Shown in pieces: positions 1 through 64,000 of a stretch of DNA of 64,000 nucleotides. The DNA comes from Harriotta raleighana. Its lineage: Eukaryota. A program made the translations under genes and the position numbers. The stretch spans positions 21,338,244-21,402,243 of the forward strand of contig JBNZDD010013732.1 of NCBI GenBank assembly GCA_050575255.1. The letters are read 5' to 3'. Position 1 is the first letter of the stretch. Every line of letters starts with the position of its first letter. The notes below the pieces were generated by a model. The model saw nothing but the letters and a program-made list of their open reading frames with translations. It ran no database searches and was not told the origin of the DNA.

Positions 1-1374
1 GAATATTAACGCGTGTAAAATAATATATGTAACAAAACTAATTTGCAATTCCAACAAGTTTTCAAAAATGCTAATGAAAAGCAGCTAGCGCAGAAAAGTT
101 TATTCATTAAGGCAACATGAGTTCAAAGAAATGTCAATTTAACAGGAACAATATGAACCTTGGTTGCAGGAAAGAACAACGTTAGTTAAGATGATATCAG
201 TTTCCATTCAGTAATAACTGTGCGTAAGGCAATTGCCACATTGTCAACCAGGGTTTTCAACATGACAGTTTCGCCATTTTTACAAGCAGTGTAGAGTTAC
301 ACATAAGATTCCAATTTTTGTAGATTTAAATTTGGGAAATTTGTTTTCACTCAAAGAGATGTTGTGGTGTGGAATATCTGGCCATGAAAGTTAGTAGCAA
401 GAGTTCATTGTGGTATTCAAGAGGGAAGAAAGGTTTATCAAAGTTAGATGCTTGAGCTAGGTGTTCTGCTGTTGGCACTGGGATTGAAAGTGCTACTTGC
501 TGTGTGACCTTTGAAGACTCAATCGGCTGAATGACCTTCATTGCACTATGATTCTATGAATTTAATCAATGCAGAATGAATCTCAGAAATAGATGTAATT
601 CTCCACTTCACCGCTTCCAAAATTCAACTTTGTGACATAAAATTAAATGCTGGTCCGATTTTCCTCAACTCATTGTTGGCCATCGGAAGAGTAGTTTCAG
701 ATGAAGAAAATAATTCTGCCTATTCATCTTATATTTTAAGAATACAAAATACTGTCAGCCCATTTCTCCACAACCAATTACAGAAAATAGCAGGGCTGAG
801 TCAGGAGGTTGAATGAAACCTGTGACTGGATATTACAATAAAAAATTGGTACAATTGGTAGATTTACAATTATAAATGATGTTAATGTCCAATTAATACT
901 AGATTTGTTTTATTATGTATACACTATGCTAACTTTTAGGGTGCCCATCCATCCAGTAGTGTGTAGTGCTTTAAAATACCCTCCTGACATGAAAGGCCTT
1001 ATATAAACGTAAATTGTACTTTTTCACTTGCAATATAATTTAGCTTCTGCTCAGAAATAGTTTCTTGCAGTGGAAGCATGGCAACCTTTGAACTTTGATA
1101 TTCTAATGCCCAACATTGGAGTTCTGTCACATGTGTGTTTAGTTGTATATTCTCAGATTGTCCGGAGTCTCCCAAGCTGGAATCAAGAAATATAAATGAC
1201 GTCTGATCATGATCACTTTACGCTTCACTTTCAGTAGAATAAACTAGGCATTTATTTCGCATGGCAAGTGAACTATAATTTATAAACTTAGTCTCACATC
1301 ACAAAGCTAAGTCATCATCTATAATGTATTATTCCATGACTAAATACTGAAATGTATTACATTAAGCTAGAGAA

Positions 1375-1760
1375 ATGAGGAGCAGAGTGGGTTAAGCACA
1401 TAGTCATTTCACCCTTGGGACTAGTATTCAAATCTAACCCAGAGTGATGGAATAAAGACATACTGATTTCGACACCTGTAATAGTCCCAAGTGAAATGAA
1501 CTTGGCCATTCTCAATCGCATGCTTAGCAGTGGCAAGTCCAAAGTACAAAACTACTTAAACTTTGCCTGTAACTGGGATTAGATTGGAATTATAATTCAA
1601 AAAAGGCCATGAGGATAGCCAGCATGAAAAATGGGAATGTCACATTGGTACAGTGCTAAAGTTGAAGTGCAAGCAATAGTTTTCGAGAGAAAGCAAAGCA
1701 AAATTTTGTTCTGACTTATGATGCATTTTATCTGAGATTGCCCAACCTGGCATTAAGGGT
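1375..1760 (+). mobile_element. Very old tRNA-derived SINE remnant (possibly LF-SINE-like)
   Basis: Degenerate tRNA-like head (gagtgggttaagcac...tttcacccttgggactagtattcaaatctaaccca) followed by gtgaaatgaacttgg. Family assignment is from memory only. Confidence 0.35.
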
Positions 1761-4700
1761 AAAAAGTAGAGAGCTGTTTCATTCCACAGACCTCCCATCT
1801 GTTAGCTTGATGAAAATAGAATATAAGCAATTGGTATACAGGTATTTGTTTGAGGGTCGTCTTGATGTGGTAGCTGACTGATAAAGGTATTCCTATGCAA
1901 TTCTGTTCTGAAATTTTTTAGCACCCATCAGCAGAATAATCCCATCCATATATAGCTCATCCCACAACTACAATAATTTATCTGTACTTCAGGCACATGC
2001 TTAATTCATTGAGTGATCAGAAGACTACAATATTTAGTATATGAATGGTTACTGCCAGAATCCAAGCATTCAAAGTGCAAATGGTTTAATTGTGAAAACT
2101 GCGGCAAGTGTCTTCTGCCCTCAGATAATGTTCCTGAAAGATTGTAATTCTTTCCATTGAATCTCCAGAATATGAACCCCATATTTCATGTAATTACACA
2201 AGAGTGTAGATCAAATGTCCACATCCTTTGGGCCAGAGCAAACTACATGAATTGTTGCATACAGGCATGTCATATTGTACAATGAATAAACTAAGTGTGG
2301 CTTCCCTTGTGAATATTGGTTGTGGGCAGCAAGATATCAGTTATAAAAAACCTGCTGTGCACATGCCAGCTCAGAGTCAACATCACACGAGTCTAGCAAA
2401 CATGTGTACAACTTTGCACACAAACAGTATTGAAGATTTTTCTTTACTATAATTTCTACTATACAGTTTGGGTTTAGAGAGATTGTAGTAGTAGAATGTT
2501 GTTGTTGACTGTTGTCATTTTATATTTGGCATGATGTCCAATTATCTGCATTGTATGTTTACCCACAATAGGTCTGGAAAAATTTGTCTGTCCACTCACC
2601 AATGAAAAAGAATACCTGGAAATGCATCCTCTGCAGTCCATGGATTATAGCAACTAATGCTCACACCTTCTGTTTTCATTCCCTTCCCCCTGAAAGAAAC
2701 CTACTGTTCCAATTGAGACATCAAGCAATATCAATATAAAATCTAGTGTTGCCACCAACCATTTTCTTCCAAACATCATTGCGACATTCTGACAATCAAA
2801 TTTTACCTTCTCCTGAAAAATCAATCCTATTTAAATACTGACAAATCAAGGATAACAGCAAGTAAGGAACCTTGTAAAAGCTGGTTACCTTATAATTGAA
2901 ATTATGTGAAGATAACATAAATACCCTTCACGTTTCTTTAAGTTAACCGGATGTAACTCAACATAATTATTATGATATCCAATGCCACAGAAGGAAGGCG
3001 TTTGTTTATAAAAGACAACTAAATTAAGAGGTTTGTTATCAATCAAAATCAAAAATCAATCAAAATTTTATTTATATAGTGCCTTTCACATCGGGAGGAC
3101 GTCCCAAGGCGTTATGAAATTGCATACGGTTAGAAATTCTTCAACCTATGTTCACCTTCTCTCTTGCTCAGCATCCAAACTAGGCACTGTGCAGTGCTTC
3201 CTTTCCTGCAAGACGGACACTTTAAATTCAAATTGTTGTTGTAAGGTGACGCAGCATGTTAATGACTTACGTCCACATAGAGTAGCAAAGACTTTCATTT
3301 CGATCATTGTACCAAAGAGATTCGGGGTCCAAGGATAACATTTCACAAACCTGGTACACTGCTTCTATCATTATGATATCTATCACAATGGCTCCCTCTG
3401 TTAGTGAAAGTTGTTATCAATTACCATTGCTGAAAGACAAGCATTTCAAAACACAGATGATTTGGACAGTAGTTTTAAACCAAAAGTTTAATCTAATCTA
3501 ATCTCCATCGCCAGCTTTATCCTGCATTGCCAATTTTATGTCCAATACTTATGACGACAACAACAACTTGCATTTATTTAGCGCCCTTCACACCAGGTGG
3601 CTAGGTGACAGCCAATTTTAAATCACAATTCCCTAACCTCAGAGAGAATTAATCGTTATTGCTTGCCGAAGGTTAGTAGGTCTACAACAGCATTATTATT
3701 ATTGCAGAATTACAACCAAAATACAGTACTGTCTGCAGAACCTATCAGACAATGACGTTGGCTATTTAGCATTCTCGAGAGAATGTGCAGAATTTGTTTT
3801 AACCAATGTGAAAAATTAATAGACTTCACTCCATTCTTTGTTTGACTCCCAGTCCACTTGAAAGCTAAGTCCTATTCTTTTGAGCTCCTTGTTCTATGAC
3901 TAATCAGTACATTATATTTTGTGCACTAGAACTATATGTTATGCAAATTGACATCAATAAGCAGCTTTTCAGCTTTCTTTGTGTTACAGCCATTCACTGA
4001 GAAGTAAATGATCTCACTGTCATTATAGTTAGGAGCAGAAAAGCATTGTTTCCAGCGTGTATCATGTATATCCTTGATACTGTATTTAGGCCAGTAAGTA
4101 TACTAAATGGAAGGTAGGGTGGGGGGAGGAGAAATTCTATTTAGTATTAATAACAGTATTAAGGAGTATTTTGGATTTCATATTATGTTTACATACAGGT
4201 AGACATATTTCAAGTCACCTGATAGATTTATGATGATAAACATTCAATGCAGTTGCAGCCTCTTGATTCTCAGTGCCAATAAACCTCAAATCTGTCAAAA
4301 TGCAATGGAATGATTTCTGGCAGGTTTTTTTTGCTGGGCTGATGATTGTGGAGCGAATACTTCACAAATAAATTTCCATCAACAGAGAGGTGATACTAAG
4401 CAATGAAACACCAATACACAACTCCACAAAATTTGAAGACACAAGGCTTGATGCCTTATGTCTTAATTTGCATATTATCTGTTTTGCAATTCCTTTTGCT
4501 GAGGTATTTGTTCTCCAAAACACAGTTTGCATGTGCCCTTAGCATATGTGTACCTTTTTTAAAAAAAAATGGTATAACTCAAGAATATTTAGCAAATAAT
4601 TTTTCACCTAGATCTACGAATTGAATGGACACTCTTCTCTTTGGTATGTTTAGCAGTCTTAAATAAATTGGGATTGGATAGTACTCAACTAAAATTCAGT

Positions 4701-5589
4701 TTATCAACCCAGAGAACAAAACTAGTCATTATTCTGCACTAATTGACAATCACTCAGAGAGAGCATATGGATGGATAACTGTCATGGGACATTGTAAGAG
4801 AGATTCAAGCTTTGGCTTGGGAAAAGATGGATAAGTATATATCTGTGGAAGCTGAGCGTGGTGTGTAATGGGCAAAGCCAATTCTCGCAAAACTCATTCA
4901 GATTGCTAAACGCCCATTAATTCATTGTCCACATATTCACATATCTGTTGTATATGTATGTGGTGGAGGTAGGGCGGGCGGTAAGTTGGGGTATATTTCA
5001 CATTAGTGCAAGGGAGTGAAAAAAACTGAAAATTTGATTGGCAACTGTGGAAAATCAAACTGGTGAAGTATGGCAAGTTTTTTTGAGGTAAGGGCTAAAG
5101 TATGCTTTTGAAGCAATCTTACTCCACACAGTTATTATGTATTATTATATCCAGTTACAATTATTGTTCCTTACTTCAGCTGAGAATCCTTACACAAGAT
5201 ATCCAAAGCAGGAATAGATATTTCCTAACATTTTGTTTCTCTCTTTAATCATCAAACAGGCAAGTACTGTAAAATAATGAATTAATGGTATTGGCCTTGC
5301 AACCAACTGTATCAAGAAAAATTGCTAATGTTTTACAAGGTGTAAACTGTAACGTATCTCATTAGTACAATTTTTTGACTATATGTCAATGAGTTGAACC
5401 TCATGCGTACACAAGAGTTGCTGGCATTGCCTTCAATGTTATCAGACTTAGTGAAAATGTTGTCAAATTGATCATGTATTAATTTACTGTTAAACAGAAC
5501 CTATTTTTCTAAAATTTCTCTCTCTTACTCCCCCATCCCCTGTGACAGTGCTAACTTTTCCTGGGAAATGAATGGGATCAAAGCAACTA

Positions 5590-5900
5590 TGTCTCAGTGA
5601 CCATTCTTTATGTGTGAAAGTAGAGATTGCATGTCAGTAGGACACTCGACCATAGAGGGCAACAAAGCAGTGCTTGATCCAGTTCTCACCTCACACACAA
5701 ACACGCGCAAGCAAGCACACATACACATTTTCTGACAGGGGTCACTGGATAACAATCAGAGTGAGGACTCTCCCTGATACCAATTGTAGATCTCCAACTG
5801 CTGCCCTTTCCAGGAGTCAGCACAGGTCTGAGATTGAACTTGTGACCTTCATCATGTGTAAGATTCCATATTCAGAAATACACCATATGGGTACATTTGG
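5590..5900 (-). mobile_element. Ancient SINE remnant (family sharing a tgtgctgagttagct-like core)
   Basis: Similar to 54620-54895 (-) and 18045-18300 (+): ccaattgtag...cagcacaggtctgagattgaacttgtgaccttc. Confidence 0.45.
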
Positions 5901-6876
5901 CCACTGAACTAGAGGCTTAACTTCATTAAAGTATGTTACAAAACAAAAGCTGAAAAAGATCTTATCAAATGGAAGACTTGTCCAAGGTTTAATGGTCAAG
6001 TCAAATTTGCATAACATGGACGAAACTAATCGAATTTGGGATCACCAATAGAAAATTTAGCTTGCTATATGGGGTTTTAGGCAATTTGGCTGCAAATCTC
6101 TTTTTGATTTATTTATTTGAATGAAACAGCTATGTAACATAGGATTACACTAAACATGCTCTGAAAACTAATAGAATAGACTTTCAAACAGGTCTAATCT
6201 TTAGCAATTAACTATATTTTGTGACATCCTGTAATAGCTGCAACAAACCTCTTGAAAATGCAAGCTTCCTTCAGGCATCCAAAGCCATATCTAAAGGCCT
6301 TCACTTTCTAAAAGGGCTTGCTGATGTTTGTTGACAAGACTGAATGGGGTTACTTGTTGTCATGGTGCAAAACACTGTATTTTTTTTCCTTTTATTGCTA
6401 GCAATAGGGAACCTTTTTTAAATATACAAACCAATGTGCTTTGTATCTCCATCACTATCTGAATTTCACAGTCAGGGTTCCTACTCTGTACTCTGTACAT
6501 CTATTCAAGCAGTCAATCATTGCAGGGCTTCATCTAAATTTTTGAATAATTAGCAGAAGTGGAGAAATTAAACATATTATTTTAAAACAGCTCGATCTCT
6601 TTGTTTCACACAAGTCGTCAAAATCTTTCACAGGCAAACTGCTCACTTTTATGCTGACCATTCCTTTCTCAAGAGTGATTATTTCATCAATATTGAAGTC
6701 ACTGCACAGCACTTTGAAACTTAGTGCTGGTTTACTTCACTGGTCTTGAATTGCAGTATTAGTTGTGCAGAAAATTCTCACACAAAGTCAATGATGCGGA
6801 AATCTAGACAACTGTACATGACTAGTTTATAGGTTTTTTTAATAGTCTCCTATTAAGTTTTGACTATATTTTAAAT

Positions 6877-7050
6877 CGGTCACTTCAATCCACGACTGTT
6901 TGTGGGACACTGCAGTGCGCAACTGGCTGCCGCGTTTTGCCCACAAATATACAGTCAATTCACTTTACAGTATATTATGTGAAGTGCTTTGAGACATGTA
7001 GAAGACGCAAAAAGCTTATATCAAATGCAAGGCTTATTGTTATTGTTATT
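6877..7050 (+). mobile_element. 5'-truncated Deu-type SINE
   Basis: Body gtgggacactgcagtgcgcaactggctgccgcgtt and tail aaatgcaagg plus ATT-type repeat; near-identical to 15137-15308. Confidence 0.9.
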
Positions 7051-7879
7051 AGACCAAGAGATTTTGATCTTTACATAAAGTTAACGCACTCCGGAACTCA
7101 TCCTGGAGTTTCCCTGCTTTATTCCTCCCTACGAAATTAAGCGTTATACAGCAGACTATGCCTTCAGCCACATTTCCCCTTGGCCCTGATTATTATAGAT
7201 ATTCCTTCCAAACTGATAGATTTTGCCATATTTTTGCTTAAATAGGGCGCATTGATACAACTAATGGAAGAATTGAATCAGGGAAGTAACTGAGTGTGGC
7301 TGAATGAAAATATATACAGTTTAGTTGAAGCCATATAATCGCTGAAGCATCCTGTCACTGACAATATTGGTGCCGACATTAATTTAATTTCAGTAACTCC
7401 ACCCAGCTAATTCCTCCACTAATTATCTGTATTTACTCATTGACAGAAACAAATTGAACAACTAATAATTTATATCCCCCTAATAATTTATATTAAATTG
7501 TAATTCTGTGATATTTAAAGAGTAGTCTGTGGATAGACTCTCTCTTTGTTTCAATAGACTGCTGCAGAATGGGATCAAAATAATTAGGCAAATTATATCT
7601 TGTTGCGATACATTAAAATAATAAATGTGAAGTACAATTTTTCTTTCAATTTAGTTGTTATTTTATTGTTGCCAACCACCTGATAGTGTAGACTCTAGTT
7701 TGGGTTACAGTTCCACAGGCACCAGCTGCCTCTGATGCCTTGTCCAAGTTGACTGTTCTTGAAGTGTGGACAATGGACAGTGTTGGCAGACGATGTGTTC
7801 ACAGTAGCCAAGCCTAATTGAATCCTTACCCAGCTTTCATACATTGGGTTCCCATGATTCATGTGAGAGTCATAAACCA

Positions 7880-8460
7880 CCCAAAATTGTACACTCTGTA
7901 CTCCTTGATCTTGCCACACCTTCATATCCCATTCTTTGCCAGTAATTATTCAATTTTTTTTAAAAAATGGATTAAGAAAGTCACATATATAAACTATCCT
8001 GAATTAGTCTCAGCAACCCTGGGCTTGTGAAGCAAATATATAAAGTTCTCGAATTCTACAATCTCACTCCAAATGTTATCAATTTCCTTCGACATTGTCC
8101 TTTCCTTGTGTCCGATCATGTCTCCTTTCAAAGTTCTTTTGAAAACTGATTCAGTTCTGTGAGTTTCCACTGACAATCTGGAGCCCTGAGTCCTGAAGAA
8201 ACCATTGTTACTATGCCAATGCATGTTTGATATCATCCACAAATCTAATATTTTCTCAATCCACGTAAAATTACCAGAACTGACCCTTGCAACCTTCACT
8301 TATCGCTGGCTCCAATCAAAGCTTTGTTCATTCTCACTTAATACATGCTATTGCTCAATCAGTTTTGAGCTTTAACTAACTTACCACAAATTACAATACC
8401 TTACATTTTCTTTATAAGTTCTCATATATGGAGCTTTATCAATAGACTTGCAATAATAAG
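7880..8460 (-). pseudogene. Highly degenerate CR1-like LINE reverse-transcriptase fragment
   Basis: The minus strand has AFDKVPH-like (attgataaagctccatat) and WIEKIL-like remnants, broken by frameshifts and stops. Confidence 0.5.
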
Positions 8461-11021
8461 AAACAAAACAATTCAACCAATGAACACTTTGATATATTTT
8501 CCATTGGGTGAGTTGCAAATACTGTAGTTTATTGAACAGGCACAAGATTCCTGTCTCAGGACATGTAATGGAGAGGTTATGTACTCACACTATACAACGC
8601 AGACAATACATTTCTGTAGCAGTCAATAATTCATAATGATATACTGTATTTTGGACTTTAGTTGCCATATTGAACAATTCTGCTTTACATGCAATTTAAT
8701 TATTAATCAAACATTCTATCCAACAACAATATTTGACAATCCTTAGCTAATATAAAATCTTCTAGTTGCAATGCTAAAAAGCCAATATTGTTACATAAAA
8801 TATGCAAGTTAAAGTATACAAGTGCATTGTGTTCACTGCATTGATATTTTCCACAAGTCATGGTACTGAAGGAGTACCACCTGTTTGGCTTTGGAATACT
8901 TCACTGTATCAATCTGTCCAGAATTATAGTGACAACAATTGTTTTGAAGGACAGTCCTTCAAGTCCCCATTCTTGTCTTGTCCTGTTAACTTGATTCAAA
9001 TAATAATTCCTAAGGTAAATCTAACTTCTATGGCATACATCTAGTAAATAAGTTACTCAGTTACCATTAGTTAAAATTACAGCTGTGACATGCTACCCAT
9101 AAAAATGATATGTATTGGAAAAAAAGGCCCAAAACTATTCTGTATAGGTAAAGCATCAACTTGAACTTTGGAATTTCCAATTTCTGGATTGTCTCTTTTA
9201 TTGTAATCAGTTTTCATTACAGCTCTTTGATCTCTATCCTTTCTTTGTACACAACACTTCATCACCCTTATTTTGTGCCATAATTGCTTGAGAAAGATTT
9301 CTTCTTTGATGGAGGTTGGATGCCAAATCACTATTAGAAAGAGTGTTGAAAAGTGTCATATGTGCCGTCTGCTTTTTTTAAATGAAATCCATACACCTGC
9401 AGAAGAAAAACAATTTTTCATAGATATGACATATCTATCATCCCTCTGCAGGATATGAGCTGTTCTGTGTGCTTAATAGTGAGGGCTTTGCATGGTGGAA
9501 TACTAAGTGCTGAAAGAAATTTGCAGCATGTTACACACTGTCTGGCAGCCTTCCCCGACCTCATCTCATCTAGCCCTCTGATAATTCACAATTTGTGTTC
9601 CACAGGGCTCATCACTCTAGCTGAGAGAGTGCCTAGATGGGGCCCTGTCTCTGCTCTCTGTCAGTCTGTCAGTCAGGTGTGTCTGTCTCCCATCACCTAC
9701 TGACAGAACCACATGCTTCTCAATTACAGTCTAGCCACCGTTTTCACTGATTTCAACAACTGATGAAGACATTAATTCGAACATGTTTATACCAAGGTTT
9801 CAGAACCTCCCACTTTGGATTTCTAAAATATCCCAAAGAAAAAGAAGAAACAGAATGATTCCTGCACTCCCCCCAAAAAATAGAACTCCTACTTTGGCAC
9901 CACACATCTCTATTGACATCAGAAATGATAATATCTATCAACGATCTGCCAACTCCCAAGTGGATTGGGTGGAGAACAAAGGCACGACTGTCTCTCTCTG
10001 TTGCGGTTACAAGGAGATGTTGATGTACCTGCCATTCAGGTGCAAATAGTATCATCATGACTGCATAAATCAAGGCTTTTAGCCACTCAAACCACCCACT
10101 GAAAATGGGCTCCGTTTGCCTTTTCTGTTCATTCCATAAACAAAATCCAGGGATGCTGCAATCAACAGTGGAGCAGACAGTAACGAGAGACAAAAGCAAG
10201 CATTAGCTATACTTGCCATTGGTATAAATAGTTGAGGTGATGATTAATGACTTGAGGGAAAGCATTAGCCGGCGTGATGAACAGAGACAAAGCCTGTCTG
10301 CTCAGCTGCCCACAAACAAGACAGGCTGCATCCACATAACCGCTGAAAGTGACAAACAAAAAAAAGGCAACGCAATGGACAGCACATGAAGACTTAATTG
10401 AACCCCAATGGCTCCTCAGAGCTTTATTAACACTTTGACATTCTCAGATGATGAGGTCAAAAAGGCTCCAAGCATGCATTTGTTGAAAAAAGTGCACATT
10501 GATGTGCTACAGTCAGACATTAAACTATATAGAGGAGAAGATGAATACCGAGATGGAGTGACCCAAAAGGACACTTCAATGTTCAGATGTCAAATGTGCC
10601 AAAACTGAGTTAGTTAAAAGAAGTTTATTTTCTGTCTCAACAAAGAGAGAGAAGCAAAAAGATGAAATACCCCAGCGGGGATTTCTCCACAGGCTTTTCA
10701 CACGCTATAGCTTTATTGGAAAATCTTCATGTTAAAACGATAAAATAGAACAGTGTACACCAGTTTGGGGAAATAAAATTGCAAGCTTGCGAGTTCGATG
10801 CTTGCAAAGGATGTTTGTCTAAGTTTTGAGCTTGCAAAGCTCCAAAGTGACTGGGAATAACATTTTTAAAACTCTTGTCAAAAGAAAAAGTATTCTTTGA
10901 CAGAAAATAAATTCCTGCTTTTACATTGCCTCATTAATAGTGGCTTTGAGAGTTAGTGGCGTGCTTTTATTATAACTCACAAACATAATGGCGATTAAAT
11001 GGTCCTTTGCTTCAGTTCCCC

Positions 11022-11094
11022 TGTTGGGGGAGAGGGGGTGTGTTGGGGGAGAGGGGGTGTGTTGGGGGGTTATTGGCGTGGGGAGGGTTGGGGG
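11022..11094 (+). repeat. G-rich 19-bp tandem repeat (about 2.5 copies) plus further G-tracts
   Basis: tgttgggggagagggggtg at 11022 and 11041, with a partial copy at 11060. Confidence 0.85.
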
Positions 11095-13613
11095 CTTATG
11101 CTGGGAAAACTGAAAAGTTCTGTAAATCAATAAGTTATATATATAACATTGGGTTTATTTTGAAACAACTGCAGTTGCTGTCAGCAGAAGATCAGAAAAT
11201 ACCTAATCAGAAATCTCAGATAGTTTTAAGACACACTGCTACAATGGAGGATTCATTCTGAATAATTACCTTTCCTCATGTGGAATTATATCTATGATCA
11301 CAATCACTGCCTTTATATTCTCTAAGTTTGAAATGGAAGCTTTTGGGAATATTTTGAAAACTCGTAAAAAAAACATAAAATTTTTCATAAATATTAATGG
11401 CTTGGGACTGATGTGATAGAACATTTGTATGTGTCATAATATTAAGTGTCAAAATAGCAGTAACGATTTATGAAATAAAAATGTTTTAAATCATCCAAAT
11501 AGGTATCAGATCTTTAGTTTGCTATCTTTTACAGCCATGAAGAAAAAAAAGTCATGAAATTGAACAGGCCAATAGTTAAAAAAAATCAATGAGCACATCA
11601 CTGTCAATTGCGGGAGATTGATTTTCAAATTGATGACAAGAGGATAATGCCTTAATTCTACATATTAAAATACTGTGGCCCAATAAGTAAAAATAGCTTT
11701 GAACGGTAGCTTTAGCCTGTATTGCAGGTCTGAAAAGGATAATCTTCTAAGAATGGTAAAGTGACACATCACAGCTCAACATTCTACATGGAACACAGAA
11801 TTGAGCATTGAGGCATTTTTAATCTAAATTATCTTAGATGAACAATTGGCTGTAAAATATTATTAAGATTACTGCTTTACCCCAATTAAGAATTTATAAT
11901 CTCCTTTGCAACCCTTAGCCATCATCATATTTAATGGATTACTTTGAAGTTTGTATGGATTACTTTGAAGTGGAAATGACAGGAACTATTTAAAACTTAG
12001 TCACATTGATTCTTATTGTGACAGGAAGCTTACTGAGTTTATGGTCTCCTCATATGGAAAAAACAGAACATCTTGTAGCAGCAGTGAGCTATCCATGCCC
12101 TGCTGACTACTTCCAATTCTACTATCAGTTTTACCATTAAGATATAAAGTGCTGAGTGTTTACCTTAAATAAATAGCCATTACTTCCCTTCAAGGACACT
12201 TCCCATCTTGAAACTAAGCTGTACAGATCAGGAAGGTCAATCCCAAATCTATGATAACCTTAGCAGTGGCCTCTTGGGATGCTACAGTTGGGCTTTAGTA
12301 TCTCAGGATAGCAAAAGGGCATCTGGACTCACATGTCTGCCCTTTGTTCTGTGATTTCTTATACTCTCGTGGTATGGGTCTTTCTTGATAGTTTAATAGA
12401 CTGTGTGGTTGAGTTAGCGGATGATGTCAGCAAGGCACTAAAGTCATCTTCATCACTAATGGAATAGGAAGAGACACAGGAGAAATTAGTCTATCTCATC
12501 ATTAACTGCCACTTTCCGAAAAGGAAAGTTCGGGGAAGGGGAAGCGGAATTCACCTTGTTCACGATTGAACATATGGTTAGAAATTATCTTAACTGCAGA
12601 CCATACATGGAAAAAATTAGATAATGTAGACAGACGTTTCATACATTAGAAATATGTAATATTTATGGTAACTTCACAATACAGATAATACAACAAATCA
12701 CTATTTAAGTAACATATACTACCAGATTTTTAGCTTCAAACACAGTTCATATTGCAAAATTGAATTGAATGCAGTCAAGTGGACTCATCCAGATGTTTAT
12801 CTGATAATTACTTCTAGATGCGCTTGAGAACCCCAAGTGCAGTGTTTACATATCTAATATTTATTGAATTAAGGACATTATTAATTATCCAAAGAATTTT
12901 AAAAGCAAGCTAATTTTCACTTTCAGTAGCATTACATATTTCTGCTTTGTTTCATTTTGGCTTTGTTCTCCAAATGGTTTTGAAGCTCAAACTTTTGTGA
13001 CTATTTAGAAACAAGTAACATTTAGATTTTTCCAATAAAAAGTGGAAAGGATTGACCCAATGTGAAGCACAAAGGGTAGTTAGGTTTTTAAAAGGTTAAT
13101 ATTTATTTTGACTTGATATGTATACATTGCATCCCAGTAATAAGAATTATAAAGTGTGCTATAACGATATTTGCACACTTTACAGTCTCGTTACCTTGTA
13201 TGTATAGCCCATTAAAAAACAAATAAATATGATATATGATATAATTATTGATTTGCTACCACTGTTGAAAAGCACTGCACTCAGCTGCATAAACACGATG
13301 TTTCCAAAATGTAAATTTAACATAATACAACATTATAGACTGCGGCTTACTTACAGCTTCCAGTTATAAATTTTTTTAAGATTAAAACAATAATTTCCAG
13401 CAAGCGGTAGAGAATGTTTGGCAAAATGAAGAACTCCATTTGCAAGAGTTTATGGGTTTTGAGAACCTGCTGCTTTTAAGTGCAGTGATAAATGCAACAC
13501 AACACTCTGATTTGGTGCAAGACTTTTGTTTCTAGGGAAATTTCTTCTTTTTAACTAAGTACTCAATCATATCGTACAGTTCATTCCTTCCCACAATTCA
13601 CCCCACCCCCACC

Positions 13614-13632
13614 CACACACACACACACACAC
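13614..13632 (+). repeat. Short (CA)n microsatellite
   Basis: cacacacacacacacacac run. Confidence 0.85.
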
Positions 13633-14667
13633 GTAATAGATTTATCTTTCAAATAAATGAAACAAGGTTATTTACCGCTTTTCATTTCACATTTTGTTGC
13701 AAAAGATACAACTACTGAATTCCGTGCCTTACGAAGTGATAATTATGTTGCGTTCACTGCATTTTTATTTTCCTTTTTAATTTTTCAAAAGCACCGTACG
13801 CAGTCTCTTCATCTTGACAATTCAATGTGTGTAAATAAATGAAGCATAAATGCATGTACCTCCTCCATTGAACAGAATGTTTTCAAAATCAAATCCCACA
13901 AAAAACACGTACATCTAACAGAAACTTTCTGCAGGTCAGACAAAATACTTTAAGTAAGACCCACATTATTGAGTTTTACTGATGTAATTTGAATATCTAG
14001 AACATCAATAATTAGTTTCTTGCTACTTGTAACAGAAAGATTTGTTAACACCCAATAGATATTGAGTTCCAACATCTAATGACATCTTTTGACTTTTGTA
14101 TTGGGCAGCAATATTGCCATATGGAAAATTACTGCACCTCATTTATATTTAAAATGGGTTGTACATTATCAACAGTAAGTTATGTCTGCTTGGCAGCTTA
14201 ATACTTCAGTTTAGATGCCACAAGTTCTTATGGACAAGGACCAGAAATCATACAGCTTATCCAGTCTAGGATTACCCCCAACTAGAACTCTGTGCAATGC
14301 CATAAATTCAGGTCAAAACTTTTCATTTAAACTAAGAACTCTGTTAAAGATTTTTCAAACAATCATTTGTCAAAGTCTCCAATTAAGCTACCCTGAGTGA
14401 AAGATCAGTGAAAGGATTTTGCTAATAAATGTCAGATTGTTTGTGCAGCATTGTACTGCAACAATTCAGAAAACCACCTCAAATGTTTTTAAGAAACATC
14501 CCACCCACCCCCCGAACACAATTAAGAATTCAAGTTTAATTCAGTAAATTTTGTTGTGTAATTTTTCACCATTATGCTTGCATTCCTGCAAAGTGATGAA
14601 AAAAAGCTATACTGTGTACAAAGCACTAAACATTCAAGTGCCAGTTTATTGAAAGTCATACTTAATC

Positions 14668-14972
14668 AACAATGACAACAACAAAATGCATTTATGTAGC
14701 ACCTTTCACATCAGGAGGATATCCCGAGGCAGTGAAGGGGTTGCACCTAAACTCAGAGTTGGATTTGGAAGGAGGGGGAATTAGGAATGGGGAGAAAGAT
14801 GACCGAAAACTTGGTCCAAGTGAAAGGTCTTGAGACAGACCTTCAAGAAGGCGAGGTAAGCGATTAGGCAACAAAAAAAATATTTATACAGCAACTTTGG
14901 ATGGAGGCAGAGAGTTTAAAAGCTTGAATCCAGTGCCTGCCAGGTTGATGGGAGTGGGTGGGTTTGTAAGAT
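14668..14972 (-). mobile_element. L2-clade LINE 3' end (distal part), interrupted by a SINE
   Basis: The minus strand ends tgaaaggtgctacataaatgcattttgttgttg, the same tail seen at 44548 and other sites. Confidence 0.75.
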
Positions 14973-15308
14973 TTTGAAAAGTCACAGAGCTCAGTGGTTA
15001 GAGCACTCACCTTACGTGCCTTACAAGCATGAGACCTGTGTTCGAATCCAGGCAGATCAGGGCGAAACCTTGGGCAAGTTTCCTTACTCCACATGCCTAT
15101 TAATAATCCCTCAAAAAAAAACATAATAATAAAATTGGTCATTTTCAATCCACGACTGTTTGTGGGACACTGCTGTGCGCAATTGGCTGCCGCGTTCCGC
15201 CCACAAATATACAGTCAATTCACTTTACAGTATATTCTGTGAAGCACTTTGGGACGTTGATAAGATGTGAAAAGCGCTATATCAAATGCAAGGATTATTA
15301 TTATTATA
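14973..15308 (+). mobile_element. Near full-length tRNA-derived Deu-type SINE
   Basis: A-box-like agctcagtggttagagc, B-box gttcgaatcc at 15040-15049, Deu-like core and (ATT)n tail. Confidence 0.93.
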
Positions 15309-15476
15309 GATAGGATGGGGTAAAACTATGGAGGAATTTAAAAGCGAGGAAGATCTTAAACTTGATCCCTGGGGGGATGGGGAGCCAATGGAGCTTGGTG
15401 AAGATGGGGGTGATAGGCTCACGGGGCCTAATGTGATAGAAGACAAGAGCTGCAAAGTTTTGGATGGTATAGAGAA
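15309..15476 (-). pseudogene. L2 LINE ORF2 C-terminal fragment
   Basis: Translates IQNFAALV...EPITPIFTKLHWLPIPPGIKFKI, the typical L2 'QNxAA...ITPxLxxLHWLP...IxFK' signature. Confidence 0.85.
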
Positions 15477-15984
15477 TGTTGCATTCATTAATTAACATTT
15501 CATTGAATTGTATTTAAAAATACATAATTGCCAGGTTAAAACACTAAAGGAGAATTTGTTGAGTATTGCTTAAAAATGTAATAACTCTGCTATGAACAAC
15601 ATAGTGCATTGGAGCATGAATGTGCTTTGATAAAGACGTGTGCTAATTGAGTGTTCAACCCAACAGCATGGAGACAGATTGTACTCCAAATGTACAGATT
15701 TCCAACAGGACTCCTCTATGAGGAAATCAAATGCGGACCTTCTTCTGTGTAACCAAAAGCCACAGAAACACTGCTCGGAAAGTAGGTTTTGTCAGAGCTG
15801 AGTGTCTGCAGCTTGGCATGACGGATCTCTGGTTTTCTTATTGAAGACTCCTGCCACATGTTAAACCTCTGCTTGTTTCTGAATCTATGCTCTGTTGTGG
15901 GGAAGTTGGGAGCGGAAACCAGGTATTTCATCGCAGGGAATGAAAAAATGGGGTATTATACATCAATAGATCTCACTCCTTTCA

Positions 15985-16205
15985 ATCGTTGGTTTTAGAT
16001 CAGGAACTCTCCCCTAACCTCCAGAATTTCCACCCTCTACCAATCTGGTTTGCCCCTTCAGGTCCCGCATCAAATTCTATCTCTTTAAAGGTACTTAAGG
16101 CCATTTCCCTCTCCTTCTGTTCCTCTCCCTTTCCAACCTCCGTTCCTGAAAAGTGCTCAAAGACTTTACCATATGTGATGGTCGCAATATAAATGCAAGT
16201 TGTTA
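15985..16205 (+). mobile_element. Degenerate L2 3' end
   Basis: Pyrimidine-rich body ending gtgatggtcgcaatataaatgcaagttgtt. Confidence 0.55.
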
Positions 16206-18044
16206 CTGTAGTTGGGAGACCTGCAACCAGGTTGAAGAGTGTGGGAATGTTATTTTTAAAACACAGTCATCCAATGTAACTGAATCTTCTACAATACCCA
16301 AAAAAACAAAAACAGCAATATTCTCTGCTTGTAAAACATCCGTAATTTGGTTTTCATTTCACATGTGCTGAAAACATGGTAGGCAATCTGATCTATGGGA
16401 CTAGACTGCCTCTAAATAACTCGGCTTGATGGGCAGATTTTGTGACCTATAAACCAGTTGATCAATCCGTGGTTGACTGCATCATCTGAAACCTTTGAAT
16501 AGATTACTGCCTTGTAATACAATTACAGGCAGGCATTATCCTTTATTTGATTTACTTACTGCTGAAACGAAAAGCATCTCCTGCTTTCTACAAATGCATC
16601 AATGACAGGGTTTGCACGTTCAAGAATGAGCAGCCAACTGCTTTTAATCAGAGGTTTGCCTGCAGTCCAGGAATGGAGACAAGCTGGCGAGGCCTGATGA
16701 GGGAGCTCGGAGACTGATATCAAAATCATCAGTTTGTACTGAACTCAATAACCCAAACAGCCTCCATTTCCACAAGCACCATCCTGCCTTTTGTTCTGAC
16801 AGAGATAAGATGTATAAATTATGAGTGGTTGAGAAAGTATACTCCGGTGCCCGAGGCAGCTCATCAATCATTTTCAGCATGTCGGCAGGTAACTGATGTG
16901 GCCCCTGCAGGCACTTCCCATTCAGGTAAGAGGCAAAGAATAAAAGCATTGCCAAAGGACAAACACAGCAGCAGAGCTTTATTTAAGATTTTTTTTACTT
17001 GGAAGTTGTTTATCTTAAGATATCCGCGGTTTTCCCAAACTTGCTTCTCTTGGATTTGGAGGGCTGCACAGCTCATCGGTACTAAACAATAATTGCTGTC
17101 ATAGATGAAACACAGCTCTAGAGACCACCCATTGACTGGTTTGTGTAAGGTGGGGCGGAGCTAGTCTCTTGTTCTTCTGTCTCCAGTCAACTTCAAAGGC
17201 CCCCAAGTGTCATTGGATTCCCTTAAATTATTGCAGGCTTTGGCCAAACTACACTGGGTCTCAACACACACAAATTAAAAATACTCCAATTACTGCCTAC
17301 AGATCATTCCCGATCTTTCCGATTCTGGATCTGTGCCAGAGCTTTCAATGTTCTTTGCTTTTCCCAAACAGAAACCTGAAGCAAATTAGTTTACCGAGTG
17401 TGAGACTGACATTGTGGATAGACTGATCTCTTTACTTTAGTCACTTGTTCAGTGTAATTAGATTGGGGTGGTGGGGGAGTTTGAAGAAGTGCTGGTGTAA
17501 GCTGACAGTTCAGCTGAGCTTTTAATGTGTCAAGATCAGGTTGGGTCTTACTGATCAGCAGGTCACCCACCAGAAGAAAGATCCTTCAGTGTCAAAGGGC
17601 TCCGACCGAGATGTGACAACGTGATTGTTTTCACCTCCAATACAAATAAGGGAAAAAAAAGTAATCTCTTTAAAAGCTTTAACTCGCAATAGGCCAATTG
17701 CCAGACATCTTACATATTTGACACAGCTGTTGCTGTATTAATTAAACATTGTGCTTTGTACTAGTTTCATAAGAGACTACTTGATTGCAATTAATATTCT
17801 TTCACCAGCCATGAGAAAATGGTTAATGTTTTTACTGTAATTACAATGATATACCTATCATGATGAAAAAAAGTGTTGACGCTTTAATACTACCAAGGAG
17901 AACAGATTAGCAACTGCACCATGAATACTTTGTTCCTCACAGATGTTTCAGGCAAATTTTATTTCCCCCACCCCAGAGGTGAAACACGAACCCAGACCTA
18001 AGAGCAGAAGTCTGTTCACTGAAGATCTGCTGGATCATCACCAT

Positions 18045-18300
18045 GCAGAACCAAGCAATTTAGACAAGGGAGGTCACAGGTTTGAATTCCAATCTGTTGC
18101 TGGGTTAGCTAATTTCAGACAGAGTAACAATTGAAGCGTCATGATTCACATCAGCCCCCCCCACTTATGTTAGGAAGGTAAAAAATCAACCATTGCTCCC
18201 ACCTCCGATCACTACCCAAAGTTTTCTGTTAGACGATATCCATATGTAGATATCCAGTCAAGAAAAAGATCAGGCGCAGGTTTGGTGTCCACGCAGTTGA
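18045..18300 (+). mobile_element. Ancient SINE remnant
   Basis: ggaggtcacaggtttgaattccaatctgttgctgggttagctaatttcag; similar to the reverse complement of 54820-54890. Confidence 0.5.
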
Positions 18301-18849
18301 ATTGTCTGCTGAGATTCACTGTTGAAGCTTGTAATTTGAACAATGGCTGCTTAGGTGTGGGATTGGAATCATACAAAAGTAGATGAAAGAAGATTCAAAT
18401 GCCTTCACAATGGGAATTAAGCAAAAATTAATGGTCATATAATAATCCCTATCCTTAAAAGTTTGATTAATGCACCAATATGCCTCCACAATCACTGGGT
18501 TGTGTTGTATTACACACAAGCAGAGGATTTCACTCAGCAAAGTAGCAATAAATTTCATAATCAGGAAAATCATTCTATTTTATCATCTTGGACCTTATGC
18601 AATTCTATTGCTTCATTGGAATAAACGTTCCTTGAATGCTTACATAAAACAAATTCCCCCTATAGTTCTCCGACTGATGCTTTCACTCAGTTGACACTTC
18701 CTCCACTGTGAAGATATTATAAAGCAACTCACGGGACTCTTTCATCTCTTTCATTCATGTTTCTTGAAGCTCATGACAGAACCATTGCCCTATCAGGTGG
18801 TTTTCGAAGGGATAAAGCCTCTATTGCCATAATCCCAGTAATCTGTCTA

Positions 18850-19083
18850 TTAAAGGTCCTGGGGTAGTATTCAAAAAGAGAAGGGAGTTTCTCTCAAGTG
18901 TCCTGGCCAACAATCCTCCAGGCAAAATGAGTCATAACTTCATGGCTGGTTGTGAGATGTTGAAGTGTGCAAATTGTTGTTTACCTACAAATACAGTACA
19001 CAGTACATCCTTTATAAAAATCTCTGAAGAACTTTAAGATGTTCTCAACAATAATAGGCACTATATTAAATGCAAGGATTATT
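18850..19083 (+). mobile_element. Old Deu-type SINE remnant
   Basis: gtgtcctggccaacaatcctc...gtgtgcaaattg...aaatgcaaggattatt. Confidence 0.65.
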
Positions 19084-20644
19084 CTTAGTTTGGTTGAGAA
19101 AGAGCGAAGCTAGTGAACTGGAATAACAACAACAAAATTACATTTGTAAAGCGCCTTTAATATTAAATTTGTTGTTGTTGTAAATAGTAATGCTCCTTTC
19201 TTGTCATTCAAAGCCTGTGAGTTAATGTCAGGTTTAAAATTCAGTGCACATTTCTTGCTCAGAAATATAACATTTTACCACTGTCAAATGTAGTGACTGT
19301 ATATTTGTAAGCAAATGTAGGAGCACATTTGCTCCAAGCAAGTTCCACTAATAACCAAAAAGTAAATAACCAATGTATCTAGAGGATTGTTGGCGAAGAC
19401 ATAAAGAGAAACTCCTTTCTTTGTTTTTGTAGTACTGTACCTTTCCCTACCCCATCCTTCCACCGTTCCTAGCTGTGTGTTACGGTCAGCTCTGTGAAGT
19501 GCTTTGATACACCCCCGATATGAAAGGCGATGATTAAATATAAAACTGCTGTTATTCTTTGGATGAGGGAGTGCTTTGTTCAATGGATACTTGGGAATGT
19601 TATGATTATGTTAATTTAAAGATCATTATATCGCTGACAGTGGGATGTGGATTATATTTTGTTTCTCTCAAATCAACTGCTGTTAGTCCTGTGAGGTTGC
19701 TCTTGCCTCATTCCAGATACAGCTATCCACACACTTGAAAATTCCCTTTACAAGAGGAAATTTTCAATTCACAGGTTATTTCAAATGCCGAATGAATTAT
19801 TGAGCTGCTGTAAATATACCGTTTCATGACTCCATACAAAGAGAAATTGAAATGCATTGCCAAATTTACTGTCAATCATTGCACAGAAACAAACACTGCT
19901 GCAGTACAACCTCATAAAGCAGCAATTGGAAAGGTTAAAGCAACTCAGTTTGCAATGTTGTAACTCTGATAAATTACATGTGATAACATCCTTTTATCAA
20001 AACAGAATCTATCAGAATTCCTTTTTACCTAAGAGCATCGTAACAGTGAAACAGCTCGACACCAACCACTTAAATTGTTAGAAAAAGGAGCACTTCATCT
20101 TATTGAAAGGAACAGGAATATTCATTATTTTACCACAAATAAAATCCTTGGTCATGTCTCCTGAATCACGCGTTACTCCAATGTAATGTGAATCCAGTTT
20201 ATAACTTTGCATTCTTTGGCTCCTCACTTAAAACAAAAACTTTCAAGCTATTTGTCATAGGTGCATTTCTTTTTTTTCCACAAATTAATGTTGTCAAATT
20301 ATTTTGCTAATTTTCTCCACAATGGAATAAGTTGATTCTGCTTGTTGTTGAACAAGTTGCCCACTCATTCCGCCCAAGTGGCCGTTGTTCTTGTATGAAC
20401 CTTGGCAGAGTGTCGGCAGGTCATTAGATTCTTGAAGGTATCACACCTGAGTCTGACCTCTTCACAACTGCTGTCACTATTAGAGGGTGCTTTAGAGGGA
20501 CCTCAGAAGTCTAGGGCCAATTTTATTTCCTATTCAACCCCAGCCGAAACCAGCAAAAATCAGCATGGGGGAATTCAAACTAGTATATTCCTGGATGTTC
20601 CATTCACACTATTGGAGCTGCCCTACACACATTTCTGAGTTATA

Positions 20645-21286
20645 CAGTAAAACCCCATTTATCTAGCACCCATGGGACCTGGACAGTGGCGGTTAAATGG
20701 TTTTCCGGTTGAACGGATTTTTAAAAATGTTTTTAAAAAATTTAAAATTAAATATTCTTTTAACATACCATATTAATAACAGGCTAAATAATAACAGATA
20801 ATAACACTATTGTATGGATATTTATTGTAAATGTTGTACCCTGTACCATATAAATAATACAGTAAATACAGTAATGACTGATACCATAATAACAGAATAT
20901 TGTATGGCTATTTTATTGTAAATGTTAATACTATATAAATAATAGACCAAATGCAGTAATAACAGATACTATAATAACAGAATATTGTATTAGTACTTTA
21001 TTATTTATACTTAACTTTGCAGCATTGAGGAGAAATCAAAACGGCAAAATGGCGACTTTTAATAAAAAACGGCAGACATTTCAATGGAGCAGGAGCGAAT
21101 TTAGACGCGATTAGCGGCCAGCAGAGTACCTCCACCAATAATCGCGTGCCACAATCGATTCATTAAATGCATCATCACTATTTTGCAGGATAACTTCCGA
21201 TTTATCGAATTGGGACTTTTTTTTTCGAGGTTCCAGTTCAAAGGGTTTTCCGGTTCACCGAGTCACGGATAAACAAGGTTTTACTG
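20645..21286 (+). mobile_element. Non-autonomous Tc1/mariner-type (Tigger/pogo-like) MITE, copy 1
   Basis: Termini TA|CAGTAAAACCCCATTTATC and GATAAACAAGGTTTTACTG|TA; AT-rich internal repeats (aataacag...attgta). Confidence 0.88.
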
Positions 21287-21600
21287 TAATAATAATAATG
21301 CTTGCATTTGATATAGTGCTTTTTACGCCTTCCAGACGTCTTAAAGTGCTTCACAGAATATACTGTGAAGTGAATTAACTGTATATTTTGTAGGAGAAAC
21401 GCAGCAGCCAATTGAGTACAGAAGTGTCCCACAAACAATCATGAATGAAGTGACCAAATCATTTTGTTTTTTGGAGGGGTTATTATCAGGCATGTGGAGT
21501 AAGAAAACTTGTCCAAGGTTTTTTATTGCCTGGAATCCAACCCAGGTCTCTCGCTTACCAGAGGAGTGCTCTAACCACTGAGCTACAGGACTGCTACATT
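21287..21600 (-). mobile_element. Near full-length Deu-type SINE
   Basis: Reverse complement of the 14973 family, with head ctctaaccactgagctacagga. Its tail abuts the MITE. Confidence 0.92.
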
Positions 21601-24600
21601 GGATGATATCAGGAATAGGCACAGACAGATGAAAAATATTCTCACAGGGCAATCATTTATGTGCTGCTGGGCTTGGTTGGGAAGAGGAAGTATGTGTGGA
21701 GAGAGGAGGCTGGGGTTGAATAGTGATGATGGATGAATAGTTAACACTTTTTGCTCGATTAATTTTGGAAATCAGGGAGCATCTGTGCAGCACTTTTTAC
21801 CAGGACATAGAATGGATGTTGAGTTGAAATCCATAATCAGGTTAGATTTACTTGGTTTTTGGAGAAGGAATGCACTTGATTAACTAAATGCCCTTTACTC
21901 ATTCTATGTGTTCTTTTGTTTACGCAATTCTACCATTGCTGCATTTTTGCTGTAGTTAAGTGTGACAAATGGAAATATAGTTTATGTATCTGGCTTTATG
22001 GTACTATCCCAGAAACAAACTGGAATTTCAGTGATCCCTGAAAGAGTATAAGCTATCTTGAATTTTGCAATTGAGAGTGTGTTTCTGACAACAATATTTC
22101 CAGAGGAATGCAGCAGAAGATATGATGAGATCAACATTCAGGAATGAAGTCACCAGAACAGCTAGTTCATTAAGATGATTTTCTTGCTCAGCACTGCATG
22201 GAAACAAATCAAGCTGCTATTAACATCTGCAACATACTTTTGTTATCACTTATGGGACTGTAAGACAAGTGAGCAATTATAGAAGACAGCAAATACTAAC
22301 GCTTAAGCATATTTGACTGTTTAATGTCATCCGCTGAAACAATGACAGGATTTCCCACATAAAGTACTGGTTTTGTGTATGTAATGGTGCATGTGCACCT
22401 CTCTCCCTCTCAGTCATTGTCTGCAGGAAAAGTGGGCTAATTTCTGGTTTTGTTGAGTTTAAATGTGGATGGCAGATTGTGCAAAGCATATGTACGCCAC
22501 TTAAAACAAAGGGGAAAACAAGGTCTGGGTTTGATTCCTGATATTTTGCTGATGTGTTTCATCCCATATTATTCTTTTGCCTCCACTCATCAGGAATTCT
22601 GGATGCTATCCAAGAGCTGTTCCAGGTATCGATTCTTCACATGTGTGCTTTGATAGTAATTTTCAACTGATTATCTATACATCATCACAGCAGACTCTAA
22701 ACCTAATGTCCAAACTACATAAACTCAATGCAATGATTCATTATTATTATTATTATTAATACTAGTAATAATAATAATCCTTCCATTTGATGTAGCTCCT
22801 GTCTCAATGGGAGGACATCTCAAAGCACTTGGCAGGATTCACTCACTGTGAAGTGTAGTGACTGTATTGTGTATGTGAGCACGTCAGTCAATTTTGCACC
22901 CAATACTGTCCTACAAACTGATAAAGTAGCTATGTGTGCGGCAGGCAGTACAGAGAAATGAATAGAGAATTTTATCTGTTGGCCAGGACACTGGGAAAAA
23001 CTCAATTTTTGTTTTCAAACAGAGGCATGAGATTGTGAGTTCTAAATTCCATTGTACAGTAGGAATATTTGGCGAACATTTGATTCAAAGTAAGATACAA
23101 TGTTATACAACAGATGAGCCAGTTTTGATAACATTGGAATCTGACAGTAATACAGCATGAACCTGCAGTTTGCTTGAACACAGCTATTATTTCATACAAG
23201 ATATTAAACCTTTGCTTTCTGACAATTAGTTGCACCCCTTTCACAAGGAGCCCATTGCAATGTTTTTCTGAAGGCATTTCTACATTATGTGACAAGAACA
23301 GTTACGATGGGAATCCCTCAACTGTATCACATCATGTGACAGTGCGGTGATACAGGAGCATTTGTGTTCATGAAACGCTGGGTGAATGACATAATCTCTA
23401 ATATGTTATAATAAACTAAACTATCTTCTATCTTGTCTCTTAGATACAGACCATTACAAAACTTCTAAAGAATTGCATAAATTTAGAATCCTGGTATTGG
23501 AGGGAAAATCAATGCACATTGAAATGATACTTACAAAATATATAGCACGGGAAAGGTTTTACTATCCTATTATGTGAAAAAGAAAGGATTTCATGGTATT
23601 TGCTCTTATATCAACACCATACTCCAACTACATAATTGCCAGCACATTTTTAACAAGTTCAGACTTCTACTTTTCTCCATCAAATTAGAGATTAGTAGAT
23701 CAAGGGCAGGAAAAGAGGCAGCAATAAGAACAACTATAAGTGTTATATGTGGGTGGCAAAGCTGCTTTATCTTGTGCAAATCATCCTCAGCAACTGTGGT
23801 GTAAAGAGTGCAAAGTGAAACATATAAACACTTGCATGTGATCACTATCTCTGTACTGTCTGCCGCACACATAGCTACTTTATCAGGTGATCAGAGAGAT
23901 AATATTCAGTCACCTCGGGCAATTGCATTGATTAAAGAGAAGCTTTGCTAATGAATGGGTTATTATGAGCGAGTAAAATGTCTGGATAAACTAATACCTC
24001 ACTACTGGTAAACTTTCTCCACAAGTCAGCATCAAAACCGCAATAGTTCTTGACAGAGTGGGAAGAAATACAGATCATTGAGAGTGCGTTATTGTAGAGA
24101 AGTCTTCTATTGTGCACGTTCACCAAATTATATTTATCCAGGCCTTCAACATTTATTTTGAACAAAGATTTTTTTAAATGAAGAAAAAAGCATTAATGTA
24201 TTCTATTACACCTTAGTTGCAACTGGCAGGGACTTAGTGCAATTGGGATCAAAAGGAATTATGACATTGCCTCTTATTTTCTCATTTATTCATCTCATAT
24301 GCTGGTGTGGCAGCATGTGTTCCCATCAGTGTTTTCTGAACCTCAAAAGCACAAAACCTCAAGCCCCTAATGTATTGAAATCAGTGCTGACCTGCCATTT
24401 ACACTACCAGAGCACCAGACGCTATAGCTGCTTGTCATCCTGCCTATTAACTTGACGTCTTTATTCACAGGCCATCTGCAACAGTGAGAGATATAACTAA
24501 TGTCTTCCATACAACAAGGTGGCAAAAGACAGAGCGCAGTGTACAGTCGACCTTTGGGATTCTCAAAGATCCTAACCACCAGACATGAAAATCAATCCTC

Positions 24601-27498
24601 GCCACTGGCATTAATTAAAATAAACTAAAGGGCAGAATAAGATAAAATGTACATTCTGTCACATTGAAGGTTTCTGAAGAACCTTACAAGCATTTTGCTC
24701 TGTATTACTAAGCTTTGGTTCTTACTAGAATTCTTGATTTGTTTTTTTTTTAGTCTCATCGAATCTTTCCATGGGTGTCTGAAACCCCACATGCTTCAAT
24801 GTTATAAAATAAAAAAATGACAATTTTTCCTCTATTCTCCCCTAAATGTGCTGACTCTTTACTGAGACTTCAATGGATATGCACAACTGTCGTCTCCTAT
24901 GGAACTCAAATTGTGAACCACAGAAACAAATGTAAATCAAGCACAAAATGTCTGCCAGTATACCAGTACGTTGTAACACCAGTGGAATGGTGGGGGAAAT
25001 TTGTACCCATGGCTACTTTATGTACACAGTCTGTTATGTTCTCAAAAGCTCCTTCTATCATTTTGTCAGTACTCAAAAATACAGGACTCATCACCACTGT
25101 GCCAAATACTGGTGAAACTCAGGCTTTTTCTTGTGAATCTTCACAAATCATTTAACAGGATTCCTTGTTGAAACCTGTTTAATGGTATGAAGGCAAGGCA
25201 CTGCGTATCAGAGAGTAAGTCAAACAGAGAGATAGCACAAGGGAAAATCAACTGAAAAGGTACAAGATTAACAACCGGTAACTTTTATCTGTAGTGTATT
25301 CCACTCTAAACTTATATTATGTGCTCTAATCCAAATTACTTATATCAAAATTTTATTTCAAGTCTATTAAGAGGATAAATGTAAGAACCAGAAGAATATT
25401 TTAGATGTGATCTTCTCATAACATTGCATCTCATCTTTCAAATTGCACAATCCTACAATTTACAGTTGTTTCTATTATGTGTACAATCCACAGCTAAAGG
25501 TAATACAGTGTGACATGGATTTTTAGACTAATTCAAAGACTTGCTTTTGGTCCAGCATTTCAGTCATCTATTAAAGTTATTCAAAAGATTTCTGAGCAAA
25601 CATCATCCCACCTTGTTCATTTCCATTCTCGGTGATGCTTTGGAGCTAACGAAGGATTATATTGTGATCCACCATGTCTTAAAAAGAAGTATTTATAGAG
25701 CAAATTTCATCCACTGCAGCTAATATAGTTAACCTTGGCATCACCTATCCACTACTTCTTGACTAATCCAATTTTCCTTTTTATTTTTTACAACCTTGGT
25801 GGTGTCCTGACTGTGGGTCTTGGCCTTTCACCTCTATTTGTCAATAAATGCAACTCCAACTAATACATTAAATGGGATTTCTTTATGTCAAATGGATAGG
25901 TAACTGTTAACACAATCAATGGAGTACACAACTAAAGAGTGGTTCAAAGCAGGTCAACATCGAGTCTTATTTTAATGACAGATTGGAAGAATGTAGAAAC
26001 ATCTGAAAAGGGTCTGTAAGCATTCCAGTGGTAATCTTCAAAGTTTTTACAAGATTTAGAAGAACACGTGAAAATAGACCAAGGAAAAAAACACAAGAAA
26101 TATATTTACTTCTAATGACAAAGAGGGATTTAATGTACCCCTCCCATGATTAGTTGTATCTGACAGCTAGACACTCAAAATTACCAGTATTGCTAATGTT
26201 TGGACGCCACACACATTGAAACATTAACTGCAAGATCTGGTCACCTTGGCATTATAAAGAATAATTTAACCAAAATGGACAACTTTAATAATGGCCAATT
26301 CATAAATGAAACCAAGTAGGTAAATTCAGGATTATACTTCTCTAGTAAAGTGACGGAAAAGCAACCCACCACCTACACTGCCCCCCCACCTGTGCCGAAA
26401 GGTGTTGATCATTGTAAAATATTATAATAATACATTTTACTAGTATATCTTGTGGTTTTACACAGTAATTAATTGCCCTAAACTTTGAGATAAACGGGTA
26501 TATCATATGGCACGCTGATAAATCCTATAATTATCTACACTTTTCGATCATCAGGTAATATAATGCAGGCCATAAGAGCAAATCGTGACCCATTTTTGAG
26601 CCTTTATTTATTTTGTAAATGTAACTGGCGATCTAAAACTTTACTTCATATATAGTTTGAAATCAGAAAATGAATCCAAGAGGCAGATGAATAGAAAGCA
26701 GATCTAACAATTGCTTTTTTTTCCAACAGACCAGGCCGATTTAATCTTGCTAAGTATATAAAGTCAGCGAACAAGGCTCACAGCTTGTGATCATCCTATA
26801 ATGTGGGAAGGCTCAAGGCAATTGTGAACAATTAATACAATTGAAATTGCTGCATTTCAGAAACCTATTTAAACCCTTCAATCATACTTTGTGGATGTCC
26901 TAAACAGTGGAACTCTTAATATACACTTACAATCTTACAATCCAGCAATCGTGTCTAAAATAGTTTGTAAAATAGCCTGCCACAAAAATACTAATTTATT
27001 CTATTTTTTTCACGTGTCATAAACATGCTGAAATGTGTCTGGAAGAGAAAATGTAAATTTCACTCCTGAAGTGATAATTTTAGCAAATGCTTGTGATGCT
27101 AAGTTACAAATATATAAGGCAATTGAAGAAATATCCCCACAAGTTGTCCTTATTTCTTAACTAAAAAAGGAATCCTGTACTTGAAAATTTGTACACATGA
27201 CTCTGATTGCAGGTTACAAAACTACAATAGGATATAGTGCCTCAAGAAATTAGTTGAAGCAATCATTCTGGTAAATATTCAGTATTTCGTAGCACAGTAA
27301 ACATTTGTCTAAATAAATAAACACAGGAAGAGCCAAATACTAGATTTAACCCATCTTTCCACTGCATTATTTACTGCCTTCCTTTTAGCTTCATTGATAG
27401 CAAGTGAGCTCTTGGTTTCCAATGTACAGTACTATCCTCCAGGCAAATGCCATATATGTAAATGTTTCTGAATTACCTAACCTATATTTCTTAAAATA

Positions 27499-28116
27499 TA
27501 GTAAAAGCCCGTTTATCTGTGACCCGATGAATCGGAAGACCTGTATAACTGGCACGTCAAAAAAAAAAATCCCAATTCGATAAACCGGAAATTATCCAAC
27601 AGAATAGAGATGGCACATTTAATGAATCGATTGTCACACGTGAGTGCTGCACAGGTATGTCGGCTTGCCACTAGGGGAACCTGAAAATCACCCTGCTGTT
27701 TTATTTCCTCCCGTGGTGGCCGCCAATGCAGAAGTTATGTATGAAAAATAAAGTACTAATACAATATTGTGTTATTATCGTATCTGTTATTACTGTATTT
27801 AATTTATTATTTATATGGTACAGTGTACAACATTTACAAAAGTATCAATACAATATTCTATTATTACAGTATCTGTTATTACTGTATTTAGTCTTATTTA
27901 TATGGTTCAGTGTACAACATTTACAATAAAATACCCATACAATATTCTGTTATTATCTGTCATTATTTAGTTTATTATTAATATGGTATATGTTAAAAGA
28001 ATTGTTAATTTAATGTTATTATTTTTATTTTTATTTTTCAAAACTGTACATGCCGCCAAGCCATTTAACCGGCTCTGGCCAGGTCCCGTGGATGCCGGAT
28101 AAACAGGCTTTTACTG
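27499..28116 (-). mobile_element. Tc1/mariner-type MITE, copy 2 (opposite orientation)
   Basis: TA|TAGTAAAAGCCCGTTTATC...GATAAACAGGCTTTTACTG|TA; the interior is the reverse complement of copy 1. Confidence 0.88.
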
Positions 28117-28224
28117 TATTACTCTTTGGGTATATTTAAAGTAGTGATGAGCATTCTATCTTCTTCTGGTAGAACAATTGATTGTCTCACACTACAACTG
28201 AAGGGCAACAACCTAAAGCCTGCA

Positions 28225-28500
28225 AGAAAGCATTCGTAGAATGGAGTTTAAAATACTTGTCCTGGTCTTAAAATCCATTCATACCTATCTTTGCAACCTT
28301 TTATTGCCCGATGTTTCAGCCCACCCTTCCAATTCTAGTGTATTGTCCGCTCCTTACTTTCCACTATTGGTTGTCAAGACTTCAGTGACCGCGCCACAGA
28401 CCTTTGAAACTTGCCTTACTATCTCATTCCCAGTGAGAAATATGTGTCCCACAATATTGCCTGTGTTATATTCTCCTCTCCCAGTGTAAAGGGATTGGGG
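28225..28500 (+). pseudogene. Degenerate L2 ORF2 C-terminal fragment
   Basis: RMEFKILVLVLKSIH...YLCNLL resembles the L2 'RIxFKxLxLxxK' motif. Confidence 0.55.
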
Positions 28501-40757: not shown

Positions 40758-43212
40758 CAGAAATCCAACATATGTGTGTGGCAATAAGAACTGTTGAGAA
40801 CATAGCTCAAATCAAAAAAGTTTAAGAACAATAAATGAATTCAAGTAATTATCCTATTATCAACCCTTTGCAGATTTGGCTGTTCAAATTTATAGCCATG
40901 TCCCAAACCAAGAGTTGAATACAATGTTTATAATACTAATCATCATCATCATCTTATCATGAAAACATCTCAAAGCTTCACAGGATTTAGTGCAATGACT
41001 ATTATTGGGTGAAGAAAGCAGCCAACTTAAGTATAACATTGTCCTACAAACATCCATGAAGTAAATGGATGATTGTTGACCAGTGAAAAACTCTTGTCTC
41101 TTTTCAAACCGTGCCATGGGATTTTTAACATCCACCTGAACAGGCAGATGGGACCTCAGTTTAATATCTGAAGGAATGGATTGAAACTACAACAATCCAT
41201 TCTACTGCTGCTAAGCAGAAACAGAATCAAAATTGCTTTTTGTGAGCGAAAGTTGTTTGTGGGAACAAAAGGTGCACTTATCTCTCTCAAGTGTTGTGTG
41301 AATGACAAATTGATACACATTTAAATTTAAATTTAACACAATGAACACACATGTTCCCATTGCTACCATTGGTGTAGTGGCTCTGGGAGGTGAAGCAGAA
41401 AGAAGGAAGATGTAACCAGGATTCCTGTTCATTATTCAGTGACACCCCCTCCCTGATAGAGAGTGCATGAGCAATGGCATGAAATAAAAATAGCCTAAGA
41501 CTCAACAGTAATAGGCCACCATGGTCAAAGAGCCAGCCAGTATTCACTGATTAACCTCAGAATAAGAAACAGCCACTTGAGCAAAGCACAAGCATTATCA
41601 GAACCCCCTGAACTGCACTGTTGATTCAAACACGAGAGAAGAGAAATTCCCCTGATAAAATTGAAAATAAATCTGTTTTCATTGAATAAGATACTGCACA
41701 GTTATAAGGATCTAGGCCTTTTCACTTTATGTTCTGCTTTATTTATGCACCTTATAACATGCATATGCTTGGACTCCCAAGGGCAGAGTTATAAGGGTGG
41801 TGCACATGTAATTTGAAACACACAAATATACTTGCACTGAATGTCACATTTGAAAAATTATAGCATAAATCATGACTGAATTAATATTTACTTCAGTCCT
41901 GAAGTTTTCCTGCATTTTGAAGTACAACTCTGTAAACCTGATATTAAAAGTGAAGACATAAATCATGATCAAAGCTAAACAGGCTTTTACAGCATTGACA
42001 GAAACCTGGCATTTCCGTTTCAATGAAGCAGTTATTAAATTAACATGGGCCTGTGTGTATCCATACCAAACTACAAAGTTATTATTCTTAGACCAGTCAG
42101 TAGCATAATCACCTGCAATTGTCGTCAAGTATTTTGATCGTGAAATAAAATAAAATGCAAAGCCAAGGAGCCTATAAACCGAAGCAGTTTTACTCCATAA
42201 ATGGGATCATGTCTTTAATGCAGGCAATAACTGCAGGAATACATGAAAACAAGTAACAAAAATATCCAATTATGCCATCAACTCTGCTACAAAAATCCAA
42301 TTATCTGCAGGTCTGGCTACAGCTGCAGTAATTGGTGACCTGCACTTTTGGTCAGCAGACAATCGGGATGATGAAGGCAATTAAACACAAAGTCTACACA
42401 TGCCCTGCAGAGGTTATTATGCCTGCTATATCAGACCTCATCAATTTCAAAACAAAAAGGGATGGAAGCTGCCTCCACATCTCTTCAACCATGGCTGCAA
42501 CCAAAACATTAGCGAGGTGATCATAAGGTAAATTATGTCAATGGAAAGACAGACATGGACTTTGCAAAAACAGAGAGGAATAATTACAAACCCGGGATAT
42601 AATTGAGCAATTTGATTGTCCTGCACTTGAGCTGTCGTTCTGATGTGAAGCGCTGTCACATCCTGCAACACTACTGGAAATGGACAGGCCCTGTCCACTT
42701 TGATCTACCCTTACGCAAATGAAATGAGGTCAAAATCTGGTCATTAGATATTCCCTCATGTGATTAAGGCGTTTCATCTTTACAGGAGATTTTTATCAGC
42801 GATCACATAGCACAAACCAACCCTTAATGCTTTGAGAAGAGAAAAATGTAAACAGGAGGCAACAAAGTGAAAAGGTGAATCTGATTGAGGAAGCAGCTAT
42901 GAAGCAGCAACACCTCCCTCTGAGATAAATAGGATTTTGAAAAAAAAGTACTCGTTGAAAAGGCAAGTCAACAAAAGATCAGATCACTTAAACAAAGGGC
43001 AAACAATGGAGACAAAAGCTCTTTTCATTTATACTTCACAAGGAGGAAAGAAAATCTACCATTTAGAAACTCTCGTGGTTTAATAAAGTCTAAACAATAT
43101 AGGTCAAGATAGTTATTTAATGCAGATTTTCCTTGTATAATTTCAGTGTTTCTGTGATGATGTGCAGCAATGCAGAAAGATTTACCATCTGATCCCCTGG
43201 CTGACGCCTTAC

Positions 43213-43339
43213 CATATCATCCTTGGGTTTCACAACTTTCATGAAGGCACCCCGAGTTGTGGCTTCCTCACGTTCTTTTCTTGTGACTTTTCTTGCATCT
43301 AAGAACTTCAGGTTTGTCAGTTTGTGAAGGATGAAATAC
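43213..43339 (-). CDS. LRMDA: LRMDA internal coding exon (LRRcap-like region), 127 bp
   Basis: Translates (R)[42 protein letters not shown], matching recalled human [40 protein letters not shown]. Donor is ATG|GTAAGG. Confidence 0.93.
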
Positions 43340-43694
43340 CTGGAAAAGAAGATGCTTTGGTTGCTGGTAGTAGTTGCACGTACAGCATAATATCTACAGA
43401 AAACAGTCACAAAGGAGGTCAATTCAACAAAGAAAAACAAACAAACCAATCGAGTAGAGATAATGAATAGCTGAGAGACAACAAGGACCGACTGGATTTT
43501 ATATCAGTTACAATAGCATGAAGGATTAAGGCAAAAATGGCAAAAGATGAGAAAGGGTGAAGGGTGAAGAGAGATAAGGCAACAGAGTCGACAGTGCAGT
43601 ATAAAAGGTCTACACAAAACTCCTTCCTTCACACAACAAAAACAGTAAACAGCTTAAGCTAGAAAACAAAATTTTGGTTTATCCAAGCATTCAT

Positions 43695-43856
43695 GGTGTC
43701 AGCCTAGCTCATTTGGTAGCAATCTTGCCTTTAAGTCAATAGACTGTGGGTTCAATGTCCCTTTGCTGACACTCCAATGTAATCTCTTGTCCGAGTGTTC
43801 AAAAACAAAAGGTACCTTCTTCCAGTGCCCTGGTCAACAATTCCCCCAGGATACTA
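43695..43856 (+). mobile_element. Old Deu-type SINE, 5' part (split by a CR1 insertion)
   Basis: tagctcatttggtagc...gtgggttcaatgtccc...gtgccctggtcaacaattcc; the body resumes at about 44285. Confidence 0.65.
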
Positions 43857-44241
43857 TCCTATACCTTTAAGATTCTTAAGGGATATGACAGAGTAGACAG
43901 TGGGAGACTGTTTTTGCCTGGTTGGAGAAACTGTAACTAGGGTTCACAGTTTTAAGATTAAGGGTCAGCCTTTTCGAACAGAGTTGAGGAAACACTTCTT
44001 CACTCTGAGGGTAGTGAATTTACAGAATTCTCTACCCCAAAAGGCTGCAGATTTTCAGTCCTTGAACATATTCAAGATTGAGATTGATAGATTTTTCATG
44101 GAGAGAGGGATTAGCGATATGGGGATAAGGCGGGCAAATGGAGTTATATTAGAAGATCAGCCATGATCTTATTGAATGGCGGGGTAGTCTCAAGGGGCTG
44201 AATGGCCTACTGCTGCTCCTTTTTATATATTCTTATGTTCT
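43857..44241 (+). mobile_element. 5'-truncated CR1 LINE 3' end
   Basis: Encodes TRVHSFKIKGQPFRTELRKHFFTLRVVNLQNSLP...FKIEIDRF; 3'UTR aggggctgaatggcctactgctgctcct...ttcttatgttct; flanked by GATACTA on both sides. Confidence 0.9.
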
Positions 44242-44249
44242 GATACTAA

Positions 44250-44482
44250 AAGAAACTCCCTTCTCTTTTTGAACAGTGGCATGGGATAAAACTAGTCATT
44301 TACTTCACGGCTGTTTGTGCATATTGGCTGTATGTTCACTTACATATACATGGGTGGGAAGAAACTCCCTTCTCTTTTTGAACAGTGGCATGGGATAAAA
44401 CTAGTCATTTACTTCACGGCTGTTTGTGGGACATGGCTTTGTGCATATTGGCTGTATGTTCACTTACATATACATGGGTGGG
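44250..44482 (+). repeat. Tandem duplication, 109 bp + 124 bp
   Basis: The units start aagaaactcccttctc at 44250 and 44359 and are identical except for a 15-bp indel. Confidence 0.93.
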
Positions 44483-44547
44483 GAGAAAATCACTGCATCT
44501 TACAATAAATTACAAATCAGTGCTTTGAGACATCCTCCAAACCTCAA

Positions 44548-44830
44548 ACAACAACAACAAAATTATATTTGTGTAGCAGCTTTCACATCAGAAGGATGCC
44601 CAAAGACACTGGACAGACAGTATTTTGAACCCAAACTGGGCCTCGAGATTGGAGAGGGTGGAGTGCAGGGGAGAAGGAGGTTGACTGAAAGCACAGTCAA
44701 AGACAAGGGACTTGAAGAAGGCAAAGGATAGAGCAAGGCAAGATGAAGTTTCAGAGGGTGGGGGAAAATTGGTTGAAGGCCCACCTAGCAACGGTGGGGT
44801 GCGCGAGGTGGGGGTCATCAAGCAGGCGGG
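44548..44830 (-). mobile_element. L2 LINE 3' end
   Basis: caacaacaaaattatatttgtgtagcagctttcacatc tail; similar to 14668-14972. Confidence 0.75.
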
Positions 44831-47499
44831 CGCCCGCTTCACATTTAAATAAATACCAAAGGTATTATGTATCAACAACATCAACTTGCACTTATACAGC
44901 ATCCTCCATGTAGGGTGGTGTCTCAAGAGCGCTTAGAATGCAAGGATACCAAATACTGTACAGGGATCACTGTTAAGGAATTTTAAGCTGTCTAATTTCG
45001 ATCAATATGACTTCACTTGAATACACGTCTCGTAAAATTCTGCTTAAATACTGATTTCTCACTTTTGTTTGTCCTCCCCCCAACCACCATTGGTTATTTA
45101 CTGAGTTTTATTTACTAGAGCTAACATTCAGCTTACTTGTCTCCCCAGTAGCCTCATATTTTTTGCAAGTGTAGAAAGATAATATATAATATTTAAATCT
45201 GGCTTGAAGCTATTTTCTCCATTATTTAATTGAATAAATGATTATTCTATAAGCTTTAAACTATTTTACTAAAATACACAAAGTGTATAACTTGAATAAC
45301 TGAGTTACAGGCCTTGGAATCTTGTTTATAGGCAGCTTGTAAACTATTTCTAATGTCTCAAGCAAGCACTTAAGAAAAAGACAAGGATCTATTCCAAGCA
45401 GCAATTTTGAGGAAACTGCAATGCTCACTTGTAGCAGACTTTAACAGCCCATAACATATTGTTTACTGGGAGACAAATTGTGCCAACATGGTAAGATAAG
45501 TTACCTCAGTACAAACCACAAATTTAGCTTGGGTTTTTCTTCATCTATGGAGCCTACATCGTAGAAGGCATTTGCTCAGTGAGTTTGTCAAAGGGATAGG
45601 GTTAAATATCGCAAGGGCACATCAACTAGCAGTTAAGATACTGGCACGCTTTGTCTAAGCAAATTTAAGCAAAATTCTAGATCCACCTTCACAGAAGAAA
45701 ATGGTAATTTCTTGCCTTAAGGGAGCTTAATAAGGAATGCAAGGTCAATGCCCTTTCCTACTGTAGGCCTAAAATGCTAGTTATTATTTTCCATGATGGT
45801 ACATTGGTAGTGATGTAATTTAGAAAAATCTTATCTCATTGGTAATGATTGGACCCAGAGTGAATGGAAGAGTACAAGTTTCAGAAGTCAAGTAATTCAT
45901 TATTTAATTATAATGTGAATTTTTGAAAGTACAGTATATTTTTTTCCGTTAAAAAACACTACACAAAGTATAGTGATTGGTTAACATCGGGCATACACAT
46001 TCAATTTGGTCCATTTACAGGAACTAAAGACTGTAAGCACTGTGGACAATTCTGGTAAATTGAAGCAGTTTTTATTGTTTTCCGAAGGGAGTGAATTGAG
46101 ATAACATTTTTTTCCAAGCTGTTTATCCCTTTTCACCAAGCTCCTGTCATTTCTACTCAGGTGGGCGGTACGTACGGGTTACCATGTCCCTTTGCAGTTT
46201 AGTGTTTGTACTTATGTAGGGAGTGTTCCTGATGTGGATGTCTGCTTTTGGCAGGAAGCCAGGAACATAGACAAGATCTTGAAGAATTTCTCCAGATTCA
46301 GCCTCAGTGAGTACATGATTTTGTTTGGGGATCACTTTCACAGTGCATTGTGTCACGCTGGTCAGATGGTGGCAGGGAGAATCTATCTTCTGCCACTTCA
46401 GTACAATTCAATATACCAGATGCACTCTGATGAAAACCCAGGGCTTGTCCATGTTGACGATTGGCAGGGTCACTTTGGATGTTCAAGGAGAAAGACAGAT
46501 TGAGAACTGACTAGAGTTGAGCAATTGGATTGATTCAAATTGATTCTTTTGAGTTCCCCCACAAGCTTTAGGTAGTCTAAATCCAAATACTGTACTGTGC
46601 GAGAAGTCACCACAGCATTTACCTGGATAGTCAAGGAAATGGATGCCTCAAATACAAAAAAACTGCTGGTAAAAGCAACAAACAGAAACACAGAGTTGGT
46701 TGTTAAAAATCTTATGCTGCTACTTGAAACGAGATTGTCTCAGTGTCCTGGCCAACTATCTACCAGATTATTTAGTTATTCACTCTTGGATGTTCGATTG
46801 TATATTTGTCCGTGTGCAAAATAGCTGTCAGGTTCACCTACAAAGAGCTGTCACTACATGTGACATTAATTGGTGTGAAGTTTGGTTCTGGTCTGTACTG
46901 AGTCAGCTAAGGCACAAGAATTGATTTCCCAATCCTGGCATTTTATCCAAAGATTTCTCTGATAATATGAATTGTGGACTATGGGCGTGCATTTTGGATG
47001 ATCACAAAATTGGCTTGCCCACAATGCATCCACAGATAAATATCCACTCTTATAAATCTAAGATTTATAAAACAAAAAGGGCCTCTTGATTATGGTATCA
47101 GTGAATTGTCAATGCCTGTGAAAAATGAACATATTTTATAGAGTACATATGAAGAATTCACAATTTAAATGTGAAATCATCTTGAGTTTTTCAAAACAAA
47201 ATTATGGTATTATTTAGTTACATTTATTGTCATAGCTCAAAAGTTAATCAATTTTAAATCAGATTTTTATATTGAGGCAATTCAAATCCCCCAAATTTTC
47301 AGCACCATTAGCTAACAGTNATTTTTTATTGAGGCAATTCAAATCCCCCAAATTTTCAGCACCATTAGCTAACAGTTTTGAAACTCTCTGAGTCCTTCCC
47401 TCTTTTGGGTATATGTGGAAATTAAATTCAGTTTGTCTCAAATAAATCTGAGCTCTACCTTATAAAAAGCACAACTTCTAAAGATTGTTGAATTGAATA

Positions 47500-47750
47500 T
47501 CCTCAACCACATGGTCTGCAATCCTAGTATCCCACTCGCTCCCTCTGCTCAGCAAACGCATGCCTGCTGTGTCCCCCATTCTATTGGCAGGTGATCTTCC
47601 TGACATTTTGAATGCTCACTGGAATTCTAATCTGGAGTCCCTCCACCTTACCCCGTCCCTCCACCTTACCCCTTCCCTCCTTTAAAGTCCATATTAAAAC
47701 TTATTTTATTCGACCGCACTTTCAGTCATCTTCCCCACCCAGCTCACGTT
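47500..47750 (+). mobile_element. Degenerate L2 3' fragment with an internal 18-bp tandem repeat
   Basis: ctggaattct...tcctttaaagtccatattaaaactta (WN...SFKxxLKT-like); gtccctccaccttacccc occurs twice. Confidence 0.55.
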
Positions 47751-47955
47751 CCCATTTAGCTTTGTGAAGTACTTTCAGAGGTTCTCCGAGTATGAAATTT
47801 GTAACATAAATATAAGCTGTTGCTATTCGAGAATTTCATATGAAGACAAAGTGTAACACATGATCCAAATACTACTGGAACAAAGGCCATGAACATTGCA
47901 TTGATAGTTTTAAGTCTGAAACAAACAGCAGAAACCAAAAGAATGATAGCTATTA

Positions 47956-48309
47956 CCATAAAACCTCATTTATCCGTGACTCGATCAACCGGAAAACCCG
48001 TTCAACTGCCATCTCAAAAAAAAAAGTCCAGATTCGATGAACCGGAAATTATCCGTCAAATAGTGATGACGCTTTTAATGAATCGATTGTCGCACGTGAG
48101 TACTGGTACAGGTACTCGCGGCTGGCCGCTAGTCGCGTTTTTTTTTAAGCTCTGTTGGGTGAGGGCTGCCATTGTGAAGATAAGTATACACAATAAAGAA
48201 CTAATAAAATATTCTGTTATTATTTAGTCTATTATTAATATGGTATGTGTTAAAATATTTTTTTATTTTGGCCAGGTCCCGTGGGTGCCAGATAAACGGG
48301 GTTTTATTG
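47956..48309 (-). mobile_element. Tc1/mariner-type MITE, copy 3 (internally deleted)
   Basis: ccataaaacctcatttatccgtgactcg...gataaacggggttttattg|TA; collinear with 27499-28116. Confidence 0.85.
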
Positions 48310-49219
48310 TATTACCATTACATGAAATATAAGAAGAGGAATGTTAACTTAAAAGAACATGTAAAGGCCAGTGGAGACCATCCAAATTACCAGGTTTGCG
48401 ATATCTGTACATATTACAATTTTAAATAATTAGAAATTCTTCATTATGCCTAGTTTTCCAGTACTACAACTGGCATTATATCACATGGAAGTGAAAGTCA
48501 CTTTTGAGAATAAAAACTTGAGGAAACAGTCACATATAAAACTAGTCCACATGTCTGCAATTTCACTCCTAAAAGAGTTACTTGTAATTTCCTGTATGGC
48601 CTACCATAAGGACCCAGTGATGGAGCTCCATAAATACCATTAACGTTTTATGGTTTCTACATAGACCCTGTTGAAATATGTCATTATTGAAAGGTATTTC
48701 ATGCTACTAATTCTAAGAGGCAGAATCCAGAAAAAGAAAAGCAATATGCAGCAAGAAGTTGCTTTCTAATAGCTGCTTGTCTGATTGTCACAAATGCATG
48801 TTGACATTTATTTACAATATTTATACAGAATAAAACACATCAAGACATTAGGAAAACGCCTTGTGTCAAAAGATTTATTCCAGCACTGCCTGAGTTGGTT
48901 AATTCATACGTGGGTCCTGCAAAGAAAATTGAGTATGGGGATCAAAGAGTCCTACATTTACTTTTAAATGAAACAGTTTTCCTTTGTTTTGGGAATTTTT
49001 TTTCTGATTCAAATTCTTTAGAATTATTATTCATGCCTTTCCGCCCATGAGATTGGCCGGGCACCCATGAAGACATAGGATCCAATGACATTTCCACAGA
49101 AGAGGCCCCAAGGTATCAGGTACATAAGCCATAATGAGTTGCTGCTTATAGGAGCTATCAAATATTAACAATAACTTCACCATACTGAAAAAAAATGGAG
49201 AAAAAGTTATGAATTCAAG

Positions 49220-49483
49220 AGAGAAACCTGGGTTCTATTCCCTTCAAGGTAAAAACCTTGGGCAAGTTTTCTTACTCCACGTGCCTGAGAAGAATTACCC
49301 CTCAAAAATAATAAATTGGTCACTTCAATCCACGACTGTTTGTGGGACACTGCCGTGCGCAATTGACTGCTGTGTTTTGCCCACAAATACACAGTCAATT
49401 CACTTTACAATATTTTCTGTGAGCTGGTTTGTGACGTTTAGAAGACATGAAAAGCGCTATATTAAATGCAAGGATTATTATTT
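49220..49483 (+). mobile_element. Deu-type SINE lacking the A box
   Basis: aaccttgggcaagttttcttactcc...gtgggacactgccgtgcgcaattg...aaatgcaaggattattatt. Confidence 0.9.
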
Positions 49484-49869
49484 TAAGATAGACAAAATTG
49501 ATAAGTGGCGCTTAATAAGGTAAAGGCAGCTCTGTCGTCAAAAAGCACCTCAAAATCATAGGCATCATCGTATGTTAGACATGCACTGTGACAAATGGAG
49601 ATGAAGAAAGCAGATAAAATTTCCTAAAAAAAAACAAAAGTTAAGCTTCCTACATCCTAGAGGAAAGACTGCAAGGAGGATAGAAAAAACATTAATGGTC
49701 TTTGACAGCTGATGCCAAAGATGGCTCTCATGTGACTGTTATAAACCATGCTCAAATTTATACTCCTCTTCATGTGAAGAACCAGAATGTGATCTAAGTG
49801 TATGGCAAGTGTCAAAAGAAAAAGGTCAGCCAAGAACTAAAAATAAGAAGTTTGGCATCACCTAACTAG

Positions 49870-50065
49870 GACTTATTCCGCCAAATCCTCCGTTCCACTA
49901 TGCTCCTTTCCCATTTTCAGGTCGCGCCTGAAGACTTTTCTGTTTGACCACGTCTTTGGTCACCTTTTCCCCCTCCCCCTGGCTTGGCCCCAGGCTCCAT
50001 TTTGTGAAATGCTCTGTGATGCCCAATGGTGTGGAGGGCACTATGTAAATCCAAGTTGTTGTTCT
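49870..50065 (+). mobile_element. L2 3' end fragment
   Basis: tttgaccacgtctttggtcacc...ggagggcactatgtaaatccaagttgttgtt. Confidence 0.65.
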
Positions 50066-50421
50066 TGACCTCATGCATCTCATCTTCTCCCCAAACCTTT
50101 GATAATAAGCTGCAATGTAGACATAGGTCACCTATATTACCATGGTTTCCCAATAAACTCATTTGTCCATAGATTTATATCTAATATCCATATTAGAGAG
50201 GAAAAGACACTTGCAGAATTTGAGAAAAGGATTGCTGGCTGCCAAGATTTAGTGCTTCAGGTCTCGGTGCATAACAGTGACAACAACAACAAAATTACTT
50301 TTGTATACCGCCTTTCACATCAGCAGTACGTGCCAAGATGCTGGAACCTTTTGGAACCTCTGAATTCTCAGATACTTTCTATCGTATTGCAAAAGTACAG
50401 GAATATCAGCTAAGCTGTCCA

Positions 50422-50610
50422 ATAATAATACCTAAAAAAAACACAATAATAATATTGGTTATTTCAATCCACAATTGATTGTGGGCACTGCTGTGCACAA
50501 TTGGCTGCTGCGTTTAGCCCACAAATATACAGTCAATTCACTTTACAATATATTCTATGAAGTGCTTCGAGACATCTAGAAGACGTGAAAAGTGCTATAT
50601 CAAATGCAAG
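50422..50610 (+). mobile_element. 3' half of a Deu-type SINE
   Basis: gctgtgcacaattggctgctgcg...aagtgctatatcaaatgcaag. Confidence 0.88.
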
Positions 50611-52879
50611 CTGCTCATGGAAACCAAATCCCCCATGCGAATACTAATCAAAGTGCACTTGCCATCTTTGAAGACTGGTCTCTGTATTTATGATGGATGG
50701 GAACTGAGACTGAATAAGAATTATCCTTCCAAAATGATGAATCCCCAGGTTTACCTTGATGGAAATAGACCAATTCCACCAATATACTGATTATGATTTT
50801 AAAAAACTACCTCTCCCTCCCCAATCCCCACCCAACCCTCACCTTCCTCCTTGCTTGCAATCAACTCCATCTTTGTGCTCAGAGACATAATCTTATGCTA
50901 CACAACAAGTTGCACTTATATAGTGGCCTCCACTCAGGGTAATGTCTCACAGCACTTAAATGCTGTTGCCACCTCAGAGATACAAAAACACGGCTGAGAT
51001 GAAAATAATGGCCACCAATTTGAAAGCACCTCCTTATCAAACCCCTGACAGCCTTTGGACAGGTTACACCGTTCCTCTCAGGATTTTCCGACCTATTTCC
51101 TTCAGCACTCTGCTCCATTAATAAACAGATCTTTAATATGCAGCATCAATAGATACAAATTGACACAAAAGTCAATGTATAAATGTAAATTTGTATTGTA
51201 ATTAGCATTGTATTAGTGGAGAAAATGGCTCTAGTAAATAAATGACAATACTGTACCAGGGTTAAGTGTAATACTGTTGTATTAATCAATACTATGAAAA
51301 ACAATATTTTTGGGAAGGAGAAATGGGGCCAATGTCATTCAAGGAAGAACAAGCATGAGAGGTAACTGAAGAAAATTGAAACAAGTGAAAGGAAGACAAC
51401 AAACGTAATAAACTTTACTACAAAAATATGGGAATGATGTTGATATGAGGCAAATGTTACTCCAGGAAGACACAAACTGGCTAGTTTGCAGTGGAACTGC
51501 CTTCATGTTGTGTACTGGTATAGGATGTCATGTTATGACTTATTGCACGTCAAGCGCTCTGAGACACCATCCGATATGGAGGGCGCTATATAAATGCAAG
51601 TTGTTGTTTGTTGCCTTAAAAATAGGTTCTTCAAGTGATTTTCATACACAGCCGGAATCTGTTGAGCCAAAGTTAGCAGTAGTGGTGAGGAACATCGTTT
51701 TGGAGGCACGTTTGTTAGGAATAATAAACCTATTAATAAGCAGTGTAACAGGCTGGAAACTGCTGGTCAACAAAGATCTATTTGCAAATGCCTCCGGCTT
51801 TGTTGAATTAAGAAATATTATTGTGCTTTGAGGAGGTTTATGGTTTTCACCTGCAGTGAGTTACAGTACAATACCAGATTTAAAACAACCCATACATTGT
51901 GTAGTTGAAGCCTGTTAATTGGGACCCCCTGGTGTAAATGAAATAGTCCGATTTATCAGATCATTCCCCATCAAGCAAAACCCATCAGTGCTGATTTAAA
52001 TTGCGAATCAATTAGTGCCTGTGAAAATGTACCCATTAACCATTAACAGGCATCAAGTGTAATCATACACTGGGCTTCCCTGTGCCGCTACAGAATTCAG
52101 CAAATCTGTCTGGATTGTGTTCCATCACTTTGATCTGTATTGGCCTGATGTTTTTCACATCATTTCAAAGACTACAGTGACTAGGGATAAGACAAAAAAT
52201 TATTATTTGATGAGAAAACATTTTCCTCTCATTCTTCCCATACTGTTGACAAACTCATAGTGATTTTTAAATCCCATTCACAAGGGTTGATGATGAGAAT
52301 CAACCGTTTTAAAGGCTCAGTGTTGTCCGGAATGTTCTGGCTTCCAGCCCTGAAATTCGCACAAACAGGAACTAGGAAGTCTGCCTAAAATATAAGGACC
52401 ATTTCCAGGCCCAAAATATGATGGTTACATGGAACATAAAACCAAATACTTAAACATCTGCAAAAGAAAAAATAAAGTAGAAATAAATTATGAAATGACT
52501 TTTGGGATTGTAACTTGCCCAGGACAGCAGATCGTACCAGTATAGTGTTCCCTTGTCCAAAATCCAGCTAAAGTACATAAATCAAATCTGAGACATATTT
52601 TATTGCACCAAGGCAAAGCTGCATGTATGCCACTATTTGTGCTATGAATGTAGTTTATTGCCAGTGCAAATGGCAGACAGATCCTTCTTGTGTAGCCAAT
52701 GATAATAACCTGTTATGACTTGTAGCTGTCAAGACTTTTAGATAAAGATTCATCTGCTATATGCCATTGCAACAACAACTTGTACTTACAGTATAAAGCT
52801 CCCACAGACTAGAATCTAAGAGTGCTTCAAAGAATGACTCACCTCCCCAATGTCCTTGACTGCAATTCATTGGATACAA

Positions 52880-53275
52880 TAATAATCATTGCATTTGATA
52901 TAATGTTGGGAGGATTTCTCAGAGCACTTCCCAGGATTTTATTGTAAAGTGTAGTGTATATTTTGTAGGTGAATGCAGAAGCCAAGTTGAATAAAGCAAC
53001 ATCCTTCAAACAGCCATGAATTGTACATTTAATTTTATCTGGCGAGGGCACTGGTAGAATCTGCAATCTCTCTTAGAGTAGTACCATAATTTTTTTACAT
53101 CCAACTGAACAGGCAGACGGGCGTCAGTTTAATATCTCATTCAAAGGATAGCACACCACCAATGCACAACCCAAGCACTGCAATAGAGTGTCAATCTAGA
53201 CGATGATTTCAAAATCCAGTCATGGGCTTGAACACACAATCTCTAGACTCAATTTTTAGAGTGCTTCCAACTTAG
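52880..53275 (-). mobile_element. Old Deu-type SINE (SacSINE1-like) remnant
   Basis: ctgaacaggcagacgggcgtcagtttaatatctcattcaaagga...gggcttgaacacacaatctctagactc; similar to 40930-41170. Confidence 0.6.
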
Positions 53276-53819
53276 ACAGCATGGTTGTGCAGGGGCCCAC
53301 TCCAATGTGTAATGTCCTTCATATACACACTTGGCTAAACTTGCATATAAACCATTGTATGGACAGCATTGTACCAAGATCGAGCCATCATTGTACTCTA
53401 TTAGATAAAATTAACATTGTTCATTTAATTCACAGTAAAAACCAGTAAATTTCGGCACTAGCTTTCCCAAACGTTTCATGCACAAGCCCAATATATAGTT
53501 TACTATCAATAGCACCAATTTTTGAATGTGCTTCTTCTGATCTATGGTTGGGTGAAATGCTATAAATATTATATCCTACTGTAAAGGTTGTCAGTTGTGT
53601 ACGATTTTTTGACAGCGCTAAATGAACCATATATGCTTGCCGCTGAATGCTTTCCTTAAGTCACTCCTATTGTGTAAATGATTAATAGCTTGAGTGTTAT
53701 GAACAAATGTGACTAAAAGTTGAAAACAGTGAACTGGTAAGGAAGACCATTTACTTTCACGTGTTTTGTCAGCAGACAAACAGAAGACATCTCGACTCAT
53801 TCATAAAGAGAACACTAAC

Positions 53820-53959
53820 CTGGATCTCTGGTAGTCATTTTCATCGTTGTCCAAACTAACAAGTTCATTGGGGCAGGCTTTATTTCCTAGAAGACTGAGG
53901 TACTTAAGTAAAGGCAACACTTCAGCTAAATGATCCAAAAGGGTGTCTAATTCTGTTAT
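53820..53959 (-). CDS. LRMDA: LRMDA internal coding exon, 140 bp (not in the ORF track)
   Basis: Manual translation [46 protein letters not shown](R) matches recalled human [47 protein letters not shown]. Donor is AG|GTTAGT, phase 2. Confidence 0.95.
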
Positions 53960-55537
53960 GTGTCAAAGGCCATGGGTTAAGGATTCAATCACATTAATGA
54001 AAAAGCATTTATAAGGAAGCACTCATAGGTAAAAAATTATATACATCACTGGCTGACAATCAAATTTACTGCAGCACTCAAGACATGTCAAAGTTATTGT
54101 TTAGGGGGCAATTCATAGCAAACACATGTCAGAATGTTGGCATATATTGAAAGAATGTGGCTCTTTTTAGTTTACTTTCTTTCAAAGGTGGTTCACTGAA
54201 AACATTTAAAACATTGACAAAATGATGGATGTTGTGTGGCTAAATGGTAAGCAATTGTTGAAACTGAAACTTTTCCAACAGGAAACAAACAGCTACTTCA
54301 CACTACATCCATCACTAATACATTCAGTCCATTGTAAAATGAGTCTGCAGTGTCAAACAAAAACAGCCTTATTCCCCACAAGAATATAAATGCTGTCTGA
54401 TAGCTCTGTGCAGTCATAATCAAGTTGCCAGCAACTTCTGAGCACCAGTGAGTGTTGTTGTCCTTTCACAGACTCTGTTGGCATCATTATTTTAAGTATA
54501 GCAGTAGAGTCTGGGTAATTTAGGAGTTGTACATAAATCCGTTGGTATTTTAATCTCATCTATTCTTATGAAGGTGCAACTCTCTGGTACCTCATTGTGT
54601 TGCCCATCCCTTACTTGTGATCCTGGACAGTGAAAGTCTCCAATAAATTTGACTTTGGATGCATCGCAGGCAAGACTGACTTGAGTCCCGGCTTTAGGTT
54701 ACTTATGTGTCCTTCCAGCAGGGGCCGCTGGAGAGAGATCATAAGCAGGAAACCTGGTTCATTTTCCCCATCCCAAGTCCAGGGGCTTTTAAGGATGACT
54801 GTAACATCATTCCTGTTGCCCCATCTGAGAAGAGCTAACTCAGCACAGACTGGGGATTAAACCTGGAGCCTTCCTGATTTGTGTGGATTAGTTTCATATA
54901 AAATCATGAAAAAGGTTATTTTATGGGGTGGACACTAGAGACAGAATCATAAACAGCGTGGGTTGTAATAAAGGCTGCAGTAAATTTGAGAATGGTGTAA
55001 CAATTACTTACTCTGCTAGAAATAGTTTGAGATTGCACATTTCCTTCTTCCTGTGAGAGCTCCTGAATGGAAGCTTCATACATACATAAAGGTACTATTT
55101 AGTTGAATAAAGCAATTCAGCATCTATCTAAATGTAATAAAAGAAAACCACAAGGAACACCATTAATACGTTATTGGTGCATAGCCAATTCTTTGCTTAC
55201 TTTTTTTGTGGGCCTGATTTTATCTCATTCAATAATCATTCCAGCAGAGGGCTCTCTGCCATCCAAGACAATCTCTTTCCTGCTTTCTTTTTTAAAAAAT
55301 AAGCATTTTCAATCTCTACAGTATTTAAAGATTTTTTTTTTTTTTTTTACACACCATAACATCCCATGTTACAAAGCAAAAGTGCAGCACAAATAGAGAC
55401 AAAGCAGGATTAAAAAGCTTTGGTGTGAATTTTTGCAAGTTAGTTTCTAGCGCACCATCTCAATTTGGGCAAAACTGCAAATGCTTCCCTTTAATTGGGG
55501 CACTGTGTAATTTACAACACCACTGCGCAAAGGATAT
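53960..55537 (-). other. LRMDA: U12-type (minor spliceosome) AT-AC intron of LRMDA, 1578 bp
   Basis: On the minus strand the 5' end reads CAA|ATATCCTTTG, the branch site TCCTTAAC lies at 53983-53976, and the 3' end reads ...CCTTTGACAC|ATAACA. The phase-0 join gives NKNQ|ITEL in frame. Confidence 0.95.
54620..54895 (-). mobile_element. Ancient SINE remnant inside the U12 intron
   Basis: The minus strand reads caggaaggctccaggtttaatccccagtctgtgctgagttagct (B-box-like sequence plus core). Confidence 0.55.
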
Positions 55538-55664
55538 TTGATTCTTGTTGATTGTCAGAGTATGAAGGTGTGGTAACCTGGGCAACTGGAGGTCATTTGT
55601 GAGGAGATTGTTGTCCAGAATCAGCTCTTCTAGGCAGCTGAATGCTTCCAGTCCTTCCAATGAC
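55538..55664 (-). CDS. LRMDA: LRMDA (C10orf11) internal coding exon, leucine-rich repeats, 127 bp
   Basis: Translates (R)[42 protein letters not shown], matching my recollection of human LRMDA ([43 protein letters not shown]). Acceptor is ttgttgttgcAG; the donor is the U12 consensus ATATCCTTT. Confidence 0.95.
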
Positions 55665-58289
55665 CTGCAACAACAAGGGAACAGGAAAATGATACGCCAC
55701 TAAATCAGGAAGGCCATTATGCACGGAAATAAATATTTCAACCTTCCCTTTCACGAGCTGGAAAGTTTTGGTTTGGTCTTGACAAGCGAGTGAATGACAA
55801 GAATTAGTGGCAGGGAGAGCGCTGGCACAGGCTCACATCTTTCACACTCTGGCAGGATGAAGGATGGGGGTCACTTAGTGAGTAGCCAGGATCTAAAACA
55901 AAAGGCTTCAGATATGGGGCCTACAGGATGAATTTGTCAATGTCTTGTGCCTTGAGGCACCCAGCCTTCCCTGACCCCAACCTTCATTCCCAAGATAAAT
56001 AACTCTGTCACAGTTCACCCTCATTCCCTGGACACAAATTTAACTTGTCATCCATCATTCAGTGCAAATATCATATTCTTAGCGCAGCTAATGAATCCAG
56101 TTTTATCATCACGCTCACAAGTGAGCACCGTTATGTGACGAGAAGAAGCGAAAGAATAAAATTAACGTGATATGCTTGTTACATAAGTGGGGGGGGGGGG
56201 AGCTTCACGCTTCTCACAGACTGCACCTGGAAATCAAAGCAAGGCAGGAAATGAATAGGGCCGCGGGAGCAAATAGCCCGTGCCCTGGTGCATTTAACCA
56301 CAAGAATACATATTGTTTCTGAATAATACTATGTAAATAGAATAATCTTATCATGAGAATCAGCAAATGGATTGTAACTGGCAAACTGGAAAAAAGGCAT
56401 ACATCTAAGTGCTTCAGGGGAAGCATAAAACAAAATGACAGAGCATGAAGTGGGACAAAGGCCTCGAAACACTAGAGGGAGTTGCCTATTGAAAGAGCCG
56501 GGCTCACACCAAAAGCTTGGCTGAACACTCAAAGACAGAGGGAGAGAAAAAAAAATCTCCACAAATCCCCTTACACCTGTCTGATTTTGATAATTTTGCC
56601 ATGTAATGTTATTAGCTGCTCAGTTAAAGGGAGATGCATTACACAAGGGTTTCCTTATTAATTGTTGTTTTCATGTCATCAGCACAGTGTGCATTTCATG
56701 ATTTAATCAGCTAAATTCACAACTGTGAGCCAAGGGGAAGGCAGAGGGGGGAGAAGAAGGGAATGGTGGGTGTTGACAGTCTCCAACATAAATCTGTCTG
56801 TTGTTTAAATCTCTTTTCTGTTCTGTTCTTCCATGATGTTATGCACACTTTCACCCCGCACTTGAGATGACTAGTGAGTGTAGAAACAGCATTTTGTAAT
56901 AGTTTGGTTTAGAAAGCTGACGAGCTTTGTTACGATTGCTTAGTGCACTTCGCTATTCACACAGCTCTAATGACCTGAGAGCTGCCATTATCTTACTCAC
57001 AGGTACCATCTCCTTCACTTCACTGGGGCTCACACACTCCTCCCAGAGGAGCCTCAATACAGCCAGATTTTCATTGCAATTTCCAAAGTCACATCAAGAT
57101 GACAAAACATCAGAATGCATTTCACTCTTCCAATTCAAATGGAAAGAACTTTAAGTTTCCACTGTAATTAACCCTATCCTCGTTAAGATAATTATGATCA
57201 AGATCCCCTGTCATACCTAATATCCCAGAATTATTGCCTATGGCTCACACTTCACCCTCATTATCTTACAAAAATGTTGCACACAACAGGCATTGGCAAG
57301 GAGCCCCCCTGCTGAGTGCAGAGGAGGATTGCTTTTGAAGGGAGGGGGCGATGTGTTATAAGGATCGGCTTTACCACACTAGTGTGAAAAAGCAATGTTT
57401 AGATTCAAACAAAGCAGCACAGACTGGGGAGTGACAGGCAAATTGACATGCTGTTCAGAGGGCAAATGATAAATGTTTGATGAATTGGCAAATGCTGAAG
57501 GAGTGATGGGCTTCATATGTGCATAATGGACTAGCTGCCTCTCAGTTCTGATTGCCTGCCAAGATAAGAGACCATAATGAATGGGCGAGCAAAGCCCTGC
57601 CATAAAAAGTAGGATTCAACTGGTTTTAATAAACTTAATAAAAAGTGCAGAAGCAAGAGACGGCAGTTGAAATGAGATGTGAGAAAAGAGTAAGATTAGA
57701 TCTACTTTAAAATCTTGACGGCAAAGTTGCAGGAGAAGGAAGTGGGAATAAAAACAAAGTTCTGTCACAGGGACTGTGAGACAGAGTGCCTCCGGTGCAC
57801 TGGGTGAATTATAGACTGCCTCTCAAGATTCACAGCTCTTCGTGGTAGGAGGTTAATATTCTCACATGTCATTAGGTCTGCTGGCTCCACTGATGGCTCA
57901 TTGAATCAGGCAGCAAATTATTTCCTCATGCTAGAAAGGACACCACACTTCAAAGGGAAGGAGCCCGGGTCAGGCTGGCTCTACAGTTTGATTAATGACT
58001 CAGGATCAGCAGTGGTTGCCTGTAGGTATGAATGTGACTGAGGCTTTTGACAACACTGACTTTAGAGCAGGGCTTGACCCGGGCCCTTACTAACTTTGTT
58101 TCTAACATTGCTTCTGACTGACCTGATGGGGCCTGTCAGTTAAGTTTATGACCTTTTATGCCATGTTACCAGGGATGGGAGTCGTTGTCTGCACAGCTGG
58201 ATACCTATTTTCCCCTGAATGTTTAATTCCTCCACTAAACAAATCTTTGCTGTAGTGATTTCATGCAAAGTATTCAGATTTTGGATTTT

Positions 58290-58403
58290 GTTCCACCCAT
58301 GAAACACAGCCACGTTACAGTCTATTCGGTGAAGCGCTTTGAGATGTCTCAATGATGTGATAAGGCGCAATATCAATGCAAGAATTATCATCATCATTAT
58401 TAT
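58290..58403 (+). mobile_element. SINE/L2 3' tail
   Basis: gtgaagcgctttgagatgtc...aggcgcaatatcaatgcaagaattatcatcatcatt. Confidence 0.75.
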
Positions 58404-59857
58404 TTCCTGCATAATTCATTTCACAAGCCACTTGTGATTTCATGTACTGTGCAACGTGCTTTTTTTCCCTCCCCTTGTCTACTGCAACCAGTGTGTTTGA
58501 GCAGCGGACTAATGCACCAAGGTATCACTGAGCAACCGTCACTTCCATTCCTTCTGATCAACCGGGTTTGATGGATGTCATTGACACAACTGTGCCAATG
58601 GCCTCTAGTAAACCACTCCCTGTATCAGACCACATCAAAGCTCTTCAACTACTTCCCCCTCCCCCACACCCACCTACAAAGGAGAGCCTTTAAAACCTAA
58701 TGGGAGTGTGATTTCACAAAACAGAAACTCAAGCAAAAAACAAAGGCTAAATTACATTTCACATCAGTAACTGCACTTTCAGACTTTTAACTCCCTGAGG
58801 CCAGAAACAATCTCAATGTTTGAACAAGAAGTTGAAATAAAAATGGCCGATTACTTAATCGTGCTTGGGCCTCAGGCCTCAGCAGTAAAGAAGGGATTAA
58901 AGTCTCCACCACCTGGGCTGCCGATCTCCTGGGCCCCATTATCATCCCCTTATTCATTTTTTTTAGCCAACAGATTAAAATGCAAGTGCCACAATCTTTG
59001 ATCTTTCATTCACCGACACAAATCCAATGAAGCCTCTAACATTTTCTGCTGTGGTAATTAGTACTCATTAAAAGGTTTCCAGCAGCCTGGGCATTGTTTT
59101 TTTCCCAAAAGAAATTGCTTATACAAGTGCCTTATATCTTTCAAATGTACGCATCACTCACTTTCGTCTTTAGCTAATTCGTGTAGATCAAGTAGATTAG
59201 AGACTCCATTATTTTCAGAGACAAGGGAAACAACAGGTTTTCATAATCTATCTGACCTGAGGATGCAACAGCAGTCTGATCAGGATTTAAATGCATTATT
59301 ATTTCAGTCTGTTCTAATAGCCCTTTGATTTAGACATTTTGAGAATTCAGTTTTTGTTTGGAAAAACCTCAGAGAATTTTTTTGTATATGAATCCATCTA
59401 TTGAAACCTCATTCCCATTTGTACATCTAAATAATACATTTAAAGATGGTTACATATTTTAAATAATTCATCTGACGATTCACTCTTCTGAGTATCCCCA
59501 GTCCTGGTGCACACAATAAATTCTTTCCCATTTAACATTTAACAGTTCTATGAACTACTGTGTAAATAATAAGCATGTGAAGGGTGTTATTTACTGTTGT
59601 TCATTGCATTACTTTCTTTTTATTTCCTTAGGAATATTAAAGGCAATGATTGGTCATTTAAGTCTGGTCACATTACAGAATTTATGAAAATGGTAAATCA
59701 AACACAATGCATACACAGAGATGTAACAAACACCAATTGTGTGTTTAAGAATGCAAGCGTATCATGATATCATGTTTTAGCCTTGGAACAATTTTTTTGC
59801 TGACATAAAATAAGAACAGTTGAATTTGTGCAGTGATTAGCTGAACTATTTATTTGT

Positions 59858-60070
59858 GCAAAACACAAAATACTACAGATGCTGGGAATCTGAAACAAAA
59901 ACAGAAGTTGCTGGGGAAACTCAGCAGGTCAGGCAAGAAAAGCGAGTCAACGTTGAGAATTGAGTTCTGACGAAAGGTCATGGACCTGAAACGTTGACTT
60001 GCTTTCCTTTCTCCATGGATGCTGCCTGACCTGCTGAGTTTCCCCAGCAACTTCTGCTTTTCTTTTTATT
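59858..60070. mobile_element. Penelope-like inverted-repeat element (two head-to-head terminal fragments)
   Basis: Perfect 34-bp inverted arms at 59902-59935 and 60023-60056. The sequence aaatactacagatgctgggaatctgaaac resembles the abundant chondrichthyan Penelope-type repeat (from memory). Confidence 0.75.
59962..60000 (+). ncRNA. Minimal type I hammerhead ribozyme motif (Penelope-associated)
   Basis: Stem I GAGTT/GACTT, core CTGACGA, one extra A, stem II AGGTC-ATG-GACCT, GAAA, palindromic ACGT stem III, predicted GUU cleavage site. Confidence 0.65.
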
Positions 60071-60149
60071 TAATCAGTTGTATGTGTTGAGTTATCTGAT
60101 CTTGGGATAGGCATCTGATATCAGCAAAAGGCAAAGTAAAATCAACCAG

Positions 60150-60375
60150 GATTATTGCTCCTAGCTGGAAGGTAAGATTAGGCAAGGTTTGTAATACATG
60201 GGGAATAGAGTCATCTGTGGTGGAGCAGGCCACCGAGAATTACATTGAGTGTTACTATATGAAAACAGACTACCCATCCCAACTAGTCCATGATGGTGTT
60301 TATATTCTAAATGAACCCCTACCCCTCCAATTCCCCTGTTCTGTACCCCTCTATTTCCTTTTCCCTCATGTATGC
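60150..60375 (-). mobile_element. Degenerate CR1 3' end
   Basis: acagactacccatcccaactagtccatgatgg resembles the reverse complement of a CR1 3'UTR. Confidence 0.45.
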
Positions 60376-63300
60376 TCAATGGACAAAATGATCTCCCTGT
60401 TCTTAATTTCTTACAATCTTGAAACCTCTCCTGCAGACCTCATATGAAGATGTCAGGTAAGGGAGGGCAAGATCAGAATCAGCTGTGACATTCACCATCA
60501 AGGTTCAAACCTGAAAATTGCCCACTTGAGTGAGGTACGATAAGGCAACCCAATTGATACCATTCCAATTCAGCAGGAAAAAAAGATTCAAACACCTTCA
60601 GATGACGAGAGGAGGGCAGAAAATGTTAAGAGAGAAATGGAAAGGGATATAAATGAGAATGATTTTATGGAATTCTACACATTTAGCACAAACTGGCTTT
60701 TGCAAAGTCTGATAGATTTGTTTCACATTCGGAAGTGCGGCAGATGAAAAGCTTAGTGCATAGCTTTATTGCTACTCAGCACTCTCCAATTCTAAAAGGT
60801 TTGGCACAATAAGTTCAAAATGGCAACAAAGGAAATCTTGTCATCTTAAATCAAACATGCGCGATAAAAAAATTGAGGCAGAGGTACTGTCAATCGGCCA
60901 CTGCTTTGATATTAATAATCTCTAGTGAAATTCAGACAAAATATCAACACTAAGTTTTCACAGCTTCAGTCTAGCTCCAAATCAGGCTGGATATAAATCA
61001 AATACCAGCTCTCCCCACATCCAGTGAACTTTGTTTTCTTTACAGATAAATTGGTGTTTACAGCTTTCACCGATTAATGGCACTTCCTGATATCATTAAC
61101 ACCACATACCTAATCACCAGCATGCAGGATCTGCAATTAATGCACAACCTCCCCTAGCAATTAACGAGATAAATAAAATAACATTAAAATGTTCAAATAC
61201 ATTCTTTAAGTATAAAAAAATCAAATTCGTAAATCCAATATTGTGAAGGAACTGTTTGTTGCTAAACTGGGGCAGTATAATCTGCTGAAAGGAGGAGGTC
61301 TTGTGATTTCCATAGTCAGAAACCACACCTTATTGCTGCAGTTTTTAAAAAAAATGATACACATGCAATCTATCCCACTGTCTTGTCTCCCCACCCAAAA
61401 TGATATTGCTTCCATCTGTAAGCTTTCTACACACTACAGCCAATGACATTTGTAAAGTTTGATACAGTTTTAAACTTTTTAATTTTATTTTTGAGGAGAG
61501 GAAGATGAAAGGAAAACTGGGAACTTCTAATCCAATAATGCCTTCTTTCTTCATTCTTGTCCTTTTTGCCCAACAAAATATTTCTAAGTATGTACTGTAG
61601 TAACAGAATTTGAAAGCTGTGCATTTCAACAAAATCAAAATGACTACTTTCCATGTTCTGAGAATATTGCTGGAATGAGTCACAGTTTACCAAAGAAAGA
61701 ACAGCAGTAAAATATCCCTGTTAAGTTGAAAAGCAAGTCTCTCACAAGACCCAGCAGGCCGAAGCCAACCTTTTAAATTTGATCAGGCCAGATTGCTGTC
61801 AACATCATTAAGTGTTACTCGGCAGTCAATCCACTCAATGAAAAGTTTTCTTCATCGTGTAATGATCCAAAACTTTTAAGAATACCACATCAAAGCTGTG
61901 CTTTGGAGGATCTCCTCCCAAACCACTCTCTGATCTTGCTCATAAAAATGAAATACTCGCCTATAATTAGTTTTGCTGTTAAATGAATGTATTGTAGTCG
62001 TTAACAATGCCTCTGCTTTGTTAACTGTTCCCCCAGGTACATATCAACAGCCAAAACCCCAGTCAACAATGGGGAGGGGGTAGAGAAAGGAGGCGGAGAG
62101 ACAACAGTTGTTAGGTTACAAAACACAGACTTCTCTTTTGTTTATACAGCAGGGCTCATCCAAGGTTGCCCTTATGTTCACTATAAATACTGACTACTAT
62201 TAATTGCAAGATTTATCAGGCTCAAACAGCATGCCAGCAGCCCGTGCAGGGCTGCAAGAATTTCAAGAGTAAAATGAGGTGGAAATAATCAATAACATCT
62301 ACACTTGCAGAGATACTCAACACCTGCACTTTCATTACCAACACAAAATGTAATCTATTTTGTCAATATGGTTTAAAAATATATATGAAAAGGACACGAG
62401 AATGTCTGTGGGTGGAATGAAAAGAAAATAGATCAACCCTGCTTTACTGAAAAGACCGGCATACCCAGGCGTAGCATCTGAACTTAGAACAACCAACACT
62501 TCGCTGTACACTATAATTTGCTGTAATTGGTACATCATTATTTTTCTTCTTCAAGGGTCATTATAATTCAGCATCACAAAGTTGCCTTCAGATGAAGAAA
62601 GCAAGAATTATTTTCATATTACTGTAAAATGAAAAAGTATAACAGGGATAATGGAGCTTTTCTCTGGAACGTTAAGGTTTTATAAGGTTAATACTTTCAA
62701 TAAATGTACATTGACCTAATTTTTAAATGGTGCCATTTTCTACCATCAACTCTAGTGGGTAATGATCCAAATATAGAATGAATTTGAGAAATAACTTTAG
62801 CGAGTATCAATTTGGTGCACGCGCTCATACTGTTTGCGATGTGATTGGGAAATCACAGCAAAGTTACTGTTAGAACATTGAAAACTTCTTATTTTTAAAG
62901 TGCTGTTAATCAGTTTGCCTGGTCATAAGAAAATATATTTCAGGACTTCTGCAAATTAATTTCGTAGTAAATGAAACTGAAAATTGCTATAATTGTTAAG
63001 CGAGAAAGTGTCCTCTCTCTACAACTCATCTGCAAAAGATCTTTTGTCTGGTACCATTATGTGTCATCTTGGCTAAGACTCTTGCCTACCAAGGACATTT
63101 CAACTGTGCAGCAGGAGCCACATTGAGGATTAACCAGAGCGCTTTCTCAGGCTTTAAGAACTACAGTAAATCTTCAAACAATTTATCCAAACAAAACCCA
63201 ATGTGTGGAAAAAGACACTGGAAACAGATGAATAAGCAACATCAATTACCAGGGTTTGACCTTCGTGCCCCACACCATGGTACAGATTTCACACCAAATC

Positions 63301-64000
63301 GGAGCAGATTGAAGTTGACATGCCTGTAGTGAAAACACTGGCCCTCACAAGGTTCCACTCCACAATCGCACAGCCAGGGAAGGGGTCTGTGAACAGGCTG
63401 GTGAATAAGAAATCACGCATAATGTGCCTGGGTTTATTTTAAAGTGAACAAAATGGCTCAATTTGCGCACTTAGTCTGTAGAAATTGACCAGTCTGAGGT
63501 ACAAGAGGAACATCTATAAGGACAGGAGAAACTGTCTGTAAATAAGTACACACAAAATAAGGACAATGGAACTCTTCGAATGAGTTTTACACGATTTTAA
63601 CTCCCACCCCCAACATCTCCTGTTTACACCACTTGATGTAGTATAAATACAGGAAAGAGGACCCTGTCAACACTGTATATACAACACCATTATATATTCT
63701 AATACCAGTCTTCAGAGATGCAGCTTCTGTTTGGGTATCAGTACAGTTTATGATATACTATTGCCTGATTGCAAAATAAATCAAAGAATGAATTAGATTC
63801 TCAAGCTCCCTGGTCACATTATGTTTGAAGCTACAGTGTTGCTCCAAACAACTGTGATACTATCCGAGGATCGATTAATCAATTGAGAAAACAAAAGTAT
63901 ACATATTTTCAATGTATTTAGCAGTGAACACCCATTCAAATATTGCAAAATATATTAATTTTCTTGAATTGCCTCAGACACTAACTATGTATCAGACAGA

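Follow-up and report, generated by a model that had tools for sequence, protein, structure and literature searches.

The window, a 64,000-nt stretch of DNA, contains part of LRMDA, a pigment-cell gene and the gene of albinism type 7. Between two of the coding exons of this gene lies a segment that begins with AT and ends with AC, a rare pair of intron ends, and that had been predicted to be an intron of the minor spliceosome. The locus raises the questions of whether this segment is a U12-type AT-AC intron, where exactly its ends lie, how old its position is and how it is represented in gene models.

LRMDA exons in the window

The assignment of the gene to LRMDA, made in the original prediction, was confirmed by the joined translation, which shared 94% aa identity with Callorhinchus milii LRMDA over 131 columns. 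A protein search with the exon downstream of the intron also matched LRMDA proteins, with that of C. milii as the best match at 91%. In the phylogenetic tree the window LRMDA fell within the cartilaginous-fish clade (support 97/96), where it paired with C. milii (93/79). This placement, together with the 94% identity, indicates that the organism is chimaera-like. Three coding exons were identified:

43213..43339, minus strand: next coding exon of LRMDA, 127 nt in length and spanning roughly residues 137-179 of C. milii P0001, with ordinary AG and GT sites
53820..53959, minus strand: 140-nt coding exon of LRMDA that follows the intron and spans roughly residues 91-137 of C. milii P0001, with an ordinary GT donor
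55538..55664, minus strand: 127-nt coding exon of LRMDA that precedes the intron and spans roughly residues 48-90 of C. milii P0001, with an ordinary AG acceptor

None of the remaining LRMDA exons was found in positions 1-43212 or 55665-64000 of the window, so that the flanking LRMDA introns must be longer than about 43 kb and about 8 kb; short interspersed repeat relics recur in both of these parts. Within the downstream exon, the codon at 53822-53824 (minus strand) is TCC (Ser), where 140 of the 141 homologues examined have Tyr (DYQR-Y-R). Base 53823 alone separates it from a Tyr codon, and the Ser represents either an assembly error or the true loss of an invariant residue. Elsewhere, a 57-nt tandem duplicate (47263-47376) around a single N at 47320 is likely an assembly scar, and a similar near-duplicate with a 109-nt spacing was found at 44250-44443. 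Seven sequencing runs from three studies contain part of the stretch, none of them at least half of it, and no RNA run is listed.

Splice signals and reading frame of the AT-AC intron

Introns of the U12 type carry the 5′ splice-site consensus RTATCCTTT and the branch-site consensus TCCTTRAC. The consensus features of a U12-type AT-AC intron were present here, namely the donor, a branch site near the 3′ end and AT-AC ends that restore the reading frame. The donor, branch site and AC acceptor had been predicted at 53960..55537 with the strand missing; all lie on the minus strand:

53960..55537, minus strand: U12-type AT-AC intron, 1,578 nt, phase 0, beginning ATATCCTTT and ending GACAC
55529..55537, minus strand: U12-type 5′ splice site ATATCCTTT, starting at 55537, with the exonic CAA just before it
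53976..53983, minus strand: U12-type branch site TCCTTAAC, in which the A at 53978 or that at 53977 may be the branch A
53960..53961, minus strand: AC 3′ splice site, the sole frame-keeping AC or AG within 31 nt of the branch A
55460..55462, minus strand: TGA reached on intron retention, after 25 codons reading ISFAQW...CPN

The two candidate branch-site A's leave 18 nt (53978) and 17 nt (53977) up to the AC end at 53960, in line with the distance proposed earlier. Removal of the intron gives the in-frame, phase-0 join NKNQ/ITEL, and both this join and the stop codon reached on retention were as originally predicted. The donor 9-mer ATATCCTTT is present as a single copy in the window (128 kb over both strands); its positions +4 to +9 read TCCTTT, with C at +5. 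Using an order-2 Markov model of the window, the joint chance of the donor and branch motif was about 6e-7, calculated for an RTATCCTT no more than 10 nt from the exon end that the protein defines, combined with a TCCTTRAC in a 20-nt slot before the next exon. Pyrimidines occupy 9 of 15 positions at the AC acceptor, without a continuous run, against 11 of 15 at the two U2 acceptors of the gene, a small difference. The intron and the next exon both open with ATA, so that the junction is ambiguous over four positions from the mRNA alone; among the four placements, splice signals were found only at the AT-AC one. Judged from these sequence features, the interval 55537..53960 is almost certainly a real U12-type AT-AC intron of LRMDA and likely a substrate of the minor spliceosome.

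Inside the next, ordinary LRMDA intron, the segment 44980-44942 (minus strand) contains a perfect TTCCTTAAC followed by an AG that ends at 44956, then 6 nt and GTATCCTT at 44949, which resembles a U12 acceptor, a micro-exon and a U12 donor. This arrangement adjoins a repeat relic, has an expectation of about 0.01 per window (computed after it was seen) and is probably due to chance; no strong U12 branch site was found downstream of 44949 up to the next exon.

The junction in homologous proteins

The spacer between NKN and LLGN was 23 residues long, as the AT-AC join gives, in 191 of the 211 proteins from the vertebrate search. It was altered at the junction in 15 proteins, 14 of them starting IS(F/L), and 5 were not scorable. 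None of the 15 vertebrate proteins from Logan read assemblies showed IS or ISF at the junction; the contigs are presumably spliced mRNA, since they are 0.9-3.0 kb long, and the ray-like protein P0009 reads NKNQITEL. Two UniRef models of C. milii read ISFTR... through the donor, and the RefSeq protein of the same species reads NKNQITEL. The insect proteins gave no ISF or VSF read-through. Among the proteins P0037-P0223, nine low-quality models read ISL, with one residue missing.

The residue at the junction differed between RefSeq releases. Specifically, Ser (IS) was found in 38 of 43 recent LRMDA models (XP_053 or later), the other five reading IT, compared with 0 of 37 earlier ones, in a set of 80 of the 92 listed cluster members in which 8 of the 10 clusters had been chosen for an IS-reading representative, the XP_053 cut-off was set after seeing the data and isoforms are not independent. 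The 12 members left out comprised seven GenBank low-quality models, two partial models, two Logan-only entries and one UniRef-only entry. The RefSeq models that read IS include XP_062831944 and XP_071895622. In Anolis carolinensis and Anas platyrhynchos, older models read IT and newer ones IS, and these flips within a species are the cleanest evidence for an annotation effect. In the sturgeon cluster, two Logan proteins read IT and a recent Acipenser model reads IS. A decoy junction would account for the change in residue:

53955..55532, plus strand: decoy junction with both ends slid by 5 nt, CT-AC on the gene strand and GT-AG on the plus strand

The slid junction has one mismatch to the true mRNA and yields NKNQISEL (Thr to Ser), and a 4-nt slide also reads IS, without recognised ends. 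The 5-nt slide is a probable cause of the Ser in recent RefSeq models.

Alternative splice ends and rival explanations

If the U12 donor is kept, each of four alternative 3′ ends (AC at -2, AC at +5, AG at +7 and AG at +13) shifts the reading frame. Two of these bear on the choice of the 3′ end:

53962..53963, minus strand: out-of-frame AC that precedes the true acceptor by 2 nt and lies 15 nt from the branch A
53953..53954, minus strand: out-of-frame AG inside the next exon (7 nt in), at 24 nt from the branch A

For U12 introns, a distance of 11-13 nt from the branch site to the 3′ end is the published optimum, and the pairing of AT with AG is described as disfavoured (PMC3584512). The 17-18 nt found here exceed this optimum, and the out-of-frame AC at -2, a putative candidate for mis-splicing, lies nearer to the branch A. 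The AG at +7, put forward earlier as a possible cryptic acceptor, is indeed present, ends at 53953 and shifts the frame, but by the same optimum and the disfavoured pairing it is a weaker candidate than the AC at -2 and was rejected as the main cryptic acceptor. The original prediction had missed both the better-placed AC and the cataloguing of the intron in human and mouse. Exon skipping across the intron, also considered, causes a frameshift.

A conventional GT-AG intron whose ends lie close by (for instance with its donor at 55518 and its acceptor at 53947), in which the U12 motifs would be unused relics, is very improbable, even though 12 in-frame GT/GC-AG pairs lie within 60 nt, the UniRef C. 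milii model P0012 shows the pattern that the 55518/53947 pair gives and the C. milii intron has been called major-like (PMC11347168). The product of each of these 12 pairs inserts ISF... and replaces conserved residues, and their donors reach at most 5 of 9 matches to the U1 consensus, compared with 8 and 6 for the gene's own U2 donors. Among the 12 pairs tested, none combined a GT or GC donor of adequate U1 complementarity with an AG that keeps the conserved protein at the junction. The spacer of the AT-AC join in the 191 homologues, the read-assembled proteins without ISF and the RefSeq C. milii protein, which reads NKNQITEL, all argue against such an intron. A true junction lying 5 nt downstream, with CT-AC ends and the protein NKNQISEL, is extremely improbable. 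It would agree with the 38 recent RefSeq models reading IS, a natural CT-AC U12 intron is on record (PMC2831892), and it would fit the rows in Table S7 of PMC6717393 that give cryptic 5′ and 3′ site use in human LRMDA as 1 (apparently 100%) in 8 of 8 tissues. However, such a shift abolishes the ATATCC donor and leaves 22 nt between the branch A and the end, and the IS reading is missing from all 37 older models and all 15 Logan proteins and arises between annotation releases in both the lizard and the duck.

Splicing of the AT-AC intron by the major spliceosome, as for the U2-type AT-AC introns of sodium-channel genes, deserves next to no credence: such introns do exist but have G at +5 (PMC2831892), whereas the donor of this intron has TCCTTT at +4 to +9 and is accompanied by a U12 branch site. 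The U12-type reading could also be extended to a regulated switch that limits LRMDA, in which slow splicing or error-prone choice of the 3′ end (AC at -2, AG at +7) leads to nonsense-mediated decay. This extension adds to the U12 AT-AC explanation and is compatible with it, and we consider it unlikely. All near alternative ends shift the frame, the branch distance is above the optimum, and the selection of 3′ sites in U12 introns is described as error-prone in PMC3584512, where a rate-limiting model is also given, but such traits are found among minor introns generally. Vertebrate U12 introns are as a rule long conserved (PMC2831892), so that conservation is no sign of regulation. The earlier suggestion that this intron may limit expression is a general hypothesis. 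The U12-type AT-AC intron at 55537..53960 stands as the preferred reading.

A probable trap for gene annotation

That AT-AC introns are often mispredicted, as stated earlier, agrees with the 15 altered spacers among 211 proteins and with the C. milii label. Beyond this, we consider it reasonably probable that there is a systematic annotation fault, in which an intron opening with ATATC and a next exon opening with ATAAC permit the 5-nt slide and a false antisense GT-AG junction. This fault would have placed a spurious Thr-to-Ser change in recent RefSeq LRMDA models of sharks, sturgeon, lizards, birds and mammals, would lead catalogues to misclass or mis-score a minor intron older than jawed vertebrates, and should affect every AT-AC intron whose next exon opens with ATNAC. 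The slide would also explain the human cryptic-use rows as an artefact, although these could instead reflect real alternative splicing. Annotated CT-AC ends have been attributed to antisense transcripts (PMC7072748). A weak literature search found no description of a CT-AC slide at AT-AC introns, which may nevertheless be in print.

Reads with a GT-AG junction at other positions had been proposed as a refutation of the intron. This is unsafe, because the 5-nt slide gives an opposite-strand GT-AG junction at the cost of a single mismatch, and a GT-AG junction called by an aligner would not refute the intron. The LRMDA intron likely misleads gene annotation in many vertebrates, and the Thr/Ser difference at the junction residue in database proteins probably reflects annotation release and not evolution. 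A correct gene model for this fish needs the AT-AC ends. The practical value of the locus lies in annotation, and the likely annotation fault is the most useful by-product of the analysis.

Age of the intron position

The proposal that the intron is ancestral in jawed vertebrates was supported but proved too narrow, the position being shared by non-vertebrate loci. The junction site was recognised in 54 of 80 metagenome loci, 42 of which were continuous (transcripts or intronless genes) once locus classes had been corrected by eye (L045 not counted as an intron, L031 and L051 counted as continuous). A GT donor was found at the same phase-0 position in 11 loci. In one further locus (L046) it lay 1 nt upstream, where the GT-AG intron at L046:719-798 is a possible intron slide. 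An in-frame AG acceptor was verified in 7 of the 11 same-position loci; the other four (L077-L080) are near-identical, with a best protein match of 87%, and proteins of cockroaches and termites are among the matches that follow. In a beetle isoform (P0026), the skipped part ends exactly at the intron boundary. Since non-vertebrate loci share the position, it probably predates jawed vertebrates and probably also the insect-vertebrate split.

Only one of the 11 same-position loci (L071) had a U12-type donor, the other ten introns being U2-like GT-AG. In L071, a U12-type GT-AG intron of 147 nt (5257-5403) begins GTATCCTTT and carries the branch-like TTCTTTGAT shortly before its AG, and its flanking exons measure 127 and 140 nt, exactly as in the window LRMDA. 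With vertebrate and insect LRMDA alike, the L071 protein shares 50-61% identity. In a tree without jawless fish, it formed a long branch that did not fall within the jawed-vertebrate clade (99/98), and an atlas search with the L071 exon returned nothing at 0.9 or above. An ancient position in animals and a U12-type origin of the intron are probable; on this view the L071 lineage carries a GT-AG subtype, and other lineages carry ordinary U2-type introns.

Proposed splicing mechanism and its failure

Minor introns are recognised by U11 and U12, with catalysis by U4atac, U6atac and U5. At this locus, U11 would pair with the donor ATATCCTTT and U12 with TCCTTAAC, and the AC lying 17-18 nt beyond the branch site would be chosen by distance and dinucleotide, so that splicing would join NKNQ to ITEL inside the leucine-rich-repeat domain. 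If the intron were retained, or if splicing went to the AC at -2 or +5 or to the AG at +7 or +13, translation is predicted to meet a premature stop with further junctions downstream of it. This stop would truncate LRMDA in the repeat domain and make nonsense-mediated decay likely. LRMDA interacts with RAB32 through its repeat domain and with Retriever through its C-terminal tail (PMC12491506), and both functions would be lost on mis-splicing of this intron. LRMDA is listed with albinism type VII (PMC7507305).

Comparison with known minor introns

Human LRMDA and mouse Lrmda are listed as minor-intron genes in MIDB, with the donors CGAATATCCTTT (human) and CAAATATCCTTT (mouse) and the branch sites AGATTCTTAACC (human) and AGATCCTTAACC (mouse) (PMC6717393 supplement). 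The human intron (gene also named C10orf11) is placed at chr10:76036135-76047163 and is 11,029 nt long, that of mouse being 6,431 nt (PMC6717393), and the same human intron appears in a second list, Table S3 of PMC6800510. The window donor 12-mer, including the exonic CAA, is the same as the catalogued mouse 12-mer, and the branch 12-mer is identical at 10 of 12 positions. The catalogued exonic triplets CGA and CAA fit NKNR/IT in primate and NKNQ/IT in mouse proteins, the window having CAA/AT, which places the window intron at the same codon boundary, in phase 0; this placement is drawn from the exonic triplets and protein context, and the catalogue tables used give no human 3′ dinucleotide. 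By these sequence matches, the window intron is orthologous to the catalogued human and mouse minor intron, and it is new solely as a record for this fish. There is little new biologically: vertebrate minor introns are very stable, and the human and mouse intron is already on record.

Searches of main texts for an LRMDA or C10orf11 minor intron gave no paper on splicing by title, the intron appearing in supplementary tables only, and those for elephant-shark U12-type introns gave only an unrelated review; the supplements of PMC3291851 and PMC10639083 contained no LRMDA match. MIDB, IAOD, U12DB and further entries in Table S8 of PMC11347168 may already record invertebrate or shark states. For C. 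milii, the nearest catalogued relative, the supplement of PMC11347168 gives 495 minor introns and genes for U11, U12, U4atac and U6atac. The C. milii orthologue of the LRMDA intron is labelled 'major-like' in its Table S8 (column 164, by our own count, of a 189-column row). This label is probably wrong, and the ISFTR... read-through seen in UniRef was probably its cause.

Like other vertebrate U12 AT-AC introns, which make up about 22-24% of vertebrate minor introns (PMC6717393), the window intron has the donor, branch site and AT-AC ends and long conservation; the clear pyrimidine tract that such introns lack may be missing here too. It differs from typical U12 introns in the distance of the branch A from the 3′ end (17-18 nt compared with the optimum of 11-13 nt), and its phase 0 is the under-represented phase for U12 introns (PMC7367187). 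At 1,578 nt in a chimaera-like fish, it is much shorter than its human and mouse counterparts. Orthologous U12 clusters show both subtype switching and U12-to-U2 conversion (PMC2831892). As in those clusters, a single position in LRMDA is occupied by an AT-AC U12 intron (window and mammals), a GT-AG U12-like intron (L071) and GT-AG U2-like introns (10 loci), although, unlike in the clusters, the direction and timing of the subtype changes in LRMDA are inferred. U12 ancestry followed by switch or conversion fits the published pattern, with one non-vertebrate U12 locus as its basis, and the non-vertebrate loci offer a tidy example of a subtype switch and of likely U12-to-U2 conversion.

Follow-up and report, generated by a model that had tools for sequence, protein, structure and literature searches.

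The window, by which we mean the whole 64-kb stretch of DNA that was analysed, carries part of the LRMDA gene on its minus strand, with exons at 55666–55532, about 53959–53819 and 43341–43216. Identity to the Callorhinchus protein is 98% and 93% for the two outer exons, and for the middle exon the best matches (the 13 best of 28) carried the name LRMDA and came from rays, Callorhinchus milii and sharks; the window would accordingly derive from a cartilaginous fish, probably a chimaera. LRMDA residues 1–47 gave no good match within the window; with these residues falling outside it, the hammerhead motif treated here lies in an intron upstream of the first exon seen, and the insertion that holds the motif is located 4.2 kb upstream of the exon at 55532–55666. 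An earlier note on this DNA had placed the motif antisense to LRMDA, and the minus-strand position of the exons bears this out.

Four of the 24 listed sequencing runs were compared with a 1.2-kb stretch. One of these (X21) consists of fragmented poly(A) RNA of another species, of which 27% was read (13.9 million records), and the other three (X11, X15 and X19) consist of contigs. A unique intronic stretch 150 nt from the insertion (59498–59702) aligns at ~85% in the two most distant runs, X15 and X19, in which the neighbouring DNA does not align, and is a candidate conserved non-coding element. Beside the element on its other side, 60261–60383 and 60466–60547 are lower-copy repeat fragments with raised contig depth in X11, X15 and X19.

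Elsewhere in the window, tRNA-like heads scoring above the Rfam gathering score for tRNA occur at 21527–21587 (minus), 32022–32092 (minus) and 36091–36162 (plus), and dispersed repeat bodies joined to such heads lie near 6884–7042, 15144–15302, 31785–31964, 49304–49483 and 50462–50620; these repeats are likely tRNA-derived SINEs. A second dispersed family, present in both orientations and containing internal 89-nt AT-rich tandem units, occupies 20637–21303, 27497–28124 and 47939–48315. Near-identical adjacent duplications at 40302–40544 and 44250–44443 (98% and 92%), one of them with a single N between its copies, are possibly assembly artefacts; runs of N are found at 30440–30651, 40444 and 47320.

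Architecture and age of the insertion

The motif sits in a 209-nt insertion that consists of two 5′-truncated element ends joined head to head (Table 1), and the Penelope-type element was accordingly mapped to 59856–60064. The inverted arm matches the direct copy at 59990–60065 in 58 of 62 bases, with one 14-nt gap, which corresponds to an arm divergence of 6.5%. The 34 nt at the outer end of this arm have no partner on the right side. High paralogue depth starts at the bin 59851–91, and loose ends behind 60065 (372 reads in X21) and behind 60056 (108 contigs in X11) run into this 34-nt segment; because the paralogues cross 60065 into it, the segment represents the 3′ tail of the family. Similarly, the 14 bases that are missing from the inverted arm are carried by loose ends behind 59935 (586 reads in X21 and 69 contigs in X11), so that the gap is a deletion in the window copy.

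Table 1. Position and basis of the features making up the insertion and its hammerhead motif, with the nearest LRMDA exon
Feature	Position in window	Strand	Basis
LRMDA nearest coding exon, residues 48–92 of the Callorhinchus protein	55532–55666	−	tblastn, 97.8% over 45 aa
Target-site duplication, left copy, 7 nt (TTTATTT)	59849–59855		direct match at offset 216
Three-base spacer separating the duplication from family homology; either diverged or untemplated	59856–59858		family matches start at 59858–59860
34-nt one-sided tail, family 3′ extension on the inverted arm only	59859–59892	−	paralogue depth, loose ends
Element 3′ end in inverted, 5′-truncated form, lacking 14 internal nt and antisense to 59990–60065	59893–59954	−	
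Copy-specific junction filler linking the two truncated ends; may include G59962	59955–59961		
Direct 5′-truncated copy of the element 3′ end, beginning at the hammerhead, without tail	59962–60064	+	
Hammerhead stem I, 5′ strand	59962–59966	+	letters, fold
Catalytic box C3–A9 (CUGACGA, 59967–73) plus extra A59974	59967–59974	+	consensus CUGANGAH, PMC4209133 Fig. S3
Stem II, 5 bp with 3-nt loop	59975–59987	+	letters, fold
G12-A13-A14 (59988–90), palindromic ACGU (15.1–16.1, 59991–94) and U17 (59995)	59988–59995	+	numbering via PMC4209133
Hammerhead stem I, 3′ strand	59996–60000	+	letters, fold
Target-site duplication, right copy	60065–60071		direct match

At the junction between the arms, family matches stop before 59955 and resume at 59962–59964. 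The summed contig depth of X11 amounts to 5,758 in the bin 59933–73 versus 133,547 and 154,722 in the flanking bins, and paralogous contig pieces cover 59962/3–60065 in X11 and comparable ranges in X15 and X19. These data bear on the reading that the hairpin is itself a unit element (MITE-like or retrozyme-like, non-autonomous and copied whole) instead of a by-product of insertion. We consider this quite unlikely, since the arms are unequal, the tail is present on one side only, the depth at the X11 junction is more than 20-fold below that of the arms, and the listed joints vary from contig to contig. What such a unit would explain are the terminal inverted arms, the target duplication and the thousands of family contigs, and PLE-derived non-autonomous retrozymes are known from vertebrates, including one chondrichthyan (bioRxiv 10.64898/2026.07.22.740005, hereafter the retrozyme preprint); however, the tandem arrangement that the preprint describes as the defining trait of active retrozymes is absent here.

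The preferred reading, an insertion of two truncated ends, is in line with an apparent empty site. An X11 contig (record 1; 1,525 nt) aligns to 59406–59852 and 60110–60584 with 41 nt between both pieces versus 257 nt in the window and is thus 216 nt shorter, this empty site being a length-based call on one contig of a related species. Among direct matches at offsets 205–225, the longest was 7 nt at offset 216 (the runner-up being 6 nt at offset 220), and we read the 216-nt difference as the 209-nt insertion plus a 7-nt target duplication that is AT-rich and contains ATT. A further X11 contig of depth 9 covers the inner end of the left arm with letters that continue in the family antisense, and this contig, unlinked to the flanks, was taken as a paralogue. 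Judged by 22 differences from X11 in 447 positions of one flank and 62 in 475 of the other, and by the divergence of the arms, the insertion would be about as old as the split from the X11 species or somewhat younger.

The hammerhead motif and its repeat family

The letters that the earlier note had assigned to a hammerhead were confirmed base for base on the plus strand (59962–66, 59967–73, 59974, 59975–87, 59988–91, 59992–95 and 59996–60000), and by these letters the motif belongs with the minimal type I hammerheads of Penelope-like elements (PLEs). In agreement with that note, helix III is a loopless ACGU palindrome, and by analogy the cut is predicted after U59995, between 59995 and 59996. 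When 59955–60010 was folded alone, the pairs of stem I had probabilities of 0.67–0.97 and those of stem II of 0.98–1.0. The lone motif favours a rod fold in which G5–G8 is paired with CGUU, and the ACGU duplex contributes no more than –1.7 kcal/mol.

Two traits that the earlier note had suggested may reduce activity proved to be regular ones. The extra A59974 belongs to the PLE consensus given in PMC4209133 (CUGANGAH..GAAAN-palindrome-NUH), which lists the extra nucleotide as conserved and in which, counted by eye, 54 of the 56 published motifs carry it. GUU, a cleavable NUH site according to PMC3138052, is no peculiarity of the window copy either, with 15 of the same 56 motifs ending in ACGUU and the paralogue consensuses of X21 and X19 keeping the GUU site. 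As the extra A is part of the consensus and GUU is a family trait, neither counts as a defect. The true departure from the published consensus is one that the earlier note missed, as it missed the hairpin context: stem II pair 10.1–11.1 is A-U in the window copy, a form listed for 3 of the 56 motifs in PMC4209133, where the usual pair is a highly conserved G10.1–C11.1.

A descriptor comprising CUGANGA, an optional extra base, stem II of at least 4 bp, GAAA, a palindromic pair, UH and stem I of at least 3 bp, which is looser than the motif but was composed after the motif had been seen, matched the 64-kb window once, at the motif itself, and matched none of 400 simulated windows (order-3 Markov windows of 64 kb, both strands). 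Rfam returned six matches at E≤10 for 56000–64000 and three at gathering score for the whole window, with hammerhead families absent from both. The missing Rfam match, together with an isolated 39-mer that folds only modestly better than its shuffles (z –1.76), would be compatible with a chance match. We nevertheless hold chance to be extremely improbable, in view of the empty simulated windows, the location of the motif where a repeat of PLE architecture begins, its fit to the consensus published in PMC4209133, and one compensatory pair (10.1–11.1) in a paralogue consensus.

The family to which the motif belongs is high-copy in all four runs, with 7,081 reads of X21 and 5,672, 3,667 and 5,581 contigs of X11, X15 and X19, respectively, placed on the 1.2-kb stretch and with the depth concentrated at 59851–60065. 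The core GAAACGUU was found in the paralogue consensuses of X21 and X19 as well. In X21, the consensus of 531 paralogue reads that lie before 60003 and contain sequence across the predicted cut (built column-wise with an agreement of 0.57 and aligned by eye with a one-base offset) shows G-C at pair 10.1–11.1 versus A-U in the window, and leaves the other four stem II pairs, GAAA and CGUU unchanged. Position 59996 (position 1.1) is A and not G in 8,675 of a depth of 9,810 in X15 and in 26,032 of 62,049 in X19, and both G and A pair with U59966. This stem variation (one two-sided and one one-sided change, taken from the listed rows of the difference table) is suggestive in being consistent with hammerhead pairing.

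Five pairs had been claimed for stem I, and the letters and folds bear them out in the window copy, but the outer pair G59962–U60000 looks copy-specific. Because C is the base at 60000 in 887 of 957 and 1,041 of 1,154 X21 reads and family matches mostly start at 59963, stem I of the family probably consists of 4 bp.

The X21 run listed no pile-up of read ends at the motif and had zero depth on the unique flanks 59400–59809 and 60097–60260, both of which are weak evidence because the run holds fragmented poly(A) RNA of another species and was read for 27%. In a tally of change types relating to RNA editing, A>G/T>C changes were not in excess in the RNA run compared to the DNA runs. Separately, 36 X21 RNA reads with 23 starts, all in one direction, carry a joint of 59878 to 59964, in which a ~20-nt inverted tail is connected almost directly to stem I. 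This joint was absent from the three contig runs, and it probably derives from a transcribed paralogue in which the inverted arm is not long enough for blocking the hammerhead.

Family copies were found neither in viral contigs nor among phages and plasmids, and one search of prokaryote genomes yielded none. Three actinobacterial loci from a second prokaryote search were taken as chance matches, and three loci in metagenome contigs were rejected, as this GC-rich DNA shared only a 21-nt pattern and was otherwise unlike the family. The listings of a literature search showed no publication on the family, which may well be catalogued in Repbase or Dfam.

Within the 64-kb window, no second hammerhead motif was found by the descriptor, nor a second copy or a tandem array at the site. 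No RT or GIY-YIG frame was recognised by eye among the open frames of the window, and a truncated stub is not expected to retain such an ORF. A 71-codon open frame does run across the element on the LRMDA sense strand (59853–60065, minus). Searches with this frame produced two candidates among longer proteins, none at E≤10, and zero candidates among proteins of similar length; a single match among 1.84 billion representatives, a 675-aa tandem-repeat protein without pairwise alignment, was dismissed as a summed-repeat artefact. With no real relative in three protein searches, the frame is probably due to chance. On the plus strand, an ATG at 60019 opens a frame (60019–60065) that remains open through the tail when the left arm is read in element sense. 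By analogy with PLE ORFs, which are described as starting in the terminal repeat and extending into the tail (PMC3846280), this could be the start of the parent ORF; a protein search with the open frame of the element found nothing matching it.

Predicted folding and cleavage at the locus

When the inverted arm is present, 59990–60003 is predicted to pair with 59954–59941 (P 0.81–1.0), which would bury helix III, the scissile bond and the 3′ strand of stem I. Stems I and II form together with a probability of 0.11–0.61 when the arm is omitted, and its inclusion lowers this to between 3e-7 and 3e-12 for all six transcript ends tried; a hammerhead-compatible fold costs ~17 kcal/mol with the arm versus ~3 without. 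This probability falls when the transcript start is at or upstream of 59948. Plus-strand transcripts starting at or upstream of this position are therefore modelled to adopt the hairpin and not the ribozyme, and a transcript starting at 59949–59962 would escape the block. Folding during transcription should be of no help to the ribozyme, because the arm is transcribed first. For the minus strand, corresponding to the LRMDA pre-mRNA, only the hairpin is predicted and the ribozyme is absent.

According to these folding models, the window copy of the hammerhead is likely inactive where it stands, its cleavage site being occupied by the inverted arm of the same insertion. Cleavage as a dimer, which the earlier note had proposed, finds no support here, as the copy is solo in the window and the upstream arm is predicted to pair with its 3′ part. 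If the parent element was intact and in tandem, the motif would likely have acted there as a weak, protein-assisted or dimeric hammerhead.

An activity in trans could be envisaged if an antisense transcript started at the junction (59949–59962), or if a protein refolded the hairpin, so that the freed ACGU could find its pairing partner in another molecule or a paralogue, with a cut after U59995. All core bases are indeed intact, stems I and II do form at appreciable probabilities when the arm is left out, paralogous transcripts are abundant in X21, and the Anolis PLE hammerhead is reported to cleave, but only with its protein present (PMC11167929). We still regard such activity as decidedly unlikely in the face of the energetic cost imposed by the arm, the poor stability of the ACGU duplex and the preference of the lone motif for the rod. 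Moreover, in the assays described in PMC4209133 cleavage was weak for dimers and absent for single minimal motifs, the retrozyme preprint reports product from one of nine Xenopus dimer elements and none from the other eight, and the zero depth of X21 on the unique flanks adds weak evidence in the same direction.

The long hairpin around the motif reached a z of –11.8, with none of 200 shuffles equally stable, and its minus-strand counterpart is equally stable at –107 kcal/mol. The latter fold, and a top Rfam match to a microRNA precursor family (MIR6457), might suit a hairpin that has been domesticated as a regulator of LRMDA, acting on the sense pre-mRNA as a pre-miRNA, an endo-siRNA source, or an editing or splicing element. 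However, at 49.7 bits the MIR6457 match stays far below the gathering score (140) and is a generic-hairpin match, the insertion is missing from a related species (one X11 contig), the arms have decayed (4 mismatches plus the 14-nt gap), and the nearest coding exon in the window is 4.2 kb away, all of which makes domestication very improbable.

Origin of the insertion and comparison with known elements

Taken together, the locus most probably holds a minimal type I hammerhead within a 209-nt head-to-head hairpin insertion, likely a dead-on-arrival PLE stub, in which the ribozyme is predicted not to cut. Since the family was not linked to an RT or endonuclease in the searches made, the PLE identity rests on architecture.

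The most probable course of events can be pictured from the Anolis PLE protein (Poseidon_Ac or PAc), which is described as cutting both strands at ATT and as having two start points for reverse transcription, one at either boundary of the tail (PMC11167929). By analogy, a PLE endonuclease would have made a staggered cut in AT-rich intron DNA, and the two DNA ends would each have served as primer for reverse transcription, which would have begun at one or the other of two sites spaced by 34 nt. The resulting cDNAs would both have stopped after ~105–110 nt and would then have been joined by short filler. The insertion so formed lacks both coding capacity and a partner motif and carries its own predicted antisense blocker. 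The right cDNA spans the whole ribozyme and the left cDNA extends 6 nt past the scissile bond; because both arms read through this bond, the template RNA was likely uncut. In this respect the window copy agrees with the PAc result, as reported in PMC11167929, that uncut RNA serves as template and hammerhead cleavage is dispensable.

A more far-reaching proposal would be that twin priming by cartilaginous-fish PLEs builds such an off-switch systematically, in that the cDNAs tend to stop at the hammerhead and the arm covers the scissile bond in many copies. We rate this as unlikely. Were it true, it would explain how transcribed DNA tolerates thousands of ribozyme stubs whatever their orientation, it would provide genome-wide fossil proof of PLEs copying uncut RNA, and the stubs would constitute a large source of intronic double-stranded RNA. 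The significance of the locus would thus be greater if the blocking arm were systematic across the family; as it stands, the insertion is ordinary genomic debris of a known kind and of little significance. It does have didactic merit, as 216 bases suffice to show an empty site, the duplication, the tail and both truncated arms in clean form, and it is a warning for motif scans that a perfect core can be silenced by 15 bases immediately upstream.

With regard to the motif, the window copy resembles the minimal hammerheads of PLEs described by Cervera and De la Peña (2014; PMC4209133), sharing type I topology, CUGANGA plus the extra base, GAAA, a loopless palindromic helix III, an NUH site and a short stem I. 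Those hammerheads are reported to number thousands per genome in fishes and amphibians, most of them solo remnants tied to truncated PLEs, as is the window copy; cartilaginous fish are absent among the 56 motifs of that paper. Unlike the usual PLE motif in that description, the window copy has A-U at 10.1–11.1, a tolerated minority form, as well as a 5-bp stem II with a 3-nt loop and an antisense arm over the cleavage site.

Non-LTR retrozymes as portrayed in the retrozyme preprint are likewise non-coding, PLE-derived and equipped with a type I hammerhead, and the family of the window may be listed among those of the preprint. Unlike these retrozymes, which are head-to-tail tandems with a motif in every unit, the window holds a single head-to-head stub with one motif.

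The closest likeness in architecture is to the insertions of endonuclease-positive PLEs, for which PMC3846280 and PMC8557442 describe an inverted 5′-truncated copy, mostly head to head, and a one-sided tail of 30–40 bp. Both head-to-head inverted ends and a tail on one arm recur here, the tail measuring 34 nt, and the target duplication is 7 nt versus the 8–10 bp reported in rotifer PLEs. Unlike those insertions, both copies in the window have been cut to ~100 nt and lack coding sequence; shared with endonuclease-positive PLEs are the AT-rich target holding ATT and the position of the hammerhead upstream of the tail, in keeping with the mechanism put forward in PMC11167929.
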